Assembly (NCBI GenBank): GCA_029838215.1
Contig: JALGVI010000012.1
Coordinates: 1-64,000 of the forward strand
Source: Candidatus Helarchaeota archaeon
GTDB lineage: Archaea > Asgardarchaeota > Lokiarchaeia > Helarchaeales > RDOG01
Direction of reading: 5' to 3'
Length of the DNA stretch: 64,000 nucleotides
Shown: positions 1 through 64,000 of the stretch, in pieces
Layout: every line of letters starts with the position of its first letter
How positions within the stretch are numbered: the first letter of the stretch is position 1
Notes under the pieces: generated by a model
Told to the model about the DNA's origin: nothing
The model's input: the letters and a program-made list of their open reading frames with translations, nothing else
Database searches by the model: none
Made by a program: the position numbers and the translations under genes

Positions 1-2591
1 TTTACTTCATCTCTTATTTTTTCTGCCAATTCATATCGTTTTTTGTTATTCATCCGCTTGATGGGACCAATCGGCTTCCCGAATACGACCCGAAGTTTAA
101 CAGGTGGAAACGGTGTTTCGGTTCCGCTAATGCCAACCGGCACGATATAAGTTGGTTCGCCTTCTTTCGCTAACTTTACGACACCAGCATATGTTTTCAA
201 CAGGACATCAGGTCGTTTTGTATCGGGAAACATTGCGACATACTTTCCTGCCTTTAAAGTCTCTTTGATCTTGAGCATTGCATCGAAATCTTCACGTGCA
301 GCGGTTTGTCTTAAGAAACCCAACGCGTCAAAAAGCGTTGCCGCCACGGGTGTTTGGTAAGTCTTCGTGTCCACGACGACGTGGACTTGTTTTTCTTGGA
401 AGATTGCATTGATCAAGATGAAGTCCAATTTGGAAGTGCTTTGCGTGGTAAAGATCACGCCACACCCATCATTTGGGATGTTTTCAAGTCCTCGGACTTT
501 GAAATCATATAGGTTATCGAGAATTAATTCGAATGCATCCTTTGCCGTATTGTAGAATAACTTGTCAATTTGTTGTGTTAGTCCAAGTTTTGCCCCTCTT
601 TTTCGAATTCGTGCAATGAAAGAATCCACGGGACTTAATTTGTAATATTTCTTCGGGCCTTTCCGTTCTTTCTTCACGCCCGTTATTCCCATTTGATCCG
701 TTATTTTTGACACGAGCTTTTCAACTCGTGATTTTGTCTCAACTTCCTGAAGGTCCTTTCGTGGAAGTCCTAGGGGTTTACTAATAAGCTGTTTCACGCG
801 ATCAAGGGGCGAAAAGGCCTGATCAATGGTTGTATCTTGGCTTGGATACTTGACTTTTCCGTCGTGAAGATCTTTAATGACTTGCATTAATTTTCGGGTT
901 TCTTCCTTTAATGTTTCATAAGGTAGGGTCTTACCATAATATTGATCATAGTAAATCGGTGGTCCTATGTTAAGTTCAATGGGATATCCCTTGGGCGGGA
1001 ATAGTAACTTCCAAATACCTTTTTTCATGGCGTGGTAGGAGCCTTTTATTGACATCGGAATGATGGGCGTTTCCGTTTCAATCGCCATTCGAATGGCACC
1101 AGTCTTACCCGTGTCGATGTCAATTTCCTTGTATGTGGTTTGTTGGGGATAAACGACAACATAACGCCCCCGTTTTACGAGTTCCTTGCCAATTTCAAAT
1201 GCTTGCTTATCGCTTTCGCCACGACCCACAGGGAATCCCGAAGCAGATAACGTCCAGCTTGACAATAGCGGTATTTCCGCCAGTTCTCTTTTCATCATGA
1301 ACCAGATTTTGTCGTCAAGTGGACGATTCTCAGTCTTATACAAATAACCATAATAATTGAGTCGATCTGGTGGCACGAGCTTCATGCCTTGAACCAAGAT
1401 GTCGATAAATGATTCGTGATTTGAACAGAGGATGGCTGGTCGCGTGTTCAGAATGAATTCCTTTCCGGTAATTTTAATATCGAAAAACGGAGGACCTGTA
1501 ACGAGATCGCATCCAAACCGGATGACAGCATTTGCAAAAGAATCAAAATATTCACCAACCGTTGGAACCTTTGAAATGGACTTGACCAATTTTCGATAAT
1601 TTGAATCGATTGGATTTTTTGGCTTTTTCTTTAGTGCTTCAAACTTGTCAACGACCATTTCATTAATGGTTTGTTCCGATAGCGGTTTTTGCTTTTTCAT
1701 TCGTTCTCTTTCTCGATAATTTCGACCGTATTCTTTTAATTCTTCGATTTTATTCATTAAATTATCCGTTAATTCCCGCAGGATATCATATGTTATTTCC
1801 TTATCATAATATTCATTATAATGAATGGGATCACCGATCTTGCAATACCAAATTCCTTTTTTCTGAGGGATGAATCCTCCCTTTGTAATGTCATGTAATC
1901 CATTATGTCCAACAGGGACTATTGGAATTTTATTTTGGATGGCAAGCCTGATTACACCCGTCTTGGCTTTTTGTTGTTTTTCAAGATTCCTGGTTCCCTC
2001 GGGATAAATGATTATGTTATTACCTCTTTTAATGAACTGGCTGGCAATCTCAAAAGATTTTTTATCTCTCAATTCCCGTTCTATTGGAAAAGCGGTCGAC
2101 ATCAGGATGGAGCCAATGATGGGCACGTTAAATAGTTGATATTTAGCAAGAAATATGGGCACGTCTCTTTTGGCAGCCCATTTAGTGAGCTTAAGGCTCT
2201 TGAGGATTCCAAATGGAGAAGGCACGTCATGAAGCGGTGTCAGTGCTTCAGCCAAATAAAGATGCTCCGTCTCCGTTTCGTGGTTACAGGCAAAGATCAC
2301 GGGCGTATCGTAAGTAGTTATTTTTTCCTTCCCATCAACAATACCCTTAATTTGCGTGTTGAAAAGCTTGATGATGGACTCTAAAATTAATAAACTTCCA
2401 AAATCAGCAACGAGATCTAAGAATGGAAACCGCTGGATTGCCTTGCGCCGGGACCAACGAATGAATTTATCAATGGGATTTAGACTGGTCCCTTCAATCT
2501 CCTCCATTCTATTCAAAATGATTTCTGAATTATGCATTCCACCGTCTTGAAACTCGGGAATTTTACCAAAAAAATCTTGGACTGCAGTCAT
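1..2591 (-). CDS. Triple-domain PlsC/LPLAT-family acyltransferase (at least 863 aa; 3' end runs off the window)
   Basis: Not in the ORF track. I translated it by hand: ATG at 2591, open frame with no stop down to position 3. Three acyltransferase units: NHETETE..YPEGTR, NHESFID..YPQQTT and TQSTSKLD..FPDTKR. The first two continue with KTGV/AIRL/MAI..PIVP/PIIP and IGDPI/IGPPI; the third with GVVKLA..IVPVG and FGKPI. Confidence 0.88.
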   Translation of the reverse strand, partial: MTAVQDFFGKIPEFQDGGMHNSEIILNRMEEIEGTSLNPIDKFIRWSRRKAIQRFPFLDLVADFGSLLILESIIKLFNTQIKGIVDGKEKITTYDTPVIFACNHETETEHLYLAEALTPLHDVPSPFGILKSLKLTKWAAKRDVPIFLAKYQLFNVPIIGSILMSTAFPIERELRDKKSFEIASQFIKRGNNIIIYPEGTRNLEKQQKAKTGVIRLAIQNKIPIVPVGHNGLHDITKGGFIPQKKGIWYCKIGDPIHYNEYYDKEITYDILRELTDNLMNKIEELKEYGRNYRERERMKKQKPLSEQTINEMVVDKFEALKKKPKNPIDSNYRKLVKSISKVPTVGEYFDSFANAVIRFGCDLVTGPPFFDIKITGKEFILNTRPAILCSNHESFIDILVQGMKLVPPDRLNYYGYLYKTENRPLDDKIWFMMKRELAEIPLLSSWTLSASGFPVGRGESDKQAFEIGKELVKRGRYVVVYPQQTTYKEIDIDTGKTGAIRMAIETETPIIPMSIKGSYHAMKKGIWKLLFPPKGYPIELNIGPPIYYDQYYGKTLPYETLKEETRKLMQVIKDLHDGKVKYPSQDTTIDQAFSPLDRVKQLISKPLGLPRKDLQEVETKSRVEKLVSKITDQMGITGVKKERKGPKKYYKLSPVDSFIARIRKRGAKLGLTQQIDKLFYNTAKDAFELILDNLYDFKVRGLENIPNDGCGVIFTTQSTSKLDFILINAIFQEKQVHVVVDTKTYQTPVAATLFDALGFLRQTAAREDFDAMLKIKETLKAGKYVAMFPDTKRPDVLLKTYAGVVKLAKEGEPTYIVPVGISGTETPFPPVKLRVVFGKPIGPIKRMNNKKRYELAEKIRDEV

Positions 2592-2654
2592 CTTGACATC
2601 CTAACCTATCTATTTTCATGAACTTGAAAAAGCTGGCAAATTTGCACGACACAA

Positions 2655-2808
2655 TTGCAAGCTTGCCATAAATTTGAACTAAAACTTCAAAATTTGCATG
2701 ATTTTTTTCTAAACCTTGCAAGCTTGCCTATTTTTTACCATCTTTTCATTAATTTTGATAAGAAAACTGAGTTTCCTATATAAATATTCCCGATTGCAAG
2801 CTTGCAAT
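2655..2808. promoter_or_regulatory. Three copies of palindrome GCAAGCTTGC (putative operator array) next to a TATA-like box
   Basis: GCAAGCTTGC occurs at 2657-2666, 2718-2727 and 2796-2805; the last extends to the perfect 16-bp palindrome ATTGCAAGCTTGCAAT (2793-2808). A minus-strand TTTATATA lies at about 2778-2785, upstream of the acyltransferase gene. Confidence 0.6.
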
Positions 2809-2856
2809 TATATGACTAAAAAATAGGTAAAAAAAGAGTTTTTTAAAGGATTTTTT

Positions 2857-3579
2857 TCATTTTAGCTTCCAAATACCAATTGCGATGATCACGAGTCCCA
2901 ATGTAATGAACAAAATGCTTTGGATCTCGACATAGATCACGGTTATCACGTTGTAGAAAAGCCATTCGGCGATTCTCATCATGTTCTGCGGTTGCTCGAT
3001 TCCTCCAAGTAGCATGATGAAATAGCCAATACCCAAAGCAAGAGAAAATGATCTGATGCTACCCGAACTTTTAGCCGCAAGATAGAAGTAAACACACGGT
3101 ATGATAAATACAAGTAAGAGATTGAAGTAACTGAATGGAGGAGTAACGAACGTCAAGGCAAAATGTGTTGTCAATGCCATGATTATCATAATAGCCGTAA
3201 AAGCACAGTAGATGATCGTGAAAGCGTATTTCGTCTTTTGATTCCAGATTTGATTTTCAATTGCAAACATGAGAACGATTAAAGAAATCATCGTGAGTGC
3301 CGACCACGTGAACTCTAAACGCACTTCTATCCACGGATTTAATATGGGAATGAAATATTTGAAGATGTAATTCGTGAATAAACGTCCCAGATAGGCAACG
3401 AAATTAATAAGAAAAAACAACGCCAAACCAAGTTCGTAAATTGCCTTTGTTTCTTTCCGCTTTTCAAGGTATTTCCTGAGAAAGTATGTCGCAAAGGCGA
3501 AGACGAAACATTGATCTATGATCGTTAGGACGATGACGAGAATCGCAATTGGAATGGGAGTTGGAACGATTACTGCCAT
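2857..3579 (-). CDS. Stand-alone 7-TM membrane protein
   Basis: About seven hydrophobic segments and no soluble output domain; similar layout to 42455-43246. Confidence 0.75.
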   Translation of the reverse strand: MAVIVPTPIPIAILVIVLTIIDQCFVFAFATYFLRKYLEKRKETKAIYELGLALFFLINFVAYLGRLFTNYIFKYFIPILNPWIEVRLEFTWSALTMISLIVLMFAIENQIWNQKTKYAFTIIYCAFTAIMIIMALTTHFALTFVTPPFSYFNLLLVFIIPCVYFYLAAKSSGSIRSFSLALGIGYFIMLLGGIEQPQNMMRIAEWLFYNVITVIYVEIQSILFITLGLVIIAIGIWKLK

Positions 3580-3939
3580 TTAAGTCACACTGCATCAAAA
3601 TCTTGAGGATTTAAAAATTGGTCCGCATTTGTTATTAAGATTTCTGTTTGATTTCAGGAAAAACAATTATTGAAACAACTTGGAATCATGAGGAGTCGTA
3701 TAAAATGGTTTTTGCAATCATTGATGTTAAGTTTGCAGGATTCTCTTTAAAAAAATTAGTTTTCGGCAATGGATTTCAATTATAATTCAAGCAAACACGG
3801 TTTTTGTCTTAAATTTTCTTTCCTAGTCGTTTTTTTAACAAAAGACATGATCATTTTCTTATCCAAGTAAAGACATATATAAGATTAATTTATGAAATTG
3901 AATCTTAGAGAGATGTAAATAGATGTCTTTAGGTGGTTA

Positions 3940-6900
3940 TTGATGAAGAAAAAATCAGTATTCAATTGCCTGATTGTTTGTTCTCTTTTACTCTTACAAA
4001 TCAGCATGTTGATTCATTCACCCCTGTTTACGTTCCTTTCCGTTCTAGGGGCTCCTAGATTCGGTGAAACGAACAGTAGTCAGCCAGTTTTTGCCCCCGA
4101 TGATCCTCAATATGCGATATCTTCTGCTGCGGGCTCACCTCCTATAGTCTCGACAGATCCCGCAATTTATTTTGGGAACGGGCTAACATCCGCTTCATTT
4201 ACCTATAATTTTACTTCGAACACGAAAATGTTTAGTAGTACCTCTTTGGATTATTATCATCCCACAGAAGGATACAACATTAGTTCATTTGGGTTTGATT
4301 TTATCGGTCTCAAAACGGATTATACAATAAATACCGAAACCGATTTCATTGATGATAATTTATTTCAGCTGGATCGAGATAAATTGAGTTATGCAATGTC
4401 ATTTCGAACCGAGAATTTCAGCGGCCTTCTTTCCGGTTTTGAACTTAGGCTAAATCCCACGGTACAAGGTTCAATTTTTGCAGAAGTTTGGACCAGTACA
4501 TGGAATTCGCTTCTGCAAAGACCCGAGCCAAATGCTGTCATTGGTGCATTCATCGGAAATACTCAAGGAGCAGGATGGGATTGGATAGCGTTTGATGGAA
4601 ATTTAGTATTCCTAAACGTGAGCGAGACTTATGATCAAACCTACTTTATTTGTCCATATTCAAAATTATCCATTTTGAAGCCATATTGGGCATATTGTAA
4701 TGATACGGTAGTCTATGACCAAGTTGATGAGGGTTTTGCGCTCGAAACAGGAAATGGTGGCGTGAGTTGGAATAATGCCACGAATGGTGATACAATCGAT
4801 TTTTCAGTACAAAATATTGTATTTTCGGAAGCATATCCAACCCCAAGCCAAGTTGACTTACGCGTGAATGGAACTGCTGTTCAAAACGGCGATGTAGATC
4901 GATTTACCCAGAAATCTAATGGAACATGGCAAGGAACGAACATAGGTGGGAATTCCGAGTATATTTATTTCAATTTCACGACAAATTTCACTCAACCGAT
5001 ATCTTTTGATCTCATGTATAATGGTTCTGCCGTGAATGATTCACGGGTTGAAACGCTTTGTCGAGTTGAAGCGAATGTATATCACGTTGATTGGAATGTG
5101 ACATTTGACATGGAAATGCCTGCTTCAAGTTTTTGGCAGCTAAACCGTGATCAACTGATGAACATCACCATTCCATCGAATTGGACTATTGAAGAGGTAT
5201 ACAATTATTCGAATCCCATCGTTTATTCCACGGATACGCAAGGATCTAGCACGTTCGTTTATATCAATGATAGAACGGGTTCAATTGTAATTGAGTGTAA
5301 TGGAACCAATTTTGTGAGAAACATATTCCATTATAATTGGACGGATAGCACTCAATATGAAAATTACCTGATGAATGATACACTGAAAGTAAATGCTTCA
5401 GTAAACGTGGAATCGGCAATAAAAGCGAATCTGACGGTATTCGATCCGACAAATAATTCTGTCTATACAAATACGACGCAAATTCAAAACGAAGTGGCCA
5501 GCTTCTTCCCTTTTCAATTGATCAACGTTTCGCAAAGAAATGGAACGCATTTGTTACGCGTGGTTTGGTTTAATGGCACGCAAGTTGGGATGAATCTTAC
5601 CAGTTGTTATGTATATAACGATCCAACAATGCTCACGCTCGTGAATCAAAATCCTTCCACGCCCGTTGAACAGGGTCAATTCGTGGATATTCAACTGTAT
5701 TATAATGACACGCATACAGGAGAAGGAATTGGAAGTGCAACGATAAGCAGTAACTGGACTTACTCTTTTTTAAATACTGTCGATCATCATAATGGTACCT
5801 ATGATTTGTCGTTAAATACAGCGTTTGCTCCTGCCGGCAATCACTCGATCAATTTCACGGCTGTTAAACCGGGATATGAACAATCCATCGTCTTTACATG
5901 GATAAATATAACGGAAACATTTGAGAAAACGAATCTTACCATTGAATTTATCTCATCCCCCATCTACGTGAATGATACTTTCATAGACAATAAATATGCG
6001 ATTATCAAGTATGTCAACGCCAGTGATGGCGAGGGAATTCCAGGTGCCCATATTCGAACAACGCCCTCATGGAGTGAATCTTATTTTGATGCGATTGATC
6101 TTTCGATTGAGAACGAAAGCGCCAGAGGCTTGTATAAAGTTCCTCTTCAGACTATTGGAACTCATGCTGAAATTTCATATGGAATCCGTTTTTATGCAAG
6201 TAAAATCGAAGACGGCTTTGGTCCTTCGGATAATTACACGCATATTCTCGTCCATGCTATTCCAACCGAAATAATAACAAGTGGATATGATAACCTTACA
6301 ATATTCGAAGGTGAAAGCACGGGTATTTCTGCATATGTCGTGGATGCTGTTCACACGGGGAATCCTCCTGTTCTTAATGCAGAGGTGAATTGGACGGTAA
6401 ATCATTCTGGACAATCTGGAGAAATGGATCTAAACATTGTCATTTATGAAGGACTGATCGATGCCCCTGCAGAAAATATTCCGCCGGGAACTTACAACGT
6501 GACGATCAGGTCATCTGCTGAAGATTTTGAATCTGGACAAAAAAACATAACTCTAAACGTCTTGCCAAAATGGGAAACCTACCTGAATATCCAAACGATA
6601 AATGACTCGGAAATTCAAGCAGGACGAAGCATGACGATTGCGGTGAATATTACATTCAGTAATGCCTCGCTAGATCGCTCAAATAGGGTTATCCTTTTTA
6701 ACTTGACGGACCCACAGAATAATAGTTATGTTGAAACACGAGTAACAAACCAATCGGGAATTGCTCTCTTCGAAATCAACCCGATTCCAAACATTACGTG
6801 GATTGACGTGAATGTTTCATATGATGGCACCGAACAAATTGCAGCAAACTATTCCGCAGAACGAATAACGATATTATCTCCTTTTAGAACGAAGATTCTT

Positions 6901-9006
6901 ATCAATGATACTATTCTTGACGATGAATTGATCTCGGGTGAAATTGTTGAACTAAATGTCACGATTTATTATAACTCAACAGAAGGTTGGCAACCCCTTT
7001 CCAATGAGAACTTGAAAGTAGAATTAGATTATGGATTTGGGCAAGATGAATCATACATTTTAACCACGGATCAGAATGGACAAATATCGGGTGAGATCGA
7101 CCCACCAGAATTCGCAGGAACCCTTCAAGTCCGTGTAATATTTAGCGGAAACGACACCTTTGAATATTGTCAAAACTTCTCAAAGACTTTCACGATATCA
7201 AAGCGAAACGTTACCGTTCAATTAACCAGTACCCTTCCCGCACAAATATTTGTTGGCATGTCAATAACATTACAGGTTCGGATTCTTTATAATGAAACCG
7301 AAAATCCTGTCGTAAATAAATCCGTAACATTCATCTTTCAATTTGTCGGCGTGCTGGAAATTGAACAAAAAGCCCAGACAGACGTGAATGGTATTGCTAC
7401 CACCACATTCCAAATCCCTGATTCTGCAAGCCTTGCAGATTTCATGGTAATCGTGATACGATTTGAAGGGGATGAAAGCGTTGCCTTTCTTGAAACGGAA
7501 GCCGTGGGGCAAGTTGGTGTCATGACAGTTTCAAAATTGATATTCCAGAATCTTTGGTGGATAATCATACTCGGTGCTGCAATTTCAAGTATAGCCGTGG
7601 GTTATAATTACGGTATTAGGCGTCCTAGAATTCGGCGAAGAATCAAGGCAATGAAGAAAAGAGCACGAAGATTACAAGATGCGTTAAATCTTGCTCATTT
7701 GATGGTGATACATAAAGAATCCAGTGCCGTTGTATATTCTGAAAGTTTTGGAGAAGAAATTCAGGCAGATCTCATTGGAGGCTTCATGACAGCCATTTCG
7801 GCATTCCAACAAGAAATCAAGGTAAAAAAGAAATCCAGTGGCATTCAAGATGAAAGAGGTTTCGAGCTCAGTTATCAGAATTTCAAGATCTTGTTGATGG
7901 ATCGGGAATGGAGTCGCGTGTCCTTTATCCTGTACGAAAGTCCGAGTCCAGAATTCCGGGAAAAAGCACGCGCTTTTCTCGAGGATTTCGATAGAGAATT
8001 CGCTCCCATAATGAAGGAATTTGATGGATCGATGTCGCCATTTAAAACAATTAATCAAAAAACATCAAAATACTTGGATACGGATCTTGCAAAACCCTTT
8101 AATCTTGCCAGTTTATCCATTAGGCAAAGAAGAAAATTAAACGACATGCAACAGGGAATCATTCACATATCATCACGGCAATTGGAGAAAAAAGGTCTGA
8201 TCAGATTAGCAATGGTCATGGAAACATTGAAAACTGCTCGAAACGAACCAGACTACGTGCTATATTGTGCCTTGGACGATTTAATTCAAGAAAAAATTCT
8301 ATTTCCATTAACAGAGGAAGATGCCAGACAAGTGGACATGCAATCTTTGATAGAAACTGCCGAAAAAGGAGATCTCACGCAAGAAACTCCCGGACAACCC
8401 AGTTCGTCCCAAGCTACTACAGTAAAAACACCTGTTGAAGAAATGGAGCTTGGGCTGGAACCCGGTGAAGTCATTGCTTTGGGATTATCCGAAGAAGAAG
8501 AAGAGCGAGTACATGATGAATTTAAATCAATGAGTTCAACCAATAAGAGACTCGTTCTAAACATGTATAATGGCACGCCAAAAGATCAGAAAAAGAAATT
8601 TCTGCGGGAATTCCTTAAAGAACGCAAGAAGTTGCGGAAAAATCTATTGAAACTACAAAAGGAAGCGGAAAAACTCCGAAAAAAGGGCAAAAAACTAGAA
8701 GAGTTCCAGAAATTAGAAATGATCAAGGCAATCAATGAAGAACTCGGCGAAGAAGAAATTGCCACTCAAGTCGCAACAGAAATTCAAGAGTTACTTACCA
8801 CGTTCGATAGCATTAAGGAACACAAACAACTACGATTGAAAACCGCAACGGCAGAAAAACACGCGGAATGGCACGCCTCGAAACGAGACTTTCTACGCGC
8901 TGCACTTTTCTATAGAAAGGCGGCACGATTTTCTCTTGAAGTTGGAAATATTGACGAAGCAACACGACTAGCAGAGCTTGCAAGCGAAGCAGAAGCCCGA
9001 GACTAA
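3940..9006 (+). CDS. Large single-pass surface glycoprotein with cytoplasmic longin-like, wHTH-like and helical domains
   Basis: Signal peptide (MMKKKSVFNCLIVCSLLLL), then about 1170 aa of beta-rich sequence dense in N-x-S/T sequons, TM helix WWIIILGAAISSIAVGY near aa 1206, and LMVIHKESSAVVYSESF..DLIGGFMTAISAFQQEI (longin-like pattern). Confidence 0.8.
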   Translation: MMKKKSVFNCLIVCSLLLLQISMLIHSPLFTFLSVLGAPRFGETNSSQPVFAPDDPQYAISSAAGSPPIVSTDPAIYFGNGLTSASFTYNFTSNTKMFSSTSLDYYHPTEGYNISSFGFDFIGLKTDYTINTETDFIDDNLFQLDRDKLSYAMSFRTENFSGLLSGFELRLNPTVQGSIFAEVWTSTWNSLLQRPEPNAVIGAFIGNTQGAGWDWIAFDGNLVFLNVSETYDQTYFICPYSKLSILKPYWAYCNDTVVYDQVDEGFALETGNGGVSWNNATNGDTIDFSVQNIVFSEAYPTPSQVDLRVNGTAVQNGDVDRFTQKSNGTWQGTNIGGNSEYIYFNFTTNFTQPISFDLMYNGSAVNDSRVETLCRVEANVYHVDWNVTFDMEMPASSFWQLNRDQLMNITIPSNWTIEEVYNYSNPIVYSTDTQGSSTFVYINDRTGSIVIECNGTNFVRNIFHYNWTDSTQYENYLMNDTLKVNASVNVESAIKANLTVFDPTNNSVYTNTTQIQNEVASFFPFQLINVSQRNGTHLLRVVWFNGTQVGMNLTSCYVYNDPTMLTLVNQNPSTPVEQGQFVDIQLYYNDTHTGEGIGSATISSNWTYSFLNTVDHHNGTYDLSLNTAFAPAGNHSINFTAVKPGYEQSIVFTWINITETFEKTNLTIEFISSPIYVNDTFIDNKYAIIKYVNASDGEGIPGAHIRTTPSWSESYFDAIDLSIENESARGLYKVPLQTIGTHAEISYGIRFYASKIEDGFGPSDNYTHILVHAIPTEIITSGYDNLTIFEGESTGISAYVVDAVHTGNPPVLNAEVNWTVNHSGQSGEMDLNIVIYEGLIDAPAENIPPGTYNVTIRSSAEDFESGQKNITLNVLPKWETYLNIQTINDSEIQAGRSMTIAVNITFSNASLDRSNRVILFNLTDPQNNSYVETRVTNQSGIALFEINPIPNITWIDVNVSYDGTEQIAANYSAERITILSPFRTKILINDTILDDELISGEIVELNVTIYYNSTEGWQPLSNENLKVELDYGFGQDESYILTTDQNGQISGEIDPPEFAGTLQVRVIFSGNDTFEYCQNFSKTFTISKRNVTVQLTSTLPAQIFVGMSITLQVRILYNETENPVVNKSVTFIFQFVGVLEIEQKAQTDVNGIATTTFQIPDSASLADFMVIVIRFEGDESVAFLETEAVGQVGVMTVSKLIFQNLWWIIILGAAISSIAVGYNYGIRRPRIRRRIKAMKKRARRLQDALNLAHLMVIHKESSAVVYSESFGEEIQADLIGGFMTAISAFQQEIKVKKKSSGIQDERGFELSYQNFKILLMDREWSRVSFILYESPSPEFREKARAFLEDFDREFAPIMKEFDGSMSPFKTINQKTSKYLDTDLAKPFNLASLSIRQRRKLNDMQQGIIHISSRQLEKKGLIRLAMVMETLKTARNEPDYVLYCALDDLIQEKILFPLTEEDARQVDMQSLIETAEKGDLTQETPGQPSSSQATTVKTPVEEMELGLEPGEVIALGLSEEEEERVHDEFKSMSSTNKRLVLNMYNGTPKDQKKKFLREFLKERKKLRKNLLKLQKEAEKLRKKGKKLEEFQKLEMIKAINEELGEEEIATQVATEIQELLTTFDSIKEHKQLRLKTATAEKHAEWHASKRDFLRAALFYRKAARFSLEVGNIDEATRLAELASEAEARD

Positions 9007-9022
9007 CCCATTCTTTCTTTTT

Positions 9023-10108
9023 TTATTTAAGAAGAACATCAAGAAAATCCTGAATTAATTTCACGGTTTGATCTTCTTTACCTGATTTTAATTTTGCTTG
9101 CAAAAAATGCACGTCAATTTCATTGAAATCAAGTCCGATTAACTCAAATTTTTTACTTGCAAGGCATTTATTGATGCTCTTGGCCATTTCAATCAATACG
9201 TGTAGTTTCAAGCCAAAAACATCCAAAAAACGTGTTGCCAAGACTGCTTCAAAGGCACTAACGTCGACATCAAAAGAAATGTAAACATAGGGTGTCTTGA
9301 TTTTTGCCAATAATCCATCGAAATCCGAAATCATGGCTTCTTGATCATCCGATTTGGGAAGAAATGTCACGCCATCACGTTCGTGTTTAAGGTACTCGTT
9401 GACAAAATTCTGAACACGCTCATCGCTTATATTTCTCATTTGCTCTACGGGATAATCCGAGACTCCAACTAAAAATAGATTTGAAGGATGCACGATCCGG
9501 TTTTGAAGAACGTGCAAGAGGAAAGTTCCGCAATTATAAGAAGCAGGGATTTCTGCCTTTGAGACATCTATGAATTCTTTTTGGTCGGGGAGTAAAGTTT
9601 CGACTTGATTTTCCTTTGCATATTGTGCCAATTTAAGACGGATGGTCGAAGGTATGGCATCAAAATGCGCATCAAATACAATGGTGCTGATTTGATCTGA
9701 ACCGTGATGATCCGAAAGAGCCTTTAAAACACCACCCGTTGGTGAATGGTCAGGCGTGATGAGAAGTGGCATGTCGGGCAAGATTTTTTCTCTTACAAAC
9801 AGCTCTGTTTTCTCAAAATACTCAAAAGCACCATTAGAATCCAAAAAAATTCTAAAATCTATGGGCGAAACAAGCAATGCATCTTCTGGTCGTGGTTTCG
9901 GGGTCAACCACGTTTCTACGGGAACCTTGCCCACGAATTCAATCTCATCCAACCGGATCAATGCTTTAAAAGCATCATAAGGATCGAGATAATCGGGCAA
10001 TTTTACTTTATTCTTGGCAAGTTTTTCCATGTAAGCATGCTTGATCATCAGGCTCCGCGGTGAATCCGATGCGTCCAAAGCCACTCCAAAAGCCTTAATC
10101 TTTTTCAA
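9023..10108 (-). CDS. Arginase/agmatinase (ureohydrolase) family protein
   Basis: Metal-binding motifs PDHS, DAHFD and SFDVDV; also LIGLDFNE. Confidence 0.85.
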   Translation of the reverse strand: MKKIKAFGVALDASDSPRSLMIKHAYMEKLAKNKVKLPDYLDPYDAFKALIRLDEIEFVGKVPVETWLTPKPRPEDALLVSPIDFRIFLDSNGAFEYFEKTELFVREKILPDMPLLITPDHSPTGGVLKALSDHHGSDQISTIVFDAHFDAIPSTIRLKLAQYAKENQVETLLPDQKEFIDVSKAEIPASYNCGTFLLHVLQNRIVHPSNLFLVGVSDYPVEQMRNISDERVQNFVNEYLKHERDGVTFLPKSDDQEAMISDFDGLLAKIKTPYVYISFDVDVSAFEAVLATRFLDVFGLKLHVLIEMAKSINKCLASKKFELIGLDFNEIDVHFLQAKLKSGKEDQTVKLIQDFLDVLLK

Positions 10109-10168
10109 TTTTATCGCTCGACGATTTTCTTAGACCTGAAGACGTGATTATTTCACATACCATGCTTT

Positions 10169-10981
10169 TTACGGTTTATCCCACTTCGGTCTTACAAATG
10201 GTGGATTCACGCATCTTTTTTCCGTTTGGATTGATTCTATGATCTCCAAATCTTCCGCATCCAGAGTAATGTTTAATGCATCATGACAATCTTTAATATG
10301 TGACTCGCTCGTTGCTTTTGGAATGGGAACCGCTCCGTGTTCCATTATCCATGCAAGCGATACTTGAAACTCACTAACCCTGTGCTTGCTTGCAACTTGA
10401 GATATTTCGGGATAATTCTTGATTTTTCCTCTTGCCAGCGGAGAATAAGCGACCAAATAAATATTTTTTTGGGCTTGATATTCTCGCAGCGTTTTTTGCT
10501 TTAATAGGGGATGATGTTCTACTTGGTTTGCTACAATTGGTTTATCACACGTTGCTATTGCTTCATCTAAACGTTTAATATTAAAATTCGATACTCCCAC
10601 ATGCTTGATCTTGCCTTCATCTACCAATTCACTGAAGGCAGCTAAAGTCTTGTTTGCTTTATAAAAAAATGGCATCGGCCAATGAACATATAATAGGTCA
10701 ACATTATCAAGCCGGAGCTTTTCTAAACTTTGGTACGTACTTTTCTTAACGCTTTTCGGTCTAAGCTTATGAATCCATACTTTTGTCGCAATGATTAGAT
10801 CCTTACGATCAATTGTTGCTTCGGCTAATGCTGCCCCTACTTGTGATTCGTTTCCATAAGCCTGAGCAGTGTCAATGTGCCTAAATCCAATATCAATGGC
10901 TTTTAATACCGATTTCGTGCAGGTTTCGCCCTTTAATTGCCAAGTTCCAAAACCGATTCTTGGAAGTTTTAATTCTGCCAT
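10169..10981 (-). CDS. Aldo/keto reductase
   Basis: IGFGTWQL, HIDTAQAY, ATKVW, YVHWP, GVSNF, NQVEHHP, AYSPLARG and IPKA motifs. Confidence 0.95.
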   Translation of the reverse strand: MAELKLPRIGFGTWQLKGETCTKSVLKAIDIGFRHIDTAQAYGNESQVGAALAEATIDRKDLIIATKVWIHKLRPKSVKKSTYQSLEKLRLDNVDLLYVHWPMPFFYKANKTLAAFSELVDEGKIKHVGVSNFNIKRLDEAIATCDKPIVANQVEHHPLLKQKTLREYQAQKNIYLVAYSPLARGKIKNYPEISQVASKHRVSEFQVSLAWIMEHGAVPIPKATSESHIKDCHDALNITLDAEDLEIIESIQTEKRCVNPPFVRPKWDKP

Positions 10982-11091
10982 TCAAGTCACTTTTTGTTAA
11001 ATCTTTTATAATAATCGTATTTTAAAATTGATCATTCAGTTTTAATGCAATTCGCAAGATTTAAAAGTAATTAGAAAAAAAATGAGGTTTT

Positions 11092-11351
11092 TTAATCGCT
11101 TCGGAGCAATTTTATGATGAAAATTGCAAATATAGCGTACACCGGAATCTGGATGAGAACAATCAGAAATAATAGCTCAAAGATATTGAGGGGATATGGT
11201 CCCGCTACTTGTCCATCATACCACGGACCAAAAGGATATGCGAATGGCCAAAAGCAAAAACAATGAGACCGGCAATCACGTTTGCAATCCAGAACCCGAA
11301 GAAACCTAACAGTGGAATTATTATGAATTTTTTATCCTTCACGTCGGCCAT
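11092..11351 (-). pseudogene. Small 2-TM protein, paralog of 12310-12552, split by a one-base frameshift
   Basis: ATG at 11351, 1 nt after the CruF-like stop, gives MADVKDKKFIIIPLLGFFGFWIANVIAGLIVFAF. Another frame continues WPFAYPFGPWYDGQVAGPYPLNIFELLFLIVLIQIPVYAIFAIFIIKLLRSD* (TAA at 11092-11094). The span is 260 nt, one base short of a whole number of codons, at a T-run. Confidence 0.6.
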
Positions 11352-11352
11352 G

Positions 11353-12135
11353 TCATATGCCTCCAAAAGTGATATTATATCCCCAGAATGGCGTTAGTGC
11401 TAAGACGATCGTTAATCCTCCTACCAGAAAAATTGTTCCAATTTCTAACATCAGCAATAAAGGATAAAACGCAACTATCGTCCATTTCTTGCCAATCTTC
11501 TCTTCAAGTCCACAAATTTTTGGCCAAAACATAGCAAAACACGAAATCAAGATCCACCAACCGATGAAATTCGAAATCGGTATGCCAAGAATGCATAGCG
11601 CTTCACCCGGCGTGTTCAACCAGTACCAGTTACGAAGTCGTGTTTGAAAAGGATCAATCATCAAGTCCATGACCATGGCAAGTAGCCCGCACAGGACCGA
11701 TTTAATGACCAATCCTTTATTTCCTTCCACGTTGTTAAAGATGTAATCCATAATCTCATAGGAAGAATAGGCAATAACGAACCATGCAACGCAGACAACA
11801 ATAGGAACTGCCATGAACCAAAGCGTATAGGCATGATAGTTGAACTGATATGTATTTTGTGTTGGTATGAAATATCCTGCAACTATCATGAAATTCTCTT
11901 CCAATCCCGTATACACGAAAGACCCCGAAAAGAAAAGTAACATCTTCCAAAGGTCATACTTCTTCGACCCGTGATATATTAGCATTATTGCAATGCCATA
12001 GGTCATCGCATCCATGATCCAGACACCAGGGTTCGTGAGGAGCATCGTCACTATGTAAAATGGCTTGATTGGAAGAAAAAAGAATTCAAAAAAGAATGGT
12101 TGATAACTCGTCATTCTCGAAGCCCTCAGAAACAT
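11353..12135 (-). CDS. CruF-like (carotenoid 1,2-hydratase / DUF422 family) membrane protein
   Basis: VPIVVCVAWFVIAY, MDLMIDP, WYW and GIPISNFIGW match the family pattern. The start codon is uncertain and may lie downstream. Confidence 0.75.
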   Translation of the reverse strand: MFLRASRMTSYQPFFFEFFFLPIKPFYIVTMLLTNPGVWIMDAMTYGIAIMLIYHGSKKYDLWKMLLFFSGSFVYTGLEENFMIVAGYFIPTQNTYQFNYHAYTLWFMAVPIVVCVAWFVIAYSSYEIMDYIFNNVEGNKGLVIKSVLCGLLAMVMDLMIDPFQTRLRNWYWLNTPGEALCILGIPISNFIGWWILISCFAMFWPKICGLEEKIGKKWTIVAFYPLLLMLEIGTIFLVGGLTIVLALTPFWGYNITFGGI

Positions 12136-12309
12136 GTTTTAGAATTAAAATCAACTTACTTCTCCTTTTTAATCTTTCCTTATTTGTTTAAATTTGCATT
12201 ATTCATGCATAGAGAGAATTTGATATCTGCATGCGAAATTTGAAAAAAAAGACAAGATAAAAGGAATGCAGGACAGATCTTGGAGCTCGGATGGATGACC
12301 GTCTCGTGT

Positions 12310-12552
12310 TCATGGTTCGGCAGGAGCTTCTCCTTTTTTTATTTTGATCACGGCATAAATGGCACAAATCCAGAAAGGAGTCGGAATGAGATATAGAATG
12401 AGAAGTTTCACGATATCAAGCGGAACGGTACTAGAATATGGTGATAAAACCGAGGTTATCTGAAAAATAAAGACGATCAGACCGATGACATAATAAATGA
12501 CTGCAAATCCCATGATGGAAATAATAGGGAAGTATCTCTTTTCGATTTTCAT
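12310..12552 (-). CDS. Small 2-TM protein downstream of CruF-like gene
   Basis: Two hydrophobic helices; starts 10 nt after the CruF-like stop; has a paralog at 11092-11351. Confidence 0.7.
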   Translation of the reverse strand: MKIEKRYFPIISIMGFAVIYYVIGLIVFIFQITSVLSPYSSTVPLDIVKLLILYLIPTPFWICAIYAVIKIKKGEAPAEP

Positions 12553-12562
12553 GATTCACACC

Positions 12563-13300
12563 TCATATTGGACCGCCAAACGTCCAAAACGTGATATCTA
12601 CTCCGTTCAAGATTGATAAAGGAATGGTCACTCCGATAATGATGACGACAGTTGCTACAAGCAGACCGAGCAATCCTGCAAAAAAGATCAGCGTTTTTTT
12701 CACGGGTTTCCAATCTTTTTCCGTTATTTTAGTCCAATAGATCGAAAATAGGAAGATGAGCAAGAACCATCCATAGAAATTACTTATCGGTATGCCCAGA
12801 ACCCACACATTTGCATTTCTTGCGGAAAGCCAATACCAAAACGTGTAACGCACGGCAATGGGATCCACCATTAAATCAATATTCATCGCCAGCAATCCTG
12901 CCAAAACGGATTTTTTATACAACCCCCACTTGGGAGCCATGGTATCAGCGATGTAAAATGCACCGTAGGCGAGAATGAACCACGAACATCCTGCAACGAT
13001 CGGGACGGCTAACCACCAGAAAATATTTGTCTGAAAATTGAAATAATAAGTTGGAATGCTCCCGGGAAGGTTTCCCATGATTATCCAAAAGTTTTCTTCT
13101 CCACACGTAAACACGAAGGACCCGAAAAAGAATAGGCAGGTATTGAGCAAGCCGTGATTTTTAACGGCATGATAAAATGTCAGGGCTGTTAGAACATAGA
13201 TAATGATTTCGATAGTTATTGAAACAGGATTAAATGCACGAACATCTTTAATCACCCAGAATAGTCGGATCCAAAAATCCGGTGGAACAGGACTTGTCAC
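12563..13300 (-). CDS. CruF-like (carotenoid 1,2-hydratase / DUF422 family) membrane protein
   Basis: VPIVAGCSWFILAY, IDLMVDP, WYW and GIPISNFYGW; paralog of 11353-12135. Confidence 0.78.
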   Translation of the reverse strand: MTSPVPPDFWIRLFWVIKDVRAFNPVSITIEIIIYVLTALTFYHAVKNHGLLNTCLFFFGSFVFTCGEENFWIIMGNLPGSIPTYYFNFQTNIFWWLAVPIVAGCSWFILAYGAFYIADTMAPKWGLYKKSVLAGLLAMNIDLMVDPIAVRYTFWYWLSARNANVWVLGIPISNFYGWFLLIFLFSIYWTKITEKDWKPVKKTLIFFAGLLGLLVATVVIIIGVTIPLSILNGVDITFWTFGGPI

Positions 13301-13448
13301 GTTATCCTCTCGCCGAACACGTCAAAATTCTATATTATCTTTGAATTAGGTCTGCTTCTATTTAAGATTTCTTCTTAGACCAATTCCAAAGAAGTTAAAA
13401 ATTTGCAGGCATGTTCGTTAAGAAAAAAGAGATTGGTTTTAAAAGATA

Positions 13449-14309
13449 TTAATATTTCACGCCTTTTTCTGCAATGCGCATCATTACTTGGTTCCTTAGA
13501 CTCGGGAAATCCATTTCTCGGTAACCTATCGGGTCGATTTTAGTGCGGATCATGTTGACTTCTTCATCTGTTGGTGCTCTAGTCGTGGGTATTTTTTCGG
13601 GGAGTACCGGTTCGAATCCCGTGTTCTCAAGGACTTCATCCAAGGTGATTCCTGGATGGATGCTCTTGATCATCATTGCACTTGTTTCGGGATCCGGTTC
13701 AAACACGCACAAGTTCGTTACAAATGCGATGCAACCTTCTCCTAAATTCAGGTCTCGTCGCCATTTAGAACGTGGATAACCCTTGACCATGAGGAAATCA
13801 ACTTTTTCAACGAGATTGCGCTTGATGTGGCGGGTTGTATAAAGCACGACACGTCCCATCAGATTAATGGCATCACTGACCGCCATCCCTCCTGGCAGGC
13901 GAAGTTTTGGCTTATGATAATTTTTTTCTTCGCCATAAATTACCGTATTGTTGCAATTAAAATATTTATCGATCTGTGCAGGTCTTAAAAATTCCAAGCT
14001 TAATCGTCCTTTTTGCCATTGATCCCACATCTCTCGAGCGTGCAGGTAATTTGTCAGCTTGATTTGTTCCCCATAATTTTTCAGACCTTCAGTCATTAAT
14101 TTCTCAAAGTTGATCGGTTCTGATGGCGAGACACCAAACGCAGAAAAGTACGTGATGTCAGGGGCGTGTGTTGCACGGGCTAGCTCAATTGCGACCATGG
14201 GTAACGGTGTTGCAGCACCTTGAAACATCACGTCACCATTCTTAATGTAATTTGCCAGCGTTACAGCCATTAATTCTGGAATCGTGAACTTTTGATCTTC
14301 TCCACTCAT
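13449..14309 (-). CDS. Class I CoA-transferase beta subunit-like (GctB/CatJ/IpdB fold), canonical Glu absent
   Basis: LARATHAPD, AQIDKYFNCN, KLRLPGG, VTNLCVF, SIHPG and PTDEEV..IR..IDP. Confidence 0.85.
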   Translation of the reverse strand: MSGEDQKFTIPELMAVTLANYIKNGDVMFQGAATPLPMVAIELARATHAPDITYFSAFGVSPSEPINFEKLMTEGLKNYGEQIKLTNYLHAREMWDQWQKGRLSLEFLRPAQIDKYFNCNNTVIYGEEKNYHKPKLRLPGGMAVSDAINLMGRVVLYTTRHIKRNLVEKVDFLMVKGYPRSKWRRDLNLGEGCIAFVTNLCVFEPDPETSAMMIKSIHPGITLDEVLENTGFEPVLPEKIPTTRAPTDEEVNMIRTKIDPIGYREMDFPSLRNQVMMRIAEKGVKY

Positions 14310-15181
14310 TTATTCTGCCTCCACCACTCCGTCAATTTTAACTTGAATTTATTCAAGTACTGTTCTCTATTGAAAGGAAACACGTTCTTTTCAAGATATC
14401 TTGCAAGCCGCCTTTGTTTTTTCAAGGCATTTCCAAGCGTCATCTGAACTGCCATGTCGTAGAAGTACAACGGTTTTACCATTCCGGGATGAGCACCATA
14501 TGGGACTTCAACCACGTAATCAACTTCAAAATTATTCAAGATCGTGTTAATGGGATTCCGGTAAATGTATTCCGTGTCCACGACCTTTTCAACAGTAACG
14601 ATGACTTTTCCACCTTTTTTAACCGAACGGGAAATGGAATCATCCATGTATGTCTTGATGTCTTCATACTGAATGTTACCCTGGTGGTCTCCGACCATTG
14701 CGTGAATCACCGTGAAGTCCGATTCTACTGCTTTTACTGCTACCAATTTTTGACCTTCAAATTCGATTTCTTTTAGGTAAGGGTTCACGTCTAATAATTC
14801 AGAATCATAACCGGATCGACAGGGCAAGTACGGCAAGCCCATTTCTGCAGCTCTCATCGCCCAGAAGAATTGCATTTCCGTGAATTCATTCACGTGAAGC
14901 GTCCCTTCTTGGACACGAGTCTGAAAATTGGGCGCAAAACCAGCGGTTTCTAAGCCAACATAAATCGTATTTAATTTGGAAATGCAGTCCATGCCAATCA
15001 TGGCATCTATTCCAAAATTTCCAGTGAGAACTGAAACTGTTAGATCTTTCTTTTGTTGTTTGATAATTTCATAGATGAATGCCATGGGTTTCATTTGCAT
15101 GAGCACGCCTCCAATGGCGATGCTGTCTCCATCATTGATCATACCCACGGCATCTTCTAATGAGATGACTTTATCTTTCAT
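14306..15181 (-). CDS. Class I CoA-transferase alpha subunit-like (GctA/CatI/IpdA fold)
   Basis: KVISLEDAV..INDGDSIAIGG, KPMAF, AAEMGLPYLP, GDHQGN and VVEVPYGAHP. Start taken at the ATG at 15181, which follows a GGAGA RBS. Confidence 0.85.
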   Translation of the reverse strand: MKDKVISLEDAVGMINDGDSIAIGGVLMQMKPMAFIYEIIKQQKKDLTVSVLTGNFGIDAMIGMDCISKLNTIYVGLETAGFAPNFQTRVQEGTLHVNEFTEMQFFWAMRAAEMGLPYLPCRSGYDSELLDVNPYLKEIEFEGQKLVAVKAVESDFTVIHAMVGDHQGNIQYEDIKTYMDDSISRSVKKGGKVIVTVEKVVDTEYIYRNPINTILNNFEVDYVVEVPYGAHPGMVKPLYFYDMAVQMTLGNALKKQRRLARYLEKNVFPFNREQYLNKFKLKLTEWWRQNK

Positions 15182-15282
15182 GATTTCATCTCCAATGTTG
15201 ATAAATCGTTCTGAAAAAAGAAAGGAATTTGATTTTAAGAAAGTTGTTCTTAGTTTAAAAGAGAAAAAGTCCGCCAAAAAAA

Positions 15283-16746
15283 TTAAAGGATTTTTTGCTC
15301 TTGGAAGTATTCAAATAGTTCCAAAGCTGAATTTGCCGCCAGTTCAGTGCCAACACCCCAGCCACCTGCGTCGCCTCCTACCAAATAGAGATTCTTGATG
15401 GGAGTGATACTTGATGGTCGTTTTTTCCCGACCTGTCCGATGACTTGTCCAATACCCGTGCCTGCACCTTCTTTTCCCAACTTTGATTCTAAAAACACGT
15501 CTGAAACAAAATCCGTCCATAATATGTGTCCGTCTATCTCCGGCCATAGATCAAGCAGCGTGTTCAAGCAGGTTTCCTCCCATTTTTTATTCATCTTGCG
15601 CCGTTCTTCCATGGTTCCTCCGATTCCTAACGTTGGCGTCACGCAATGGAGATTCTGGCATCCCTTTGGTGCCAAATTTGGATCTAAGTTTGAGATCGGC
15701 ACGATCATTATGACACTCTTGCTCGGAACATCGTCAATGGTTAGCTGTTTTTTCTCACCTTCGACATTTGAGAAGTCTATGCTCTTAACATCTTTAGCAT
15801 CCATTTTTGGAACGTAATTTAACCATTTATCATCCGTCACGTGGATGTCGATGCCTAACTTTAATGAACAGACTTGCCCTCCCCAACTCAGGTTTTTTAT
15901 GCGCTCCACGTATTCTTTTTCAAAATGTTTTTCGCCGACAAGCTTTAGAATCGTGGTCTTAATATCTGAATTGGCTATGATCACGTCTGCTTCGTGATAT
16001 TCATTATCAGGTCCTACTTCCACTCCTTTGGCGACACCATCTTCAACGATGATCTTATTAACCGTGACGTTTTGCTTGACTTCTCCTCTATTTTCTTCAA
16101 CGGCTTGACAATAGGCATTTGGAATGGACTGGCATCCGCCTTTAACGTACCCCATGCTCATCGTTTCGGCATTTTTCTTGCTACATCTAAGGAATTCTCC
16201 CGTAGAAGTCGTATTCGGACCCGTTCCGAACATCAAGCCTGCTTGGAGGGTATACATGAAGGCATTCAATTTCTTTTCTTTAAGATAATCTATTAATGGC
16301 AAATCGTCAAATTGATACGTTTCTTCGTATGAAATTTCCTGTAACAACTGCTTGAATGATTTTTTACGTGATTTTCGTGGTTTTCGTTCGGTTTTTGGTT
16401 TTTTCGAGACTTTTTTCAATCCAAAGCTCATGACCTGTCCCATTAGATTGATGCGCGGTCCTGGGTTTCGGCAATATGCCCATTCTACGGCATTTTCCTT
16501 TCCAATCTTGCGGAGAATATCTCCCAATGGTCCTTTATCACAATTTCCGAAAATATGCGTGCCAACGTCGCAGACCCACTTATAGCCGTTCTTGTCTTCT
16601 TTAGTATATGAACCACACCTACCACCAAGCCAGGAGTTTTGCTCAAAAATCGTGACTTTATTCCCTGTATTGGTAGCAATCAGTGCTCCAACTCCCGATC
16701 CACCGATTCCACTCCCAATAATAACGATATTTTTCACGTCATCCAC
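15283..16746 (-). CDS. Phytoene desaturase (CrtI/COG1233)-family FAD-dependent oxidoreductase
   Basis: Rossmann motif IIGSGIGG..FEQN..LGGRC, DVGTH, GGCQSIPNA, and C-terminal TPIKNLYLVGGD..G.GT. Confidence 0.85.
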   Translation of the reverse strand: MDDVKNIVIIGSGIGGSGVGALIATNTGNKVTIFEQNSWLGGRCGSYTKEDKNGYKWVCDVGTHIFGNCDKGPLGDILRKIGKENAVEWAYCRNPGPRINLMGQVMSFGLKKVSKKPKTERKPRKSRKKSFKQLLQEISYEETYQFDDLPLIDYLKEKKLNAFMYTLQAGLMFGTGPNTTSTGEFLRCSKKNAETMSMGYVKGGCQSIPNAYCQAVEENRGEVKQNVTVNKIIVEDGVAKGVEVGPDNEYHEADVIIANSDIKTTILKLVGEKHFEKEYVERIKNLSWGGQVCSLKLGIDIHVTDDKWLNYVPKMDAKDVKSIDFSNVEGEKKQLTIDDVPSKSVIMIVPISNLDPNLAPKGCQNLHCVTPTLGIGGTMEERRKMNKKWEETCLNTLLDLWPEIDGHILWTDFVSDVFLESKLGKEGAGTGIGQVIGQVGKKRPSSITPIKNLYLVGGDAGGWGVGTELAANSALELFEYFQEQKIL

Positions 16747-16788
16747 CTCTTTAAAAAGTAATAAAAGGAAAGAAAAAAGGTTTTAGAA

Positions 16789-17607
16789 TTATTTTCCCTT
16801 GAAAACGGGGTCTCGTTTTTCCTTGCGAGCTTTAAGAGCTTCGTTAAAATCTCCAGAAATCGCCGTCTTGTTAAGACCCTTATTTTCCCAATCTAGTGCA
16901 GTTTCCACTTCTTCAATTAGTGGTCTGTGTAATGCACGTTTTGCCATTCTAATGGCTAGAAATGCCCCTTTTGGAGGAATGATTTTCAATGCGGCTTCTC
17001 GCGCTGTATCCATTAATTTATCAAGAGGAACAACATCATTAACCAATCCTAGCTCAAGTGCCTTTTTAGCATCGATTTTTTCGCCAAAAAAGACAATTTC
17101 CTTGGTTTTATGAAAGCCGATGAGTCGCGGTAGAAGGTAAGTGCAGGCGAATTCCGGAATGATTCCAATTCTTACGAATGGGAGATGAATGTAGGCACTA
17201 TCTGCCATGTACACCAAGTCTGCACAAGCGAATGGCATTGTGAACCCCGCACCGATAGCCAAACCATTAATTGCGGCAATAATTGGTTTATCAAGTTTCC
17301 ACATTTTAACGCATAGTTTTTTTTGGGCGATATCAGTTATGTCTATTTCTTTTTTTAGTTCCGGGTCTAGCGTCTTTAGGAAATCCATGTTAAAGTATCC
17401 ACCAGAAGAAAACGCATCTTTGGCACCCGTGATGATCATGGCTCTTGCCGTTTTATCCTTGCCCATTATTTCCGTGGCGTACCATAACTCCAAGAAAGTG
17501 ATGTGACTCATTGCATTCTTTCTTTCAGGACGATTTAACGTGACGGTAACGATACCCGTTTTCTCGTCTTTTTCATAAACGATATCTTGGAAATCTTCAA
17601 TATTCAT
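16789..17607 (-). CDS. Enoyl-CoA hydratase/isomerase (crotonase) family protein
   Basis: VTLNRPERKNA, KPIIAAINGLAIGAG, PFVRIGIIPE, A.KALELGLVN and F.EK.R.PVFKGK. The PF..IG..PE pattern resembles isomerase-type members. Confidence 0.92.
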   Translation of the reverse strand: MNIEDFQDIVYEKDEKTGIVTVTLNRPERKNAMSHITFLELWYATEIMGKDKTARAMIITGAKDAFSSGGYFNMDFLKTLDPELKKEIDITDIAQKKLCVKMWKLDKPIIAAINGLAIGAGFTMPFACADLVYMADSAYIHLPFVRIGIIPEFACTYLLPRLIGFHKTKEIVFFGEKIDAKKALELGLVNDVVPLDKLMDTAREAALKIIPPKGAFLAIRMAKRALHRPLIEEVETALDWENKGLNKTAISGDFNEALKARKEKRDPVFKGK

Positions 17608-17717
17608 GGTCAACTCTTCCTTAAAAGTGAGATTGGTAAACAATTTCCAGATGGAATCAATTTATTATAAGTAGAATTAAAATTTAATCATATCTTGCTT
17701 ATTTCACATCATTTCAA

Positions 17718-18452
17718 GTGGCGTCCGCGTTGGAACGAAAACAAAGCATTAAAAATGCATTTGATCGTATTTCAGAGCATTGGGATCGTGTTCGACGGCA
17801 CGCGTGGCCAAACATGATTCAATTCATGAATGAGTTCGGATTTCAGGAAGGATCAAGCACGTGCTTGGATATTGCCGCAGGAAATGGGCGACACACGCGA
17901 TATATGGCTCAATTTAACGCGTTATCTATTGGAATCGACCTGTCGCTCAATTTATTAAAAATTGCCAAAGAAAAACACACACAAGTAAATTGTGAATATG
18001 TCAATGCTGATGCTGCCAATCTTCCGTTTCGTGACGGTGTTTTTGACAGGGTCATGTTTATTTCAGCACTTCATCACTTGCCAAATACTGGTCGTTCCGC
18101 AGCACTCATCGAACTAAAACGAGTAATGTTTCCGGAAGCACTTGCTCTTATCACGGTTTGGATGCGCTCACTCAAGCGATTTGCCATCTTTTTTTTATTG
18201 GATTTTTTATTTTTAACGTTCCTCAAATCAAGCGATAAAGAATTTGGAGACATTCATGTTCCTTGGAGAGACGAGAAAAAGCAAGTTATTGCAAGTCGTT
18301 TTTACCATTTATTCACCAAAAAAGAATTGGAAAACGATTTACTTGCGGCTGGTTTCGAAATCATGGAATCTCGCAAGTGTGCAGGTAAATCAGGTCAAGA
18401 AAATGTTTTTGCTCTGGTTAAATTGAAGAAAAAACTATTTAAATCAAAATAA
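17718..18452 (+). CDS. SAM-dependent methyltransferase, Trm9/ALKBH8-MTase-like
   Basis: LDIAAGNGRH, GIDLS, ISALHHL, LITVW, DIHVPW and RFYHLF..EL. Confidence 0.75.
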   Translation: MASALERKQSIKNAFDRISEHWDRVRRHAWPNMIQFMNEFGFQEGSSTCLDIAAGNGRHTRYMAQFNALSIGIDLSLNLLKIAKEKHTQVNCEYVNADAANLPFRDGVFDRVMFISALHHLPNTGRSAALIELKRVMFPEALALITVWMRSLKRFAIFFLLDFLFLTFLKSSDKEFGDIHVPWRDEKKQVIASRFYHLFTKKELENDLLAAGFEIMESRKCAGKSGQENVFALVKLKKKLFKSK

Positions 18453-18499
18453 TAAACCAAAATAGAAGTTATTTAAGAAATCATGGCAGGGGAAGTCAT

Positions 18500-18955
18500 T
18501 TGACCATCTCGAACGATCCTCTTGAAGAATTGGTACAACTCATCAAGAACTTAAAAACATTTACAAACGTGGATACGGATCCGATTCAGAATAAACTCAA
18601 CATATTGATGAGGGACATATATGATCTCATCGTGGGGCTAGAGAGCCTTAGCAGGAAAAAACGTCTTGCGATTTTAAAACTTGCTCATTTATTTCCTGAA
18701 ACCCTTACAACAGTTGAACTCCGAAAGATAATGGAATATTCTAATAGGACATCATTATCTTACGTTCGCCAAGAACTGAAAGATCTCGAAGTTGCACAAC
18801 TCATTACGGTAAAAAAGTATAGAGACAAGAAACTACCTTTTCAAATTCAAATCAATCACCAGCACCGTTTGATGAGAATATTGCTCTCTTTGATTCGATC
18901 ATACGGATCTTCATATCGTGAAATGATCAAGGAGATGGTAGATAGAAATGACTGA
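18500..18955 (+). CDS. Winged-helix (ArsR/TrmB-like) domain protein
   Basis: KRLAILKL..LTTVELRKIM..LSYVRQELKDLEVAQLI pattern. Confidence 0.6.
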   Translation: MTISNDPLEELVQLIKNLKTFTNVDTDPIQNKLNILMRDIYDLIVGLESLSRKKRLAILKLAHLFPETLTTVELRKIMEYSNRTSLSYVRQELKDLEVAQLITVKKYRDKKLPFQIQINHQHRLMRILLSLIRSYGSSYREMIKEMVDRND

Positions 18956-19730
18956 TAATGACACGCAAGACATTGACTATGATGCGGAAATTGAAGAATT
19001 TCCAAAAAAGGTCAAGACATACTTATGGTTTAGATGCATTGCAATTTACGTTGCAGTCATAGTAGGGACTTATTTATTATCAATTTTGACTCTATCAACC
19101 ATAAATTTGGTCATTAATGGCATAATTACGGTCTTGGTCCCACCACCGTGGGATTTTCCTCCACGAATCGTCCAGCACATTGTCAATTTCTGGGCTCTAA
19201 TCATAGTCATTCCAGTTTCGATTATAGGGATGAATCTATTCTTGCAATGGTGGAGCCGTTTTTATCCCATTCCATACGTGTTGTTGGATCGAGTTCAGAG
19301 GGCAGGATTCATATTAAAACGCCCTCGACTATTGTTCTTCTTTCGGCGAACCAGGGTTTGTCTTCCTAAGAAGGATTCATATTTCAAGGTCGGAGTTCGC
19401 GTGAGATATTTTCCTTTCATGGAGTTGAAATACGGATGCAAGATCACGATCATTTCAAAGGCACTTTGCGACGTGAATGATTCTGTATTGTTTAATTTGG
19501 TTAAAAAAATCGCAGAAAAGAACTTCATTTCATTTGAGCACGAAAAAGAAGTTCGCAAAGAAGATGGAAGAATAAAAATTCGAAAGAAAAAAGGAATGGT
19601 ACGATTTAAAGCCGTATGTAATCCCGAAGAAGCCATTAGCCAGATGATGCAAATGGGTAAGGCAATTCGTGAGTTTGAAGACGCAAAAATTCGTCTCGTT
19701 GAAATGGCATTGGGAAATGGCCAGATTTAG
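18948..19730 (+). CDS. Hypothetical membrane protein (2 N-terminal TM helices)
   Basis: Long ORF overlapping the upstream wHTH gene by 8 nt; two hydrophobic segments followed by a soluble domain. Confidence 0.65.
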   Translation: MTDNDTQDIDYDAEIEEFPKKVKTYLWFRCIAIYVAVIVGTYLLSILTLSTINLVINGIITVLVPPPWDFPPRIVQHIVNFWALIIVIPVSIIGMNLFLQWWSRFYPIPYVLLDRVQRAGFILKRPRLLFFFRRTRVCLPKKDSYFKVGVRVRYFPFMELKYGCKITIISKALCDVNDSVLFNLVKKIAEKNFISFEHEKEVRKEDGRIKIRKKKGMVRFKAVCNPEEAISQMMQMGKAIREFEDAKIRLVEMALGNGQI

Positions 19731-20353
19731 GATAATGCAGTTATAATGTCATTGAAAATCTCATCGAACGAACGGTTGGCATCAATATTCCTCAATAACT
19801 TCTTCTCATTATAATATTCTATTAGCGGTGCAGTCTTTTCTTTATAAGTCTCGATCCGTGCTTTTACCGTTTCAGCAGTATCGTCTTTCCGCAAGATTAA
19901 TTTCGTTCCGCAGTTATCGCAGATGCCTTCCTTTTTCGGAGGGTTGAATTCAACATGAAATACGCTACCACAGTTCGGACAACTTCTGCGACCAACCGAA
20001 CGTCTTACCAATGCTTGAGTATCAACGTCCAAATTGATGACAATGTCGATTGTCGTGAAGTCTTCGAGTTTTTCGGCCTGCGTTGTAGTTCTCGGGAAAC
20101 CATCCAAGATGAACCCATTTTTACAATCCGGTTTGTTCAATCTTTCTCGAACCAGATTAATGACCAAGTCATCCGGTACCAATTTTCCTGCAGTCATGTA
20201 GCTTTCTGCTTCAATTCCAAGTTTTGTCCTGTCTTTAACGGCTTTGCGTAGCAAGTCCCCCGTTGATATTTGAGGAATATTATATTTTTCAACGAGTTTC
20301 TTGGCATTGGTTCCCTTTCCAGCTCCTGGAGCTCCTAACAATATGATTTTCAT
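19727..20353 (-). CDS. adk: Adenylate kinase, long bacterial-type with Zn-binding LID
   Basis: GAPGAGKGT, ISTGDLLR, GFILDGFPRT, CPNC..CDNC and RKDD. Confidence 0.96.
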   Translation of the reverse strand: MKIILLGAPGAGKGTNAKKLVEKYNIPQISTGDLLRKAVKDRTKLGIEAESYMTAGKLVPDDLVINLVRERLNKPDCKNGFILDGFPRTTTQAEKLEDFTTIDIVINLDVDTQALVRRSVGRRSCPNCGSVFHVEFNPPKKEGICDNCGTKLILRKDDTAETVKARIETYKEKTAPLIEYYNEKKLLRNIDANRSFDEIFNDIITALS

Positions 20354-20420
20354 GAAATCACGTCTTTTTTAAATTAGATGCTAATGACTAATGAGTAAAA
20401 TCTATTAAAAAAAAATTCTA

Positions 20421-21644
20421 TTGTGGAATTTGATGGTTGAAGATTGGGCTTTTAAAGAAGCCGACACGAAATATCTCACTCACGGTTTGCATTACTATCC
20501 GGCAAGAATGATTCCTCAAATAGCCAAGCGATTATTATTTCGATATTCCAATCCCGGAGACTTAGTTTTAGATCCGTTCGTTGGGAGCGGCACGACATTG
20601 GTTGAAGCTCGACTCTCAGGTCGAAATTCCATTGGTATCGATGTCAACCCATTTTCGGCATTATTAGCAACCGTAAAATCCACCCCAATCTCGGGAGATT
20701 TTAGACTTCAAGAAATGATTGCAGCCTTGCCAGAGATGCTTTCCAAGTATGATGAAGTGGATTACGTGCAGTATTACCCCAATCTAAAAAACGTGAATGA
20801 ATGGATGGAAAAATGGTTTCCCGTTTCGGTGATAAAACATATTTTGATAATAAAAAAAATGCTTTTTGACTTTAATAAACACGAATCAGATGCAATGCAA
20901 GACTTTTATAAAATAATGTTCTCCAAATTGATTCTGGATCTATTTAAAGGCAAGTTTGATGGAAGCTCAACGCACGTTAAAAAGAAACATTCCAATAACA
21001 TCCCTGATCCTTTTTCATTATTCGAAAAGAATGTTCGAAATGGCATTAGAGCAGTTCAAGAGTTTTCAGAACGAGTCCAACCATCTTCCTGTATCGTGCA
21101 TCACGCGGATTTCATGGAAATTGAACCTGAAAAATTACAAGGGATCAACCTGATCATGACTTCTCCTCCTTATGGAGAAGAAAGAAGTACGATAGGTTAC
21201 AGCCGGTGGACTAAATTCTTCCTTTATTGGCTTGATTATACTCAAGAAAATGTACTCTCTTGGAGAAAAAAGACCTTGGGCGGTAAGGGGCGAAATGAAT
21301 CCAGTCTAGAATCAGCCACGCTGAATAAAAATTTGACAATTCTGGAAAGAAAGGATGTAAAACATAGAAAAATCGTCAGATCTTTTTTCCACGATTATTC
21401 AGACTGCTTGAAAAAAATGGCAAGTCTCTTAGAAACAGATAGTTACTGTTGCATTGTCTGTGGCAACCGTCGCGTGGCAGGTGTTTACTTTCCAATGGAT
21501 AAAATCACTGCTGAGTTGGCAAGTCCTGATTTCATCTTGGAGACACTACATCATCGAGACATTCCTACAAAAACAATCCCGTGGGAGGGCATCTCGGGAA
21601 AAACAATGAAAAGAGAAAACATCATCATACTAAAACGAAAATAG
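20421..21644 (+). CDS. DNA methyltransferase, N4-cytosine type (motif I before SPPY), apparently orphan
   Basis: HYYPARMIPQ, LDPFVGSGTT..EA, GIDVNP and TSPPY. Confidence 0.88.
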   Translation: MWNLMVEDWAFKEADTKYLTHGLHYYPARMIPQIAKRLLFRYSNPGDLVLDPFVGSGTTLVEARLSGRNSIGIDVNPFSALLATVKSTPISGDFRLQEMIAALPEMLSKYDEVDYVQYYPNLKNVNEWMEKWFPVSVIKHILIIKKMLFDFNKHESDAMQDFYKIMFSKLILDLFKGKFDGSSTHVKKKHSNNIPDPFSLFEKNVRNGIRAVQEFSERVQPSSCIVHHADFMEIEPEKLQGINLIMTSPPYGEERSTIGYSRWTKFFLYWLDYTQENVLSWRKKTLGGKGRNESSLESATLNKNLTILERKDVKHRKIVRSFFHDYSDCLKKMASLLETDSYCCIVCGNRRVAGVYFPMDKITAELASPDFILETLHHRDIPTKTIPWEGISGKTMKRENIIILKRK

Positions 21645-21648
21645 AAAA

Positions 21649-22317
21649 TCAGGAGATTTTACGAACTAATTTTACCCAGCCTTTTTTCTGATACTTTCTT
21701 ATCACCTGATTGACGAATATTCGTGTCTGATTCGTTTCATCGACAATTTCGTCAACAGAATGGTTTCCATCACAAAACTGAAGAATTTGAGATTCCCGGA
21801 TTGGAAACTTTTCTTTCCCTGTAAGTCTTTTTGTCAATGTAGGAACTATTTCAAGTCCTGACTTTCCTGCACTCGGTTTTTTCTGCGTTTCAACCAAGCT
21901 ACTTTGACTTGGCACGGGTACTGGCAAGTCTCCGATAAGTTCATCAATAAGTGCACCATATTTGGGAATGGCACTCTTAAAACTCAATAATTGACCTAAA
22001 GCACCCTTTTTGCAGTAGATTATGACCATGCTTTTTTCTGAAGTCTTAAAAAAAGCCATCGTCTTTCCGCCAATGGGCATCGAGTGGTCTTGAATATTCA
22101 AATGCCCAAAATTGCTTTTAATGAAATTGGTTATAAATTCGGAATATTCGTCCAAATCAGAATCCTGATAAATTTGCTCACCCAAAGCATTATAAATTCC
22201 AATATATGGTCGTGATAACAAAGATGGTCTTAAATCTGCAACGATCTTTTTCGATATTTCGTAAGCATTCTGGTTCATGCTCAGACCGACTCCATTTCTT
22301 GATATTGAAATATCCAA
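21649..22317 (-). CDS. Hypothetical protein: alpha/beta (longin/roadblock-like) N-domain plus C-terminal winged helix
   Basis: C-terminal ILQFCDGNHSVDEIV..VIRKYQKKGWVKL; N-terminal alternating strand-helix pattern. Confidence 0.6.
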   Translation of the reverse strand: MDISISRNGVGLSMNQNAYEISKKIVADLRPSLLSRPYIGIYNALGEQIYQDSDLDEYSEFITNFIKSNFGHLNIQDHSMPIGGKTMAFFKTSEKSMVIIYCKKGALGQLLSFKSAIPKYGALIDELIGDLPVPVPSQSSLVETQKKPSAGKSGLEIVPTLTKRLTGKEKFPIRESQILQFCDGNHSVDEIVDETNQTRIFVNQVIRKYQKKGWVKLVRKIS

Positions 22318-22512
22318 GATCGATTCTCAATGATTCATGTTTGAGATTTTCTTCGCTCGGATCTTGACAATATCAGATCTTTACATGAAGGAATTATTAA
22401 ATAGCTCCCATACCGAGTCATTAAATCCAAAGAACAAAAATTAAAATACAGGATTGACTTAAGAAATTGAAAATAAAAATAACCTAAATCTCCTAAAAAG
22501 AGGCTCTGAACG

Positions 22513-23256
22513 TTGATTGAAATCGTCATGATCGATGAATTTAAGGATATCGATTTTACCGGGAAGATTTTTATTACTGGCTTCCACGGCGTTGGTGCCA
22601 CGGGCTATATAACGATACGACACATGGTAGATAATCTACCTGTTGAGAAAATTGGATATCTCATTCCGGATTTCTTGCCTGGCTTTGTATCAATTGAAAA
22701 TGAACGCCTCTCCTTGCCATTTGAGTTTTATCTCATGAAGGATTATGTTTTCTTCTTGCCGCGATCACAACCTGGGCAAAGTGAAGTCAATGAATTCATT
22801 CGGGTGATCGCAGAATTCGTGATTGAGAAAGGATTTAAGGAAAGCATGTTAATTGGTGGACTTGATAATAAATTTCAAACCGAAGATGACGTGTTAAAGA
22901 CAGTTCCAACGAGACCCTTCTTGGATCAAGCGAAAAATATGGGGCCCCTTCTTGATAAAGGGCTTTACGTAACGGGTCCTTTGGCTTTACTTCTTGAACT
23001 ATTTGAGTTGAAGAATTTTCCCGCGTGTGCAATTTTACCGTATGCAGAACGTGAACGACCTGATCCGAGGGCTGCTGCAGTAGCCATCAAGGCAATAGAC
23101 GAACATTACAATAATGACCTAAACGTTGAAATCGAAGACCTTTATAAAGATGCCAAGCGAATAGAAGAAGAAATCGAAAACATCCTATCTCAAGAACGCG
23201 AACTCGAAAAGGGCGAGAAACCGTTAGAACCGGGATCTCGTGGAATGTACGTCTAA
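22513..23256 (+). CDS. PAC2-family proteasome assembly chaperone (PbaA/PbaB-like)
   Basis: ITGFHGVGATG, LIGGL, VTGPLALLL and PDPRAAA. Confidence 0.9.
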   Translation: MIEIVMIDEFKDIDFTGKIFITGFHGVGATGYITIRHMVDNLPVEKIGYLIPDFLPGFVSIENERLSLPFEFYLMKDYVFFLPRSQPGQSEVNEFIRVIAEFVIEKGFKESMLIGGLDNKFQTEDDVLKTVPTRPFLDQAKNMGPLLDKGLYVTGPLALLLELFELKNFPACAILPYAERERPDPRAAAVAIKAIDEHYNNDLNVEIEDLYKDAKRIEEEIENILSQERELEKGEKPLEPGSRGMYV

Positions 23257-23360
23257 TAAATCCGATTTTTTTCCATTTTATTTTTTGTAAAAACCGCTTG
23301 ATTCTTTTAAGTGATGCCTTTATATTGTTTTTAATGAGAATTTCTTACCGGTGACGATTC

Positions 23361-24824
23361 ATGCTTGAAGAAGGAGAAAAACACGAAGCTCGAACCAAAA
23401 TAATGGCAACAATTGGTCCTAGCTCTGAGTCCGAAGAGCGCATCAGGCAATTGATTAATGCAGGCACGGATATATTCCGCCTGAACTTTTCACATGGGAC
23501 ACATGAATGGCACGAAACAATTTTCAGGCGTATAAGGAAGGTGGCACCTCAAGTTCCCATTCTTTTTGATATATCGGGACCAAAAATCCGTGTTGGAAGT
23601 ATGAAGAGTAAATATCTCTTGCATAGAGGTCAACAATTCACGTTAACATCTAGAGAAATCATCGGAAACGATCAAATTGTTACCGTAAATTATCCCGCGC
23701 TTCCGAACGAAGTCGATTCGGGAGACATGATTTTCATTAATGATGGTGTCATCGCCTTGAAAGTCCTTGGGACCGATGGTGAAGATATAAAGTGTGAGGT
23801 CATTGCAGGTGGTCCCATATCTTCTCGAAAGGGAATCAACGTGCCTAAAGTGACACTATCCATTCGCGTGCCTACGGAAAAAGATAAAGATGACATTAAA
23901 TTGGCGACCGAGTTAGATGCAGATCTTCTTGCGGTTTCTTTTGTTGAAAATCTCGATGATTTGAATGCAGTCAAGACAGTAATCAAGGAGGCAGGCACTG
24001 AAATTCCTCTCATTGCCAAAATCGAGCGAGCCAATGCAATATTGAATTATTCACAAATTCTCAAGAATAGCTTTGGAATCATGGTAGCTCGGGGAGATCT
24101 TGGCGTGGAATTACCGACCGAGAACATACCAATGATCCAAAAGGATCTCATCCTCTCTTGCAACAAGGCGGGAAAGCCCGTGATCGTGGCAACTCAAATG
24201 TTAGAATCAATGACAATATCTCCAATTCCTACCCGCGCCGAGACAAATGACGTGTTTAATGCAGTTCTTGATGGAAGTGACTGCTTGATGCTGTCGGGTG
24301 AAACTGCAAGTGGAAGATACCCCGTTAAATCGGTTCAGATGATGCATAAAATTTGCGTGGCGGCAGAAAAATTATTGCAGACGGTAAAACGAAACCCGGA
24401 TCATTACGATTCCGTGGAAAAGAGTATTGAAGAAGTCCTTGGACACGCGGTTCATCGAATTATAAAGACTCTCAAGAAACGTGACTCGACGGTTCGCGCT
24501 ATTTTAGTTTCGACGCGATCCGGTAATTCAGCCCAAATGGTCGCGAAATATCGCCCAGAAATACCTATCATTGCGATAACGTTTGATGAGAAGGTTCTTC
24601 GTCGGTTAAGATTGATTTGGGGTGTCAAGCCATTGTTTCTCGATGTTCCTGAAACGATGGATCAGTTCTCTAAAAACTATAAAACCATCAGGCTCGCTTT
24701 AGAACGGAATTTGATTGATAAAGATGATATAATCCTCTTTGTTTCTGCTAGCTTCCTTGCTCCAAGAGCTAAAACCAGTACGATTTCGTTGTACAAAGTT
24801 AGCGATATTCAAGACATCGAATAA
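23361..24824 (+). CDS. pyk: Pyruvate kinase (copy 1)
   Basis: KIMATIGP, RLNFSHG, GPKIR, IAKIE, MVARGDLGVE, ATQMLESM, PTRAE and MLSGETA.GRYP. Confidence 0.97.
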   Translation: MLEEGEKHEARTKIMATIGPSSESEERIRQLINAGTDIFRLNFSHGTHEWHETIFRRIRKVAPQVPILFDISGPKIRVGSMKSKYLLHRGQQFTLTSREIIGNDQIVTVNYPALPNEVDSGDMIFINDGVIALKVLGTDGEDIKCEVIAGGPISSRKGINVPKVTLSIRVPTEKDKDDIKLATELDADLLAVSFVENLDDLNAVKTVIKEAGTEIPLIAKIERANAILNYSQILKNSFGIMVARGDLGVELPTENIPMIQKDLILSCNKAGKPVIVATQMLESMTISPIPTRAETNDVFNAVLDGSDCLMLSGETASGRYPVKSVQMMHKICVAAEKLLQTVKRNPDHYDSVEKSIEEVLGHAVHRIIKTLKKRDSTVRAILVSTRSGNSAQMVAKYRPEIPIIAITFDEKVLRRLRLIWGVKPLFLDVPETMDQFSKNYKTIRLALERNLIDKDDIILFVSASFLAPRAKTSTISLYKVSDIQDIE

Positions 24825-24884
24825 GCTTTAAAAAGAGCTAGGCACGATTTTATATCATTTAATTTTTTAACGTGGTGAAGAAAC

Positions 24885-26354
24885 TTGGCGGAAAAAAAGA
24901 CGCGTTTTACAAAGTCAAAAATTGTTTGCACCATTGGACCTGCAACAAATCAATCAGACATGTTAAGAAAGATGATTGAAGCAGGAATGGATGTCGCTAG
25001 ATTAAATTTTTCTCACGGAACTCACGATGATCATCGCAAGGTCTTCGACCTTATCCGAGAGACATCCGATAAAATTGCCATTCTTTGTGACATTCAAGGT
25101 CCTAAAATTCGAGTTGGAATGATGAATGAAAACAAGCGTTTCATGTTAAAGAGAGGCCAAGAATACACCATCACGAACCGTGACATATTGGGTGATGATA
25201 AAATAATTTCAACGTCTTATAAATCCCTTCCAAAGGAAGTGAATTCCGGCGATTTTCTTTATGTAAATGACGGTATAATTGCTTTAAAAGTAAAATCAAT
25301 TGAAAATGAAGAAGATATCGTGTGCGAAGTCGTGGCTGGTGGAGAAATTTCATCGAGAAAAGGAATAAACATTCCCAAGGAAATCTCTGCTAAAGTGCCT
25401 ACTAAAAAAGATGTTGAAGATTTAAAATTTATTGCTTCTCTAGAGGCAGATTACGTGGCAGTCTCATTCGTGTCAAACACAAGTGACATTCACCGTGTTA
25501 AAGAGATTTTGGAAAGAGAAGGTGCAAACATACCGATCATCTCTAAAATTGAGCGACCAAACGCCGTCAAGAATATAGAATCAATAATTAAAGAATCTCA
25601 GGCAATCATGGTGGCCCGGGGAGATCTTGGCGTGGAACTAAATCCGTGGAAGGTTCCTGCCATTCAAAAAGAGATCATAAAAAAATGCAATAGGGCTGGA
25701 AAACCCGTCATTTGTGCCACTCAAGTGTTGGATTCGATGACGCAGAACCCCATCCCCACCAGGGCAGAAGCATCCGATTGCTTCAATGCAATTTATGAGG
25801 GAGCTGATGCCGTGATGCTTTCAGGGGAAACGTCCGTGGGTGATTATCCTTTGGAAACCATTGAAATGATGGAACGGATCATAAAAGAGGCAGAAACTGC
25901 AATGCCACACAGGGATCCTTCATATTATGACTCTCATTCCAGGGAATTAAGAAATCTGGAAATTCTCGGTCATCTCATCGCCACTTCGATTTTCCAGCTT
26001 GAAGAACGTGGTGAAGACCTGAATAAATTGTGTATTTTGGTGATTACTAACGAGTATGCAACCAGTGCTAATGTTTCTAAATATCGTCCACCCGTCCCAA
26101 TCCTTGTCGTGACATCGAATCAAAAACTATACCGGCAGCTATTCCTTCAGTGGGGAGTCGAAGCAATCCATTTACCGTTTTTTGCAGATGCCCTTACGAC
26201 AAATCTCATGGCAGTTGAAGAAGGTTACAAGGCAGGGTACTTAAGTCAAGGAGACAATATAATCATGATATCTGAGTCCGTAATCTCTAAGGAAGTAACG
26301 AATAACCTTGGCTTTTACAGCGTAGATGACATCTTAAGCTTCGGCAAGATTTGA
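24885..26354 (+). CDS. pyk: Pyruvate kinase (copy 2)
   Basis: KIVCTIGP, RLNFSHG, QGPKIR, ISKIE, MVARGDLGVE, PTRAE and MLSGETS.G.YP. Confidence 0.97.
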   Translation: MAEKKTRFTKSKIVCTIGPATNQSDMLRKMIEAGMDVARLNFSHGTHDDHRKVFDLIRETSDKIAILCDIQGPKIRVGMMNENKRFMLKRGQEYTITNRDILGDDKIISTSYKSLPKEVNSGDFLYVNDGIIALKVKSIENEEDIVCEVVAGGEISSRKGINIPKEISAKVPTKKDVEDLKFIASLEADYVAVSFVSNTSDIHRVKEILEREGANIPIISKIERPNAVKNIESIIKESQAIMVARGDLGVELNPWKVPAIQKEIIKKCNRAGKPVICATQVLDSMTQNPIPTRAEASDCFNAIYEGADAVMLSGETSVGDYPLETIEMMERIIKEAETAMPHRDPSYYDSHSRELRNLEILGHLIATSIFQLEERGEDLNKLCILVITNEYATSANVSKYRPPVPILVVTSNQKLYRQLFLQWGVEAIHLPFFADALTTNLMAVEEGYKAGYLSQGDNIIMISESVISKEVTNNLGFYSVDDILSFGKI

Positions 26355-26363
26355 AACATTTTC

Positions 26364-26819
26364 TCAAGACCATTTTTTTAGATATTTTTTATAGCTTTCT
26401 ATCAAATTCTCCTCGTTTACTTCATCTCGTAGGGCTTTAATGATGAAAAGCGTTTGCATCAATTGAAACTCTTGACTTTTTAAGTCTGCAACGTTCAATT
26501 TACGGGACTGCATTTCAATCTGCTTCCGATAATCTTCCAAGTTAATATCCTTTCTGTCCAAAAATATGCCGATTCCAAAAGTAGCTGCGATTATCAGTGG
26601 AAATAAGATCATCAATAGCCATAAGTCTAGATTAAATGCCATCGTTACTAATGATATAGCACTCATTGTGGAAACAATTATGGAATAATACGTCTGTCCC
26701 ATCCTTAATCTGGAAAATTGTTGTCCAACAAATCTAGACTTATTTAAATTCGAATATCGTTCCTTTAACCTTAATATTTTCTTCGGTAATTTCATTAATT
26801 TCAGCTTTATTGGTTTCAT
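26364..26819 (-). CDS. Hypothetical 2-TM protein with basic N-terminus and C-terminal coiled coil
   Basis: 151-aa ORF with two hydrophobic helices, divergent from a wHTH gene. Confidence 0.65.
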   Translation of the reverse strand: MKPIKLKLMKLPKKILRLKERYSNLNKSRFVGQQFSRLRMGQTYYSIIVSTMSAISLVTMAFNLDLWLLMILFPLIIAATFGIGIFLDRKDINLEDYRKQIEMQSRKLNVADLKSQEFQLMQTLFIIKALRDEVNEENLIESYKKYLKKWS

Positions 26820-26851
26820 TTTTAGTAGAGAAGGTTGTGCTTATTTTTCAA

Positions 26852-26877
26852 ATATAAGTTATATTCCAAACTTATAT
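26852..26877. promoter_or_regulatory. Perfect 9-bp inverted repeat (ATATAAGTT-N8-AACTTATAT) in a divergent promoter region
   Basis: Seen directly between the starts of 26364-26819 (-) and 26940-27200 (+). Confidence 0.5.
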
Positions 26878-26939
26878 ATCAACCTTATGTAAAATAACTT
26901 TTATAAATCTTCAGTCCCAAATTTGCATCAGATGAGAGA

Positions 26940-27200
26940 ATGATGAAGTTAACAGAAACGGAAAAAAAGATTTTAAAGACAGTTGCTGAAGAGGCTCGCA
27001 CCACTCCGAAGTTAATTGCTAAAAAATTGAAATTATCCGAACAACATGTTCGAAATCTCGTTTCCAATCTTTATAGATTTGGTTTTTTAAAGCGCGTGAC
27101 GAGAGGATTATATGAACCAGTCATGTCAAAATATGAGGAATTCCGGCTACTCGGCGAAAAGGCAAGGAGCATTCACGCACGTTATGGAAAGAAAAAATGA
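26940..27200 (+). CDS. Small winged-helix DNA-binding protein
   Basis: LTETEKKIL..TPKLIAKKLKLSEQHVRNLVSNLYRFGFLKRV.RGLYE. Confidence 0.8.
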   Translation: MMKLTETEKKILKTVAEEARTTPKLIAKKLKLSEQHVRNLVSNLYRFGFLKRVTRGLYEPVMSKYEEFRLLGEKARSIHARYGKKK

Positions 27201-27209
27201 TTTGCGAAA

Positions 27210-28286
27210 TCACAACCGGATTTTCTTTAACAAGTTGCCCTTCCAAAGTATCAACAATGGCACGATAATGACACTTATTAAAATGATGAGTGAAAAAAAG
27301 AAAAAGGCAGGATCAATTAGGAAAGGCGCAAATGCGTTCATGCCAAAAAATCCAACGATGAAAGTTGGCAAGATAAAAATGACGTTGAAAATCGTAAAAA
27401 TTCTTAGCACGTGATTCAAGCGATCCTGAAGCATGAGCGAGTAGATATTCAAGATATCCGTGAGAGATCGATTGATCTCATTTATGATCCCTGTTTGAGA
27501 ATCAATTTCATTTATTGTCACGGTTACTATGTTTCTAACGTTTTCCGTGACTTCAACACCGGGAATGCCAGAAGTGTGAAACCTGGTATAGAGCCGTTTT
27601 TCCGCAAGGACATAGCTTGCCAGATACATGGAAATGCTCTTCAACTTGAGAACCTCTTCAATGATTCCAGATCTAAGGCTTTTCCGAATGATATCTTGCT
27701 CTAAAAATTCCACGTTCATCCGAAATCGACGAATCATTTCAACATTATCATCAATGATCTCATCCATGAGCCGGACGATGACTTCATCAAGGATCTGAGG
27801 TGAGAGATCCGCTTGTTGCATCCAATTACTAACAATGGAAACGCATTCCATTGAATACTCCTTCGGATCGGTTCGAATGGATACGATTATATTCGGCTTT
27901 CGAAAGAGAAGGAGAAAATGGCTCGTATCGGTTTCAATCGGAATGAACTTCTCCGCGTGAAGAGGCGTGACATGCTTGATTGCGGAAAAATACGGCAAGG
28001 TAATGATTGTTGTCGAGTTCTTCTGCGCGGAAGTAGGACGATATGGTTGTCTTAGACAATTCAATATGGTCTTTCTTTCAAGATTTAGAAATTTCTCAAC
28101 AACTGCAGTTTCCCTATTGAAGCGTCCCCGTTCTTCATCAATATCTTTTGGAAAAGAAAGATCAAACCATGCAATCGCACCTTTTTTCAAGTCGCTCAGG
28201 TATTTGTCGTTGATTTCTTCAACTTCTAGCGTTTCTACGGTGGCTCCTTTTTTTCGTAAAGTATAGACAACAATCATTTCGATCAT
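27210..28286 (-). CDS. corA: CorA-family Mg2+/Co2+ transporter
   Basis: RLN.VLRIFT..ILPTFIVGFFGMN signature and two C-terminal TM helices. Confidence 0.92.
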   Translation of the reverse strand: MIEMIVVYTLRKKGATVETLEVEEINDKYLSDLKKGAIAWFDLSFPKDIDEERGRFNRETAVVEKFLNLERKTILNCLRQPYRPTSAQKNSTTIITLPYFSAIKHVTPLHAEKFIPIETDTSHFLLLFRKPNIIVSIRTDPKEYSMECVSIVSNWMQQADLSPQILDEVIVRLMDEIIDDNVEMIRRFRMNVEFLEQDIIRKSLRSGIIEEVLKLKSISMYLASYVLAEKRLYTRFHTSGIPGVEVTENVRNIVTVTINEIDSQTGIINEINRSLTDILNIYSLMLQDRLNHVLRIFTIFNVIFILPTFIVGFFGMNAFAPFLIDPAFFFFSLIILISVIIVPLLILWKGNLLKKIRL

Positions 28287-28471
28287 TACCTCCGAGAGAT
28301 CCTCTTATATCAATTATATAAAATCTCTATATTTACGTTCGCGTCGCGAGATGAAAAACGTCGGATATCTTAGAATTTTTTCCTCTTTTTCACGAGCAAA
28401 TCGTTAAAAAGCATCTTTAAACAAAAATATTATGAATTTCAAGACAAACTGACATTGAAGGTGAAGGAAAC

Positions 28472-28999
28472 ATGAGCATTTTAGATGTTGTGAAAAAAAG
28501 AAAATCCGTCCGAAAATTCACGGATCAGGACGTTTCGGATGAGGATTTGAATGCCGTCTTGGAAGCAGCACGTTTAGCACCGAGCGGCACTAATAAACAA
28601 CCGTGGCATTTCATAATCATCAAAAATAAAGAAACACAGAAAAAAATTGCCTCATTGCTTCCATGGGGGACGTTCATCAAGAAGGCTCCCATCGCAATCG
28701 CAATTCTCGTCCAAAAAAAATCCATGTGGGCAATCTTGGATGGTTGCATCGCGGTTACACACATAATGCTGGAAGCGGCAGCCCGAGGTCTCGGAACCTG
28801 CTGGTGTGCATGCTGGCCGAACTTGGATAAGAATCCCGCACTAGAAAAACAAATTCACGACATTCTGGGCATACCTGAAGATCTCCAACCAAAAATGAAA
28901 CTAATTACCATCACGCCTCTAGGACATCCCGATCCGAAAGGAATCAAGGAAACCACGCGAAAACCAATTGAGAAAATCGTTCACCACGAGCAGTTCTAA
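28472..28999 (+). CDS. Nitroreductase family protein
   Basis: RKSVRKF, AARLAPSGTNKQPWHF, LEAAARGLGTCW and LGHP..RKP. Confidence 0.95.
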   Translation: MSILDVVKKRKSVRKFTDQDVSDEDLNAVLEAARLAPSGTNKQPWHFIIIKNKETQKKIASLLPWGTFIKKAPIAIAILVQKKSMWAILDGCIAVTHIMLEAAARGLGTCWCACWPNLDKNPALEKQIHDILGIPEDLQPKMKLITITPLGHPDPKGIKETTRKPIEKIVHHEQF

Positions 29000-29102
29000 T
29001 TTTCCCTTCTCATTTTTTCAGGTAATTTCTTGCTTTCCTTCTAATTTCTTCAAAGACTAAAACAAATAAAGTTCTGTTCACGATTTATATGATCAGAAGA
29101 AG

Positions 29103-30890
29103 ATGTCGATATTGCCGTGGGAATTCATGACCGTGAATGTTTTTGATTTTTTTTCAGAAAAATGTGAATTTTTACTAAAAAACAGGAAAGATATAGAAGA
29201 TTTGAATGAATATCTAAAGACAAAAACCGGTCTTAAAAATTTTTTTAGATCATTTGATGATTTAAATAAATTCCAAAAATTTATTAACGCCGAAAAGGAA
29301 CTTGCCGAGAAAAGTCGAGACTTAGGCGATTTTCAAACCCCAATACAGCTTACGGATAGAATCTGCAAGCATCTATCAGATATGAATATTGATCCTTACA
29401 TCTTAATTGAGCCCACGTGCGGTATTGGTAATTTCATCATTTCTGCATTGGATCATTTCCCGTCTTTGAAGCACATCTATTGCATTGAAATCCAAGAAGA
29501 TCACGAGTGGCGTTTTAAATTAAATTTAATGCAGAAATCCCTTGAAAAAAATATCAAGACAGAAATCTCTTTTAGCCGAGATAATATTTTTGCCCATCAA
29601 TATTCAAGACGCCTGATTCAATTACTACGCAAATATCCCGGAAGAGTCCTAATTTTAGGGAATCCACCCTGGGTTACGAACACCGAGCTTTCGCTATTAA
29701 ATTCAAATAATCTTCCATCGAAATCGAACATAAAAAAGCACAGAGGAATAGAAGCAATAACTGGAAAAGGAAATTTCGATATTGCGGAAGGCATCATCAT
29801 CCAAATGATTAAAGCATTCTCGAAATATAAAGGAACGCTTGCAATGCTTTGCAAAACCACAGTAATCAAGAATTTAGTTAAGGACATGAATAAATTAAGC
29901 CTAAATTTATCAAATCTCGAGGCATTTCAAATTGAAACAAAGAAAGAATTTGGCATTAACGCCGATGCGGCTTTATTTTTTGCGAACTTGGGTCATGACA
30001 GAGAAGAGTTTTGTAGTTACTCGTCTCTAGATGAGCCCGAACAGTCATATAATACTTTTGGTTGGGTAGATAATAATTTTGTATCGGACATTGAAGCTTA
30101 TAAGAAATACAAGTTTTTAGATGGAGAATCTAATCTTATTTGGAGACAAGGAGTAAAACACGATGCAACTAAGATAATGGTCCTGAAGGAAAATAAGATG
30201 GGTCTTTTAACAAATGGTTTGGATGAAATTATTGACATTGAAGACACCTTATTATATCCTTTTTTGAAAAGTTCCGATCTAAAAGGGGGAATAATTAAAA
30301 CATCCAACAAGATGATAATCATAACCCAAACATCTCTCAAAGATGATACTACTAAGATCTCAAAGAAGTTTCCAAAACTTTGGAATTACCTGCTCACCCA
30401 TGGGGAACGTCTGGACCGCCGGAAGTCCGTAATTTATGAGAAAAGACCACGTTTTTCAATTTTTGGCATCGGAGACTATGCATTCAGTCCTTACAAAGTG
30501 GCAATTTCTGGCTTTTATAAGAAACCTAGGTTCTCTCTTATATTTCCGATTAATGAGAAACCAGTAATGCTCGATGATACCTGCTATTATTTATCCTTTA
30601 ATTCCTTGAAAGAAGCCTTGATCGCCTGGACCTTGTTTAGTACTCCTGAAATTAAGAATTTCTTGAAATCAATTGTATTTTTAGATTCAAAACGACCATA
30701 CACGAAAGAAAAGCTGATGAGAATAGATCTCTCAAAACTAGTAAACTCTTACTCATTTAAAGAAACCAAAACGTTTTTTGACAATAATCTAAAGCAATTT
30801 TTGGATTATGAAATAACGTCAGAAGATTTCATGGTTTTCAAAAAGAAATTAAATGAAGAAACAGATTCTCTACTCAGATACGTAAAATAA
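29103..30890 (+). CDS. N6-adenine DNA methyltransferase (gamma class), apparently orphan
   Basis: LGDFQTP, IEPTCGIGNF and GNPPWV, followed by a C-terminal target-recognition region. The DNA looks more AT-rich than its neighbours. Confidence 0.88.
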   Translation: MSILPWEFMTVNVFDFFSEKCEFLLKNRKDIEDLNEYLKTKTGLKNFFRSFDDLNKFQKFINAEKELAEKSRDLGDFQTPIQLTDRICKHLSDMNIDPYILIEPTCGIGNFIISALDHFPSLKHIYCIEIQEDHEWRFKLNLMQKSLEKNIKTEISFSRDNIFAHQYSRRLIQLLRKYPGRVLILGNPPWVTNTELSLLNSNNLPSKSNIKKHRGIEAITGKGNFDIAEGIIIQMIKAFSKYKGTLAMLCKTTVIKNLVKDMNKLSLNLSNLEAFQIETKKEFGINADAALFFANLGHDREEFCSYSSLDEPEQSYNTFGWVDNNFVSDIEAYKKYKFLDGESNLIWRQGVKHDATKIMVLKENKMGLLTNGLDEIIDIEDTLLYPFLKSSDLKGGIIKTSNKMIIITQTSLKDDTTKISKKFPKLWNYLLTHGERLDRRKSVIYEKRPRFSIFGIGDYAFSPYKVAISGFYKKPRFSLIFPINEKPVMLDDTCYYLSFNSLKEALIAWTLFSTPEIKNFLKSIVFLDSKRPYTKEKLMRIDLSKLVNSYSFKETKTFFDNNLKQFLDYEITSEDFMVFKKKLNEETDSLLRYVK

Positions 30891-31072
30891 ATAAAAATAA
30901 ACTTAATATTCTGAGCAGAAAAACGGTTTCTTTTCCCAATCTCGGTTAAAAAAGCAAAGAAAGCCCGTTTATCACGAATTTCAACATTTGATTTGTCGTC
31001 AAAGTTTTTAACTAGTTCATCAGATAGAAATCCAACCTATTGATTAGGTTCCAAATTTACGGAGCTAAGAAA

Positions 31073-32248
31073 ATGCCTCTAACTTGGAGAACGAGACTTC
31101 TAATTTTAGTTGTTGTTGCCTCGTCTGCTATTGGAGCGGCACTTTTAAATCAGGCACTCATTTTAATTGAGTTGCCGGGTGATCCTAATGCAAAGGAGGC
31201 ATATTTTTTCCAGACAAATCGATTTGCCACCTATCTTTATGAGGATGGTACCTACGGACATCAAATAACTTTGACCGTGCAAAGCTTATTGGAGAACGCG
31301 ACACATGCTCACGTTAGAATCCTCATCAGTGGTGCCGAACAGGGTGATTTTTACGTTGAACCTATCACGGGAATCGTGTACCAGAATGGCGTTTTAGACA
31401 ATAATTACAGTATCTGGTGGATTTACGCACCAAATCCGATGTTATCCTTAGGTCAGGGATTAGTACTTGGAACGACGTATAACGTGATCGATCCAACGGG
31501 CTTTTTAGGAATCGTAGATCGAACCTACACCATGATCGTTGAGCAAAAACATGTTTATTGGCCACATGATCAAGCATTATGGTTCATTTTAGGTGCACAG
31601 GCAAGCTTTGACGTGGGACTTTATGATAAGACAAATAACAAGAGAATCTCAACCGCAACCTTGGATCTAACCTGTGGCGTCATTGAATTGTGGGAAGGCG
31701 CTCAAAGCAATCAAATCAAAATGACGTTGACAATCACGGACTTTCCCATCTCTCGCAATAGAATTAACATATTACCCTGGGTATTTATTTTTGGAGCAGT
31801 CCTATGTGCCGTGAGTTATCTCCTAATGAGGAAAAAATGGGAAAATAAAACTCTTGCACTAATGAACATTGAACCAGAAAAACGAAATGAAGTAACTATT
31901 CTAATGATAGCAGGAGTTGGAGCAATTGCCATCGAATTCGTAGACATCTGGTTTTATGCACCTTTAGGTTTGGGTGGAAATCTACTCTTGCATTTGGGAT
32001 ATGTGCTGGGTCTGGCCGTAATCATCTATAAATACAAGTATGGTTTTAGATGGTTGACTCCCGCAATCTTGGAAATACTCTTTGTTGGCGCAATTAACCT
32101 CATCACGAACGATCCGTACGTTCCACACTTGACGGCGTTCATGGGTTCAATGATAAGCTGGATCTGCCTCCTATTCGTTAGCGGCTACGAGAGAAACTTT
32201 GATGAAGGCAACAACATCGTCCAAAAAATAATTTCAAAATTCATCTAA
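31073..32248 (+). CDS. Hypothetical membrane protein (N-terminal anchor, extracytoplasmic beta domain, C-terminal TM bundle)
   Basis: Hydrophobicity pattern. ATG at 31073 after GGAG is preferred over the ORF-track start at 31040. Confidence 0.7.
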   Translation: MPLTWRTRLLILVVVASSAIGAALLNQALILIELPGDPNAKEAYFFQTNRFATYLYEDGTYGHQITLTVQSLLENATHAHVRILISGAEQGDFYVEPITGIVYQNGVLDNNYSIWWIYAPNPMLSLGQGLVLGTTYNVIDPTGFLGIVDRTYTMIVEQKHVYWPHDQALWFILGAQASFDVGLYDKTNNKRISTATLDLTCGVIELWEGAQSNQIKMTLTITDFPISRNRINILPWVFIFGAVLCAVSYLLMRKKWENKTLALMNIEPEKRNEVTILMIAGVGAIAIEFVDIWFYAPLGLGGNLLLHLGYVLGLAVIIYKYKYGFRWLTPAILEILFVGAINLITNDPYVPHLTAFMGSMISWICLLFVSGYERNFDEGNNIVQKIISKFI

Positions 32249-33624
32249 TTTTTTTTTTCGTTCTTTTCCAGAATTTTGCCTGCTCGTTCAGTCAAGAGCT
32301 GACTAATTTTTGCACGATCCTTATCGAAAAATAACAGGATAAAAAACCAACTCACGATCCCGGGAATACCAAATAGAAGTCCTAAAGTCATTGAAAGTTG
32401 AAAATTCCCACTCGTGAGAAGGAGAAATATCCCTGCAAGAAATGGACCAAATCCGTGTCCAATGGCTTCCAGAAATCGATTGATGGCATATGTGGTTCCT
32501 CGACTTTCGGGCAAGTTCAGCATTTCCATTATTGGTGCTTGATTGATATCCCACAATGAGCCAACAATCGTGACTGCCGCCACTATGCCACCAATCATGA
32601 GAATTCCAGGATTCAGGAATACAAAAAAGAAATTCCTTCCTTGCGATTCGGTCATTGGGATGATTGGAATGTAAATCAAGATCAACATGAAAATAAAAGT
32701 TGAAATGAGCATGAAAATGATGAGACGAACGCGATTCAATGGTTTATTCTGAGCGACACGATCGGAAACGCGAGAAAGAAAAGTTACTCCAAAGATCGTT
32801 GCTGGAAATGAAAAAAGTATCATTACCAGCGATGCCATCAACGATGATAACCGTCCTGCTCCAGTTTGAAGAAATGGAAACAACATCGTGCTGAAAAGAC
32901 CCCACATGATATAAGAAGAAATTCCCTCGACCAATATAAAGATAATTGAACGTGTTTTGGATAGAACCCGTAGCGATTCCAAGTTAAATTTATGTCCGTA
33001 CTCCATGTCTTTTACCATGACCTGTTCGAGCTCTTTTTCCTTGGAGCCAATTTTAAAATTCACGCCGAAAAACACGTATAGAAATAATATGAAAACCGAG
33101 ATGAATCCAAGAATGAGAAAGGAAAATTGCCAGATATATACCAGTATAGAGCCGTAAAGGAGCCCAACATTGTATCCAAGATAGACGGCTACCGCAATTG
33201 ACCCGAACACCTTTCCTTTTTCTTCTTTCCGTGTTGCATCACCCATGATGGCTTGAGCCACCGGTATGAATCCGCCTTCCGAAAATCCCAACAAAATTTG
33301 ACTTAATAATAATTGAAAATATGAGTATGAAAATCCTGCAATAAAAAGCCCGATTACCGACAAAATTAAAGTGACACACACGATCTTCTTACGTGAATAA
33401 CGATCAGCCAAGATGCCGAAAATTAAACAAGAAACCGCAAAAGCCCAAGAATGAATGGCAAGCATCATGGTAATTTCTAAGGCGTGGAAGGGCTGACCTG
33501 GCCAAAAATAAAGTGAATACTGAATCTGATTCGGAATGATCATGACTTGAGTGATCTGTCCAAAGAAAAAAATAAAAAATATTAAATACAACGTCAGTGA
33601 ATTGAGAGAGGATTTCAGGTTCAT
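32245..33624 (-). CDS. MFS transporter
   Basis: GILADRYSRK (motif A) and about 12 TM helices. Confidence 0.93.
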   Translation of the reverse strand: MNLKSSLNSLTLYLIFFIFFFGQITQVMIIPNQIQYSLYFWPGQPFHALEITMMLAIHSWAFAVSCLIFGILADRYSRKKIVCVTLILSVIGLFIAGFSYSYFQLLLSQILLGFSEGGFIPVAQAIMGDATRKEEKGKVFGSIAVAVYLGYNVGLLYGSILVYIWQFSFLILGFISVFILFLYVFFGVNFKIGSKEKELEQVMVKDMEYGHKFNLESLRVLSKTRSIIFILVEGISSYIMWGLFSTMLFPFLQTGAGRLSSLMASLVMILFSFPATIFGVTFLSRVSDRVAQNKPLNRVRLIIFMLISTFIFMLILIYIPIIPMTESQGRNFFFVFLNPGILMIGGIVAAVTIVGSLWDINQAPIMEMLNLPESRGTTYAINRFLEAIGHGFGPFLAGIFLLLTSGNFQLSMTLGLLFGIPGIVSWFFILLFFDKDRAKISQLLTERAGKILEKNEKKN

Positions 33625-33773
33625 TAAAATTCCCTACGATGAGGATTTCAGGAAGACTGCGGTCCGAAAATTCATTTGCCAACTTATTAAAAGTTATAAA
33701 CGACCGTCATCTTTTAAAAATATCCTGATGAAAATTTATCAGATCAATCAATGGATATTAGGAGTTTTTTCCA

Positions 33774-34637
33774 ATGAACGTTCTGACATGTAGTAAGTGT
33801 TCAGCTGATGCGGTGCCGGTCAAGATCGTTAATAAGTTAGATTATTATGCGTTGGTTTTGTTCTGTCCTGAATGTCACAAAAAAACTAATACGGAATTGA
33901 GTTTTAACGTCCAAGATTGGATCAAGGACGTGGCTGCAAGTTATTTTCTTTGTGATTATTGCGGTTACGATAACAGGGATAATTGGCGTTATAAGGATGA
34001 ATTGGCACCATCAGTAGGGATCGCGCCAGTATTCATGCCATATCCTCGACCTTTCAGAGGACCGAGACCACCATTTCGGCGTCCTTTTCATCCGTATTGG
34101 GGACCAAGACCGCATTGGCGAGTTCATCCGATGCCGTTTTTTGATTTTCATCATAACATGGAGCGGGTCAAAATCGTGTTTAAATGCCCAAATTGTGGAA
34201 AGAAACGTGCGAAAGTGGCAGACAGGAAACTCTGGCCCCAGATCTTGCGAATAAATAAATTCAAAGAAATACAAGAAACGGTTGAAACGCGCGAACAACA
34301 AGAAAAACTCCAATTCGAGTGCGAACAGTGTGGCACCATTCTGAATGAAGACGACACGTCATGTCCTAATTGTGGTGCATTCCTAAGGTGCACGTGCGGT
34401 GCTCCTATCGTGCCAAATGCAATTTTCTGCCTGAAATGCGGACAGAGATTTGAAGATATCAAACCGCCAATAAAGGAACTAGAATGTCCGTGCTGTGGAG
34501 AACCCGTTAATGAAGACTTGAGTTTTTGCCGACGGTGCGGGCAGGAAATCAAGTGCGATAAATGCGGAAATCCAATAGTCGAAGGATCGAATTATTGCAT
34601 CGTCTGCGGGGACCCCGTACAAAAAGGAAATAAGTAA
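33774..34637 (+). CDS. Multi-zinc-ribbon (DZR-like) protein with Pro/Arg-rich insert
   Basis: About 12 Cys knuckles, plus the PYPRPFRGPRPPFRRPFHPYWGPRPHW segment. Confidence 0.85.
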   Translation: MNVLTCSKCSADAVPVKIVNKLDYYALVLFCPECHKKTNTELSFNVQDWIKDVAASYFLCDYCGYDNRDNWRYKDELAPSVGIAPVFMPYPRPFRGPRPPFRRPFHPYWGPRPHWRVHPMPFFDFHHNMERVKIVFKCPNCGKKRAKVADRKLWPQILRINKFKEIQETVETREQQEKLQFECEQCGTILNEDDTSCPNCGAFLRCTCGAPIVPNAIFCLKCGQRFEDIKPPIKELECPCCGEPVNEDLSFCRRCGQEIKCDKCGNPIVEGSNYCIVCGDPVQKGNK

Positions 34638-34779
34638 AGCAAGACAAATTTACTTACAAGACGTAAAAAATGAATTTCTTTGATTGACGAAATCATATAA
34701 TAACATTATTATAATTAACATCTAGTTAGAAATGATAGAAGATTTTTAGAATTCAAAGTTGATATAGGAGACTGATCGA

Positions 34780-35007
34780 ATGGCAATTGCTCAAGAAAAA
34801 GTTAAAGAAGCGATCGATAAGATTCGACCCTCCCTTCAAGCCGATGGTGGCAATATCGAGTTACTCGGTATTGAGGGCAACAAGGTAAAAGTTAGACTTT
34901 TAGGTGCGTGTTCGGGATGCGCCATGTCGCAATATACCTTAAAAATGGGAGTGGAACGATTTCTTAGAGAACAAGTTTCTAAAGATATTGAAGTAATTAC
35001 GGGTTAA
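34780..35007 (+). CDS. NifU C-terminal-domain (Nfu-type) Fe-S carrier
   Basis: IRPSLQADGGNIEL, LLGACSGCAMS..TLK.GVE; GGAG RBS. Confidence 0.93.
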   Translation: MAIAQEKVKEAIDKIRPSLQADGGNIELLGIEGNKVKVRLLGACSGCAMSQYTLKMGVERFLREQVSKDIEVITG

Positions 35008-35098
35008 TTTGAAAGAAATCGTTAGATTAGATCAAACTTCTTTTTATTCCATTTTTTTCCTTTTAATTTCCAAGATTAGTTGGAAATTTCTCAAAAAA

Positions 35099-35374
35099 TC
35101 ATTCGTTTATCGGGACTTGATATTCTTCTTCACGTGTTTCACGGGTTTTTTCTTTGATCAGGTCGCAGCCTGCCACGTGCAATACGACGCGATTTTCTTC
35201 TTTGATAATAACGGGATTATTTTTTGCGATAAAAGCAGAAATAAATCGCCCGGATCGCTCTTTTAAAATTTTATTGATATTTGTATTCGTCAGGTACTGA
35301 TCTTGAAGTCCCAAGAAGTTTAAACCGAGGACTTTTTTCACTTCAGTTTCGAGTTCGGCAGTAAGACTTGCCAT
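35099..35374 (-). CDS. Hypothetical protein
   Basis: Plausible 91-aa ORF from the ATG at 35374 that fills the gap between genes; no recognised motif. Confidence 0.45.
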   Translation of the reverse strand: MASLTAELETEVKKVLGLNFLGLQDQYLTNTNINKILKERSGRFISAFIAKNNPVIIKEENRVVLHVAGCDLIKEKTRETREEEYQVPINE

Positions 35375-35490
35375 TTTTGTATCTAGAAACCGAGAAAGTG
35401 CCTCTCGATAGCATTTACATTCCTTAATTCTCATTTTTCTCAAGTTATCATTGGATCACGGCAATAAAAATCTACGGATCGAAAAATTGC

Positions 35491-36594
35491 TCAACGATAG
35501 ACGAAATCCTGACGTGTTTCAAGTATGATTCTATAGATTGCGTTTGGATTTTTATCTTCGCGGGTTTTCTGAAGGATTCGAGTCGTGATAGGCGTGGCAA
35601 TGCCATGAGCAGCCATTGCGATCACTGCAATCTTGCCATAATCGAGAAGTTGCGTGGCAGATTTTTGCGCTTTTTTAAAATAGGCGGATTCTTTCTTTGA
35701 TAATCTCTTGCCTTGGTTTTTCTTGTGAAGTATCTTTCGAATCTCGTGATCATCCAAAGTAAATACGGCAAGAAAGCGTGAACCGCAATTGACACATGTT
35801 GGATGTTCGGGCATGGTCTTCACCATGTAGGTTGCTTCCCATTTTTGGCAGTAAAGACAAAAAAGACGGAATACTTTATCCTTTAGCATCTCTTTAACTT
35901 CTTCCATGTCTTTTTCAGAAATCTTAGGTTTCTTTGGACGAATCCACTGTATGGTTGGAACTATCACGTCTTTCATCTGAGAACGTGTCGTTCTTATGAG
36001 TTTCATGTCGCCCTTATTAATCCGCCTTCGTATTTTTTCGCTCTTCAAGGCTTGAAAATCGTCCAAGTCAGGAATGTTTGATTTCAATTTTTTTAGCCTG
36101 CGTTCCACAAAAGAAACGTTTTTGAGCATTTCGACCTTCTGGTCCACGTTTGAGACGTGTTCTTGTAGATAGTTTTCAAGTTCTTTTACCAATCCCTTTT
36201 GATTAATGAGAAGATAGACTTGGTCTTCCAGATCGTTTAATTTTTCCTGTTTCGAAAGTTTGCGTGGTCGAATCGGCTTATTTTTCATTTCTTTTAAGAG
36301 GATCTTGTCATCCTTCAGAAACTCTTGGTCCAATTCCTCGAGGAGTTTTTCTTCTTCGATGTCTCGTTTAGACTTTATTGGAGGCAGAACATAAACGACA
36401 TCATCAAGATCCGAATCCCTTGCCACTGCGGCTTTCTCAAAATCATCTATCCTTACATTGTCATCAAGAAAAACAAACTCAGGTTTACGCTCAAATAAGG
36501 AGCTCGAAATAGACGTGGAAACATCTTGAAGAAGTCTTTTGTATTCGTCAAAAGAAATTATTCTTTCTTTCATTTTGTATTCGTTTAATTCCAT
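35491..36594 (-). CDS. Protein resembling the Cys-rich C-terminal region of archaeal Lhr-type helicases, without helicase core
   Basis: LFCLYCQKWE..PTCVNCGSRFLAV..SATQLLDYGKIAVIAMAAHGI..RIL; the N-half is charged and coiled-coil-like, with no Walker or DEAH motifs. Confidence 0.7.
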   Translation of the reverse strand: MELNEYKMKERIISFDEYKRLLQDVSTSISSSLFERKPEFVFLDDNVRIDDFEKAAVARDSDLDDVVYVLPPIKSKRDIEEEKLLEELDQEFLKDDKILLKEMKNKPIRPRKLSKQEKLNDLEDQVYLLINQKGLVKELENYLQEHVSNVDQKVEMLKNVSFVERRLKKLKSNIPDLDDFQALKSEKIRRRINKGDMKLIRTTRSQMKDVIVPTIQWIRPKKPKISEKDMEEVKEMLKDKVFRLFCLYCQKWEATYMVKTMPEHPTCVNCGSRFLAVFTLDDHEIRKILHKKNQGKRLSKKESAYFKKAQKSATQLLDYGKIAVIAMAAHGIATPITTRILQKTREDKNPNAIYRIILETRQDFVYR

Positions 36595-36618
36595 TTTTTA
36601 AATATGGGAGAAAAACGC

Positions 36619-36786
36619 TCATTCTTCGTCTTCTTTTTCCTTGCCTATCAAAATATAAGCCATGATTAGAATGATCCCTAAAAACACCAACGATAGAACG
36701 CCATAATAGATAGTCTGGTACTGATCCGATGTCACGGACAGCAGATAAATTGCATCTGTAAGGATCATCGCAACACCACTTAACAA
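36619..36786 (-). CDS. Small 2-TM protein (about 55 aa)
   Basis: Hand translation: (M)LSGVAMILTDAIYLLSVTSDQYQTIYYGVLSLVFLGIILIMAYILIGKEKEDEE*. It is below the ORF-track cutoff and co-oriented with its neighbours. Confidence 0.55.
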   Translation of the reverse strand: MLSGVAMILTDAIYLLSVTSDQYQTIYYGVLSLVFLGIILIMAYILIGKEKEDEE

Positions 36787-36809
36787 CTTTTATGATTTCG
36801 ATTTTTATA

Positions 36810-37190
36810 TTAAATATTTCGCCATTCTTTCATTAAATTTTTATAATTTTCATCAGAAACTTCATAGACTTTAAAGAGATTCAACGGCTCTGCTAGAAGG
36901 CGGGCAAGCAGGTGATAACAAATTTCGCTCTTTTTATTCATGACATTCATGTAAAAATCATCACAATTACAATATTTGTTTTTAATCGTGAGATAGTCAC
37001 GCTTTTTTCCAAGGACAATCCATACCACGCGATTACTCGGATGAAACATGTATTTTAACACACGCTTCTCCAAGATCACCCGAAATGCCTTGAAAAATCT
37101 TTCACCGTAATGTTCTGTTAATTCGTTCAATAACTTGCCCGATATTGTTTCATCTTTAATTTGAGGGAGAACTTCATCAATGAATCTCAT
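36810..37190 (-). CDS. SWIM zinc-finger protein
   Basis: YCNCDDF..ICYHLLA. Confidence 0.9.
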   Translation of the reverse strand: MRFIDEVLPQIKDETISGKLLNELTEHYGERFFKAFRVILEKRVLKYMFHPSNRVVWIVLGKKRDYLTIKNKYCNCDDFYMNVMNKKSEICYHLLARLLAEPLNLFKVYEVSDENYKNLMKEWRNI

Positions 37191-37299
37191 GAAACTCGTT
37201 CCTAAATAGAATTTAATTTTAACGATATTATTAAAAGAATTTGAGTTGATTGCTTTCTAAATTCCACTTCCTCATTACATTAAAAATTTAACTTTAATA

Positions 37300-37467
37300 T
37301 GGTGGGAGATGCGTGATTTTCGCACGCCCACGCAAGTAAATAAAACGTGAACGTGATTCGAACACGCGATCCCTGGTTGTTTCGCGCAGAATGCGACCCG
37401 AAACCAGAATCCTAGCCAAGACAAGAAACATCTCTTGTCATTCATAGCCAAGCTAGACCAATCTCCC
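37300..37467 (-). tRNA. tRNA-Pro(CGG) with three introns (22/23, 37/38, 59/60); CCA encoded
   Basis: The spliced sequence GGGAGATTGGTCTAGCTTGGCTATGATTCTGGTTTCGGGAACCAGGGATCGCGTGTTCGAATCACGCATCTCCCACCA folds into a cloverleaf: acceptor GGGAGAT/ATCTCCC, anticodon stem CTGGT/ACCAG, T-stem GCGTG/CACGC. Introns are at 37412-37443, 37379-37396 and 37317-37356. Confidence 0.9.
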
Positions 37468-37578
37468 ATCAGGAAACAAATTTTTTCTTATGAGAAGATT
37501 CGGTATCTCGAATCATAATTATGTATTAAAAAAATTTATTAAAATTTAATGCAAGTAGTATAACGTAAGAATTTTCGG

Positions 37579-37983
37579 ATGGATGAGGAATTGACGAAAA
37601 AGCTCTCAGGAATTACCGCAAAAGAGTGCATGATTAAAGATCCGATGACGATCCCATCAACTGAGCAAATTGCCGCAGCAGATCTTTTAATGCTCCGCAA
37701 TAATATAGGTGGATTACCTGTAGTTGATGACGGCATTCTCGTAGGGATCTTGACCTTACGGGATATTCTCATTTCACGGTTCTCGCATTCTATTGGTGGA
37801 ATCAAAGTTAGAGATCTCATGACGAAAAATCCAATTACAGTCACGCCTGACACGCCTCTCAAAGAGATTCTAAAGATTTACACGGAAAAAGGGATCGAAC
37901 GACTTCCAGTAGTCAAGGACGGGGATGTCATTGGAATCGTGGTTCATCGAAAAATACTTGAAAAAATACATGATAACATATAA
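37579..37983 (+). CDS. CBS-domain pair protein
   Basis: M..DP.TI..IGGLPVVDDGILVGILT.RD and MTKNPITV..IERLPVV. Confidence 0.95.
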   Translation: MDEELTKKLSGITAKECMIKDPMTIPSTEQIAAADLLMLRNNIGGLPVVDDGILVGILTLRDILISRFSHSIGGIKVRDLMTKNPITVTPDTPLKEILKIYTEKGIERLPVVKDGDVIGIVVHRKILEKIHDNI

Positions 37984-38280
37984 CAAAGATTCTTTTCTTT
38001 TTATCATTTCGGACTAATTGATCATCCCTCCATTTTAAATTTCATCAACAAATTTGACTGGCAGCATTCAAAATCTAAACATTTTAAAGAAGGAAAATTA
38101 ATCTATCAAAGGAATTTATGAATTATGCCTATAAATTCTTCCTGAATAATGAAATTAAGGAGATCTAAATAAGGAAATCGAGCTTGCGGGGAAGTATTTC
38201 TCAAGTTCGAGCAGGATTTCTAATAATTACAAAAAAATTCAGGGCGAAGGAAGAAAGTAAGATCATTTAGGTGATATGTC

Positions 38281-39495
38281 ATGAGCGTTATTCCGATGCA
38301 TGACTTTTTTGAAGAAATTAAAGAAGAAAAAACATTGACGATGACGGGAAATTATGCGGTGGCAGGCGCAGTTACGCAGACAGAGCCAGATGTTATTTGT
38401 GCTTTTCCCATTACGCCTCAGACACAATCAGTAGAAGGACTAAGCGACGTGGTTAATCATGGACGTTTAAAAGCGGCATTTGTGAATGTCGAAAGTGAAC
38501 TGGCAGCCATTTCATACATTACTGCCGCCGTTATTGCAGGAGCTCGCGGCTTTACGGCGACGGCTTCTCAAGGATATCTATTAATGCACGAAGGACTCCC
38601 CATGGCAGTTGGATGGCGAGCACCGATATACATGCTCATCTCAAACCGCGCGTGGAATGCCCCTAACCTGAGTATTTGGAACAGTTGGGAAGTCACGCTG
38701 GCAGATCACGGCTGGAACAAGATTTTTTCAGAAAACGTCCAAGAAACTTATGATGCAGCAATTCTTAGTTGCATGATATCAGAAAAAACACTTTTTCCGA
38801 CCTGTTTCTGTCATGATGGGTTTATCATTTCCCATTCGGCACAAAAATTCAAGGCAATCCCTGACGAGACCGTGAAGAAACTCACACCTCGCCGACCCAG
38901 GCATACCGTGCGAACGGATAATCCCGGCTGTTGGGGAGGTATAGTCACACCGGATTACTTCATGGAACAACGTCGCGCCTTGGATTTGGCAAAGAAAGAT
39001 GTCCCTAAAGAAATCGATGCAATGTTTGACCTGTTTGCGAAGGAAACGGGAAGAAAATATTCGTCAATTGAAACCTTTAACATTGAAAAGGCGAAAACCG
39101 CAATAGTCACGATGGGTTCCATGTGCGGAACGATAAAACAATGGATGCGAAATGTTCCCGATATCGGACTCATCAAGATACGAACTTATCGTCCATTTCC
39201 TAGCGAAAGACTACGAAAAATTATTGAAGATAATAAAATTGAAAAATTGATAGTGCTTGAGAAAAATGATGCACCGGGCGCGCCCGTACCTCAAGTCACG
39301 CAAACGATCCTCCCCGTAACTTATCCGCTCGGCACGATCGTTCATTCTTTTATACCCGGGCTCGGTGGAAGAGACGTGACTGTTGATGAGCTTAATGCTG
39401 CAAAGAAACGAATGGAAAAGATTAACGACATGAAAGGAGACCTGTACGAATACTTGGGTGTCCGAATAAAACAAGGAGTGATTGAAGGAGAGTAG
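38281..39495 (+). CDS. porA: 2-oxoacid (pyruvate/ketoisovalerate):ferredoxin oxidoreductase alpha subunit
   Basis: TGNYAVA, AFPITPQT, VESELAA, ATASQG.LLMHE, DGFIISH, RTYRPFP and GLGGRD. Confidence 0.93.
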   Translation: MSVIPMHDFFEEIKEEKTLTMTGNYAVAGAVTQTEPDVICAFPITPQTQSVEGLSDVVNHGRLKAAFVNVESELAAISYITAAVIAGARGFTATASQGYLLMHEGLPMAVGWRAPIYMLISNRAWNAPNLSIWNSWEVTLADHGWNKIFSENVQETYDAAILSCMISEKTLFPTCFCHDGFIISHSAQKFKAIPDETVKKLTPRRPRHTVRTDNPGCWGGIVTPDYFMEQRRALDLAKKDVPKEIDAMFDLFAKETGRKYSSIETFNIEKAKTAIVTMGSMCGTIKQWMRNVPDIGLIKIRTYRPFPSERLRKIIEDNKIEKLIVLEKNDAPGAPVPQVTQTILPVTYPLGTIVHSFIPGLGGRDVTVDELNAAKKRMEKINDMKGDLYEYLGVRIKQGVIEGE

Positions 39496-39499
39496 AACA

Positions 39500-40606
39500 A
39501 TGTCTTTAGAACAAAAATTTAAAGCTCGAGTCATTAAAGTCAAGGACATCCTTTCTTGGAAAACCAATAACTACCTGCTTTATTTCAACTATGATAATGA
39601 AGCATTCATGAACACGGGGATTCAAGAATCCGGTTCGACACCCTTTGGAGCTTCCACGACAACAGGACCTGCAGGAAAAGCCATTCCGGGAAAGATTGGC
39701 ATGAAACAAGACATCATAGAAGGATTTGCTTTTCTCGGCATGCAATCTGCATTCCTTGCTACGGCCTCAACCGCTTATCCTGCAGATTTTATCGGAAAAG
39801 TCGTCGAAGCATTAAAAACACCAGGAGCCGCTTTCATTCAGGTCTTGGCATCATGCGACCGCGGATGGCGCCATCCGATTAACATCTCCAATAAGGTGAA
39901 CAAGCTTGCAGTAGATTCTGGTTTCTGGCCTTTATACACGATTCGCGTTAAAAATGGGCGTCCCACGTATGCACTGAATAAAAAGATAAATTATGATACG
40001 ATGGAAGAAAAACTCATTGAATACTTGAACCTCATGGGACGTTTCCGTCACTTGGTTAAACCTGAATTCAAGGAACAAACAATACCTTTAGTTATTGATG
40101 CAGTCAAGGCGCGTGCTGATAATGTCATTAAACTAGTTAATACATTCGGTAATCCAGAACATCAACTAGAAACATACACCGTGAACTTCAAGGAGATTCC
40201 GCCACAAGAGATCTTGAATCCAGGACATGGACTATGTCAGGGCTGTGGGTGCGGCATGGCTTTAAATCAATTATCTCTTGCAGCTCATTGGGTCGCAGGA
40301 AAAAATATCATCGTGACCAATAACACGTCATGTTCTGAAGTCTCATTCTCGAAAGATGATGTTCCTAATTATAAAGTGCCTTGGGTTCACCACTTGTTTG
40401 AAACATGTGCCACGACCGGCGATGCCATTGCAACAACATACAGGATCTTAAAAGCAAAAGGTCTCTACAAAGGAGAAATCCCAAGAGTGATCGCCATTGG
40501 TGGAGATGGCTCCACTTATGATATAGGATTTCAATTTCTAAAAGCAGCACTTCATCGAGCCGGAACATTTGGCATCATGAACCCACTCATCAAGGACATT
40601 AGCTGA
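39500..40606 (+). CDS. porB: 2-oxoacid:ferredoxin oxidoreductase beta subunit, circularly permuted
   Basis: YDNEAFMNTGIQ..STP.GA.TTT..C.RGW..LAVDSGFWPLY comes first; GHGLCQGCG..SC.EV..VPW.H..GGDG.TYDIG comes last. Confidence 0.9.
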   Translation: MSLEQKFKARVIKVKDILSWKTNNYLLYFNYDNEAFMNTGIQESGSTPFGASTTTGPAGKAIPGKIGMKQDIIEGFAFLGMQSAFLATASTAYPADFIGKVVEALKTPGAAFIQVLASCDRGWRHPINISNKVNKLAVDSGFWPLYTIRVKNGRPTYALNKKINYDTMEEKLIEYLNLMGRFRHLVKPEFKEQTIPLVIDAVKARADNVIKLVNTFGNPEHQLETYTVNFKEIPPQEILNPGHGLCQGCGCGMALNQLSLAAHWVAGKNIIVTNNTSCSEVSFSKDDVPNYKVPWVHHLFETCATTGDAIATTYRILKAKGLYKGEIPRVIAIGGDGSTYDIGFQFLKAALHRAGTFGIMNPLIKDIS

Positions 40607-40643
40607 AAATCTGTCCATATTTTCATTTTTTTTCCTTTTTCTC

Positions 40644-41027
40644 TTGGTTTTATCATTCAATAAACTTAAAATCCTAGATAGTGGCATATTTCTTACTAGT
40701 TCAAATCAGATGTTCCGGTTAGGAGGATTGAGACTTTTGCCGTTCGTGAGAAGAGGTCGAAAAATTAGCGTTGGATCGCATCACCAACATTTACTGTTAG
40801 ACATGAGCGATAAAAGAAATTGGAAATTTCTACTGAAATTACATGAGCTTGGACACATCATAGTGACTTACTTTGACTACGATGCAAAAAAAGAAATCTT
40901 AAAGGATCTTTATCTTTCGGTGACGATTCATGGCGAAACTTATTGGACATCTCAATTTAAGAAAAAAGAATTGAAGGAGTTCATTGATTTCCTAAAAGCG
41001 AACGAAATAGATCTCATATACATCTAA
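40644..41027 (+). CDS. Hypothetical small protein (start uncertain)
   Basis: Fills the gap between porB and the M28 gene; contains HELGH. Confidence 0.45.
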   Translation: MVLSFNKLKILDSGIFLTSSNQMFRLGGLRLLPFVRRGRKISVGSHHQHLLLDMSDKRNWKFLLKLHELGHIIVTYFDYDAKKEILKDLYLSVTIHGETYWTSQFKKKELKEFIDFLKANEIDLIYI

Positions 41028-41042
41028 CAAGGAAGATTTTCA

Positions 41043-42320
41043 ATGAATTTCGGTCAAGACGAACAAATAAATAAAAAACAAATACTTGATTTTGCCACGA
41101 ACCTGAGCTTTCCAAGAAGGAATGGCTCCGAAGGGAATCTCAAAGCACGAGAATTGTTGAAGTCTTGGTTTTCGGATCTCGGTTTCAAGAACATCAATAC
41201 AGAATCATTCAAATGGAATCCTCGAATTCGGCCATTATATTTTCGTTTTTTTACGGTCCCTTTAACCATTCTAATGTTCGTGGAAGTCATTACCATTATC
41301 GAGTTGATTTTTCTCCTTGTTTTCTCGGGGATTTTTACCATTCAATTAATTTGTGAGTTCACAACGGGTTGTACCATCATGATCTTGATGATAATCCTGT
41401 TTTCATTCGGACATGTTCTCACGAAATTGGCTTTTCTACACCGCGAAAGATATTTTTCATCGAAATTACGGGATGCCCAGAACATCTCAGTTGAGATTGC
41501 GGCAGAGGAAAAGCCGAAATCTAGATTGGTCATCATCGGCGCGCATTATGATAGCATAAACACGCGTTTCGGAGATATGACGAACATAATTTTATATTTG
41601 GGTAGGTTTGCGGGTGTTTTTTTTGTTTCAATTCTCACGTTAATCTTGCCATTCGTAACGATGATCCTGCAATTCTTCCAGTTGATGTCCGTTTCCATCA
41701 TTCTCAACACGATTCTTCTCATTATCGTCTTATATGCCGGATTCTCATTAATGGTGAGTTTTTTCAACACTCTTCATAATAAAAGTGAAGGGGCCATTGA
41801 TAATGCATCTGGAGTTGCAGTCGTCCTAGGCTGTGCAGCATGGTTAAAGAAAAACCCACCAGCAACCGTAGACGTGATTTGTGTCCTATTTGATGTTGAA
41901 GAAGAAGGGTTGATCGGTTCGATGCATTTTGCAAGCAATAATTTGAATAAATTCGAGAAATATGGCATTGAAAAGGTTCACATGATTTGCTTGGATGGTC
42001 CTGGCTCGAAAGGAAAGCTTGGATTTTCCGGCTCCTTTGGTTTCCCGATCAAAACTACGACAGACCGCGGAATTATCAATGAATTACAGCAAGAGGCCAA
42101 CAAACTTCGGTACCAAACGAGAAAAATATGGTTTCCTTATGGTGGCTCCGATCACGTTCCATTTGGCATGTTGAAAATAGACTCCTGCCATTTCTTCTCC
42201 ACGTCCATCGTCTCGAACACCATATCTGATAAAAAAGAGCTTCTTAATGAGGAAAACCTGTTTCGTGCAACTAACATCGTGATCAATTACATTAGAGAAC
42301 TGGATTCAGGCGAAATTTAG
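41043..42320 (+). CDS. Membrane-embedded M28-family peptidase-like protein
   Basis: GAHYDS, GAIDNASG, FDVEEEGLIGS and SDHVPF, with TM inserts. Confidence 0.88.
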   Translation: MNFGQDEQINKKQILDFATNLSFPRRNGSEGNLKARELLKSWFSDLGFKNINTESFKWNPRIRPLYFRFFTVPLTILMFVEVITIIELIFLLVFSGIFTIQLICEFTTGCTIMILMIILFSFGHVLTKLAFLHRERYFSSKLRDAQNISVEIAAEEKPKSRLVIIGAHYDSINTRFGDMTNIILYLGRFAGVFFVSILTLILPFVTMILQFFQLMSVSIILNTILLIIVLYAGFSLMVSFFNTLHNKSEGAIDNASGVAVVLGCAAWLKKNPPATVDVICVLFDVEEEGLIGSMHFASNNLNKFEKYGIEKVHMICLDGPGSKGKLGFSGSFGFPIKTTTDRGIINELQQEANKLRYQTRKIWFPYGGSDHVPFGMLKIDSCHFFSTSIVSNTISDKKELLNEENLFRATNIVINYIRELDSGEI

Positions 42321-42454
42321 CCAATAAACGCGCATTTTAATCAACAAATAAAAAATTCGAGAAAAAAAATATATATCATGCAAGGCAAAAGATTTTCTGA
42401 AAGATTTTCTGATAATTAAAAAGAAATAGAGTCTAAAAAGTCGGTGAGTTTTTC

Positions 42455-43246
42455 ATGCCCGTACAAAGTAATGGTTTCATATTTCTGGTTCATTTTCCCA
42501 TCATGATAGTCGAATTAATAATATCCATAATGTTTTTCGCCCTTTCTTTCATAATCCTTAATAAATGGAGAGAAAGGAGAACGGTAGCGACGCTTTATTT
42601 GTCTCTCGCACTATTCGCGTTGTCGGCTGCAATTTTTATTGCTTTTACAGGATTAGCAAGTTGGTATTTTACGTGGGTATTGGCTCTTTATTCATACGTG
42701 CCGAGCACGATTTATTATCGGATGAGCCTTCCTCTCGGTTACACGTTAGTCATCGTCTATGATGCATTTCTATTCCTATTTACCATCCAAATTTTCCTTG
42801 GTGGGAGGCAAAAGCTTGCCATTCCTGTCTTGATTATTGGGGTTCTTTTAATCATGCTACTTTTCCTGCCAAATAACTATTACGGTGTTGAACGGCTCCC
42901 TACAGATCCGCCATCGATCCGCACCATCGTTCAAGGTTTATACTTGCTCTACAACGTTGCGATTTTCGGTATCTTGGGTTTAAAATCATATAAAGCATCC
43001 AGAGATGCTGGAGAGAAAGTAAGTCGCGTGGGTTTCCAAACCATTGCAATGAGCCAGGTGATAAACATATCGATTTTTGTATTTTTCCTGATGGATGCCA
43101 TCGTGATCCTCTTGATTCCCTTTAGTCCGGGATATTCCTTTTTCATTTATCTCGCTTGGATTTTCGCCTTTATTGCAGGATTTTTCGTATATTTAGGCTA
43201 TATCCTTCCTCCGTGGTTTAGAAAATTGATCTCGAAAGAATCTTGA
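42455..43246 (+). CDS. Stand-alone 7-TM membrane protein
   Basis: About seven TM segments, ending YLGYILPPWF; no soluble output domain. Confidence 0.75.
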   Translation: MPVQSNGFIFLVHFPIMIVELIISIMFFALSFIILNKWRERRTVATLYLSLALFALSAAIFIAFTGLASWYFTWVLALYSYVPSTIYYRMSLPLGYTLVIVYDAFLFLFTIQIFLGGRQKLAIPVLIIGVLLIMLLFLPNNYYGVERLPTDPPSIRTIVQGLYLLYNVAIFGILGLKSYKASRDAGEKVSRVGFQTIAMSQVINISIFVFFLMDAIVILLIPFSPGYSFFIYLAWIFAFIAGFFVYLGYILPPWFRKLISKES

Positions 43247-43277
43247 AGAATGAACTGAAAAGAATGATTTCTTAGTC

Positions 43278-43293
43278 AGTATATTTTTATACT
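43278..43293. promoter_or_regulatory. Palindrome AGTATA-N4-TATACT, putative toxin-antitoxin autoregulatory operator
   Basis: Lies 18 nt upstream of the antitoxin start codon. Confidence 0.45.
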
Positions 43294-43311
43294 ATAGAAT
43301 ACTAGTAAATC

Positions 43312-43602
43312 ATGATGTCCGTTGTCAAGATAACAAAAAAGAAAAATTTAGAGAAATTGCTTGCAAGGATAACTCTGCGTCTTGGACGAAAGCCAACGCA
43401 ACAAGAAGTGTTAGATTATTGCGTGGAATTGGGCGAGGAACATATTGAGGAGCTCATTCAAAAAATTAGTCCGGGTCCAATCCTTGACGATGAAAAGATT
43501 GACAGGATTGTAAATTTAAGAAAAGAATTGGCGAAACTGGAGTGGCAAAAGCCAAACAGTGAAGAATTTCTGAGTGAAGATGATGCTGATTTATACTATT
43601 AA
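43312..43602 (+). CDS. Putative antitoxin (VapB-like)
   Basis: Small protein with an acidic tail, 5 nt upstream of a PIN-domain gene. Confidence 0.7.
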   Translation: MMSVVKITKKKNLEKLLARITLRLGRKPTQQEVLDYCVELGEEHIEELIQKISPGPILDDEKIDRIVNLRKELAKLEWQKPNSEEFLSEDDADLYY

Positions 43603-43607
43603 AGTGA

Positions 43608-44039
43608 ATGACCATGGGAATCTTTTTGGACACAGGATTTTATATTGGGTTGGTCGATCCCAAGGACAAGCATTATCATCGGAGCTTGGAGCTGTTACAT
43701 GAGTTAAAATCAGGAGAATACGGACAAATTTATACATCAACCCTTGTCATGGGAGAAACAGCGACTTTAGTTGGAATTCGAACAAATCGACACCCTAAGG
43801 CAATGAACTCAATTCGAAATCTCTTTTCAGGATCCGAGAAGCTTGCTATTATCTTAAGGTTTGGAGATGACCTTGAAGAAGACACGTGGAAATTATTTCA
43901 CAGGATAAATACAACCAAAAAATCAAAATTCGTGAGCTTTGTAGATTGTGCAAACATAGTAACTTGCAAACGATATTCAATTGAAAATATAATAGCTTTT
44001 GACGAGCATTTTGATGGTTGGTTGACAAGAATTCATTAA
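43608..44039 (+). CDS. vapC: PIN-domain ribonuclease toxin
   Basis: FLDTGF, YTS.LV.GET, SFVDC and FDEHF. Confidence 0.9.
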   Translation: MTMGIFLDTGFYIGLVDPKDKHYHRSLELLHELKSGEYGQIYTSTLVMGETATLVGIRTNRHPKAMNSIRNLFSGSEKLAIILRFGDDLEEDTWKLFHRINTTKKSKFVSFVDCANIVTCKRYSIENIIAFDEHFDGWLTRIH

Positions 44040-44186
44040 ACGTGGTTAATTTTACGAAGATTGTGTGCGATTTCATCGATTACTTCTTTTTTTTTGATGC
44101 AAGTATTTGTAGAAAACTATTTGAAGAACGTATCATATTTAAACTAAAATGAAAATTAAATGAATTTTACAAGGAAATCTTTGAAA

Positions 44187-44759
44187 ATGAGTTCAATCAA
44201 GGACCGCATTGGAAAAATCGTATTGCCCGGTGAAAAAATCGGGGTGATCGAGCAATTTCTTCCGGGTGAAGGCACGTATGAAGAAGATGGAATAATATAC
44301 GCTAGTTTAATCGGATCTCTCAAATTAAATAAACGAGAGCGTGTTGTAAGCGTTGAGCCCGAAAAGGATACACCACTTCCAAGGGATGGGGATGTCGTTA
44401 TTGGTCGCGTGGATACGCTGAAAAAACAATCCGTGGTGGTGTATGTAAACGATGCTCGGAGCTTGCAACCGCGAGCTAATTATGAAGCATCCATACACGT
44501 GTCAAATGTTTCCAGGGATTACATTGAGAATATATCTGATGCTTTTAAACCGTACGATCTAGTGCGTTGTCGGCTAATACGAACGGATAGCTTTCCATTT
44601 CAGGCCGTCACCGATGAAAAAAATCTAGGCGTCATCCTCGCATTTTGTAGCATTTGTGGTGAAAAACTGGCATGGAAAGGCAATCGTCTCGTCTGTTCAA
44701 ATTGTAGAAATATTGAACAAAGAAAAGTCGCAAGCGATTACGGAAGGATGCAATTATAA
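44187..44759 (+). CDS. csl4: Exosome RNA-binding subunit Csl4
   Basis: IVLPGEKIG..EQFLPGEGTYE, S1 domain (GDVVIGRV; FKPYDLVR), LGV..A.CS.CG..C.NC..E.RKVA.DYG. Confidence 0.95.
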   Translation: MSSIKDRIGKIVLPGEKIGVIEQFLPGEGTYEEDGIIYASLIGSLKLNKRERVVSVEPEKDTPLPRDGDVVIGRVDTLKKQSVVVYVNDARSLQPRANYEASIHVSNVSRDYIENISDAFKPYDLVRCRLIRTDSFPFQAVTDEKNLGVILAFCSICGEKLAWKGNRLVCSNCRNIEQRKVASDYGRMQL

Positions 44760-44795
44760 GGAAAAATACGGCTTACGGGATTTTGCAATTTGGAT

Positions 44796-46154
44796 TCACC
44801 CAATAAGGCGTCCTGTAAAAATGTTATTTTTGGTTCGCTCGATTTTAATGCGCACCGTGGAACCGACCTTCTTTTTTCCGTCAATGATCTGAATTATTCG
44901 ATTTCGGGCAACTGCAAGTATTTCTCCTTTGATTCGACCGAGAGCTTTTATTTCTGCCATGACGACTTCACCTTTTCGAAAAGGTTTGGGCAATTCCTTG
45001 CGTTTTACCATGTTAAAATCTCTTTTCTTATCAAGGATTAGGCTTGAAATTGCGTGTTTTTGTTCCAATTCGTGCAAGAAATCGTGAAATTCTTCCCACG
45101 ACCATGGCTTGATTCCTTTAACTTTACGTGAAAGAGGATAGATGAGATAATTTTGGATACCAAGAGGTGCTTTATAGAAACGTCCTAGCCCCATTTTTTT
45201 TAAATATTGGATGATTTCATTCATATCATCCACGTTCACCCTCGGAACCACGATAGGAGAAACATGAAGCTTAATCTTCGTTCTTAAGATGATATCAATT
45301 AATTTTTTCACGTGTTCGATGTCGTAGTTGGAAGTTCCAGCTAATGCTCGTGCCTTTCTGGGATTTAAACAATTCAAACTCAAATTTATTCGTGTCAAAC
45401 CTGCTTTTTCGAGAGCCAGCACGCCATCTTCATCAAGAAGGATGCCATTTGTCTGCAATGAAATTTCTTCAATACCTTCAATCGAGTTTAATCGCGTGAT
45501 TAATTCCGCCAAATAAGGATATGTTGTTGGTTCTCCTTGTCCTGAAAGGTGAATTTCTAAACCACGTGGTCCAAGAAACTCAACGATTTTTTGAACCTCT
45601 TGGAATAAATAATCCGGATCAACCAAATAGTCCATCTGTCTTGATTTAGAATTCTTTCCCTCATCAACTGAACAAAAAATGCATTGTAGTGGACAACCCG
45701 AAATGGGACGGACTTCAATCACGTTTGTACCTCTGACAATAATACCAAAAGCCGTGTGACCAATGAGCGGGATGCCCGACTTCTCATGAATGTACATCAT
45801 TGGACGACCCGTATGCGCATTCCACATTCTAGCATTCATTAGCTCTGAAAGAAACCTCTTAAAAACGGAAATTATCTCTTCTTCACGGAACACCGAGCCT
45901 GCAAGGTCAAATTTTAGAAAAAAATCATCGTTTCGCATCTCAACATCAAAGTTAATTTTTCCGTGACCGAGTTCCTTCTTTAACCTTCGTAGAAAATATC
46001 TTTTATCGACCTCAGTCTCCATTACGTCTTTATATGTAAATCTTATCGTTTCGTCTAACGAAGCCGTGATTGGCATTGCTTTGGACAGGTTAATCTCGGT
46101 CTCATCATTTTGATCTTGAGTTGATTTTTCAGGTTCTGGCATTTTTCTTTCCAA
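44796..46154 (-). CDS. Archaeal radical SAM protein with C-terminal TRAM-like domain
   Basis: IPLIGHTAFGII.RGTNVIEVRP.SGCPLQCIFCSVD, GQGEP and SLQTNG; C-terminal beta-barrel. Confidence 0.9.
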   Translation of the reverse strand: MERKMPEPEKSTQDQNDETEINLSKAMPITASLDETIRFTYKDVMETEVDKRYFLRRLKKELGHGKINFDVEMRNDDFFLKFDLAGSVFREEEIISVFKRFLSELMNARMWNAHTGRPMMYIHEKSGIPLIGHTAFGIIVRGTNVIEVRPISGCPLQCIFCSVDEGKNSKSRQMDYLVDPDYLFQEVQKIVEFLGPRGLEIHLSGQGEPTTYPYLAELITRLNSIEGIEEISLQTNGILLDEDGVLALEKAGLTRINLSLNCLNPRKARALAGTSNYDIEHVKKLIDIILRTKIKLHVSPIVVPRVNVDDMNEIIQYLKKMGLGRFYKAPLGIQNYLIYPLSRKVKGIKPWSWEEFHDFLHELEQKHAISSLILDKKRDFNMVKRKELPKPFRKGEVVMAEIKALGRIKGEILAVARNRIIQIIDGKKKVGSTVRIKIERTKNNIFTGRLIG

Positions 46155-46263
46155 AAAATGAATCTTGTTTAATCATTCATCGCGAATTCTGCGACTTACA
46201 AGTAAATCTCGAATTTCATGTAGAAAAAACTACTCATCGGTTTTGAAAACACGACAATTGACA

Positions 46264-46683
46264 TCAGGAATGCAATTCTAATAAATTGGAATTCGTCAAG
46301 ATCCAAATTACTTGCGAAAATAATAATGTCTTTAGCCAGTTCACGCGGATGTTGTGGACTTCTAGGTTCTTTTTGATGATTTCACCAAATAAAGATCTTT
46401 TTCCGTCCAAGATATCAATCCAGATGTCCTTTGGACCGATTATGGTGAAATCGGACGCTGCCGAATAGCCTCTAAAAAATTTTTGGACATCCTTTGTAAT
46501 GAATAATGAGAATTCTTCATTTTTAGTCCCGTTTATGACCTTGATATTAAGCAGGAATAAGAAGCTTGTAAGGGCTTTAGGGAGAGTTTCGAGCAATCGC
46601 AAGTTCTGTGTTTTCTTGATGATGTTATAGAAACGTTTTAATTTTTTATTCAGGAGCATGAGACGCTCTTCGATCTCACTCAA
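46264..46683 (-). CDS. SCP2 sterol/lipid-binding domain-like protein
   Basis: SDFTIIGPKDIW.DILDGK..GEI.KKNLEV pattern. Confidence 0.6.
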   Translation of the reverse strand: MSEIEERLMLLNKKLKRFYNIIKKTQNLRLLETLPKALTSFLFLLNIKVINGTKNEEFSLFITKDVQKFFRGYSAASDFTIIGPKDIWIDILDGKRSLFGEIIKKNLEVHNIRVNWLKTLLFSQVIWILTNSNLLELHS

Positions 46684-46781
46684 TTCATTTCCCTACAAGT
46701 TTTTTTATAGTCCTTTATGGAACAAGATGAAATTCAATCGCCTAGACTTTATTATCTGAAACATAAATTTAAAATATCTGA

Positions 46782-47864
46782 TCAAATTGAGAATCGTAAT
46801 AATGCTGCAATGCCACCCAATTTTTCGAGTTGTTCTCCTGCAGGATGGTGAACGCTGATGAATACAGGTTGTCCTCCACTTTTTTCTACGTTTATTATTA
46901 AACTTTCAATTCTTCTTCGATCTTCATCAGTACCTTTTCGAAATCGAGTATCGGTCAACAATATTTTATCCACAGCACCATAGTTAATGGCTCGCTCGAC
47001 ATCAGCAAGTCCATAAGTCACGTCATTTTTTTCCTTGCTAATTCGTTTTATTACTTCTTCCATTAGAGCATTTTCTTGCCCTATCCTGAAATTGTCCACG
47101 AGTTTTGATACCTTTCCTTTTTTAATGATTTCATATATTGCAGACTTCGTGCCACTTGAGGCATCTTCCAATTTCACGATTCCAGCAATTTTGGGCGAAT
47201 TCTTTTTGAGAAACGTTAAGAAATGTTCTTTCACGCTTCCAGGTCCACCGAGAATTATTATCTTGATATCTTCTCGAGAAACGTGTTCATCCATAACTTG
47301 AAGCACGTTCTTGAAAAAGTCTTGAAGGGCCTTGTCGTGATATGATACATTATACCGTTTTCCCGGAATATTTTCCGTGATTTTTGCAACTACATTTATT
47401 CCCGTGTCGCTAACCGTTGCAATGCAAGATTCTCCTTTATCCATCGTAATAATTAGGAATTCAGGTGTCTCAGATGATTTTAATGCACGATCAAGTCTTC
47501 GTAAAAAATAAGGCGTCCATTCTTTTTTTACGATGGTTATTTCTGAAAGAGGTTGGAGGTTAAACGTGTGATGATCATGGAGAGAAACTAAATCTTCAGG
47601 TCCGAAAATGATTTTTCCCGTCACGCGAAGCCTTGTTGTAAAAGGATGGAACTCAAATTTCTCAACTTCTATTCCTAAAAAGACTTTTACACGTTCACCA
47701 CTATCGGCACGTTCTCTTTCATTTTCTTTTCGAATCCTGCGAACTGTTTTACCATAGATGCGGTCAGAAGGCATTAAGATATTGTACACGTGCCATAAGT
47801 CATCAATGTTTTCAAGCTGTACCTTGATCTCTTTCTTTTTCAGGTCTTGTTCAAGAATTTTCAT
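46782..47864 (-). CDS. pelA: mRNA surveillance protein Pelota/Dom34
   Basis: ENIDDLWHVYN, LRVTGKI, HHTFNL, LGGPG, TYG..V.RA..YGAV..LL.D and HPAGEQLEKLGGIAALLRF. Confidence 0.97.
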   Translation of the reverse strand: MKILEQDLKKKEIKVQLENIDDLWHVYNILMPSDRIYGKTVRRIRKENERERADSGERVKVFLGIEVEKFEFHPFTTRLRVTGKIIFGPEDLVSLHDHHTFNLQPLSEITIVKKEWTPYFLRRLDRALKSSETPEFLIITMDKGESCIATVSDTGINVVAKITENIPGKRYNVSYHDKALQDFFKNVLQVMDEHVSREDIKIIILGGPGSVKEHFLTFLKKNSPKIAGIVKLEDASSGTKSAIYEIIKKGKVSKLVDNFRIGQENALMEEVIKRISKEKNDVTYGLADVERAINYGAVDKILLTDTRFRKGTDEDRRRIESLIINVEKSGGQPVFISVHHPAGEQLEKLGGIAALLRFSI

Positions 47865-47954
47865 GTTATTGCCTTCATTCCAAAAAAAATGATGTTTTCT
47901 GAAGATATTTTTCCGTGATTTTATTTCAGCTATTGAATTTCAAATTTTTAAATC

Positions 47955-48446
47955 ATGATACAAGATCGATCCTTGATAAAAGATTTCGTGATCATCGTGA
48001 AAATAGATAAACAAGTTCAAATCAGGCGAGCAGTTGAAGCCGATTTATCCAAAATGCATGACATAGAAGTTAAGTCTTTCTCACATCCTTATGGCAAGGA
48101 CTTTTTTCGTTATCTTTGGAAGCAAAAGACGACCCGATTTTTCGTGGCAGTATCAGATGGGGAAGTCATTGGATATATTATTGGGTTAAGGCGTGATGAA
48201 AGAGTGGGACACGTGGTTTCTATCGCAGTTACTCCCGGTCAACAGGGCAAGGGTATTGGAAAAAGCTTGCTGAATCGAGTGGTAGAAGACCTCGGTTCCG
48301 AAGAGATTTGGCTTGAAGTTAGCACTGAGAATGAAAAAGCACGTAATTTTTATGAAACGATGGGGTTCAGATTTAAGGAACATCTTCCACGTTACTATCA
48401 AAGTGGCGAAGATGCCATTCGAATGGTCCTATTTATTGCCAAATAA
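47955..48446 (+). CDS. rimI: RimI/Ard1-type N-acetyltransferase
   Basis: GHVVSIAV.P..QGKGIG, LEVSTEN..A..FY..GF and YY.SGEDA..M. Confidence 0.85.
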   Translation: MIQDRSLIKDFVIIVKIDKQVQIRRAVEADLSKMHDIEVKSFSHPYGKDFFRYLWKQKTTRFFVAVSDGEVIGYIIGLRRDERVGHVVSIAVTPGQQGKGIGKSLLNRVVEDLGSEEIWLEVSTENEKARNFYETMGFRFKEHLPRYYQSGEDAIRMVLFIAK

Positions 48447-48469
48447 AAAAGGAGTTCATTTTCAAAAAT

Positions 48470-49249
48470 TTAGTTGATCAAGTCAAATAATTGATTTATT
48501 ATAGTAGTATCAACTTTTGGGTATTTCTTTTGAAATTCTTCAAAAAGCATCTCTGCTTCTTCTTTGAACTCCACGTATTTCGATCGGTGAGTCTCAGCAA
48601 AACGACCCCTTGAAGTCTCGTAATAGAATTGAGCTTGAAAAATCTTGTTTCTAATCTTTAAAAGTTCCATTTCGATTTGTGACCGAACTTCAAATAGACC
48701 AATTGCATACGTGATGTATTCACCAACCCGATTTGAAACTTGGATCAAGCGGGTGAATGCCTTATTGAGATATGGGGCAAATTTCTTTTTTACATCTTCA
48801 ATGGGCATTGTTTCATAATACAAGCTCAGCTCATAATTCGTAAAATCTTCACCAATGGTCTCCACGTCAAACTCATCATCAGGACCTTGCTTGCGTAAAA
48901 CATCTGGCAATACTAAATGCTTTATTTGCAGGTAGACGTCTTCTAAGATACGAGCATAATCTTCATTTGAAAACCGGTTTTCAATATTTTTCGCCATGTA
49001 TTGAATTGACCGCTCGATTATGGTTGGAGTATGTTGAAAAGTTACCGAGAATTTAATTCTCTTTCTTTTCACGTCTAAATGAACAATGGCAGAGATTCGT
49101 TCACCTTTTTTATATAGAACTCTGACCGTGAATGGGTCTATTTCCTCAACCAGTCCTTGAGCTTCTTTTTCCGTTAATTCCTCCTGAATTACGGATTCAA
49201 TGGTCGGTTCTTCTTCTTCCCAGATATCATCTAAATCCATGGAGGTCAC
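48470..49249 (-). CDS. Hypothetical protein with acidic N-terminus
   Basis: 259-aa ORF; no recognised motif. Confidence 0.7.
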   Translation of the reverse strand: MTSMDLDDIWEEEEPTIESVIQEELTEKEAQGLVEEIDPFTVRVLYKKGERISAIVHLDVKRKRIKFSVTFQHTPTIIERSIQYMAKNIENRFSNEDYARILEDVYLQIKHLVLPDVLRKQGPDDEFDVETIGEDFTNYELSLYYETMPIEDVKKKFAPYLNKAFTRLIQVSNRVGEYITYAIGLFEVRSQIEMELLKIRNKIFQAQFYYETSRGRFAETHRSKYVEFKEEAEMLFEEFQKKYPKVDTTIINQLFDLIN

Positions 49250-49549
49250 GATAAAAATTCAATTAATTTTAATGCTTTGTTTATTCTCCGCAAGTCATAA
49301 TTTAAACTTAATTGAAAGCATGAGTCAAGTTCATTCCTATAATGAGCATGGCTTTCTGGATGCGATTTTTTCCATTATAAGTCAATTCTAGCGGCAAGAT
49401 GCTGTCTAGTATTAACGATTTTCAATAAAAGACTTTAAATACCTGTTATTCATTGAAACAATCGAATGAGAGTTGATGCAGGTCAAAACTCGAGTTTACA
49501 AGCTCATTTCTCGCTGAATTCGACTTGAGCTATTATTACACGATTTAAA

Positions 49550-50980
49550 ATGAACGATTTAAAGGATAGGTCTTTCATGGACAAGCAAAAACTTCTTGAC
49601 GATTTAACAGGGATAGTTGGAAAAAGTAATGTATCGATTGATGAAGCCGTTCTCTTTCTTTACTCATCAGATGTAGCATTTGAATCGGATATTTTCCCCG
49701 ACATTGTTGTTCGTCCGTCGACTACGGAGGAAGTCTCCCAGATCGTGCGTTACGCAAATGATAACAAGATTCCCATCACGCCAAGAGGTGCGGGAAGCGG
49801 TGCGTCAGGTAGTGCCGTTGCAGTAAAGGGCGGCATCCTTCTCGATCTCACGCGCATGAATAAAATTCTTGAATTGGACACGGATAATTTCATGGTCGCG
49901 GTTCAGCCAGGCGTTGTATTAGTAAACTTGAATGAATATCTCAAGCCACATGGATTGTTTCTACCCGTTGATTTGGGTAGCGCCTCAATGGCAAATATAG
50001 GTGGAACCATTGCTAATAATGGTGGAGGGTTGCGAGCCGTAAAATATGGCGTGATGAGAAATTACGTCATGGGATTGGAAGTCGTCTTACCATCAGGGGA
50101 AATCTTGGAAACAGGCGGAAAAACGCGTAAAAATGTCGTGGGTTATGATATAGTGAGCTTATTTACAGGCTCTGAAGGCACGCTCGGTATCATTACAAAA
50201 GCAATCTTGAAGATTATTGCAATTCCAAAACACGTTGGAGTCGTTTTTGCAGTTTATGATGACTTGTATAAAGCAGGAAAAACCGTTCCGGCAATATTTA
50301 AATCTGGAATCTTGCCCAGTGCAATAGAAATCTTGGATCAAACCGCAATTTTAGCAATAAATAAATATAGACCCGATGTTAACTTGCCACAATCTGCAGA
50401 AGCAATCCTATTGTTTGAAATCGATGGACCGATTCCCATTGAACGTGAAATCACCATTATTGAAGAGACGTGCAGAGAACAAGGTGCAATAGAAGTGAAA
50501 AAAACTACTGATGAAGCAGAGCGAACACGCTTGTGGGAAGCACGAAAATTGGTCGGTGCCGCATCTACTCGAGTGCGGGAGGGATATTCACGCGTGTATG
50601 AAGGAGAAGATATCACGGTAACACCAATGGACATTCCCGATGTTCTCCTAGAATTAAGAGCACTCTCAAAGAGGTACGACTTGCCAATTGTCGTATTCGG
50701 TCATATTGGAGATGGTAATTTACATCCTGCTATAACGGTCCGAAAAAAAAATCCGCAGGACCTCCTAAAGCTTAAACAGTTAGTTGATGAAATTCATGAA
50801 TTGGCACTCAGCAAAGGCGGAGTAGTTACAGGCGAGCACGGTATCGGCGTGCAGCGTGCCAAGTATTTAAAGAATAATCCGCTCAATTTACATGTCATGC
50901 GATTAATCAAAAAAGTATTAGATCCAAATAACATCATGAACCCGGGAAAAATGGATTTAGACCCAATTTACGAAGCGTAG
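49550..50980 (+). CDS. FAD-linked oxidase, GlcD/D-lactate dehydrogenase family
   Basis: PRGAGSG..G, IGGTIANNGGG.RAVKYG, GSEGTLGIITKA, GHIGDGNLH, GEHGIG and K..LDP..IMNPGK. Confidence 0.93.
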   Translation: MNDLKDRSFMDKQKLLDDLTGIVGKSNVSIDEAVLFLYSSDVAFESDIFPDIVVRPSTTEEVSQIVRYANDNKIPITPRGAGSGASGSAVAVKGGILLDLTRMNKILELDTDNFMVAVQPGVVLVNLNEYLKPHGLFLPVDLGSASMANIGGTIANNGGGLRAVKYGVMRNYVMGLEVVLPSGEILETGGKTRKNVVGYDIVSLFTGSEGTLGIITKAILKIIAIPKHVGVVFAVYDDLYKAGKTVPAIFKSGILPSAIEILDQTAILAINKYRPDVNLPQSAEAILLFEIDGPIPIEREITIIEETCREQGAIEVKKTTDEAERTRLWEARKLVGAASTRVREGYSRVYEGEDITVTPMDIPDVLLELRALSKRYDLPIVVFGHIGDGNLHPAITVRKKNPQDLLKLKQLVDEIHELALSKGGVVTGEHGIGVQRAKYLKNNPLNLHVMRLIKKVLDPNNIMNPGKMDLDPIYEA

Positions 50981-52177
50981 ATGAGGACAATGGAAAAATT
51001 AAAAGATTTAGAACAAGAAATGCTGAAATGCGTGCGTTGTGGTAAGTGCCGCGACACTTGTAGAACATTACTTGAAACAGATGAAGAAGGAGATTTAGTT
51101 CCAACGTGGGAGTCAAGAAGCTCTCGAGGACGAGTCCGCATGGCTTTGGGCTTGGTTCAAGAAAAAATACCATCAACGCCTCGATTGATTCAAGATTTTT
51201 ATAATTGTCTATTATGCAATCGATGCGTGTCTACTTGTCCAAGTGGTGTTGACGTTCCGAAAATCATTGAAGGCGTCCGTGGATTCATCGTAGGTGAAGA
51301 TCTTGCGCCTCCCAATGTAAAAGCACTCCTTCAAGCACTTGATGAGACACGTAACATATTCGAAATGGATCAAGATGAGCGGCTCATCTGGACGGAAATG
51401 GAAGCAGAAGAAATAATGGAAGACAAGGTTTTGAAGGAGGCAGACCTATGCTTTTTTGTGGGTTGTCAGGCATCTTTCAAAGGATCTCTTGCAGGCATCC
51501 CTGAAGCGATTGCCTTGATCTTGGATTCCCTTAACATCAATTTTACCGTTCTTGGCGAAGAAGAATGGTGTTGCGGTAATCCATATTTCCTTCTCGGACT
51601 TGAGAATGAAAAGGCCAAGGAACTGGTATCACACAACATAGAAAAAATGCAGGAACTCAAGGTAAAGCAAATCTTAACCACCTGTCCGGGATGCTTTCGC
51701 GTGTGGACAAAAATCTATCCAAAAATTTGGGGCCAACCATTACCCTTCGAGATCATCCACTCCACCCAATTCTTCTCGGAATTGATTGACAAAAATCACA
51801 TCAACATTCCTAAAAAACTCCAGCAAATCGTTGGATATCAAGATCCTTGCGAGTTAGGACGTCATTGTGGGATATATGAAGAACCCAGAAAGATATTGAA
51901 CCATCTTGCAGGCTCAAATTTTAAGGAACTCCCATTAAATAGAGACGACTCCAACTGTTGTGGTGGTGGCGGATTAGCCAAAGCCGTAGCTGAGAAGATG
52001 ACATTAGAGATTGCTAGATTCAAATTACATGAGTTCCTCGATATTGGAAGCAATTTGTTAGTTACTGCTTGTCCTGCTTGCTATGAAAATTTGATGAGAG
52101 GATTGGACCAGAGCGAAGAAAAAATTGAAATTAAAGACGTGAATCAACTGCTGGCAGAATTACTCGATCTCTCATGA
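50981..52177 (+). CDS. Fe-S oxidoreductase (GlcF/HdrD-like; 2x 4Fe-4S plus two CCG domains)
   Basis: C..CGKC..TC, CLLCNRC...CPSGV, EEWCCG..TCPGC, YQDPC.LGR, NCCGGGG and TACPAC. True start may be the ATG at 50990. Confidence 0.93.
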   Translation: MRTMEKLKDLEQEMLKCVRCGKCRDTCRTLLETDEEGDLVPTWESRSSRGRVRMALGLVQEKIPSTPRLIQDFYNCLLCNRCVSTCPSGVDVPKIIEGVRGFIVGEDLAPPNVKALLQALDETRNIFEMDQDERLIWTEMEAEEIMEDKVLKEADLCFFVGCQASFKGSLAGIPEAIALILDSLNINFTVLGEEEWCCGNPYFLLGLENEKAKELVSHNIEKMQELKVKQILTTCPGCFRVWTKIYPKIWGQPLPFEIIHSTQFFSELIDKNHINIPKKLQQIVGYQDPCELGRHCGIYEEPRKILNHLAGSNFKELPLNRDDSNCCGGGGLAKAVAEKMTLEIARFKLHEFLDIGSNLLVTACPACYENLMRGLDQSEEKIEIKDVNQLLAELLDLS

Positions 52178-52833
52178 AAACGTTTTGCTCCTCTCAGGAC
52201 TTCTTTTATTGCACCGCTCTCGCCTTTTTCTAATAATTTTTTCTTTCTTTTTATGTCACCGACGGCGTTAAAATATAAGGCAAAGAAAACACCAACCAAA
52301 AATAGTGATATATCAACGATCCAATAAATCAAGTCTATCGGAATTGCCGGCTGTAGCAAATACCGAAGAAATAACTGTTCCAGATAAAAATTGATGAAGG
52401 CGATATTACTAAGCTCACCACTGAATTGAGGAAATATCGGATAACACAAATATACCGTGTGAAAGATGGAGAACAATGTCCCAGCCAAATGAATAAGTGG
52501 TAAGGTAGCTAAAATATATTGTTGCCGATCTTCTTTAAGTGCAATTATGATAATGAAAATGACAATGCAAATCACGCCAATGATTAACAGGTTATGGCTG
52601 TATTTCATTGCATCCGAAATGATGAGATTCCCCTCAACGAAGATCATCGTTGAATCAAAATCAACGAGAAAGTATGGAATGAAACGAAGATAGTTTAAAA
52701 TGTCCAAGGAGAACAGAAGCAAAGATAATAGTATGAAATCCGGAAGAAATATGAGAATAAAAATCAAAATAAGGCTCAATTTTTGAAATTTTGCTTTCAG
52801 GACAACTGCAAGACCTATCAAGGCGAAAAACAT
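52144..52833 (-). CDS. Hypothetical membrane protein (weak YdjM/metal-dependent hydrolase-like motifs)
   Basis: Multi-TM, with LPDF, SHN and IHL segments. Confidence 0.55.
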   Translation of the reverse strand: MFFALIGLAVVLKAKFQKLSLILIFILIFLPDFILLSLLLFSLDILNYLRFIPYFLVDFDSTMIFVEGNLIISDAMKYSHNLLIIGVICIVIFIIIIALKEDRQQYILATLPLIHLAGTLFSIFHTVYLCYPIFPQFSGELSNIAFINFYLEQLFLRYLLQPAIPIDLIYWIVDISLFLVGVFFALYFNAVGDIKRKKKLLEKGESGAIKEVLRGAKRFHERSSNSASS

Positions 52834-52844
52834 GTCAAATCACT

Positions 52845-53204
52845 TCATTGTTGCATGTGTAGATTCATCAAATAATGACCAAAATAAGCAAGAACAACGA
52901 CGAATGCAGAAAGAAATATTATCAGACCCACTACTTGTGAAACCATGATGACAATCACATCCGTTAGCATGGTTGGAGGAATTTCATAATTTAATAAAGT
53001 ACTCAGCAACATCGTCAGGATGTTCCAAATAAGGAAGCATAGATTAATGACAGTAAACGTTAGAAGAGCATGAAAGAATCGGGTTCGATGTGGACTTTCC
53101 ATCCCGGTACAAACAGTTCGAAACATTAGTGGAATGGCAATGAAGAGAGATAAATAATATGGCACGGAAATAATGATCAAAAACGTGAGTAGTTCTATTA
53201 ACAT
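52845..53204 (-). CDS. Hypothetical membrane protein
   Basis: Three to four TM segments; the ATG at 53204 avoids overlap with the PhoU-like gene. Confidence 0.55.
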   Translation of the reverse strand: MLIELLTFLIIISVPYYLSLFIAIPLMFRTVCTGMESPHRTRFFHALLTFTVINLCFLIWNILTMLLSTLLNYEIPPTMLTDVIVIMVSQVVGLIIFLSAFVVVLAYFGHYLMNLHMQQ

Positions 53205-53226
53205 GAGTTGATCCCAGCTCAGCAGT

Positions 53227-54222
53227 TTATAAAGTGCGTCGCAAAGCACAAAGACAAATCGTCTTACAGAATTCAATGATTTTTTCACAATTATCTAATA
53301 TAATTTGAGATGTTGTTTCTGGAGTCTCTTCCTTATCAATCGCCATCTCTACTTTTCGTTTTTCCTCTTTCGATGGCTCGATCTTGTTCAACACGTCAAT
53401 TGCTTCTTTTGTCTTATTGAATAAGAAAGATGAAATGGAATCAGAGAGCAACTCGGACGTCAATCGAAGAATGGGCAAGGTATCACTGAGTGTTTTAGTA
53501 GGTTGGGACTTGATAAAGCTATTTGACATTCGTCCGAGAGTTTCGGCAGCTTCGTTTATCGTCACGATGAAAAATGCAAAGTCCATGGCATCTTGCGTGT
53601 TAATTTTCATCTTCATTAGGATGGAAGGCTGGATCAGACCTTTCCTAAGCTGTCGATGAACTCTCAAGTAATAACGATTTATATTATCTCTTGAGGAAAG
53701 CACGGCTTGTGCAACGGATTTATCATTATTTTCAACGGCATAAATGAAATTATTCATGAGTTCCAAGACATTCCTACTAACCATTTTAATCAATTCGTTC
53801 AGTGATGTTTCCTTCAAAGCCATGATGTCTTTGATGATAACCACGTTAGGAGTCTTGGAAAGAATCTCAAACCCGAGAAGATTAGAAACGAGATTTGATA
53901 TCTTTATGTACTTGTCTTGCGTGAATGGGGTCTTAGTTTCAATTTTTATCACGTCATTACCATCAAGAAACTTCGTTTGAATGACGTATGACAACGTTTT
54001 CATGTCTTGATATTTGTCAACATCAACCGTTGCCAGCATCTTCGATTCTGTTTCCTCCATGATGAAAGGCATGATTAGTAGAGAACCATCAGGATTTTCA
54101 AATACCTGAACTTCATTTTCTTCATTTAAACCGTGTTTTTTAGTCCAAGCCCGCGGAAGGCTCATTATTAATGTCTTTGACGATCCCCATTTGACAAGTT
54201 TTCGGGTTTCTCCGATTTTCAC
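53227..54222 (-). CDS. AbrB-PhoU-type phosphate uptake regulator
   Basis: RKLVKWG.S..LIMSLPRAW (AbrB-like N-domain), LLGFEI, and two PhoU-like helical repeats. Confidence 0.88.
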   Translation of the reverse strand: MKIGETRKLVKWGSSKTLIMSLPRAWTKKHGLNEENEVQVFENPDGSLLIMPFIMEETESKMLATVDVDKYQDMKTLSYVIQTKFLDGNDVIKIETKTPFTQDKYIKISNLVSNLLGFEILSKTPNVVIIKDIMALKETSLNELIKMVSRNVLELMNNFIYAVENNDKSVAQAVLSSRDNINRYYLRVHRQLRKGLIQPSILMKMKINTQDAMDFAFFIVTINEAAETLGRMSNSFIKSQPTKTLSDTLPILRLTSELLSDSISSFLFNKTKEAIDVLNKIEPSKEEKRKVEMAIDKEETPETTSQIILDNCEKIIEFCKTICLCALRRTL

Positions 54223-54462
54223 GTCTCCAACCTCTCGGAACTTCGCAACATATTCGTTTATTCTTGAATTTTATTTAGTTAGTTCGTTTATAAATTATAA
54301 TAATTTTGTGACTAGTTTATAAATATACATAAAAATTATCCAAAAAAACAAGCGGAAAAAAAAACAAGCATTTTTCTTTTTCAAGTTACCGATTGTATCC
54401 GTAAAAAAAAGAGGATCCGTGTTGGATTTGGATCCGGAAAGAATAAAAGAGGGATGAATTTA

Positions 54463-54630
54463 TTAAGAGTAACCGAAAATCTCGGTAAGCAAGCTTGATA
54501 ATTTCTGATTTAATCCATATACGGAATTTGAATCAATGATGATTTCATCATGATTAGTCTCGTTTGATAGCTCGAGCCGAGCAAAATATCCTGCTCCATC
54601 GCTCCACTTTTTAATCCGCACGTTAAACAT
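54463..54630 (-). CDS. Possible small protein (55 aa)
   Basis: MFNVRIKKWSDGAGYFARLELSNETNHDEIIIDSNSVYGLNQKLSSLLTEIFGYS*, with GGAGA upstream, in an otherwise empty intergenic region of about 770 bp. Confidence 0.4.
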   Translation of the reverse strand: MFNVRIKKWSDGAGYFARLELSNETNHDEIIIDSNSVYGLNQKLSSLLTEIFGYS

Positions 54631-54993
54631 TTAGCTCAATTCTCCAATTTTTATGATCGACATCTTGCGATAATTTATCTCTCTTTAATTTTTAAGAGAG
54701 TTGAGGAGATCAAGAAATTCATGAAAAATTTCGTAATCCAATTTTCCAGTTTCCGACTTATTTTTATTAGAATTCAATAAAATTTGAAGTAATATCGGAG
54801 CACTATTGAATGAATTTGTAGGAACGATTAGAAAGAGTTCCGAGCTTTAAAAAAATGGCGACGACACGATTCTATTGGTCTTGAGTTTGATTAGAATTAT
54901 CGGTTCATTACGTGAGAAAAATTTTTTAACCCTTTTCATTTTTTATAGATAAAGTGAATTTTTGTCAAAACACGGAAATGATTGTTGATATTC

Positions 54994-55449
54994 ATGACGA
55001 CTGTCTACGATATTCCTGCTGATGCTTTTATTGAAGCCATGGCTAAAGAATTAAAAGAGAAACATGAGGCAGTTAAGCCTCCAGAATGGTCTGAGTATGT
55101 TAAAACGGGAGTTTCAAAAGAAAACATACCTGAGAATCCTGATTGGTGGTATGTTAGAGGAGCTTCCATCCTGCGTAAGATTTACATTAGACCAAATGTT
55201 GGCGTGCAGCATTTGCGGAATGCTTACGGAAGCCGGTATCGCCGCAATAAGATGCCCGCCCATTTTAGAAAGGGAGCCGGAAAGATCATTCGGAAGCTCC
55301 TGATTCAAATGGAAGAAGCTGGTCTTGTAGAAAAGTCAGAAGGTAAGGGTCGCAGAATTTCCCGCAATGGGAGATCTGTAATGGACAGGGTGGCACATTC
55401 CGTGAAAAAATCTCTCGAAAAAGAAATTCCCGCTCTTCAAAAATATTAA
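54994..55449 (+). CDS. rps19e: Ribosomal protein eS19
   Basis: TVYDIP, PPEWSEYVKTG..P.NPDWWYVR.ASILRKIY and IIR..L.Q.E.AGLV..GR.IS..G.S..D. Confidence 0.97.
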   Translation: MTTVYDIPADAFIEAMAKELKEKHEAVKPPEWSEYVKTGVSKENIPENPDWWYVRGASILRKIYIRPNVGVQHLRNAYGSRYRRNKMPAHFRKGAGKIIRKLLIQMEEAGLVEKSEGKGRRISRNGRSVMDRVAHSVKKSLEKEIPALQKY

Positions 55450-55464
55450 TGGAGTGTAATTTCA

Positions 55465-55809
55465 ATGTCAGATGAAGAATTGGAAGAGATTCGACGAAGA
55501 AAAATGGCACAGCTCCAAGCTGAGGCTCAACAGCGAGCCGCGGTACAAGAGCAACATGAAAAAATAGAAGCCCAGAAGACGGCTCTTCTTCGAACGATCT
55601 TGACACCTGAAGCTCGCACCAGATTGAATAGCATTAAAATGGTCAAGCCCCAATTCGCAGAAGGCATTGAATTGCAGTTGATCCAACTTGCACAATCTGG
55701 TCAATTATCTCGAATGGGCATTTCAATTCCCATAACGGACGAGCACCTGAAAATGATATTATCAAGAGCTCAGGGGAAAAAACGGGACATGAAGATTCAG
55801 CGAATATAG
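55465..55809 (+). CDS. PDCD5-like DNA-binding protein
   Basis: DEELEEIRRRKMAQLQ, ILTPEAR.RL..IKMVKP..A..E..LIQLAQSG; syntenic with eS19. Confidence 0.95.
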   Translation: MSDEELEEIRRRKMAQLQAEAQQRAAVQEQHEKIEAQKTALLRTILTPEARTRLNSIKMVKPQFAEGIELQLIQLAQSGQLSRMGISIPITDEHLKMILSRAQGKKRDMKIQRI

Positions 55810-55818
55810 GTGAAAGAT

Positions 55819-55968
55819 ATGGTAAAAAGCTTGCCAAAAAAGATACGACTTGGAAAACGTAACAAGGAAAATAATAGCGTGCCTGCGTGGATCATCGTGC
55901 GCACGAAAGGAAAAGTCCGAACGCATCCGAAGAAGCGACGTTGGCGGGCAAGTAGGTTAAAAGTATAA
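55819..55968 (+). CDS. rpl39e: Ribosomal protein eL39
   Basis: Hand translation MVKSLPKKIRLGKRNKENNSVPAWIIVRTKGKVRTHPKKRRWRASRLKV; AGGTGA RBS; below the ORF-track cutoff. Confidence 0.95.
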   Translation: MVKSLPKKIRLGKRNKENNSVPAWIIVRTKGKVRTHPKKRRWRASRLKV

Positions 55969-55973
55969 AAACA

Positions 55974-57443
55974 TCATGTTTTTTTAGGTTTTTTATGTTT
56001 TATAGGTTGGACGTGGTCGTGCTTCATCAATTTTGTTAAATTTTTTCCTAAATCCATGAGTGCACTGCTCAATCCTTCCTCGTAATCCTTGATATCATCG
56101 AGCTTTGAACCGAAATCAGTCAATTCTCGCGTTATACTGGAGTTATAGCCCTTCAAATCGGCGATCTCGCTCTTTATTTCCAATTTAAGATTTTCAAAAT
56201 CGTCTTGTAAAGTCTTCACGGCAACCAGAACATCATTAAAACCATCAATGATCAATTGCAAGTCATCCGTGGTGAGGGATCCTTTACTCACGGCAGGCAA
56301 AACGGGAAGTTGAAATTTCGAGCCTTTTGCTTTGGGATCACCAGACTTGGCACCGACTTTTGCCATACTGGTTCTTCCCATAACAGCATTGATAAAATCA
56401 ATGGTTTGAATCCACCGATGATCCTTGTGCTTTTCAATTGCCCATTCGATCATGCTCATGAATAGCTTCTCGTGATAGAACCATTTCAGGACTTTGTTCC
56501 TGAACATTTCCCACGACCCAATGCAGATCACTTTTCCCAATCCGACTTCTGCAACAGCCATCACGCAGGCATTGGTTGGATCAGCGATGGCATCAGCCCA
56601 AGCAACAGGCCTTGCATTTCCAGCAATTTCCAAACTGCAAGCAGAACGCAAGCAGACTTCTTTCACGCCTTTCACGGCAGGATGATCAGCAAACTTGGAT
56701 ATCATTGGCAGGGTAGGAATTCCATTATTATTTACTTCATCAGTCACCTGATTGTTTTGGAACGTTATGCCAAATTCACGTGAAAGCGCATTTAGATTGG
56801 TACCCCTACCATGATCCCCGCCAGCGTTACTTAATAAAATAAGACTTCCACCATTCTTCACGTAACGAACGAGATTCTTGATTTCTACGGGATTAAATTT
56901 TGAATGATCAGGACAGGCAAATATCACGACATCATAGCGAACCAATCGTGGTTGAACCATTACATCATTAAACTCGAAGCATTTGAATGCGTAGTCTTGA
57001 AGAAGCCTTGTCAAATCTTGGAATGAGTCTTGGAGTTTTCCCCGTTCATTCAAATTTCTATCAAATGCGATATAGGCTCTCCAAAGATGTTTTTTCCGGG
57101 GACGACTTTCTGACCTGTCTTTCGGGCTAGTAGTACTGCTGGACTCGAGTAACTCGCCTTTTTCCGTTGAATCTTCCTTCGGCGAAACGATTTCTTCAGA
57201 TTCATTTGATTCATTTGATTTAATCTCTTTTTCAGGTTCAGGTGTTGCATCTTGAATAGCAAGCTGGTCAAAACTGAAACCATCATGTGATGTCTCTGTC
57301 GAAACCGTGTTACCAACGGACTCTTTTGCGGCTTCCAATTCTTTTTCAAGTTCTAACTTAAGATCTGTGGGTTCTTCAACAGGAAGTAAAAGATTTTCAT
57401 CCGTGCTTTCTTCTTTTTTTGCTTTCTTTTTCGGTGGTGTCAA
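55974..57443 (-). CDS. Cytoplasmic GIFT (GldG/IFT52-like) domain protein with acidic N-tail and C-terminal coiled coil
   Basis: YDVVIFACP..KF.PVEIKNLVRYVKNGGSLILLSNAGGD..GTNLNAL.REFGI.F.NN.V.D; G.GKVICIGS..MF. Confidence 0.75.
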   Translation of the reverse strand: MTPPKKKAKKEESTDENLLLPVEEPTDLKLELEKELEAAKESVGNTVSTETSHDGFSFDQLAIQDATPEPEKEIKSNESNESEEIVSPKEDSTEKGELLESSSTTSPKDRSESRPRKKHLWRAYIAFDRNLNERGKLQDSFQDLTRLLQDYAFKCFEFNDVMVQPRLVRYDVVIFACPDHSKFNPVEIKNLVRYVKNGGSLILLSNAGGDHGRGTNLNALSREFGITFQNNQVTDEVNNNGIPTLPMISKFADHPAVKGVKEVCLRSACSLEIAGNARPVAWADAIADPTNACVMAVAEVGLGKVICIGSWEMFRNKVLKWFYHEKLFMSMIEWAIEKHKDHRWIQTIDFINAVMGRTSMAKVGAKSGDPKAKGSKFQLPVLPAVSKGSLTTDDLQLIIDGFNDVLVAVKTLQDDFENLKLEIKSEIADLKGYNSSITRELTDFGSKLDDIKDYEEGLSSALMDLGKNLTKLMKHDHVQPIKHKKPKKT

Positions 57444-57701
57444 GGATATTTTCTCCTTCCAGTTTGCAAGTTTTGAGATCTTCTTGCCTTATTTTCCATT
57501 TATTATTAAAATACACTGCGGCGTGAAAGTCTTTAAAAAATTCTAAATTGCTGGTTTTTATATGAAATGAATTTATTTTAATTTCCTACTAAAGTTTTGC
57601 CGTTCAAATGAACAATTTTAATAAGCTTAATTGAATTTTATAAATACAATTTCATTAATGATTTGGGAATTGACGGAAGTCAATTTTTTGAGGTTTCCAC
57701 G

Positions 57702-58202
57702 GTGAGTACAAAAAAACCGAAAAAGGCAAAAAAAGCAAAAAAAGCGGAGGAAAAGCCAAAAGTCAAGGAAGAAACACCCGAAGCCATCGAGGATGATGAG
57801 GATGAACTCATTACTGATGAGTCTCTTGAAGAATTGCCTGAAGATGAATCTCTCGAAGATTTAATTCAGCTCGAAGAGAAAAAGGGTGAAGAGCCTGAGC
57901 TTGAAGAATTATTAAAAAAGAAGGCTGAAAGGCGGGAAGCGGAACCAATCATTGAAGAACGGCTTTATACGGTTCCACTGGGTCGAACACGGAATGTGCC
58001 TCATTATAAACGGTCAAAAAAAGCCGTGACCATATTACGAGAATTCCTAATGCGCCATTTAAAACCCGAAGAACTCGTCATCGCACCAGAACTTAACGAA
58101 TACATCTGGTCCAGAGGCGTGAAAAATCCACCACGTAAAGTAAAAATTCGGACCACGAAAACGGCAGAAGGTCTCGTTACGGCATATCTCATTAAAAGTT
58201 GA
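57702..58202 (+). CDS. rpl31e: Ribosomal protein eL31 with long Lys/Glu-rich N-terminal extension
   Basis: ERLYTVPL, R.KKAV..LREFL.RH.K, ELNEYIWSRG.KNPP.K.KIR. GTG at 57702 follows GAGGT. Confidence 0.95.
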   Translation: MSTKKPKKAKKAKKAEEKPKVKEETPEAIEDDEDELITDESLEELPEDESLEDLIQLEEKKGEEPELEELLKKKAERREAEPIIEERLYTVPLGRTRNVPHYKRSKKAVTILREFLMRHLKPEELVIAPELNEYIWSRGVKNPPRKVKIRTTKTAEGLVTAYLIKS

Positions 58203-58257
58203 TTTCATTCTATATTCTAATTTCTATTCTTTCATTCATGTCAAAACGTGAAAAATC

Positions 58258-59010
58258 ATGTTTAGTGCACGTCCTAAAAAAGTTATCACGCTTTTAAAAG
58301 ATCCACTCATTTTATACATTCCGGAAAATACCATGCTTGATAGTAACGTGTACCTAATCGGTCAACAGGGAAATCTCTTGATGATCGATTCTGGTAACGG
58401 ATTGAGTTACAAAAATATTGTCAAGGCCTTGGATAATGCAGGATATCCTGTAAAAGACAATTTAAAAGCAATCTGTCAAACACACCAACACGTAGATCAC
58501 ATATTAGGGCTATATAAGTTTAAGAAAGATTTTCCAGAAATTCAAGTATTTGCATCTGAAACGGAAGCCATGGTGATTGAGAGCGGGAAACGAGATCTCA
58601 TCGTTCCTGATATGGGATTCGGAATGTCAAGCATGATTTTTAACATGATGAAATCCATCGGACTTGAAATTTTTCCCATCAAGGTGGACCAAAAATTCAA
58701 GGATGGAGATATTTTTACGTGGGAACCATTCAAATTTGAAGTTTTAATCACTCCCGGACACACACCCGGTGGTTTATGTCTTTATGATAAGGAACACAAG
58801 GTCTTATTCTCAGGAGATACCGTATTTCCGGGAGGATCAATGGGACGAGTCGATTTCCCTGGTGGAAGTTCAAGACTAATGCGGGATTCATTAAATAGAT
58901 TGGCAAATCTTGACGTGGAGATTCTATGCGCTGGACACATGCCTCCCGTTGAAAAGAACGCACGAGACCAAATTAAAATGTCTGCAGGCATGTCGCAATA
59001 CATGTTATAG
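58258..59010 (+). CDS. Metallo-beta-lactamase-fold hydrolase
   Basis: THQHVDH, TPGHTPG, LFSGD, GRVDFPGG and GH. Confidence 0.95.
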   Translation: MFSARPKKVITLLKDPLILYIPENTMLDSNVYLIGQQGNLLMIDSGNGLSYKNIVKALDNAGYPVKDNLKAICQTHQHVDHILGLYKFKKDFPEIQVFASETEAMVIESGKRDLIVPDMGFGMSSMIFNMMKSIGLEIFPIKVDQKFKDGDIFTWEPFKFEVLITPGHTPGGLCLYDKEHKVLFSGDTVFPGGSMGRVDFPGGSSRLMRDSLNRLANLDVEILCAGHMPPVEKNARDQIKMSAGMSQYML

Positions 59011-59090
59011 AAATGAAAGAAAAAATCGAAGTTATTTTCAAATAAAAAATAGAATTCTTTGACACCATCAAATGGTGTCATGTGGAACGT

Positions 59091-59342
59091 TTATCCGCCT
59101 GCCTGTGTTGCCATTACTGTTATGACATCTTTTTTTGGAAACACGCCAAGACTTGCAAAACGAACGTTATCTGGAAGAACTTTTCCTTTATGAATGAATT
59201 GAATTGTCAAGATCGGATTTAATTTATATGCTTTCCGCACGAGCTTCTTGGCTTCAGCTACATTTTGATTTACGTCAATGTCTACAGTTTTGACGGCTTG
59301 ATCAGGAGGCACTCCTGTGAGCCTAAATCGGTACTCAACCAT
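59091..59342 (-). CDS. Ubiquitin-like (beta-grasp) protein ending in di-glycine
   Basis: 83 aa; ..IQFIHKGKVLPDN..FASLGV..VITVMATQAGG followed directly by the stop codon. Confidence 0.85.
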   Translation of the reverse strand: MVEYRFRLTGVPPDQAVKTVDIDVNQNVAEAKKLVRKAYKLNPILTIQFIHKGKVLPDNVRFASLGVFPKKDVITVMATQAGG

Positions 59343-59714
59343 GATAATCACTTCAGAACATGTTTTTTCTTAAGAAGTCCTATATTATTCTATTCGAAAA
59401 TCCAATTTAAACAATTTGTCAAAAAGTTGTTTATATTCTTTTTTGCGTGTCGAAGTTGTTTTTTAAGGATTGGCAAGCAAGGACAAATTACCATGAATAT
59501 TTTTCATTTAAGACCGAATATCAAGCTTTAACTTGATGATATTTTCATGTATTCTTCAAATGAGCCGACATGTATTTAAAAAAATTCTTAGGATGGTGAA
59601 TTTTAACATGAAATCCCGTGGTTGAAAAAGATCTCACGTTTCTTTGAAGTTTAATTTATATTTGATGATGTCCAATATATTAGTGAATTAACGGCTTTTC
59701 GGAGTCCACCGATC

Positions 59715-60596
59715 ATGTCAGTAACAGTGTTAAATTTTAACCAGATATTGGATGACTGGGACGTGTTTGAGTCCATATTGCTCGAATTAAATGACTTTGA
59801 TTCGGTAATTGAAGTAAAGCAAATCTCTCATCCAGAGGATTTTCTAAGCATCGAGCGAATAAATGATAATGGATACAAGTTGACAACGAGTTTCACGATT
59901 CTGATTCTTAGTGAATACCAGTCTTTGATTCAAAATGCACGGCTGGCACTTTTACATGAATTGGGATTTGTTTTGGATGATGATGTTAAATTTTCTCAGG
60001 AAAGCAAGGCAATTTGGTTGAAATGTCAAAAAATCGTAAAAACACCTGAAGAAGCAATTTCGACCTTGCAGGATTTGGGAAAAAGACTCAGGTCCTTTCG
60101 CGTGATGGTTGAATTCAAGGAAGGTGCCACGTACTTTTACTCTGATGGCATGCTTCGTGAAATGTTTCCGGGTCTGGAGATGGGTAAACATCCACAGAAT
60201 CACTTGGTGAAATCCATCGTGGATACTCTTATCGAATCATATATCAAAGATTTTCGTCAAGGCGTTCCGGAGTTCGATTGTGGAAAGAGAGTAGCAGCAC
60301 GACTTGTTGAGGACTTGGAAAAACACGAAAAGATGAAATCAGCCAAGGAGCGCATCTCTTGGTATCCAGAAAAACTCTACCGCATGTTGCGAGAGGACAA
60401 GAAACTAAAGAAATATGAACGGATCTCAAACGAATTATATGAATTCATTTCCATTGTGCCTTACACGGGTCCTGGAAAGAGAAAAGAGGGTGCAACGTGT
60501 GGCATGGCATATCAAATCAAGAAAGAAAATAAGTACATAATGACAAAATTAAAAGAAAGTGGAATAAACCTCCGGATTATTTTTCCAGGAGGATGA
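59715..60596 (+). CDS. Hypothetical protein
   Basis: 293-aa ORF with GGAG RBS; no recognised motif. Confidence 0.7.
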   Translation: MSVTVLNFNQILDDWDVFESILLELNDFDSVIEVKQISHPEDFLSIERINDNGYKLTTSFTILILSEYQSLIQNARLALLHELGFVLDDDVKFSQESKAIWLKCQKIVKTPEEAISTLQDLGKRLRSFRVMVEFKEGATYFYSDGMLREMFPGLEMGKHPQNHLVKSIVDTLIESYIKDFRQGVPEFDCGKRVAARLVEDLEKHEKMKSAKERISWYPEKLYRMLREDKKLKKYERISNELYEFISIVPYTGPGKRKEGATCGMAYQIKKENKYIMTKLKESGINLRIIFPGG

Positions 60597-60604
60597 AACA
60601 GCTG

Positions 60605-63499
60605 TTACTGAGCTGCTTTCTTTAGACGATCAGTCCAATCTTTTATTTTTTGATGTAATCGGTCGTGATATTGGTCTTCAAGCTGAGAGTCTAAACCCAT
60701 TTTTTTCAAATTTCGAACCCAACTATTCATTTCATAAATGCTAACGTGCCAGCGGAGTCGTGCGCTTATCTCTCGTTTACACTCTTCCAGAGCGTCAATT
60801 ATGTCAATGACATTTCTAGATTCAACAGCTTTCAGTAGAAGATTCATTATATCATCGATGCTGATGGTTTCGCTTTCAGCCTTTTCGGGCTCTACAGTCA
60901 TAGGTTTTTTTACGGCAGGAGTTGGTCGGGGTTCTGGTGGTGGCTCCGTGCTGATGATCACCTTACTACCCTTAAGCCAACAATCTTCAAGAATTGGCAC
61001 GAACATTTTTTGGTGCTCTCCCACCACGCTTGCAATCCCTGCCACGTCTCCTGCTTCAGATACGGCTCCGATTAGGACTTCTTCATTTTCTCTTGCAATT
61101 CCCCAAATGTTTTCATCCCGATAATCTCTTAGTTCTAATCGATCAAGACCCGCAAGTCGTTTTAACAACTCTTTACATTCAGAAGTATTCTCGATGTGCG
61201 TTGCAATGCGAACGGCAATATGCTTTTTAATCTTGAGTAAATTAATGATTGGGAAAAGATCGATATCTCTGAGCTTTGGGGCAATAATTAAAAAGCGTGC
61301 CTTGACTCTGCTTGCCGTTTCATTTATTTGTGCAATGGTTGCCTCGCGTCCCATTACAAACCACACGTCTTGGAACCGGTAAGTCATTAAACTTTTAGCC
61401 TGCTCCCACAATGCCATCATGGTTTCTTGGGAATTGGTAACGCGCTCTTCGACATTATCCAAGAGACTTCGCAGGCTTTCCACCACGCGTTCACCATACA
61501 TCTTTCGCATGTTTTCAATACTTTGTGTCATGGTCTGGCTGGCACTACCCACTTTCGCTTCTACTTTCTCTAGGGTTTCTCGTGCCGTTTCCACGACATC
61601 ACGTTCGAGTTTTTCTCTTAACTGCGTGAAGCTGGTTGTCATGACTTGAGACGCTTCATCAACTTTTGATTCAACGTCAGATAAAATCTTGACCACTGCC
61701 GTCACAATGTCCTTGTTTAGCCAAGCTCCCAGTTCTTTGAATTCATCTTCAATTATTTTAGTTCCTTTTCCTGCACTCTTTTCGACTTCATCAAGAATCT
61801 TTTTCATTTCTTCGATAATCGAGCTTGAGAACCAAACTTTCAGATTATCCAAACCTTTTTCAAAGGATTCTGCAGATTTTCGTGCACCACCTTCGACTTG
61901 TTCGAGTGCTTGCGTGAATTGGTTGATCACTTCAGCTTGGAACCATTCATGGAGTTTCTTGATTCCTGTTTCAATGTTCTCATTAGCCTTTTTTGCACCC
62001 TGGTCAATGACATCTAGAGCCTTCGTGAGGTTTTGCACGACTTCTTCTTGAACCCAAGTGCCCATTTGTTTGACACCTTTTTGTACGGCTTTTGATGCAT
62101 GTTCGGCACTAACTTCGACTTCAATTAGCGTGTTCTTGAACCCTTGCAAGACTTCTTCTTCTAACCATTGTTTCACGCGTTGAAATTCTTGTGTCACGCT
62201 CGTGCTTGCATTTGTAACCTGATTCAATACAGTATCAAGAAGACTTTCTGCAGCAGATAATACGATTCCTTCAAATGAAACGCGAAGTTTTTCCAGCTCT
62301 TCCATGACGGCTTCATTTATGAATGAATTAATAAATTCACCAAAAATATCACCCATTATTGCCATCCATTCGCCAGATTGAGCATTTGCCGTGGAATATA
62401 TTTTTTCCTTTAATCCCTGGATTTCATCTTTAAACTTATCAAATTGCGTTCCTAAACGTTCGGGTAATTCCTTTTTCATCTTCACGAGAAAATTTCGAAA
62501 TGTTGAGAGTTCACTTACTTTATTAATTTGGTCCTTAAACCCTTCAAATTCCTTCATTAGCCGGTTTGGGACATCGAATTGCAAGCCCGAACAGAATTTT
62601 AATAAGTCATCGACACCGCTCACTTTCATGATGGAATCTTCTATGTTCTTGAATTGAGCTTCAATCTGAGAAGGGATTTGTTCTTTAATTGATCCCGTGA
62701 ATTTACTCAATTCATCGATTCCTGAAATGCCGCGAAACTCATTTTCTATTCCCTTTAATCGATCCATTAAAGCCCTCGGTATCTCTTCCTTCGCCTTCTG
62801 GGTGAAAGATAACAAGTCTTCAATTCCGCTTACTTGTTTTGTTTGCGTTTCTATCCCTTGAAACTCGTTTGCAAGACGCACCGGGACTTCTTCTTTTAAT
62901 GATCGTGCGTATTGCTTGAATTCATTCAAGCCAGATATTGAAAGGATCTCATCTTCAATGATTTTAAAACGTTCATTCAGGCGTTGTGGGATTGTTTCTT
63001 TTTGTTGAGAAATAAATGCTCCAAAATCTGTTAAAGCAGAAAACTTCTCGAATTCTTCTTCAAATGCCTTGAACTGATTTATGAGAGCATTCGGAACTTC
63101 ATCTCGAATCAACTTAACATATTTGAGAAAATCGTCCAATCCCGTGAGTTCCCCAACTTGATCCACGAAATCGTTGAATTGAGAATTCAACTGGGGAGGA
63201 ACCTCTGCCTTCAGGTCTTGAATCATGGTATTGAATTCATCTAACTGTTTCAACAATGCTGAATAAGGAGGAATTGCTTGATATCGCGCTTGAAGGCCAG
63301 GAATGGTTTTAATTAATCCCAACGTTACTAGCTTTTTGACAATAACCTCTGCGTCATCTTCAGGAACCTGCGCGTGTATGGCCACTTCTCCAACAGAAAA
63401 AGGTCCGCGTCCCGTCACGCTCATGTATGCTTTTGCTTCTATGTCAGATAAACCCAATTCTAAAAGAGCTTTTGAACTGACATCTTTTTTTTCAGTCAT
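60605..63499 (-). CDS. TrmB-like wHTH protein with giant helical repeat insert and TrmB-type C-terminal domain
   Basis: LLELGLSDIEAKAY..G..SVGEV..IVKKLVTLGLI..ARYQAIPP (TrmB N-domain); 8x35-aa and 8x37-aa repeats; then VWFVMGREAT..INE..IIAP. Confidence 0.82.
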   Translation of the reverse strand: MTEKKDVSSKALLELGLSDIEAKAYMSVTGRGPFSVGEVAIHAQVPEDDAEVIVKKLVTLGLIKTIPGLQARYQAIPPYSALLKQLDEFNTMIQDLKAEVPPQLNSQFNDFVDQVGELTGLDDFLKYVKLIRDEVPNALINQFKAFEEEFEKFSALTDFGAFISQQKETIPQRLNERFKIIEDEILSISGLNEFKQYARSLKEEVPVRLANEFQGIETQTKQVSGIEDLLSFTQKAKEEIPRALMDRLKGIENEFRGISGIDELSKFTGSIKEQIPSQIEAQFKNIEDSIMKVSGVDDLLKFCSGLQFDVPNRLMKEFEGFKDQINKVSELSTFRNFLVKMKKELPERLGTQFDKFKDEIQGLKEKIYSTANAQSGEWMAIMGDIFGEFINSFINEAVMEELEKLRVSFEGIVLSAAESLLDTVLNQVTNASTSVTQEFQRVKQWLEEEVLQGFKNTLIEVEVSAEHASKAVQKGVKQMGTWVQEEVVQNLTKALDVIDQGAKKANENIETGIKKLHEWFQAEVINQFTQALEQVEGGARKSAESFEKGLDNLKVWFSSSIIEEMKKILDEVEKSAGKGTKIIEDEFKELGAWLNKDIVTAVVKILSDVESKVDEASQVMTTSFTQLREKLERDVVETARETLEKVEAKVGSASQTMTQSIENMRKMYGERVVESLRSLLDNVEERVTNSQETMMALWEQAKSLMTYRFQDVWFVMGREATIAQINETASRVKARFLIIAPKLRDIDLFPIINLLKIKKHIAVRIATHIENTSECKELLKRLAGLDRLELRDYRDENIWGIARENEEVLIGAVSEAGDVAGIASVVGEHQKMFVPILEDCWLKGSKVIISTEPPPEPRPTPAVKKPMTVEPEKAESETISIDDIMNLLLKAVESRNVIDIIDALEECKREISARLRWHVSIYEMNSWVRNLKKMGLDSQLEDQYHDRLHQKIKDWTDRLKKAAQ

Positions 63500-63703
63500 A
63501 TTCTTTCACATCCGCCTTCTTTTCCATTTCCTTTCTAACATGGGTGAAAAATTCCATTCTCAAGTCTAAATAAAAGATCATTCAGTAATTCAATTCGAAA
63601 TTCTACTTTGATTCAAGAAGTTTTTATTTTTTTCCCTCAGAATTTTTTAATTTTTAATCAAACTTGACCTAAAATGAAAAATTCACCAACTCTCGTGAAA
63701 TAA

Positions 63704-63889
63704 TCATTGATTATTATCCTTAAGTCCCATCATTCGTCGTTTTATCCTTCTCCGGTAAATTCCATATTTATCTTCCAAGGAAAATTTAATAGGTCGAGGA
63801 TTGGCGGTCGGTGCACCACAGAATGGACAGATTTTCTTTCTCATCGTATATTGATTGCATTTCGTGCATTTCTGAAGGATCTTTCCCAC
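63704..63889 (-). CDS. nop10: H/ACA RNP protein Nop10
   Basis: KC.KC.QYT..CP.CG..T..P.P.KFS.EDKYG.YRR. Confidence 0.95.
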   Translation of the reverse strand: MGKILQKCTKCNQYTMRKKICPFCGAPTANPRPIKFSLEDKYGIYRRRIKRRMMGLKDNNQ

Positions 63890-64000
63890 TTGAAATTCAC
63901 CAGACCGGAATAATGAATATTTTTAGATATTCCTAAAACTAAATAAATAATATTATCACCGAAATTAAAATTTTAAATAGGATCATTTGGTAAATCGTTA

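Follow-up and report, generated by a model that had tools for sequence, protein, structure and literature searches.

Three PlsC/GPAT-fold modules in a single protein at the head of an operon in a Helarchaeota archaeon

The triple-LPLAT gene and its product

The window analysed here is a stretch of 64,000 nucleotides at the start of a contig (C1) of a Candidatus Helarchaeota archaeon. Its first gene is a single open frame on the minus strand (3..2591), which in an ORF listing with open ends starts with an ATG and extends over 863 codons, free of any stop, up to the edge of the window. The preliminary description of this DNA had reported an uninterrupted frame with three acyltransferase (LPLAT) units, an observation that is confirmed. 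Contig C104 of the same assembly (G000:C104) matches the reverse complement of C1 over 114 identical bases (positions 1..114 of the window, at the start of C104), an exact overlap that provides the missing stop codon and links the gene with the remainder of its operon, composed of HAD, DUF2229/HGD-D, DUF2229 and BcrAD_BadFG genes. Since C104 supplies 20 further codons followed by a TAA, the full-length protein has 883 amino acids, and the added C-terminal tail matches the C-terminus of a 70%-identical ortholog (P0003). A total of 21 colinear orthologs (868-907 amino acids) were aligned, and no stop or frameshift separates the units either in these proteins or in any of the seven genomes of the order. 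An ORF of 240 amino acids upstream of the gene (2857-3579, minus strand), without family match and without counterpart in the other loci, was dropped as a member of the system.

The Pfam family PF01553 matches three separate stretches of the protein, as the preliminary description had expected from an HMM search, and each of them, with the thirds of the protein scanned singly, exceeds the curated cut-off of 23 bits applied per unit. The first unit (residues 30-295; 1707..2504, minus strand, as for all the following coordinates) consists of two predicted N-terminal helices and an LPLAT core, with the PF01553 match at residues 85-228 (1908-2339; E 8e-18, 64.9 bits). Unit 2 (residues 315-590; 822..1649) shows the same two helices and core, with its match at residues 372-516 (1044-1478; E 4e-17, 62.6 bits), and has 31% identity with unit 1 along 279 amino acids. 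Unit 3 (residues 645-863 and on; 3..659) joins two helices to an LPLAT-like core, where the match covers residues 697-822 (126-503; E 3e-11, 43.5 bits). A profile search of the genome found no PF01553 domains other than these three.

In the AlphaFold2 model (mean pLDDT 73, pTM 0.48), which does not fix the relative arrangement of the domains, two long helices precede each alpha/beta core. The top Foldseek matches (5KYM, 8E4Y, 1K30 and 5F2Z, all with probability 1.0) point to the PlsC/GPAT fold, and fold and sequence together place the PlsC of T. maritima (5KYM) as the nearest solved relative, with the GPATs 8E4Y and 1K30 and PatA (5F2Z) coming next. PlsC 5KYM, the top match by structure (TM-score by target 0.56-0.58), is also the only solved chain that was found by sequence for unit 1 (E 5e-5) and unit 2 (E 3e-9). 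With this bacterial enzyme the archaeal protein shares the PEGTR motif kept in unit 1, the NHxSxxD motif of unit 2 and the two predicted helices before each core, but it differs in carrying three modules per chain, in its archaeal host, in the Glu that takes the place of the dyad Asp in unit 1, in the PQQTT that stands for PEGTR in unit 2 and in the absence of the catalytic His from unit 3. The protein is made of three complete PlsC/GPAT-fold (LPLAT) modules in one chain. It has no predicted membrane-spanning helix and would probably bind to a single face of the membrane.

Motif states and the origin of the fusion

All the motifs quoted in the preliminary description stand where it had placed them, as checked residue by residue, and its central observation of three LPLAT units with differing motif states is supported. 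In unit 1, motif I reads NHETETE (residues 103-109; 2265..2285), an H-x4-E arrangement (H104...E109), and motif III is the canonical PEGTR (residues 197-201; 1989..2003); NHETExE together with an invariant PEGTR occurs in 21 of 21 orthologs. Unit 2 keeps the H-x4-D form of motif I in NHESFID (residues 391-397, H392...D397; 1401..1421), where the last position is either D or E among the orthologs, and its motif III is replaced by PQQTT (residues 482-486; 1134..1148), so that the combination NHESFx(D/E) plus PQQTT is kept in the 21 orthologs and across the order. In unit 3 a Ser occupies the site of the catalytic His (TQSTSKLD, residues 716-723; 423..446), which is absent from this unit in the orthologs as well, while D723 is invariant; the position of motif III is taken by FPDTKR (residues 788-793; 213..230), which contains the PDTKR noted earlier and varies among orthologs.

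These differences had been described as a staggered decay of the motifs, a picture that does not hold, since all the variants are constant, or almost constant, in the 21 orthologs and the core of unit 3 is about as conserved as the others (mean pairwise identity of 0.72, 0.68 and 0.65 for units 1, 2 and 3). The lipid A secondary acyltransferases LpxM and LpxL belong to another Pfam family than PF01553. They have the LPLAT fold (5KN7, 5KNK) and a His/Glu dyad like the H-x4-E of unit 1, although they match the archaeal protein only remotely in structure (E 6e-4, TM-score by target 0.38) and their acceptor differs. In LpxM a Glu takes part in catalysis (5KNK, "catalytic residue substitution E127A"), which argues against regarding the Glu of unit 1 as a loss. 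Judged by their sequences, the motif variants are fixed features and not decay, and units 1 and 2 would still have both residues of the catalytic dyad, as H-x4-E and H-x4-D/E, respectively. From the earlier suggestion of different acceptors per domain or pseudo-enzyme domains, what stands is that different acceptors per unit are plausible, and that unit 3 is probably a pseudo-enzyme.

All seven genomes of the order to which this archaeon belongs have the three-domain form, and a survey of 1.84 billion cluster representatives found it in no other group. In sister families the modules are found either on separate genes or in a pair of proteins, one with two domains and the other with a single domain. 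In these sets of sister Lokiarchaeia (e.g., OLS13363.1 of Lokiarchaeota CR_4, TFG24113.1) the modules lie in the same operon with HAD, DUF2229/HGD-D, DUF2229 and BcrAD_BadFG genes, they include the same His-less type-C module, and their type-B modules carry, as PEGTT, the Arg-to-Thr change that is also seen in the PQQTT of unit 2. They differ from the triple protein in that A, B and C stand alone or only A and B are joined (A-B plus C), in a canonical type A (HX4D and PEGTR), unlike unit 1, and in a HAD protein devoid of a C-terminal domain of ~265 amino acids.

In a tree of the units, unit 3 groups with the stand-alone His-less "C" proteins (support 99/98), of sister lineages, whose ortholog it is by this sequence evidence, and therefore the His-less state is older than the fusion; a decay of unit 3 after the fusion is ruled out by the same tree. 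Units 1 and 2 come out as sisters (support 99/96), which suggests sister duplicates, though gene conversion between them could mimic such sisterhood. A plain end-to-end fusion of A, B and C, with unit 1 as type A, was rejected by the AU test (p = 1e-4), which is compatible with unit 2 being orthologous to type B (p = 0.066); the groups of this test were named after the tree had been seen.

The operon and its genomic lipid context

The acyltransferase comes first in the operon, where the module or modules are followed by a HAD phosphatase, a DUF2229+HGD-D protein, a DUF2229 protein and a BcrAD_BadFG ATPase. This genome carries its own copy of the downstream genes on C104, the same operon is present in six other loci of the order, and six loci in three sister families show it with unfused or half-fused modules, all of which indicates, at the level of sequence, an operon conserved across the archaeal class. 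The HAD protein is of the small-molecule HAD-IA type, with phosphoglycolate phosphatases and not the lipin type as its best NCBIfam matches. Its gene is disrupted in this genome (~25 codons missing and a change of frame at about 960-993 of C104), and its C-terminal domain of ~265 amino acids gave no Pfam, NCBIfam or Atlas match and a model (AlphaFold2, pLDDT 54) too poor for a fold search. One sister genome holds a 3-hydroxyacyl-CoA dehydrogenase inside the cluster.

The last three genes of the operon encode proteins of 355, 375 and 334 amino acids, over which the domains PF01869, PF09989 and PF06050 are spread; a profile search of the genome found PF09989 (DUF2229) in this cluster only. Taken together, they have the domain set of bacterial Ger (T. 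maritima, D. alkenivorans) and of the anaerobic plasmalogen synthase PlsA/PlsR, with PF01869 for activation and PF09989 plus PF06050 for reduction/dehydration (PMC13159169, PMC12838417). Ger itself has a PF01869+PF09989(+PF06050) architecture of ~1400 amino acids (PMC13159169), and proteins of this kind align with the DUF2229/HGD-D protein (355 amino acids) over ~90% of its length, with 28-35% identity and E values down to 3e-45. The likeness to Ger and PlsA/PlsR is drawn from published domain architectures, and unlike them the archaeal set is split into three proteins and has one ATPase domain instead of two. Conserved Cys sets in the products of the downstream genes fit Fe-S clusters. We found no description of a bacterial Ger or PlsA case with an acyltransferase and a HAD gene in the same operon. 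The fused family of ~1400 amino acids may include other functions, as only two of its members have a known one.

Published work already covers PlsC homologs of Asgard archaea (PMC6737245, PMC6431249), and the earlier characterization of PlsC-type enzymes as atypical for archaea must be qualified accordingly. Separate listings existed of the PlsC homologs and of the Ger homologs of Asgard genomes; for the link between Ger and Asgard archaea, our search of the literature found only PMC13159169 and its follow-ups, and for Helarchaeota acyltransferases it found nothing relevant. Coleman et al. considered a role of archaeal PlsC homologs in membrane lipid synthesis unlikely (PMC6431249), and the sole lipidomic analysis to date of a cultured Lokiarchaeota (Imachi 2020) detected archaeal phospholipids only, with a method that could miss ester lipids (PMC13400652). 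The proposed relevance of the triple protein to ester/ether lipids in Asgard archaea is strengthened by the other genes of its operon, which encode a HAD phosphatase and, in split form, a PlsA/Ger-like reductase.

Possible roles of the operon

What could such a set of genes be doing? The reading that we favour, to which we would give even chances, is that the operon is an acyl-CoA-dependent lipid-ester module that feeds an ether-forming reductase. Acyl-CoA would be the acyl donor, because neither ACP nor PlsY was found in the genome, at 94% completeness, and because at least 10 genes of the acyl-CoA-ligase type are present (among 18 matches to AMP-binding ligases). The C-terminal domain of GpsA was not found either. 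Unit 1, with its PEGTR intact, may acylate a phosphate-bearing glycerol acceptor, be it G3P, a lyso-lipid or G1P, for whose synthesis the genome is equipped. Unit 2 probably acylates an acceptor that is held otherwise, since the phosphate-binding Arg and the Glu of motif III are lost, possibly after the HAD enzyme has removed its phosphate. Unit 3 would be non-catalytic, serving as a scaffold or lipid-binding module, and the ATP-driven Fe-S reductase would reduce an ester bond in the product to an alkyl or alkenyl ether. That all three modules are fused in the order of this archaeon argues for their joint action.

The same genes can be placed, with a rather low probability, in a Kennedy-type synthesis of neutral lipids, where a glycerol phosphate is acylated and dephosphorylated and the neutral acceptor is then acylated, so that the products of modules and HAD would be di- or triacylglycerol, or storage lipids of the alkyl-acylglycerol type, and would buffer acyl-CoA. 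The HAD phosphatase in every operon fits these steps, as do the motif III without phosphate-binding Arg in unit 2 and the type-B modules, the abundance of acyl-CoA-ligase-type genes and the 3-hydroxyacyl-CoA dehydrogenase of the sister genome, and in plants GPAT4/6 join a HAD-like phosphatase to an LPLAT domain to yield monoacylglycerol. However, a third acylation by the His-less unit 3 is unlikely, the phosphatase is of the small-molecule, phosphoglycolate phosphatase-like kind and not of the lipin type, and the reductase genes are left unexplained.

Equally doubtful is the remodelling of archaeal lipids suggested by the preliminary description, in which one or more units would acylate the free hydroxyl of an isoprenoid ether intermediate, for example GGGP or a lyso-archaeol lipid, to give mixed ether/ester lipids, and the reductase might convert these into mixed diethers. 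The genome has a GGGPS gene side by side with a G1PDH-like gene, in addition to the missing match for the GpsA C-terminal domain; GGGP is a structural analogue of lyso-PA, bacterial PlsC takes both stereoforms of glycerol phosphate and tolerates either backbone (PMC13400652), and earlier work reviewed in PMC6737245 had put the idea forward for Lokiarchaeota. Against it, we found no report of mixed lipids in the literature on Asgard PlsC and Ger, and no feature of the sequence points to an isoprenoid acceptor.

LPLAT-fold enzymes also acylate acceptors other than glycerol, as in ornithine lipids, PIMs and lipid A. It is improbable that the modules here act on an amino-lipid, a glycolipid or a small metabolite, with DUF2229/HGD-D/BcrAD as a radical enzyme of the 2-hydroxyacyl-CoA-dehydratase kind working on the acyl-CoA donor: PF01553 does span many acceptor types, weak NCBIfam matches of the protein include ornithine-lipid and glycine-lipid acyltransferases, the DUF2229/HGD-D protein weakly matches HadC, BcrC and double-cubane reductases, and no more than two members of the ~1400-amino-acid family have a known function, but TIGR00530 (1-acylglycerol-3-phosphate acyltransferase; 136.5 bits, summed over the three units, versus a cut-off of 102.95) leads the NCBIfam matches, the nearest solved structure is PlsC, Ger has PF09989 as its "reduction" domain (PMC13159169), and this domain was matched in 4 of 14 control genomes, two of which, T. 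maritima and L. lactis, have a documented Ger or PlsA (PMC13159169, PMC12838417).

A bolder form of the lipid-ester and reductase reading, which we advance tentatively as clearly less than an even bet, would make the operon a self-contained archaeal route to ether lipids derived from fatty acyl chains, possibly built on G1P or on isoprenoid lyso-intermediates. In such a route, unit 3 and the type-C proteins would be a dedicated, non-catalytic subunit that presents the lipid, and the triple fusion would allow intermediates to be channelled among the two active sites and the reductase. The genome groups every one of its acyltransferase modules with a phosphatase and a split Ger/PlsA-like reductase in a single operon, and the fusion, in the manner of a "Rosetta stone", argues that three paralogs, including a conserved and catalytically dead one, act together. 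The set is a compact one of five genes, in which H104 and H392 are defined targets for point mutants. All this bears on how eukaryotes acquired their fatty-acyl lipids of the bacterial type, given that the lipids of their archaeal ancestor were isoprenoid ethers; if the proposed route is true, close relatives of the eukaryotic ancestor would make non-isoprenoid membrane or storage lipids.

The triple acyltransferase and its conservation

The gene at 3..2591 on the minus strand encodes a triple LPLAT protein that is real and conserved, unique in its genome, and with demonstrable module orthology and an operon of its own. An ORF listing with open ends returns one frame of 863 aa with an ATG start, open at the window edge, and the thirds of the protein, scanned singly, match PF01553 with 64.9, 62.6 and 43.5 bits (cut-off 23). 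The preliminary description of a single frame with three LPLAT units is thereby borne out, as is its expectation of three profile matches, and each of the motifs quoted in it was found in place. The top NCBIfam model for the whole protein is TIGR00530, a 1-acylglycerol-3-phosphate acyltransferase. The window covers the opening 64 kb of contig C1 in an assembly of 3.62 Mb (170 contigs, 94% complete). Contig C104 of this assembly starts with 114 bases that match the reverse-complemented window start exactly, and on it the stop codon sought by extension was reached. Because C104 adds 20 codons and a TAA, with a tail that matches the C-terminus of the ortholog P0003 (885 aa, 70% identical), the full-length protein would have 883 residues, provided that the join between C1 and C104 is real. 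No 19-residue window of the protein attains transmembrane hydrophobicity (maximum 1.58, residues 56-74). The divergent neighbour (3940-9006, plus strand) encodes a protein of 1688 aa, with a macroglobulin MG4 domain as its sole Pfam match.

Searching by word index brought up 29 relatives of the triple protein at 48-83% identity, most of 868-907 aa; where a source is named, it is a MAG labelled Helarchaeota, Lokiarchaeota, Hodarchaeota or Promethearchaeota. Aligned with one another, 21 full-length sequences are colinear at the N-terminus (MTAV...) and at every unit boundary. Among these, unit 1 shows invariant N103, H104, E105, T106, E107, E109 and H110, together with an invariant PEGTRN (P197-N202); its H-x4-E resembles that of LpxM, where it serves as the working dyad (PDB 5KNK, E127A). 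Unit 2 has an invariant S390-F395 stretch and an Asp or Glu at 397; its motif III reads P482 Q483 (Q) (T) T486. In unit 3, Ser takes the place of His and motif III is variable, while D723, LGF-R (residues 757-761) and many Gly, Pro and Thr are invariant. Since the mean pairwise identity of the cores (0.72, 0.68 and 0.65 for units 1, 2 and 3) compares with about 0.5 in the linkers, all three units are under similar constraint. The initial interpretation stands as regards three LPLAT units with distinct motif states, but “motif decay” was the wrong term for them.

The AF2 model of the protein (mean pLDDT 73, pTM 0.48) finds its best structural matches in T. maritima PlsC (5KYM), human GPAT1, squash GPAT and PatA. 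By sequence, 5KYM is the sole solved relative, matched by units 1 and 2 only. Two long helices are predicted before each core, and these pairs probably resemble the helices with which TmPlsC docks to the membrane.

Where the fusion occurs and how it may have arisen

A survey of 400 genomes of the phylum gave full-length matches in 7/7 genomes of the window's order (three families) and in none outside it. When 1.84 billion cluster representatives were searched exhaustively with HMMER, only three matched at E <= 1e-30: the triple family itself, a Helarchaeota-named fragment of it, and a two-domain protein of 561 aa. The architecture is therefore confined to this order in both searches, and not already common, as the preliminary description had allowed. 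Two PF01553 domains are also found in non-Asgard proteins of 440-465 aa (P0200 from Patescibacteria, P0186, P0219, P0248 and P0299), and therefore tandem LPLAT fusions arose more than once; in these searches the triple form is unique, but tandem LPLATs as such are not.

Sister families of Lokiarchaeia carry the modules in other states. Family f6 has a match at E <= 1e-10 in 125 of its 135 genomes, and the top-scoring of these are proteins of ~555 aa with two PF01553 domains; in the two f6 loci read, a separate unit-3-like PF01553 protein of ~235 aa belongs to that cluster or is found close to it. Lokiarchaeota CR_4 has the three modules as three separate genes. In family f5, each of three closed genomes carries a single canonical LPLAT gene, and 2/3 carry a His-less one as well. 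Motifs I and III read NHxSxxD and PEGTR in type A modules, xHNSEWD and PEGTT in type B, NHETExE and PEGTR in unit 1, and NHESFx(D/E) and PQQTT in unit 2; in type C, as in the second gene of f5, motif I lacks the His and motif III is degenerate.

In a maximum-likelihood tree of the modules (LG+C20), unit 3 groups with type C (99/98 support), the second f5 gene joining them at 92/91, and units 1 and 2 are sisters (99/96) that join type B at 83/77, with type A outside. Placing unit 1 with type A was rejected (AU p = 1e-4) and placing unit 2 with type B was not (AU p = 0.066), both for groups picked after the tree was seen. Units 1 and 2 share 31% identity over 279 residues, helices included. From the tree, the AU tests and this identity, the triple protein is best explained by duplication of a B-like module and fusion with an anciently His-less C module, although gene conversion inside a single gene could imitate the sisterhood of units 1 and 2.

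The operon and its putative split reductase

Three distant homolog loci share as neighbours the triple acyltransferase, a HAD hydrolase of ~490 aa, a DUF2229+HGD-D protein, a DUF2229 protein and a BcrAD_BadFG ATPase, and contig C104 continues with these same four genes after the acyltransferase. A phmmer screen with the proteins of the window's genome recovered the set in 13/13 loci examined (the order and three sister families), with gene order mostly preserved and varying fusion states of the acyltransferase. In the window's genome, PF01553 and PF09989 are confined to genes of this operon.

The DUF2229/HGD-D protein (355 aa) is 35-40% identical to ~730-aa fusions of both DUF2229-type proteins, and 28-35% identical, over about 90% of its length, to ~1400-aa PF01869+PF09989(+PF06050) proteins. 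The Ger reductase of T. maritima, built of two PF01869 domains, PF09989 and PF06050, was shown to form an alkyl ether from an sn-1 ester, and Asgard archaea were listed among the carriers of its homologs (Sahonero-Canavesi et al., PMC13159169); PlsA has two activation and two reduction/dehydration domains (PMC12838417). These published domain descriptions and the ~1400-aa family matches liken the putative split Asgard reductase to Ger/PlsA. The DUF2229/HGD-D protein has three invariant Cys, the DUF2229 protein has four, and the ATPase has two besides a C-terminal CxxCxxxC...C, a pattern that fits Fe-S proteins. The CxxCxxxC...C motif (residues 302-329 of the ATPase at 3960-4964 of L007, the C104 locus) is invariant in 9/9 orthologs and comes on top of the Cys pair that activases typically use as cluster ligands, which suggests an extra Fe-S site.

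Fusion states also vary for the reductase. A closed f6 genome shows a reshuffled cluster (L014, G188:C1, 2241-4838 minus and 5629-6822 plus): a protein of 865 aa contains two successive matches to the ATPase followed by one to the DUF2229/HGD-D protein, and is thus a half-fused Ger-like form, with a 3-hydroxyacyl-CoA dehydrogenase gene between it and the two-domain acyltransferase. The closed f5 genomes (G134, G137 and G142; e.g., G137:C1:5179252-5179911) have the split cluster and, elsewhere, one to three fused DUF2229 proteins of ~1430-1490 aa, which probably account for the “Ger homologs” reported from cultured Lokiarchaeota. The window's genome carries no such fully fused protein.

The HAD gene of the window's genome is broken at about 960-993 of L007, where, judged against four orthologs, ~25 codons are absent between GDxxTD and DHITDL and the frame is shifted, so that two ORFs, the HAD part with 209 aa and the C-terminal domain with 266 aa, replace the single protein of ~490 aa; this could be a genuine disruption or an assembly error. 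The C-terminal domain of ~265 aa is joined to the HAD phosphatase in the window's order alone (L003:9331-10125 and orthologs; L007:962-1762). It has 51 invariant positions in 7 sequences, no match in Pfam, NCBIfam or Atlas, and an all-helical AF2 model of low confidence (pLDDT 54).

A possible route to ether lipids

PlsY (PF02660), the GpsA C-terminal domain (PF07479) and ACP (PF00550) were not found in the window's genome (94% complete), which has 18 AMP-binding matches from at least 10 genes. Since ACP and PlsY were not found and AMP-binding matches are many, acyl-CoA is the likely donor for the triple acyltransferase. Contig C91 carries a GGGPS gene and a G1PDH-like gene 3 kb apart, and bacterial PlsC and PlsY accept both glycerol-phosphate stereoforms (PMC13400652). 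The acceptor is thus no less likely to be G1P or an archaeal intermediate than G3P.

In the proposed pathway, units 1 and 2 would each carry out an acyl-CoA-dependent esterification on a different acceptor, unit 3 would be non-catalytic, the HAD enzyme would perform a dephosphorylation, and the split reductase would convert ester into ether. Against this ether-lipid reading, just one lipid analysis is on record for a cultured representative of Lokiarchaeota, and it revealed archaeal phospholipids alone, with a caveat on the method (PMC13400652), and Coleman et al. doubted a membrane role of archaeal PlsC (PMC6431249). The operon might instead serve the acylation of isoprenoid intermediates or a neutral-lipid pathway, or the acceptor might be other than a glycerolipid. 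The triple fusion and its operon make a question of the lipid divide directly testable.

Follow-up and report, generated by a model that had tools for sequence, protein, structure and literature searches.

A sequon-rich Asgard surface protein with a predicted longin and winged-helix-like module beneath a single transmembrane helix

Asgard archaea have dozens of small GTPases resembling those of eukaryotes, together with longin and roadblock domains, and how these proteins are linked to the membrane without lipid anchors is a puzzle. Asgard GTPases have no known lipid anchors, and dimers of roadblock (RB) and longin domains serve as GTPase platforms (PMC10933270). NPRL2-like longins are reported to be abundant in Asgard archaea (bioRxiv 10.1101/2020.10.19.343400). 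The Asgard longin proteins described so far are soluble or fused to a GTPase, and include longin-Arf/Rag-like proteins (PMC10933270; Liu et al., bioRxiv 10.1101/2020.10.19.343400). Lokiarchaeia in culture lack an S-layer but carry "complex surface proteins" (PMC9834061). No description of longin surface proteins anchored by a transmembrane (TM) helix was found in the literature searched; some of them may already be counted as "longin domain" proteins by Klinger et al. 2016 or in the asCOG tables of Liu et al. The protein studied here has the same predicted fold as the Loki Roadblock-Longin protein 8yqg (VIA Z 11.0, 132 residues aligned), and a phylum-wide expansion is common to both. In contrast to the described Asgard longins, its longin domain lies under a TM helix behind an ectodomain of about 1170 aa, and a winged-helix-like domain always accompanies it.

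The gene, from a Helarchaeota-like Asgard archaeon, is a single uninterrupted ORF of 1688 aa at positions 3940-9006 of the window, the whole 64-kb stretch of DNA analyzed here; the gene and all features given below are on the + strand. TTG at 3940 and ATG at 3943 are the candidate start codons. The ATG is the likely one, with a ribosome-binding-site-like GGTGG upstream at 3932-3936, and it yields an n-region of KKK followed by a hydrophobic core. The gene call in the database (P0002) begins 22 aa later, cutting into the signal peptide. The stop codon TAA (9004-9006) is followed by a T-rich, terminator-like tract at 9011-9028, and the next gene downstream in the ORF map is convergent.

The product is probably a type I surface glycoprotein, with glycosylation predicted from its sequence. 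The N-terminal hydrophobic leader or signal peptide (aa 2-36, 3943-4047) has a Kyte-Doolittle window mean of 2.41 across aa 5-36, directly after KKK. Hydropathy analysis identified a single TM helix at aa 1205-1226 (7552-7617), and 11 of the 18 residues directly after it are K or R. N-x-S/T sequons number 61 on the N-terminal side of the helix, against 19.0 ± 3.7 in shuffled sequences, and one on the C-terminal side, where 1.4 are expected; this density need not equal occupied glycosylation sites, because glycoproteomics of MK-D1 gave few heavily glycosylated proteins (PMC11284389). The layout is thus an ectodomain of about 1170 aa, one TM helix and a cytoplasmic tail of 460 aa. The original prediction, made from the sequence alone, had described a signal peptide, a sequon-rich ectodomain and one TM helix at 7555-7617, and these features were all recovered. 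The C-terminus, whose extracellular placement would have spoken against that prediction, falls on the positive-inside, practically sequon-free side.

The ectodomain consists of two parts. The head (aa 37-540, 4048-5559) is sequon-rich and non-repeated, with no internal repeats found by hhalign and no Pfam match. The stalk (aa ~540-1195, 5560-7524) is predicted to contain about 6-7 tandem Ig/MG-like repeats of ~100 aa. Windows of the stalk 100 aa apart align by hhalign with a probability of 96-99.6%, and Pfam MG4 matches one repeat at aa 1018-1069 (6991-7146; E 8e-6, score 26.4 bits, cut-off 24.7). This MG4 score and the ~100-aa periodicity, both from sequence profiles, point to macroglobulin or bacterial Ig-like repeats, and weak matches to Big_3_5, Big_1 and MG4 are present in homologues. 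A language-model search with the ectodomain pointed only weakly to archaeal lectin-like/Big clusters (score 0.84). Because the tandem repeats and MG4 are confined to the stalk, the earlier description of the whole ectodomain as Ig-like is supported for the stalk only and does not extend to the head.

Structure prediction of the membrane-proximal tail (aa 1232-1475) with AF2, based on an 87-sequence alignment, gave a model with pLDDT 94.2 and pTM 0.87 that comprises a juxtamembrane helix, a complete longin fold and a winged-helix-like domain. The basic juxtamembrane helix (aa 1228-1250, 7621-7689; model residues 2-19) has a net charge of +8, and its residues D1247 (model D16) and N1250 (model N19) are conserved in 94% and 80% of the family, respectively. 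The longin domain (aa 1251-1384, 7690-8091) is modeled in the order β1-β2-α1-β3-β4-β5-α2-α3 of the longin topology, with elements E20-27, E33-38, H45-69, E77-81, E84-90, E94-100, H106-128 and H140-153 in model numbering. The family motif D-L-I-S-G-F-L-x-A-I-S-x-F is located in α1. In the same numbering, conservation within the family reaches 98% or more at G50, F51, A54 and F58 and exceeds 90% at D16, Y81 and E120. Foldseek matched the module to sigma-adaptins, zeta-COP, Sec22b, sedlin, LAMTOR and MglB, and all 14 of the 14 matches at E ≤ 1e-3 fall in the longin/roadblock group. VIA comparison with solved longins gave Z scores of 10-11.9 across model residues 19-153, led by synbindin (11.9), sedlin and Sec22 (11.1), and the Lokiarchaeota longin 8yqg, mu2 and sigma3 (11.0). 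Roadblocks scored below the longins (8.5-9.8). Among the best solved matches are longins of GTPase platforms, namely synbindin and sedlin of TRAPP, Fuzzy, Mon1-Ccz1 and SRX. The basic juxtamembrane helix and the longin-like segment (about 7680-8100) read from the sequence are therefore borne out by the model, in which a longin fold for aa 1251-1384 is confirmed both by prediction and by the Foldseek comparison that had been suggested.

No longin model of Pfam (Longin, Sybindin, Sedlin_N, Clat_adaptor_s, Fuz_longin_1 and others) matched the 1688-aa protein at E ≤ 1, and none matched the 87 aligned modules at E ≤ 0.1. The cytoplasmic tail had no real match in Pfam or NCBIfam, and a profile of the 87 modules found nothing below E 0.17 among PDB sequences. 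Robl_LC7 matched two of the 87 family members at E 0.0025, below its cut-off. Co-folding of two copies of the module gave ipSAE values of 0.00 and 0.00, which speak neither for nor against dimerisation.

The winged-helix-like domain (aa 1386-1475, 8095-8364) was modeled by AF2 in the order H-β-H-H-β plus an N-terminal strand. When it was compared by VIA within a larger model of the tail, its closest solved match was the DNA-binding wHTH domain of MecI (Z 7.6, rmsd 1.9, 58 aa). One neighboring Asgard cluster in the Atlas bears HTH_47, and a weak profile match connects the domain to the cullin winged helix (E 0.35). The wHTH-like segment of the original prediction is plausible on this basis.

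A disordered linker rich in S, T, P and Q follows (aa ~1476-1509, 8365-8466), with pLDDT below 50 at residues 91-119 of the model of the C-terminal tail and a gapped, variable alignment. The last segment (aa 1510-1688, 8467-9003) is predicted to form a compact TPR-like domain of helical hairpins, with eight helices at pLDDT above 95. A charged coiled coil and a TPR/SNAP-like end had been proposed for this part of the tail; in the model both fall within one compact hairpin domain behind the linker. A free coiled coil was rejected in view of the packed hairpins of the model. Foldseek returned no match for aa 1510-1688 at E ≤ 1e-3, and only weak rows for TPR, SNAP and 14-3-3 proteins at E ≥ 0.15, with Sec17 the best at 0.15. 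VIA aligned the last three helices with Sec17, TPRs and MIT domains at Z 8-10.7, under a chance level of roughly 13 for helical models, and the highest value (Sec17, 10.7) covers 59 residues only. The 1688-aa protein has no TPR, SNAP or MIT match in Pfam. This domain is limited to a subfamily and is conserved in P0003/4/6/7/8/9/11/36/43/59.

The arrangement of TM helix, longin and winged-helix-like domain defines a large family. Among 1.84 billion proteins, 567 cluster representatives carry it at E ≤ 1e-3. A count of the architecture across Asgard genomes, which the original prediction had called for, found the module in 143 of the 151 sampled genomes of the phylum, with multiple matches per genome, and in 72 of the 72 high-quality ones. 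In about 90% of 154 representatives the module begins 0-12 aa past the TM helix, and the ectodomains ahead of it are mutually unrelated. All named members are from Asgard archaea, all are annotated as "hypothetical protein" and none has a Pfam model; the family is apparently limited to this phylum. No curated model of Pfam or NCBIfam covers the module. In the family members examined, no GTPase or enzymatic domain is fused after the module, and the C-terminal extensions of 20 other members gave only sub-threshold matches to TPR or MIT. Since the same module occurs on many different ectodomains in nearly all sampled Asgard genomes, it probably serves the Asgard surface proteome as a common cytoplasmic coupling cassette.

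We propose, with a probability of about one half, that the protein is a type I glycoprotein whose membrane-held longin and winged-helix module acts as a docking platform for a cytoplasmic partner. A head of ~500 aa stands on an Ig/MG-like stalk outside the cell, followed by one TM helix and, directly below the membrane, the longin and winged-helix domains; in this subfamily, a flexible linker leads to the TPR-like helical domain. The receptor-like architecture of the original prediction is retained: an ectodomain, a single TM helix and, in the cytoplasm, a longin domain followed by a winged-helix-like and a TPR-like part. The longin domain would keep a partner against the cytoplasmic side of the membrane, beneath a given surface protein. 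This partner would come from the ~74 small GTPase-like proteins or the ~40 soluble longin paralogues that the genome encodes, and further protein-protein contacts would be made by the acidic winged helix and by the TPR-like end. The gene, its topology, the predicted folds and the extent and distribution of the family are results of the analysis, while glycosylation, partner binding and any direction of signaling are what we infer here.

Whether the partner is a GTPase was addressed through gene context and paralogues. The nearest small-GTPase-like ORF is 68 kb away, and no small GTPase, longin or roadblock gene lies near the gene. Such genes are also absent within 5 kb of each of the genome's four giant receptors (0/4). 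In the neighborhoods of three orthologues, Ras-type GTPases are absent, as are longin and roadblock genes; Ras-type GTPase or longin linkage was likewise absent when the window, the whole genome and the loci of four relatives were taken together. Two of the orthologue loci share an upstream amidohydrolase, a thiolase and an RsgA/MMR_HSR1-type GTPase, and the third has the amidohydrolase only. This 255-aa GTPase, located two genes upstream in two of the three loci, is not a Ras-superfamily switch, and none of the three genes occurs in the 64-kb window. Gene linkage and fusions thus give no direct support to the originally predicted link from surface contact to a GTPase switch or membrane remodeling. 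This link is a reasonable inference by analogy, because longin domains act in this way elsewhere and soluble paralogues are fused to or paired with GTPases: the longin half of the module detects the ~40 soluble longin paralogues of this genome by sequence, and nine of them are fused to small GTPases or lie within 310 bp of one, including a longin-Arf fusion. Sub-threshold matches to Fuz_longin_1, Intu_longin_1, Sybindin and Clat_adaptor_s were obtained for the soluble paralogues only. Longin folds also have roles apart from GTPases, in SNARE regulation and as adaptor sigma and mu subunits. A bolder version of the docking proposal, which we consider rather unlikely, casts the cassette as the membrane receptor so far lacking for the small GTPases of Asgard archaea, which have no lipid anchors. 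Beneath the point of extracellular contact, each surface glycoprotein would recruit an Arf/Rag/Rab-like GTPase or switch its state and, in this subfamily, would engage ESCRT-III or another partner through the TPR/MIT-like end. If true, this would be a prokaryotic outside-in receptor-to-GTPase pathway older than eukaryotic membrane-traffic signaling.

The gene neighborhoods without GTPase linkage would also suit a protein that is a building block of a coat replacing the S-layer in Asgard archaea, in which the module would only anchor or order the protein, through lateral or oligomeric contacts under the membrane or by attachment to the cytoskeleton, and no GTPase would take part. This is possible, though somewhat unlikely. 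Each genome has many paralogues with diverse, sequon-rich ectodomains, the surface of cultured Lokiarchaeia is densely and irregularly covered with proteins and lacks an S-layer (PMC9834061, PMC11284389), and longin and roadblock domains often dimerise (PMC10933270). However, a two-domain cytoplasmic module of ~225 aa, strongly conserved at G50, F51, A54 and F58 and at D16, Y81 and E120, far exceeds the needs of anchoring, and its conserved polar residues suggest a specific binding function. Archaeal coat proteins usually rely on a TM helix or a lipid anchor.

The helical end and the adaptor-like fold could instead constitute a cargo tail, with the module and the TPR/MIT-like end marking surface proteins for placement (e.g., in protrusions), vesicle budding or ESCRT-type removal. 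Among the best Foldseek matches are two longins from cargo adaptors, those of sigma-adaptin and zeta-COP, and Asgard ESCRT-linked multidomain proteins mix longin, TPR, Ig-like and HTH domains (PMC11188069). In VIA, the final three helices align with MIT domains (LIP5, spartin, Vps4, CdvC and spastin, Z 8.2-9.3; archaeal CdvC/Vps4 2w2u at 8.3 and LIP5, spartin and Vps4 at 8.7-9.3), and sub-threshold Pfam MIT/TPR matches turn up repeatedly in the C-terminal extensions of further family members, as well as in a single soluble paralogue. Yet all of these MIT and TPR signals are under the curated cut-offs, the Z scores are within the range expected for helical models, and the 1688-aa protein itself is without an MIT or TPR match. 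No ESCRT gene is present in the window or in the loci of four relatives, and the helical end is restricted to the subfamily, which makes a sorting or turnover tag improbable.

A membrane-tethered transcription regulator that binds DNA while still in the membrane or once freed by proteolysis, in the manner of ToxR/CadC-type one-component sensors, would account for the family-wide conservation of the winged-helix-like domain, its MecI match and the HTH_47 neighbor, but is very improbable and was rejected, because the presumed recognition helix (model 207-219) is acidic, with a net charge of -3 and a median of -1 across the 87 members, the domain as a whole is near neutral, and it is packed on the longin fold in a confident, rigid module. 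Winged helices in longin-containing complexes and cullins mediate protein-protein contacts.

With the module as a docking platform, the family is a concrete and testable candidate for linking GTPases to the membrane through a longin domain below variable ectodomains. It is also a candidate for the complex surface proteins of cultured Lokiarchaeia. Relatives occur in the cultured strains MK-D1 and L. ossiferum alike, and therefore the idea can be tested at the bench. Even if the tail binds no GTPase, the family would still represent a large unannotated share of the Asgard surface proteome.

Comparison with other systems further defines the position of the module. NPRL2/NPRL3 of GATOR1/SEACIT likewise have a longin followed by winged-helix-like domain(s), but the protein has no NPR2 or NPR3 match in Pfam, and the TM helix and ectodomain are present here only. 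Longins of the SEA complex and Lst4 gave Z scores of 7.8-9.3 and are not the top matches of the module. Roadblocks (MglB 6hjm/3t1r, MP1-p14 3cpt, the C-terminal domains of Rag, and Asgard 9jue/7yh1/7f8m) have the alpha-beta-alpha core in common with the module, and a helix precedes β1 as it does here. Their alignment, however, covers only model residues 15-125, with scores under those of the longins; α2 and α3 after β5 follow the longin pattern, and the N-terminal helix is here probably a continuation of the TM helix rather than an aligned roadblock α1. The longin SNAREs VAMP7, Sec22b and Ykt6 also place a cytoplasmic longin on a single-pass protein (Sec22 and VAMP7, Z 10.2-11.1). They are tail-anchored, with the order longin, SNARE motif and C-terminal TM helix and no ectodomain, whereas here the ectodomain and TM helix precede the longin. 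A longin SNARE was rejected as an identity for the protein, as the TM helix at aa 1205-1226 lies before the longin with none after it, and there is no SNARE/synaptobrevin match. The eukaryotic platforms (synbindin 2zmv, sedlin 2j3w, Mon1-Ccz1, Fuzzy-Inturned and SRX) show the same β-β-α-β-β-β-α-α topology at Z 9-11.9, with sequence identity of 3-14%, and GTPase binding is putative in the case of the Asgard module. In SR-alpha/SR-beta, as here, a longin is placed at the membrane; in SR, the GTPase bears the TM helix and the longin is soluble, whereas here the longin protein is itself transmembrane.

The architecture of P0001, the 1688-aa product of the gene at 3940–9006 (+), combines a signal peptide, a large ectodomain, one transmembrane (TM) helix and a cytoplasmic longin and winged-helix module, and we put its probability at about 0.9. 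The ORF map and reading of the sequence gave a single unbroken frame of 1688 codons. A TTG at 3940 is directly followed by an ATG at 3943, which is taken as the start because GGTGG lies 7–11 nt upstream of it and an A/T-rich, TATA-like stretch lies ~60 nt upstream. The public gene call (P0002, 1666 aa) begins 22 residues further in, at Met23 within the hydrophobic leader, and would cost the signal peptide its n-region; ATG 3943 is the better start. The gene stands alone between a divergent upstream gene and a convergent downstream gene of the arginase family, with a T-rich tract after its stop codon and the same G+C content as the remaining window. The divergent gene (2857–3579, minus strand, 360 bp upstream) encodes a 240-aa polytopic membrane protein with ~7 hydrophobic segments, for which no Pfam family was found. 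Upstream of the receptor gene, the window carries this membrane protein together with a triple-acyltransferase gene.

Hydropathy analysis located two hydrophobic segments, aa 5–36 (after a KKK stretch) and aa 1205–1226, matching the signal peptide and single TM helix of the original prediction. N-x-S/T sequons are dense between these segments (61, versus 19.0 ± 3.7 in shuffles), in line with the predicted sequon-rich ectodomain, and nearly absent from the 458 residues past the TM helix (one, versus 1.4 expected). The pattern points to a type I topology, in which a putatively N-glycosylated ectodomain lies outside and the C-terminus is cytoplasmic. The proposed basic juxtamembrane helix was also borne out: 11 of the 18 residues directly past the TM segment are Arg or Lys, and a helix (residues 2–19 of the AlphaFold2 model) continues from it. 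Glycoproteomics of the cultured Asgard archaeon MK-D1 found only a few proteins heavily modified (PMC11284389).

The only Pfam domain recognised in the ectodomain is one MG4 macroglobulin-type domain (aa 1018–1069, just over the cut-off), and homologues give weak MG4, Big_1 and Big_3_5 matches. Thirteen homologous ectodomains were aligned, the alignment was windowed, and every pair of windows was compared with hhalign. Tandem repeats of ~100 aa were detected over aa ~790–1195 (probability 97–99.6%) and further ones over aa ~540–790 (91–96%), and no internal repeats over aa 40–540. Support for the predicted Ig-like ectodomain thus extends to the stalk only, and not to the unrepeated N-terminal part; the picture would be of a head atop a stalk of ~6–7 Ig/MG-like units. 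Language-model neighbours are archaeal lectin-like/Big clusters (score 0.84), a kinship that is only a lead.

The cytoplasmic module (~aa 1228–1475) was modelled with AlphaFold2 on A2, an alignment of 87 family modules, with a mean pLDDT of 94.2 and a pTM of 0.87. The juxtamembrane helix is followed by β1, β2, a long helix, β3, β4, β5 and two more helices (model residues 20–153), and then by another, small domain built from helices and short strands (155–243). Foldseek returned 14 PDB matches at E ≤ 1e-3, all 14 from the longin/roadblock group (sigma-adaptins, zeta-COP, Rag C-terminal domains, MP1/p14, and LC7), with Sec22b, sedlin, Mon1-Ccz1, and MglB just under this set. Longins also topped the ranking in a second, independent fold comparison by all-against-all structural alignment, led by synbindin (Z 11.9). 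According to the published distinction, a longin lacks the N-terminal helix of the roadblock fold and has an extra C-terminal helix instead (PMC10933270). By this criterion, the first domain of the module is predicted to be a longin, as originally proposed, and its extra N-terminal helix is, in the model, the juxtamembrane segment. In sequence-level searches, the module falls outside all curated families.

Three full-length relatives came out of a word-indexed search, one of them labelled as a Helarchaeota protein. An exhaustive HMMER search of 1.84 billion cluster representatives with aa 1232–1480 returned 567 proteins at E ≤ 1e-3, of which 228 reached E ≤ 1e-10. Among 154 family representatives, the match begins 0–12 residues past a hydrophobic segment in ~90%, and the module mostly sits at the C-terminus, or close to it, in 900–2000-aa proteins with differing N-terminal parts; the P0001-type ectodomain occurs in only 29 of 267 family proteins fetched. 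The A2 profile matched 203 longer proteins at E ≤ 1e-5, almost devoid of precomputed Pfam domains; all named ones are Asgard "hypothetical proteins" (Promethearchaeota, Loki-, Hel-, Thor-, Odin-, Hod-, and Hermodarchaeota). Counting across Asgard genomes, as had been suggested, gave matches in 143 of 151 genomes sampled from the window's phylum, including 72 of 72 high-quality ones, with matches per genome reaching at least 18. Relatives also turned up, by pattern scan, in two cultured strains, Promethearchaeum syntrophicum MK-D1 and Ca. Lokiarchaeum ossiferum. One family protein (E 1e-28) comes from a 22-kb contig (DATKTP010000185.1) of a MAG with a bacterial name, "Candidatus Deferrimicrobium sp."; either the contig is Asgard DNA that was misbinned, or this is a rare occurrence outside Asgard. 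An Amidohydro_3 gene lies upstream in the loci of the orthologues P0004, P0009 and P0008, which also contain thiolase and zf-ChsH2 genes, and the first two have a 255-aa RsgA/MMR_HSR1-type GTPase gene in common; the window lacks this synteny. At the P0008 locus (L034:9199–14070), the first giant ORF is followed by another (1623 aa, no Pfam), whose start lies 4 nt ahead of the first one's stop codon, so giant surface-protein genes stand in tandem in some relatives.

By sequence, the longin half of the module finds ~40 soluble longin paralogues within this genome, some with sub-threshold Fuz_longin_1, Intu_longin_1, Sybindin or sigma-adaptin matches. Nine of them are fused to, or ≤310 bp from, a small-GTPase-like ORF. 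One fusion (C122:19289–20455) joins a longin (sub-threshold Sybindin match, aa 7–55) to an Arf-like GTPase (Pfam Arf, E 2e-19, aa 134–266), a second lies at C57:15981–16871, and the seven neighbouring ORFs are on C27, C164, C13, C12, C83, C130, and C23. Outside the window, four ORFs with ~7 hydrophobic segments and a C-terminal longin-type domain (C109:64890–66149, C157:32840–33943, C86:31583–32671, and C169:815–1822) match the module profile at E 6e-14 to 3e-4, and such fusions may be another route for bringing a longin to the membrane. The order is inverted at C160:41632–42561, C160:40603–41616, C128:19969–20775, and C1:91303–92403, likewise outside the window, where 3–4 hydrophobic segments come after an N-terminal longin-type domain.

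A docking platform for small GTPases is our tentative proposal for the longin module, with an even chance or somewhat less of being correct. The fold class suits this role, GTPase platforms are among the closest solved relatives, the genome encodes ~74 P-loop small-GTPase-like ORFs, and the nine soluble longin paralogues fused or close to such ORFs also speak for it. Other results speak against a specific link: the nearest such ORF to the receptor gene in the whole-genome scan is 68 kb off, all four giant receptors of this genome lack one within 5 kb, and the orthologue loci examined contain no Ras-type GTPase or longin gene. Homodimer co-folding of the module gave no verdict either way. A rival explanation is a purely structural role of P0001 in the surface coat.

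Another rival is that the module serves as a sorting or ESCRT-linked tag. The 208 residues past the module are common to a subfamily only, and AlphaFold2 on a 13-sequence subfamily alignment predicted a disordered linker (aa ~1474–1502) and then eight packed helices (pLDDT >95). Therefore, the originally proposed charged coiled coil is, in this model, part of a compact helical-hairpin domain rather than a separate element, and for the TPR/SNAP-like end structure searches gave no more than a generic TPR-type likeness. The top Foldseek row is Sec17 (E 0.15), and the last three helices align at Z 8–10.7 with Sec17, with TPR proteins, and with MIT domains of several kinds, values of a size often reached by helical models. 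Other family members have unrelated extensions at their C-termini, and TPR and MIT Pfam matches below threshold recur there, which is suggestive but does not establish membership.

In the AlphaFold2 model, the second domain (aa 1386–1475) has its helices and strands arranged in the sequence typical of a winged helix, and its best solved match is the MecI DNA-binding domain (Z 7.6, rmsd 1.9, 58 aa). An Asgard Atlas cluster carrying HTH_47 aligns across both longin and second domain. The predicted wHTH-like segment is thus retained provisionally, and the domain is read as a putative protein-binding winged helix because its presumed recognition helix is acidic (−3 in P0001, median −1 over 87 members); a membrane-tethered transcription factor is unlikely.

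We found no description of a single-pass surface-glycoprotein family with a membrane-proximal longin and winged-helix cassette in the searchable literature, a scope that leaves aside the asCOG tables and Klinger et al. 2016. Longin domains, and the fact that Asgard archaea have expanded them, are well documented (PMC4917890, PMC10933270, bioRxiv 10.1101/2020.10.19.343400), as are Asgard multidomain proteins joining longin, TPR, Ig-like, and HTH parts (PMC11188069). Over model residues 19–153, the span shared by all the longin alignments, synbindin included, Z was 11.1 for both sedlin and Sec22, 11.0 for mu2 adaptin, sigma3 adaptin and the longin solved from a Lokiarchaeota Roadblock-Longin protein (8yqg), and 9–10.9 for VAMP7, Fuzzy, SRX, Lst4, and Mon1, whereas roadblock proteins (Z 8.5–9.8) cover only residues 15–125.

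Follow-up and report, generated by a model that had tools for sequence, protein, structure and literature searches.

Ten co-oriented genes in a Helarchaeota-type Asgard archaeon: a probable juxtaposition of independent units, including two CruF-like modules with small membrane partners

The stretch of DNA analyzed here (the window: 64,000 nucleotides; GCA_029838215.1, JALGVI010000012.1:1-64000) derives from a Helarchaeota-type Asgard archaeon, the genome of which is 94.3% complete. Ten minus-strand ORFs are co-oriented within 8.6 kb. The initial annotation had assigned these ten genes to named families, and all of the ORFs and families were confirmed by Pfam and NCBIfam profile matches. In the direction of transcription, the row comprises a crotonase-fold protein (ECH; 16789..17607), a CrtI-superfamily FAD protein (15283..16746) and the alpha (14306..15181) and beta (13449..14309) subunits of a CoA-transferase-fold pair, whose genes overlap by 4 bp. 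These are followed by two CruF-like membrane proteins, CruF1 (12563..13300) and CruF2 (11353..12135), each with a small partner gene, sTM1 (12310..12552; 10 bp after CruF1) and sTM2 (11092..11366), and finally by an aldo-keto reductase (10169..10981) and a divergent arginase-fold metallohydrolase (9023..10108). Orthologue alignments indicate M13 (17607) and M33 (15181) as the likely true starts of ECH and alpha, respectively. Owing to the latter, the gap between the CrtI-like gene and alpha is about 101 bp, rather than the 5 bp read earlier.

Runs of T6-T8 occur in the gaps after ECH, the CrtI-like gene, beta, sTM1 and sTM2, that is, behind five of the six transcription units proposed here, and none were found inside the tight pairs. 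In total, 6 such runs were counted in 645 intergenic bases versus 8 in 7,940 coding bases, T-runs being expected in AT-rich spacers. The gap preceding the aldo-keto reductase, which measures 223 bp (about 110 bp with sTM2 extended to 11092), contains a T8 run and a TATA-like box.

The fold originally assigned to the crotonase was upheld (ECH_1, PF00378; 177 bits), while a hydratase type was not: both hydratase glutamates are absent, their positions being occupied by Thr and Phe in the alignment with Crt of C. acetobutylicum (5z7r). The motif FVRIGIIPE matches FVRIGLVPD of 6sl9, a Thermus enoyl-CoA hydratase/carnithine racemase entry which we take to be PaaG, such that the Glu of the window protein aligns with the Asp of the VPD motif. 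The PaaG-type isomerases (6sl9, 6sla, 6slb and 4fzw_C) likewise lack both classical hydratase glutamates and share the single acidic residue in the motif FVRIG-x-x-P-[DE]. The window crotonase therefore looks like a PaaG-type isomerase rather than a hydratase, as judged from its residues. Unlike PaaG, it scores only 145 bits against TIGR02280 (cut-off 345) and has no phenylacetate (paa) gene context.

The CrtI-superfamily protein belongs to an Asgard-expanded branch. It matched the Amino_oxidase/NAD_binding_8 families (PF13450 and PF01593), with the N-terminal FAD-binding Rossmann motif present (PF13450, 41.9 bits) and a GSGIGGSG motif that is invariant in 11 orthologues. Its score against crtI_fam (TIGR02734) was 87.7 bits versus a cut-off of 238.1, and the CrtD equivalogs of NCBIfam gave at most 61 bits versus cut-offs of at least 500. 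In the PDB comparison, the best solved relative was the uncharacterized PF1083 (3nrn, 7.7e-16), true carotenoid desaturases matching at about 6e-5. About 10-13 paralogues are encoded in the same genome, none of which exceeds the TIGR02734 cut-off. The orthologues (69-79% identity) occupy three other, mutually different contexts (four including the window). The 79%-identical gene is flanked by a thiolase C-terminus, a DUF35-like ORF and an acetyl-CoA synthetase start, and SDR-, Rrf2-, AOR- and SCP2-like ORFs surround the 74%-identical gene (both contexts read by eye). In the genome designated G128, the neighbours of the 69% orthologue are a Na/Ca exchanger, a permease and a GGR-like flavoprotein. 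Among the other paralogues of the same genome, acyl-CoA-type neighbours were observed in 3 of 9 cases, which is about the chance rate (roughly 26% expected).

Both subunits of the CoA-transferase-fold pair matched CoA_trans (PF01144; 84 bits for alpha and 44.5 for beta). Their residue states were derived from alignments to 6co6, 6coj, 6con, 1poi and 5mzw and from a paralogue alignment. The best PDB match of alpha is IpdA (6co6, 3e-27), and the Glu in its NEFTEMQ motif aligns with Glu105 of IpdA, a position at which 6coj differs from 6co6 by carrying Ala; the corresponding residue is Gln in GctA (1poi) and Gly in AibA (5mzw). In beta, Ala is found where GctB has its catalytic Glu. Since beta has Ala at that position, the pair could not form a glutamyl-CoA intermediate, and it does not conform to a family I CoA-transferase of the GctAB type. 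AibA/AibB, the 3-methylglutaconyl-CoA decarboxylase of Myxococcus xanthus, is also a GctAB-like pair that lacks the catalytic Glu; AibB has Cys56 at the former catalytic position, and the enzyme works with the crotonase LiuC on a CoA ester that is connected to isoprenoid (HMG-CoA) metabolism (PMC7756340). The window pair differs in carrying Ala instead of Cys56 in beta and Glu instead of Gly in alpha, and neither an HMG-CoA synthase, an AibC-type reductase nor other AIB-operon partners are located nearby, so that it does not conform to AibA/AibB either.

The residues correspond instead to those of IpdAB, of steroid ring catabolism (6co6, 6coj and 6con), in which the CoA-transferase fold is combined with a beta subunit lacking the nucleophilic Glu and an alpha subunit bearing Glu105, and which also has a crotonase nearby (EchA20). 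The glutamate serving as a base in IpdAB is thus retained in the window pair. Unlike IpdAB, it shows low sequence identity to these proteins, and no steroid ring C/D catabolic genes were found in the row or its flanks. Moreover, the combination of Glu in alpha and no Glu in beta is common to most of the Asgard paralogues, in varied contexts, and therefore marks a large sister family rather than IpdAB proper. Given the Ala in beta and the IpdA-type Glu in alpha, the pair most likely acts on a CoA thioester not as a transferase but by hydrolysis, cleavage or decarboxylation.

The two CruF-like proteins, of which CruF1 has six helices, matched PF04240 (Caroten_synth) at 43.1 (CruF1) and 50.9 bits (CruF2), versus a cut-off of 25. 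Against the CruF equivalog TIGR03460 (cut-off 154.7), CruF1 scored 30 bits and CruF2 gave no match. Conserved acidic residues in CruF1 are E68, E69, D142 and D146. Its AF2 model has a pLDDT of 79.7, and a Foldseek search with this model returned no look-alike in the PDB. CruF2 is 39% identical to CruF1, shares 36-43% identity with each of the other members of the family, and is therefore an old paralogue rather than a recent tandem copy. One relative of CruF1 shows 82% identity; its contig lies outside the neighbourhood comparison.

At each of the 11 non-window loci examined, the CruF-like gene has a homologous small gene behind it; these genes encode two-helix proteins of 64-92 aa (80 aa for sTM1). 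CruF1 and sTM1 are predicted to form a heterodimer: the complex scored 0.90, while the best of three controls scored 0.00, the runs agreed in at least 89% of contacts, and the pLDDT of the partner was at least 84. The score mark was reached by 58 of 80 solved complexes and by 2 of 110 mismatched pairs, these counts being a rough guide because custom alignments were used here. The sTM2 gene, originally read as a small TM protein, proved in three-frame translation to be split by a frameshift in this assembly: helix 1 is encoded in the 11205-11366 frame, and another frame, ending near 11092, encodes the PLN loop together with helix 2.

The combination of a PF04240 membrane protein with a CrtI-superfamily flavoprotein resembles the bacterioruberin module CrtD-LyeJ-CruF of haloarchaea (Haloarcula japonica, as cited in PMC9258230), and the known chemistry of CruF (a bisanhydrobacterioruberin / carotenoid 1,2-hydratase) is the hydration of a terminal isoprenoid double bond. 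In contrast to the haloarchaeal module, the window has no LyeJ/UbiA neighbour (the five UbiA matches of the genome are all on other contigs), and the CruF-like gene is always accompanied by its dedicated two-helix subunit. A search of the 94.3%-complete genome for SQS_PSY (PF00494, crtB) gave no match, while control genomes scored. The initial annotation had reported neither phytoene synthase nor LyeJ and had argued against ordinary carotenoid synthesis; the absence of crtB, together with the lack of UbiA beside the CruF-like copies, leads to the same conclusion. The CruF-like protein and its partner are the best conserved unit of the row, in an organism unable to make carotenoids. In view of the family chemistry and the missing crtB, this module most likely hydrates a double bond in a membrane isoprenoid other than a carotenoid, by analogy with CruF.

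The aldo-keto reductase is DkgB-like (PF00248, 197 bits) and is probably unlinked to the rest of the row; it was not found beside the arginase-fold orthologues in relatives. The arginase-fold protein matched PF00491 at 48.6 bits (cut-off 22) and keeps the metal motifs DHS, DAHFD and SFDVDV (read by eye). It falls far below the cut-offs of the agmatinase and arginase equivalogs and has no sequence match in the PDB, its nearest Atlas clusters being arginase-family. It is a core gene of the order, with orthologues (43-47% identity) that are present in all six relatives but located in other contexts.

Synteny was analyzed further in six relatives belonging to the same order and on two more closely related contigs, in which the orthologues of each gene of the row occupy different neighbourhoods. 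ECH orthologues (60-67% identity) are present in all six relatives, elsewhere in their genomes. No other cluster gene was detected within 1.5 kb of the ECH or arginase-fold orthologues in these six, nor are the flanking methyltransferase and adenylate kinase kept near ECH. Orthologues of alpha/beta (64-73% identity; alpha at 67-73% in G123-G125) stand without ECH or CrtI-like neighbours. Only two pairs stay adjacent in relatives, namely CruF with its partner and alpha with beta, the latter in every locus holding both genes. These dispersed orthologues, largely without synteny elsewhere, speak against the single route initially proposed for the row. Since gene order decays fast in these genomes, lost synteny is only moderate evidence against a functional link.

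Because the orthologues are scattered in related genomes, the row most likely represents several independent small units, and we favour its interpretation as a genome-specific juxtaposition of independently inherited units rather than one conserved pathway (probability roughly 0.55). The first unit (A) would serve acyl-CoA chemistry and comprise the isomerase-type crotonase, the CrtI-superfamily flavoprotein and the alpha/beta pair. The second (B), present twice, would be the conserved two-gene module of a CruF-like membrane protein and its dedicated two-helix subunit. The third (C) would contain the aldo-keto reductase and the manganese ureohydrolase-fold enzyme, both of housekeeping type. 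Of this picture, family membership, the states of the residues, the lack of synteny and the persistence of the gene pairs are shown, and reactions and substrates are inferred.

A loose isoprenoid link between the units is possible, though rather unlikely, since CruF modules are located near a crotonase, a CrtI-like gene or an alpha/beta pair in 3 of 10 non-window loci, with different paralogues each time (rough post-hoc binomial p about 0.005-0.04). The neighbours within 2 kb were ECH (G124:C215 and G123:C16), CrtI-like (G128:C1) or alpha/beta (G124:C4). The units might accordingly cooperate in a route for degrading or tailoring an isoprenoid-derived acid, for which acids from phytol or archaeal lipid tails are candidates: the CruF-partner module would add water, the CrtI-like protein would shift, add or remove a double bond, the crotonase would isomerize the enoyl-CoA, and alpha/beta would cleave it. 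The co-orientation of all genes in 8.6 kb is consistent with such cooperation, as is a second Asgard lineage (G120), in which an FVRIG-type crotonase lies two genes from a glutamate-less alpha/beta pair; the missing carotenoid backbone genes would in any case call for another isoprenoid substrate. Nevertheless, this route appears rather unlikely. In relatives, the ECH and CrtI-like neighbours belong to different paralogues (30% and 36% identity), the orthologues are dispersed, terminator-like T-runs separate the units, no enrichment was seen around other paralogues of the same genome, and the row is without an acyl-CoA synthetase, thiolase or dehydrogenase. In a broader and more speculative form, Helarchaeota-type Asgard archaea would use heterodimeric CruF-like hydratases, together with CrtI-like proteins, isomerase crotonases and IpdAB-like C-C hydrolases, to remodel or degrade isoprenoid chains without oxygen, candidate substrates being phytol or archaeal ether-lipid tails. 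Such a set, if real, would constitute an undescribed anaerobic isoprenoid route.

Alternatively, the CrtI-like protein and the CruF-partner modules would form a membrane-lipid hydroxylation set, with the crotonase and alpha/beta as bystanders. A precedent is provided by the CrtI-family hydroxyarchaeol synthase Has (MA0127) and the carotenoid-type hydratase Hgs (an AttH-like hydroxy-GDGT synthase), members of carotenoid-type families that hydrate the isoprenoid chains of membrane lipids in anaerobic archaea (bioRxiv 10.1101/2025.10.20.683597; PMC12777485), and in G128 the CruF, partner and CrtI-like genes are co-oriented, with a gap of 108 bp. However, that CrtI-like neighbour is a 36% paralogue, and in the window alpha/beta is interposed between the CrtI-like gene and CruF1. 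In contrast to the PF04240 proteins of the window, Hgs is a member of the AttH/CrtC family; orthology of Has with the window CrtI-like protein is not demonstrable, and the latter gives only a weak match to the M. mazei oxidoreductase 3ka7 (1.4e-8 over 68 residues). We regard this set as quite improbable.

A further reading, in which an IpdAB/EchA20-like pair would act as in the actinobacterial breakdown of cholesterol rings C/D and open a CoA ester at its steroid-like or alicyclic ring, is very unlikely, even though the best solved match of alpha is IpdA with its catalytic Glu kept, beta lacks the transferase Glu and a crotonase is nearby. Steroid ring C/D catabolism involves acyl-CoA dehydrogenases, a thiolase and an acyl-CoA synthetase, all of which are absent from the row; the identity to IpdAB is low, and the residue signature recurs in most Asgard paralogues. 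The one argument for a steroid-like substrate would be the likeness to IpdAB. Finally, that these genes tailor a carotenoid or retinal precursor made elsewhere or imported is scarcely credible: PF04240 and the CrtI superfamily are classically associated with carotenoids, but the genome has no SQS_PSY match, both proteins score far under the carotenoid equivalog cut-offs, and the expanded CrtI-like family numbers more than ten copies.

The gene row consists of ten co-oriented ORFs on the minus strand (9023-17643), which confirms the observation made in the initial annotation, and each of the families named there was established by Pfam and NCBIfam. In order, these ORFs encode a crotonase (ECH), a CrtI-superfamily flavoprotein (CrtI-like), two CoA_trans subunits (alpha and beta), two PF04240 (CruF-like) membrane proteins (CruF1 and CruF2), each with a small membrane ORF downstream (sTM1 and sTM2), an aldo-keto reductase (AKR) and an arginase-fold protein. 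Judging from orthologue alignments and translations, the crotonase probably begins at 17607 and alpha at 15181. Computed from these revised starts, the gaps are 42 bp between ECH and CrtI-like, 101 bp between CrtI-like and alpha, 148 bp between beta and CruF1, 10 bp between CruF1 and sTM1, 174 bp between sTM1 and CruF2, about 110-220 bp between sTM2 and AKR, and 60 bp between AKR and the arginase-fold gene, while alpha and beta overlap by 4 bp and CruF2 and sTM2 also overlap. Runs of T6-T8 on the coding strand are located in the spacers 3' of ECH, CrtI-like, beta, sTM1 and sTM2 (6 per 645 intergenic bases versus 8 per 7,940 coding bases), with none within the tight pairs or in the AKR/arginase-fold spacer. 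These runs are probable archaeal terminators, a reading of little weight because the spacers are AT-rich. Horizontal insertion of the row was rejected, since its GC content is unremarkable. A class I SAM methyltransferase gene (17718-18452, plus strand) with weak UbiE/COQ5 likeness is divergent from the crotonase gene, with a spacer of ~110 bp between them, and is not kept beside the crotonase orthologues.

The row, with its last two genes possibly unlinked, had been interpreted as a candidate undescribed route that hydrates, redox-modifies and cleaves a polyisoprenoid or steroid-like substrate, distinct from ordinary carotenoid synthesis. The distinction from carotenoid synthesis stood, but a single route was not demonstrated: the orthologues are dispersed among the relatives, and the evidence favours a row of separate modules. 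When synteny was followed across Asgard genomes, the row genes did not occur together in the relatives, and only two tight pairs persisted, alpha/beta and the CruF-like gene with its two-helix protein. Orthologues of the crotonase (60-67% identity) and of the arginase-fold protein (43-47%) were present in all six relatives of the same order, in none of which did another row gene lie within 1.5 kb of either. Orthologues of alpha/beta (64-73%) were detected in three same-order genomes; in two of these (G124 and G125) the pair adjoins a cyclophilin gene and the ECH and CrtI-like genes are absent from the locus, and in the third (G123) the pair alone is visible on a short contig. The CrtI-like orthologue of another genome, G128 (69%), is accompanied by a Na/Ca exchanger, a permease and a GGR-like flavoprotein. 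A metagenome scan with the single CrtI-like protein as query gave no match, and a scan with its alignment gave one 2.7-kb contig; the metagenomic copy (79%) is flanked, as judged by eye, by the end of a thiolase, a DUF35-like ORF and the first part of an acetyl-CoA synthetase. A further scan of genome contigs added one useful contig, and a 74% copy is surrounded by SDR-, Rrf2-, AOR- and SCP2-like ORFs, again by eye. The Asgard CrtI-like gene has a 74%-identical counterpart on a contig binned as a deltaproteobacterium (JBDKUG010000175.1, 'Smithella sp.' MAG), which points to mis-binning or recent transfer. Within the genomes and contigs compared, one conserved cluster is thus not supported. The AKR and the arginase-fold enzyme are most likely unrelated neighbours; the latter has an intact metal site and no sequence match in the PDB.

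A shared isoprenoid-acid route joining the units is the alternative that survives best. Within 2 kb of CruF-partner modules elsewhere, a divergent canonical ECH is found at two orthologous loci (G124:C215 and G123:C16), a co-oriented CrtI-like gene at G128:C1, where an ADP-forming acyl-CoA-synthetase-like gene lies upstream, and the alpha/beta pair at G124:C4. Such neighbours occur at 3 of 10 independent non-window loci (rough post-hoc p about 0.005-0.04). However, the neighbouring ECH and CrtI-like proteins are different paralogues, only 30% and 36% identical to the window copies, and the shared route is therefore kept as an unlikely rival rather than the best reading. If the row were nevertheless one pathway, it would indicate an undescribed anaerobic form of isoprenoid handling in the closest archaeal relatives of eukaryotes. 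Near the alpha/beta, CrtI-like and CruF loci of the relatives, at distances of a few kb, a group of ~386-406 aa proteins is also found repeatedly (L036:11257-12420, L037:2982-4142, L042:17700-18881, L043:16159-17352, L078:995-2215 and 13439-14596, L082:3700-4860 and L083:14530-15690). BLAST separates two clusters in the group; one member of the first matches URO-D, and no Pfam match was obtained for two members of the second. The group is probably a multi-copy family, so its recurrence may be due to chance.

The row is not a carotenoid pathway. No match to SQS_PSY was obtained in the 94.3%-complete genome, while control genomes did score. This genome encodes one polyprenyl synthase, three good UbiA genes and five PF04240 copies, and neither UbiA nor polyprenyl synthase was found beside any of the five. 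The family model gives the CrtI-like protein 87.7 bits (cut-off 238), and the solved structures nearest to it belong to uncharacterised archaeal proteins rather than desaturases. About 10-13 CrtI-superfamily paralogues are present in the genome (on C102, C143, C164, C140, C37, C14, C131, C9, C22 and C13, some in tandem on C164 and C37), none of which reaches the crtI_fam cut-off, and the frequency of acyl-CoA-type neighbours around the other paralogues is about that of chance. The CrtI superfamily is thereby expanded in a genome in which no phytoene/squalene synthase was found.

What is new in the row are variants and not a new system, namely a CruF that has its own dedicated subunit and an IpdAB-like pair accompanied by an isomerase-type crotonase. 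At 11 of 11 non-window loci examined, the CruF-like gene is followed directly by a gene for a 64-92 aa two-helix protein with an N-terminal K-Y/F-x-P-I-I pattern, a PLD loop and a basic tail. The predicted complex of CruF1 with this partner scored 0.90, against 0.00 for the best of 3 controls; in the benchmark, whose counts are only rough here because our own alignments were used, the score mark was reached by 58 of 80 solved complexes and 2 of 110 mismatched pairs. Contact agreement between runs was at least 89%, partner pLDDT was at least 84, and the modelled interface takes in the conserved D142/D146 region. The model supports binding of CruF1 to its partner. Foldseek returned no solved look-alike of the CruF1 chain, and a literature search on PF04240/DUF422 returned only unrelated DUF4228 papers. 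The CruF2 partner gene (11092-11366, minus strand) carries a frameshift that places helix 1 and the PLN loop plus helix 2 in different frames; either the gene is decaying or the assembly is in error. With only 39% identity between the copies, recent tandem duplication of the module was rejected.

The distribution of this CruF-like subfamily is narrow: 7 of 7 genomes of the order and 6 of 135 from a neighbouring family have it, and only 36 word-sharing relatives were found among 5.8 billion proteins; of the names that sources assign to these relatives, all but one read Helarchaeota or Helarchaeales. The CruF-partner heterodimer would hydrate a double bond of a non-carotenoid membrane isoprenoid, for which the archaeal CrtI-family hydroxyarchaeol synthase Has and the carotenoid-type hydratase Hgs, which makes hydroxy-GDGTs, provide precedent (bioRxiv 10.1101/2025.10.20.683597; PMC12777485). 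The CruF family of this Asgard lineage, which is carotenoid-free, probably hydrates membrane lipids, and CruF with its subunit is a concrete candidate for hydroxylated or otherwise tailored archaeal lipids that have yet to be assigned. One orthologue (L077, G126:C10:8475-9230) is interrupted by three in-frame TGA codons into three short ORFs beside an intact partner gene, and may be a pseudogene or recoded. In two further genomes (G247 and G248) the module adjoins a histone-deacetylase-fold gene (L080:11335-12105 and L081:8548-9330), DUF362 genes recur near several modules, and a phosphopantothenate synthetase gene lies directly upstream of the copy on contig C58 of the same genome as the row (L002:306-1121).

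In the alpha subunit, a glutamate aligns with IpdA Glu105, whose functional role is taken from the difference between entries 6co6 and 6coj, whereas Gln occupies this position in GctA and Gly in AibA. In beta, Ala stands in place of the catalytic glutamate of GctB, the position of Cys56 in AibB (PMC7756340). This signature is common to most Asgard paralogues, and the reverse is seen in a few canonical pairs. The crotonase carries Thr and Phe in place of both hydratase glutamates, and its FVRIGIIPE motif is like that of the single-acid isomerase PaaG. In another Asgard family (G120), a glutamate-less alpha/beta pair is found two genes away from a crotonase of the same type (38% identical), and the pairing of crotonase and alpha/beta may therefore be functional. 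The alpha/beta pair would act on a CoA thioester without CoA transfer, by hydrolysis or retro-Claisen cleavage as in IpdAB or by decarboxylation as in AibAB, and the isomerase-type crotonase could supply its substrate. Its position next to such a crotonase gives one more context for the large unstudied family of glutamate-less pairs. The G120 locus (L038, C177:7000-21945) groups an acyl-CoA synthetase, a Ras-like GTPase, the alpha/beta pair, a 132-aa ORF and the FVRIG-type crotonase, and its alpha subunit has Ile at the IpdA-Glu position.

Follow-up and report, generated by a model that had tools for sequence, protein, structure and literature searches.

The open reading frame at positions 39500..40606 (+) of the window, by which we mean the whole analysed stretch of 64,000 nucleotides, encodes 368 amino acids plus stop and shows homology to PorB and to the beta subunit of oxalate oxidoreductase (OOR). 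Its product is very probably a natural circular permutant, predicted to be functional, of the beta subunit of a pyruvate-type 2-oxoacid:ferredoxin oxidoreductase (OFOR), which carries ThDP and the proximal [4Fe-4S] cluster. The swap of the two halves is real, and it is widely conserved in the Loki/Hel class of Asgard archaea, including cultured species. The Asgard origin implied in the first-pass annotation was confirmed.

PorB proteins usually display the order CxxC...C...GDG...DNE...C, in which GDG and the Asn are about 25-30 residues apart and constitute one contiguous Mg-ThDP motif. This collinear order was detected in 127 of the 149 nearest cluster representatives, unlike in the permuted beta subunit, which reads DNE...C119...C246xxC249...C278...GDG. 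Its Mg-ThDP residues are non-contiguous, with the GDG located 32 residues from the C-terminus and the DNE 31 residues from the N-terminus.

The gene starts with the ATG at 39500 and terminates with its own stop codon at 40604-40606 (all features described here are on the + strand). The start was assigned to the Met at 39500 and not to the upstream TTG at 39482, as the family alignment begins near the former. A Shine-Dalgarno-like sequence (GAAGGAGAG, 39484..39492) lies 5' of this ATG inside the end of the preceding porA-like gene, the TAG stop of which occupies 39493-39495.

A new N-terminal extension (residues 1-21, 39500..39562) without significant match to canonical PorB precedes the canonical C-half (residues 22-216, 39563..40147), which runs from the strand before DNE to the C-terminal helix. 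The C-half includes YDNEAFMNTGIQ (residues 31-42, 39590..39625), which by homology supplies the Asn half of the Mg-ThDP motif as well as the Asn in contact with the substrate and aligns to MDTEVYSNTGGQ of the Desulfovibrio africanus PFOR. It also includes Cys119 in ASCDRGW (39854..39856), predicted to be the fourth residue ligating the proximal [4Fe-4S] cluster; its counterparts are the Cys of the PFOR 'atC' and C225 of the canonical alignment, which is nearly invariant. Residues 217-228 (40148..40183), situated between the two homology blocks, connect the old C-terminus to the old N-terminus. The canonical N-half (residues 229-355, 40184..40564) comprises the N-terminal arm, the two predicted cluster ligands C246-x-x-C249 (40235..40246, aligned to the CxxC of PorB and PFOR), the predicted third ligand Cys278 in NNTSCSEV (40331..40333, aligned to the PorB 'TGC') and a strand-GDG-helix unit, in which G335-D336-G337 (40502..40510) aligns to the GGDG of PorB, OOR and PFOR. 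A new C-terminal tail (residues 356-368, plus stop, 40565..40606) shows no significant homology and holds a conserved 'MN'. All motifs named in the first-pass annotation, which was made from the sequence alone, are present in the reading frame.

Aligned as separate blocks, the halves match known structures in swapped order, as the first-pass annotation had proposed. According to a phmmer search against the PDB (query positions in P0001 numbering, from which 6 is subtracted to obtain the number in the ATG-initiated protein), query residues 240-360 correspond to residues 5-116 of Methanosarcina acetivorans PorB (9bt4 chain C) and residues 32-204 to 119-282, with an E value of 1.3e-42. For the OOR beta subunit (5c4i_C) residues 235-360 correspond to 7-128 and residues 32-197 to 131-289, with an E value of 2e-42. 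The NCBIfam models for PorB (NF008819, 220.3 bits; cut-off 405), VorB (192 bits) and OOR-beta (183 bits) were likewise split into two stretches each, every score remaining under its cut-off. Pfam TPP_enzyme_C (PF02775) was matched only over profile positions 75-151 of 151 by residues 32-121 (27.8 bits; cut-off 21.9); the first half of the profile was not reported, and the corresponding sequence sits at the opposite end of the protein. The four cysteines correspond to the Cys positions, also four, that are nearly invariant in canonical PorB.

The break falls into the turn that in canonical PorB connects the helix following GDG with the strand leading to DNE. With a motif HMM built from canonical sequences, the end of the C-terminal homology and the start of the N-terminal homology coincide at the 'ERG(H)D' turn, and the overlap at the breakpoint amounts to at most 2-4 residues. 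The proposed cut in the helix-to-strand turn of the GDG...N motif was thereby borne out, as it was by the AF2 model and its comparison with a canonical model. In the standard ThDP fold this turn presumably belongs to the cofactor-distal end of the helix-strand unit, and the cut is therefore less drastic than the words 'inside the motif' suggest. A linker of about 25 residues had also been postulated; this stretch mostly consists of the canonical C-terminal helix end and the canonical N-terminal arm, and only about 12 residues (217-228) are without canonical counterpart. Neither the motif HMM nor hhalign revealed a significant duplicated remnant at either chain end, in agreement with the first reading. 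The N-terminal extension shows a weak likeness to the canonical N-arm (hhalign score 11.7 vs 8.0 +/- 1.5 for shuffles, 3 of 100 shuffles reaching it), and hhalign detected no resemblance between the extension and the remainder of the protein. The 'F...MN' of the C-terminal tail was considered as a remnant of the canonical 'DF...YMNTG' and rejected, since the hhalign confidence was near zero.

The AlphaFold (AF2) model of the permuted subunit reached a pTM of 0.90 and a mean pLDDT of 84.9, and the order of its secondary-structure elements is an exact one-for-one rotation of that in the model of a canonical Asgard PorB (pTM 0.94). The N-terminal extension (residues 1-21) was modelled with block-mean pLDDT values of 85-98 and is predicted to form a strand (9-13) and a short helix (14-18). 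Residues 31-70, which comprise the Mg-ThDP and substrate loop, were modelled weakly (block pLDDT 53-61), for which the absence of cofactor and partner may be the sole cause. Foldseek assigned the model a probability of 1.00 to PFOR, OOR and PorB (E 7e-10 for 9bt4_C), and VIA-align gave Z scores of 12-13.4 over about 180 residues (12.3 for 9bt4_C), which is the half within reach of sequential alignment; among the Moorella thermoacetica matches, model residues 22-214 cover residues 984-1170 of PFOR domain VI. Both programs align sequentially and could fit only half of the model, at a TM by query of about 0.4, whole-domain superposition being beyond them. The superposition on PFOR structures suggested in the first-pass annotation was accordingly obtained for one half, the other being left unplaced. 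A shape search of the ESM Atlas, in which only large clusters are represented, matched nothing over the full length (best TM by query 0.51).

Permuted beta subunits were detected in 129 of 160 sampled genomes of the Loki/Hel class, about 19% lacking one, and in 1 of 239 genomes elsewhere in the phylum, where the gene is located on a 2.8-kb contig. They are encoded on the complete chromosomes CP042905.2 (Promethearchaeum syntrophicum MK-D1), CP104013.1 (Lokiarchaeum ossiferum) and CP070831.1 as well as on the 4,361,485-bp single contig of Harpocratesius repetitus. Among 98 family members with identities of 53-87% Y31, D32, N33, E34, N38-Q42, C119, C246, C249, C278, G335, D336 and G337 are invariant, so that the four cluster cysteines expected to be retained and the Mg-ThDP residues are all kept. 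Comparison with the nearest orthologue resulted in a pN of 0.078 and a saturated pS of 0.88 for the whole gene (pN/pS about 0.09), and in 0.089 vs 0.76 for the N-terminal extension, 0.115 vs 0.77 for the join window (199-236) and 0.063 vs 0.67 for the C-terminal tail. The frame, reported as intact, is thus a 368-aa reading frame under purifying selection, both extensions and the join included.

The gene is preceded by a porA-like gene (38281..39495, +), identified by Pfam, NCBIfam and PDB homology, which encodes a 404-aa alpha subunit comprising PFOR domains I and II, in OFORs the partner of beta that binds the pyrimidine (POR_N, E 2.4e-51; PFOR_II, E 1.5e-15). PorA is its best-scoring NCBIfam assignment (PorA_Arch, 307 bits). 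Its score against M. acetivorans PorA (9bt4_B) is 196 bits, with FPITPQT, NVESE and SNRA conserved, compared to 120 bits against the OOR alpha subunit, and it keeps the PorA-like catalytic Glu, Thr and Arg motifs and the Leu-Ser-Ile pocket residues. The alpha gene lies directly 5' of the permuted beta gene in 26 of 28 sampled loci, and genomes without the permuted beta also lack the matching alpha. The usual operon in relatives consists of genes for a gamma-delta fusion, alpha and permuted beta; residues 46-299 of the fusion protein match positions 57-304 of 316 in the NCBIfam OOR 'delta' profile with 85 bits (cut-off 230). In the present genome the gamma-delta orthologue (51% identity) is unlinked and located on another contig (C103:25463-26332).

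In the folded domain the last helix would lie beside the first strand as in ordinary PorB. The chain would start with the strand bearing the DNE/Asn half of the Mg-ThDP motif, continue with the canonical C-half and pass through the join of about 12 residues into the canonical N-terminal arm and the CxxC...C N-half to finish with the strand-GDG-helix end. The GDG...N site would hence be rebuilt from the two chain ends, as the exact rotation of the secondary structure and the confident single-domain model suggest. The subunit presumably pairs with the alpha subunit encoded upstream and with the gamma-delta fusion protein to form a complex that would convert pyruvate or comparable small 2-oxoacids oxidatively into acyl-CoA and CO2, transferring the electrons via three [4Fe-4S] clusters to ferredoxin.

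Misjoined pieces of an ordinary porB could produce such an order in a metagenome-assembled genome, and the source assembly consists of 170 contigs with 6.2% contamination. However, an assembly or binning artefact has practically no probability, given the identical order in most genomes of the class, which originate from many studies, the homologues collinear with the permuted form over 94-98% of its length (52-87% identity) and the purifying selection on the join region. Misassembly, named in the first-pass annotation as the finding that would overturn it, is excluded because over 100 genomes share the order, including four that are complete or consist of a single contig. It also seems very unlikely that the protein is a decayed or non-catalytic paralogue without ThDP and cluster, serving as a structural or regulatory subunit or heading for loss. 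The long stem branch, the sub-threshold family scores, the absence from part of the class genomes and canonical porB paralogues on two other contigs of the present genome (C86 and C29), which could substitute, would be consistent with decay. These observations are opposed by the invariance of all cofactor-binding residues, by the low pN/pS, by the permanent company of own alpha and gamma-delta genes and by the expression of the MK-D1 orthologue at the level of its partners.

An active permutant with a different task deserves more consideration, and we regard it as a possible though clearly less probable reading. The complex might act on a branched-chain, aromatic or other 2-oxoacid, work in the reductive (synthase) direction or differ in cofactor loading or oxygen tolerance. 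The idea of altered loading or oxygen tolerance relates to the closure of the ThDP site by chain ends. Alpha and beta share just 33-45% identity with their closest canonical Asgard counterparts, the scores for the PorB and VorB models are close, the KEGG labels of the MK-D1 genes mix Vor and Por, and several further OFOR sets are encoded in genomes carrying the permuted beta. On the other hand, the PorA-type Thr, Arg and Leu-Ser-Ile pocket residues and the top PorA score of the alpha subunit argue for pyruvate, and no sequence pointer to any particular alternative substrate was found. A pyruvate-type enzyme remains the preferred reading. Since the stem branch is long and the scores stay under every NCBIfam equivalog cut-off, substrate or partner use may have shifted.

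Among known systems M. acetivorans PorB is the best match in both sequence and fold. It shares with the permuted beta the Mg-ThDP residues, the four proximal-cluster cysteines and a PorA-type alpha partner, whereas the permuted protein differs in its C-terminal GDG and N-terminal DNE and is longer by 21 residues at the N-terminus and by 13 at the C-terminus. Unlike in the four-subunit archaeal PFOR, the gamma and delta partners are fused, resulting in a three-polypeptide layout like that of the M. thermoacetica OOR (5c4i). The OOR beta subunit resembles the permuted beta nearly as closely as PorB does but is itself collinear. In the OOR alpha subunit the Arg of 'PIRP' binds the second carboxylate. 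The present alpha carries Thr in 'FPITPQT' in place of this Arg ('YPIRPYT') and thus lacks the OOR feature.

Differences in domain order between ThDP families, PP-PYR-CFX in transketolase and dehydrogenases vs PYR-CFX-PP in decarboxylases, have been termed circular permutation (bioRxiv 10.1101/2021.03.21.436335). Modules are rearranged there while the active site stays intact, as is predicted for the permuted beta. Those permutations, however, move whole domains, whereas the cut described here falls within the PP domain, in the fourth helix-turn-strand repeat, and splits the GDG-x(25-30)-N signature, which textbooks give as the hallmark of ThDP enzymes in one uninterrupted stretch. A long-lived natural family with the ThDP fingerprint divided over both chain ends implies that the PP domain tolerates a central cut, which may be of use for protein-evolution studies and for the engineering of split or permuted ThDP enzymes.

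In MK-D1 the locus order is gamma-delta, alpha, beta and histone (DSAG12_00810/809/808/807). The first three genes are listed as PFOR (EC 1.2.7.1) with RPKM values of 314, 372 and 286, respectively, and the KEGG labels of the OFOR genes are a mixture of Vor and Por names (PMC7015854, supplementary tables). By gene order, not by sequence, DSAG12_00808 is the MK-D1 permuted beta, an expressed gene published as 'PFOR beta'. The genes DSAG12_00455-00458 were also considered as orthologues and rejected, since gamma and delta are separate genes there. No histone gene follows the corresponding locus in H. repetitus. We found no description of a permuted OFOR, PFOR or ThDP beta subunit in the literature, and the accessible parts of the MK-D1 paper and its supplements (PMC7015854) do not mention a permutation. 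The first-pass annotation, which knew of no described example, therefore holds for the topology and not for the gene: it seems that the gene was already known and used as PFOR beta in MK-D1 and that only its permuted topology had passed unremarked.

The enzyme set is used for the oxidative breakdown of pyruvate or 2-oxoacids in the published model of the first cultured Asgard archaeon, and this step is central to syntrophy-based scenarios of eukaryogenesis. Most homologues, including the L. ossiferum protein, are named 'hypothetical protein' by NCBI because the swap halves the profile scores, and automated reconstructions can consequently report an incomplete PFOR.

The permuted clade is monophyletic (SH-aLRT 100) with a stem branch of 1.35 changes per site, its deep position in the tree being weakly supported (82-91). 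When treed separately, both halves have identical nearest canonical neighbours, namely PorB of other Asgard classes. A single origin close to the base of the Loki/Hel class would account for the permuted form, and the most likely route is a tandem duplication of an Asgard-type canonical porB, with the copies then fused in frame and the outer halves lost. A history in which half-genes were split, reordered and fused again, or in which halves of two paralogues were fused, appears unlikely. Several database proteins (P0195, P0199, P0240, P0245) start at the C-half and a tandem-duplicate intermediate was not found, as would suit such a route. Yet the abrupt start of these short proteins within the motif helix suggests truncated gene calls, the old C-terminus passes into the old N-arm with hardly any insertion, which is the arrangement expected from a head-to-tail duplicate, and the halves have their nearest canonical relatives in common. 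As a single, hard-to-reverse event confined to one class, the permutation could serve as a rare-genomic-change marker of Loki/Hel relationships and help to spot mis-binned contigs.

Canonical archaeal porB genes carry inteins with LAGLIDADG endonucleases at two sites of the ThDP motif, one immediately behind GDG and the other separating 'YV' from 'CYDNE', and the permutation breakpoint falls between them, about 7 codons from the second. It is conceivable, if very improbable, that intein homing seeded the permutation through an endonuclease break and illegitimate repair in a duplicated porB with subsequent class-wide fixation. The permutation would then count as a rare genomic change that defines the Loki/Hel lineage as a class. 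The closest canonical sequence by score (P0127, GCA_029933415.1; 44% identity), encoded in an operon of gamma, delta, alpha and beta, is an intein-bearing PorB whose gene likewise has an interruption in the ThDP motif, a few codons away from where the permuted form is cut. In this case the interruption is a self-splicing LAGLIDADG intein, removal of which yields a collinear, non-permuted PorB.

At the locus, a porA-like alpha gene (38281-39495, + strand, 404 aa, POR_N and PFOR_II according to Pfam), whose stop codon TAG occupies 39493-39495, and the ORF encoding the permuted beta subunit run in the same direction. Possible starts of the latter on the + strand are TTG 39482 and ATG 39500, and its stop codon lies at 40604-40606. 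Since GAAGGAGAG was detected 8-16 nt 5' of ATG 39500 and the family alignment starts close to the Met encoded there, we adopted ATG 39500, the start already chosen in the first-pass annotation; residue numbers refer to the resulting 368-aa protein (P0125). A phmmer search against all PDB sequences matched this protein to the Methanosarcina acetivorans PorB chain 9bt4_C (E 1.3e-42) and to the oxalate oxidoreductase beta subunit (5c4i_C, E 2e-42). Both chains align in two separate blocks whose order is swapped: chain residues ~119-290 pair with the first half of the permuted protein, and ~5-128 with its last third. The NCBIfam models PorB, VorB, OOR-beta and PadI likewise match two stretches each, all far under their cut-offs, and the Pfam model TPP_enzyme_C matches with its second half only, at the N-terminus. 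These matches bear out the swapped halves initially noticed in the sequence alone.

The protein consists of a new N-terminal extension (residues 1-21), the canonical C-half (22-216) with Y31 D32 N33 E34, N38 T39 G40 I41 Q42 and C119, a join (217-228), the canonical N-arm and N-half (229-355) with C246, C249, C278 and G335 D336 G337, and a new C-terminal tail (356-368). Based on the phmmer alignment and on the literature numbering of PFOR, we take D336 to be equivalent to the Mg ligand D963 of D. africanus PFOR, N33 to T991, N38 to N996, and C246, C249, C278 and C119 to C812, C815, C840 and C1071, respectively. All of these residues, including the four cluster cysteines that the first-pass annotation had described as retained, are invariant in a 98-member family alignment (53-87% identity to the window protein). 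An HMM of the region from GDG to NTGIQ, built from 62 canonical sequences, fits the C-termini of the permuted family through 'alerg(e)(di)' and the N-termini starting with '(e)rgedilyvcydNe', the two matches overlapping by at most 2-4 residues. The break is therefore located in the turn between the post-GDG helix and the pre-DNE strand, in agreement with the earlier proposal of a cut in the helix-strand loop of the GDG..N motif.

In ThDP enzymes the loops bearing GDG and DNE sit at that end of adjacent strands which faces the cofactor, and the turn from helix to strand sits at the other end. Taken together with the description of the PP domain as built from six helix-turn-strand repeats (strand order 213465), of which repeat 4 binds the diphosphate (bioRxiv 10.1101/2021.03.21.436335), this geometry would put the cut, although inside the sequence motif, at a distance from the cofactor. 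The AlphaFold2 model obtained with the family alignment (pTM 0.90, mean pLDDT 84.9) is of low confidence only in the loop for cofactor and substrate (residues ~31-70); the model of a canonical Asgard PorB (G007, P0276) reached a pTM of 0.94. After rotation the secondary-structure elements of both models correspond one for one, canonical E135-140 through H302-322 to permuted E26-32 through H195-216 and canonical H28-38 through H121-130 to permuted H250-266 through H343-355. Extra elements of the permuted model are a strand and short helix (9-18), a strand (223-227) and a helix turn (357-360). Foldseek (probability 1.00, TM by query ~0.4) and VIA-align (Z 12-13.4 over ~180 residues, model residues 22-214 spanning PFOR domain VI 984-1170) align sequentially and placed one half only. 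Judging from the model, GDG and DNE would be brought together in space in the folded protein. In comparison to the closest orthologue (locus L069, 87% identity) pN is 0.078 and pS 0.88 (saturated), and pN ranges from 0.06 to 0.12 in each of the two extensions, the join and both cores.

The swapped order in the window gene is not an artefact. Searching 5.8 billion proteins returned 843 matches, the best 120 of which were drawn from many NCBI, JGI, ENA and Logan sources and comprise 265-375 aa, nearly all of them ~360 aa with 94-98% query coverage and 54-87% identity. Counting full-length or contig-truncated collinear matches in 400 species genomes of the phylum, the permuted beta subunit was detected in 129 of the 160 genomes that belong to the same class as the window and in 1 of 239 outside it, where it lies on a 2.8-kb contig from another Asgard class (G075:C23) that is probably mis-binned. 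Its holders include Promethearchaeum syntrophicum MK-D1 and Candidatus Lokiarchaeum ossiferum, in both cases on the complete chromosome (CP042905.2 and CP104013.1, respectively), Candidatus Harpocratesius repetitus, assembled as one contig of 4,361,485 bp, and a MAG with a complete chromosome (CP070831.1). The labels that submitters gave to the other MAGs are mixed (Hel-, Loki-, Hermod-, Thor-, Hod- and Odinarchaeota, one 'Nanopelagicaceae'); by phylogenomic grouping nearly all holders belong to one class. Among 1.84 billion 50%-identity representatives the permuted family forms one full-length cluster plus fragments; the 149 other best representatives comprise 127 collinear proteins and no case of an independent permutation.

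In the relatives the operon comprises a gamma-delta fusion (POR plus Fer4_21, 285-336 aa), alpha (~405 aa) and the permuted beta subunit, and class genomes without the permuted beta also lack the matching alpha. The gamma-delta orthologue in the window's genome (C103:25463-26332, - strand; locus L017:1453-2397), which shares 51% identity with a relative's, is unlinked to porA and lies ~250 bp from a contig end, the gene after it being convergent. In the window, porA is preceded by a CBS-domain gene, and the order CBS, alpha, beta recurs on the closest relative's contig (L069). Additionally, the genome harbours many gamma-domain genes as well as canonical porB paralogues on two contigs, C86 and C29. 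A 127-aa ORF without Pfam match (40644-41027) and a 425-aa protein (41043-42320), its first half hydrophobic-looking by eye and its second an M28/M20 peptidase domain, lie downstream of the permuted gene and were found in none of the relatives' loci inspected. Since the alpha subunit obtains its highest scores with PorA (9bt4_B, 196 bits; PorA_Arch, 307 bits), retains the motifs FPITPQT, NVESE and SNRA...LSIWN, and has the Thr of FPITPQT where oxalate oxidoreductase alpha has Arg, the enzyme is read from sequence as a putative three-polypeptide ferredoxin oxidoreductase of pyruvate type or for small aliphatic 2-oxoacids.

The MK-D1 locus has the order gamma-delta, alpha, beta, histone, which agrees with the succession DSAG12_00810, 00809, 00808 and 00807 (HMf-1) given in PMC7015854 (supplementary tables). 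By this gene order, not by sequence, DSAG12_00808 is identified as the MK-D1 permuted beta subunit. DSAG12_00810, 00809 and 00808 were assigned to pyruvate:ferredoxin oxidoreductase (EC 1.2.7.1, '2-oxoacid/pyruvate degradation'; Imachi et al. 2020, PMC7015854) with RPKM values of 314, 372 and 286. The string 'permut' is absent from that paper and from those of its supplements that were searched.

In a tree of beta subunits with the halves of the permuted sequences re-ordered, the 17 permuted sequences sampled form a single clade (SH-aLRT 100) whose stem branch is long (1.35 changes per site). This clade is placed among canonical PorB of other Asgard classes from gamma, delta, alpha, beta operons, and the canonical porB paralogues of the window's genome fall in the opposite half (deep support only 82-91). 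A chimera of two paralogues seems unlikely, since each half treed alone has the same nearest canonical neighbours. The old C-terminal helix and the old N-terminal arm are joined by only ~12 residues, as would result from a head-to-tail duplicate of porB fused in frame and trimmed at both ends. The N-extension resembles the canonical N-arm with an hhalign score of 11.7 (shuffles 8.0 +/- 1.5, 3 of 100 reaching 11.7); this likeness, if real, would point to retention of the original start and an internal deletion of the N-half. The conserved 'F...MN' of the tail aligns to 'DF...YMNTG' at near-zero confidence only, and any vestiges of the trimmed parts in extension and tail would be faint at best.

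The closest canonical relatives include archaeal PorB genes interrupted by inteins (Intein_splicing plus LAGLIDADG_3), e.g. L070:4136-6694 (P0127, GCA_029933415.1) as well as P0135, P0162, P0142 and P0191. The inteins occupy two sites in the ThDP motif of canonical porB, directly after GDG(G/A) and between 'YV' and 'CYDNE' ('CYDNEAY'), and the Loki/Hel breakpoint falls between them. A causal link between inteins and permutation is speculative.

The permuted beta subunit is homologous to PorB throughout and is predicted to work like it. It departs from PorB in its non-collinear order and in scoring below the curated equivalog cut-offs. Most homologues are deposited at NCBI as 'hypothetical protein', including that of L. 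ossiferum; the JGI and MK-D1 annotations give PFOR/OFOR beta. Full-text literature searches retrieved no paper that describes an OFOR beta subunit with permuted order. The 'circular permutation' known for ThDP enzymes concerns the order of the whole PYR, PP and third domains (bioRxiv 10.1101/2021.03.21.436335), whereas the cut described here lies within the PP domain.

The permuted gene was also detected on a probably mis-binned contig (L084, DATKTW010000155.1) in a MAG submitted as 'Candidatus Nanopelagicaceae bacterium'; the gene could help to flag such contigs, as for L084 and G075:C23. A few genomes carry extra partial copies of its last third (G177:C42:8076-8402 and G273:C60; 62-66% identity), located on small contigs or no more than a few kb away from the full gene. 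Furthermore, one MAG (G258, contig JBHLLM010000034.1) has a single 715-aa open frame (L033:1085-3229) that continues from alpha residues ~1-317 into the permuted beta (residue ~26 onward), omitting most of alpha domain II; it may reflect a genuine fusion or deletion, or else a misassembly.
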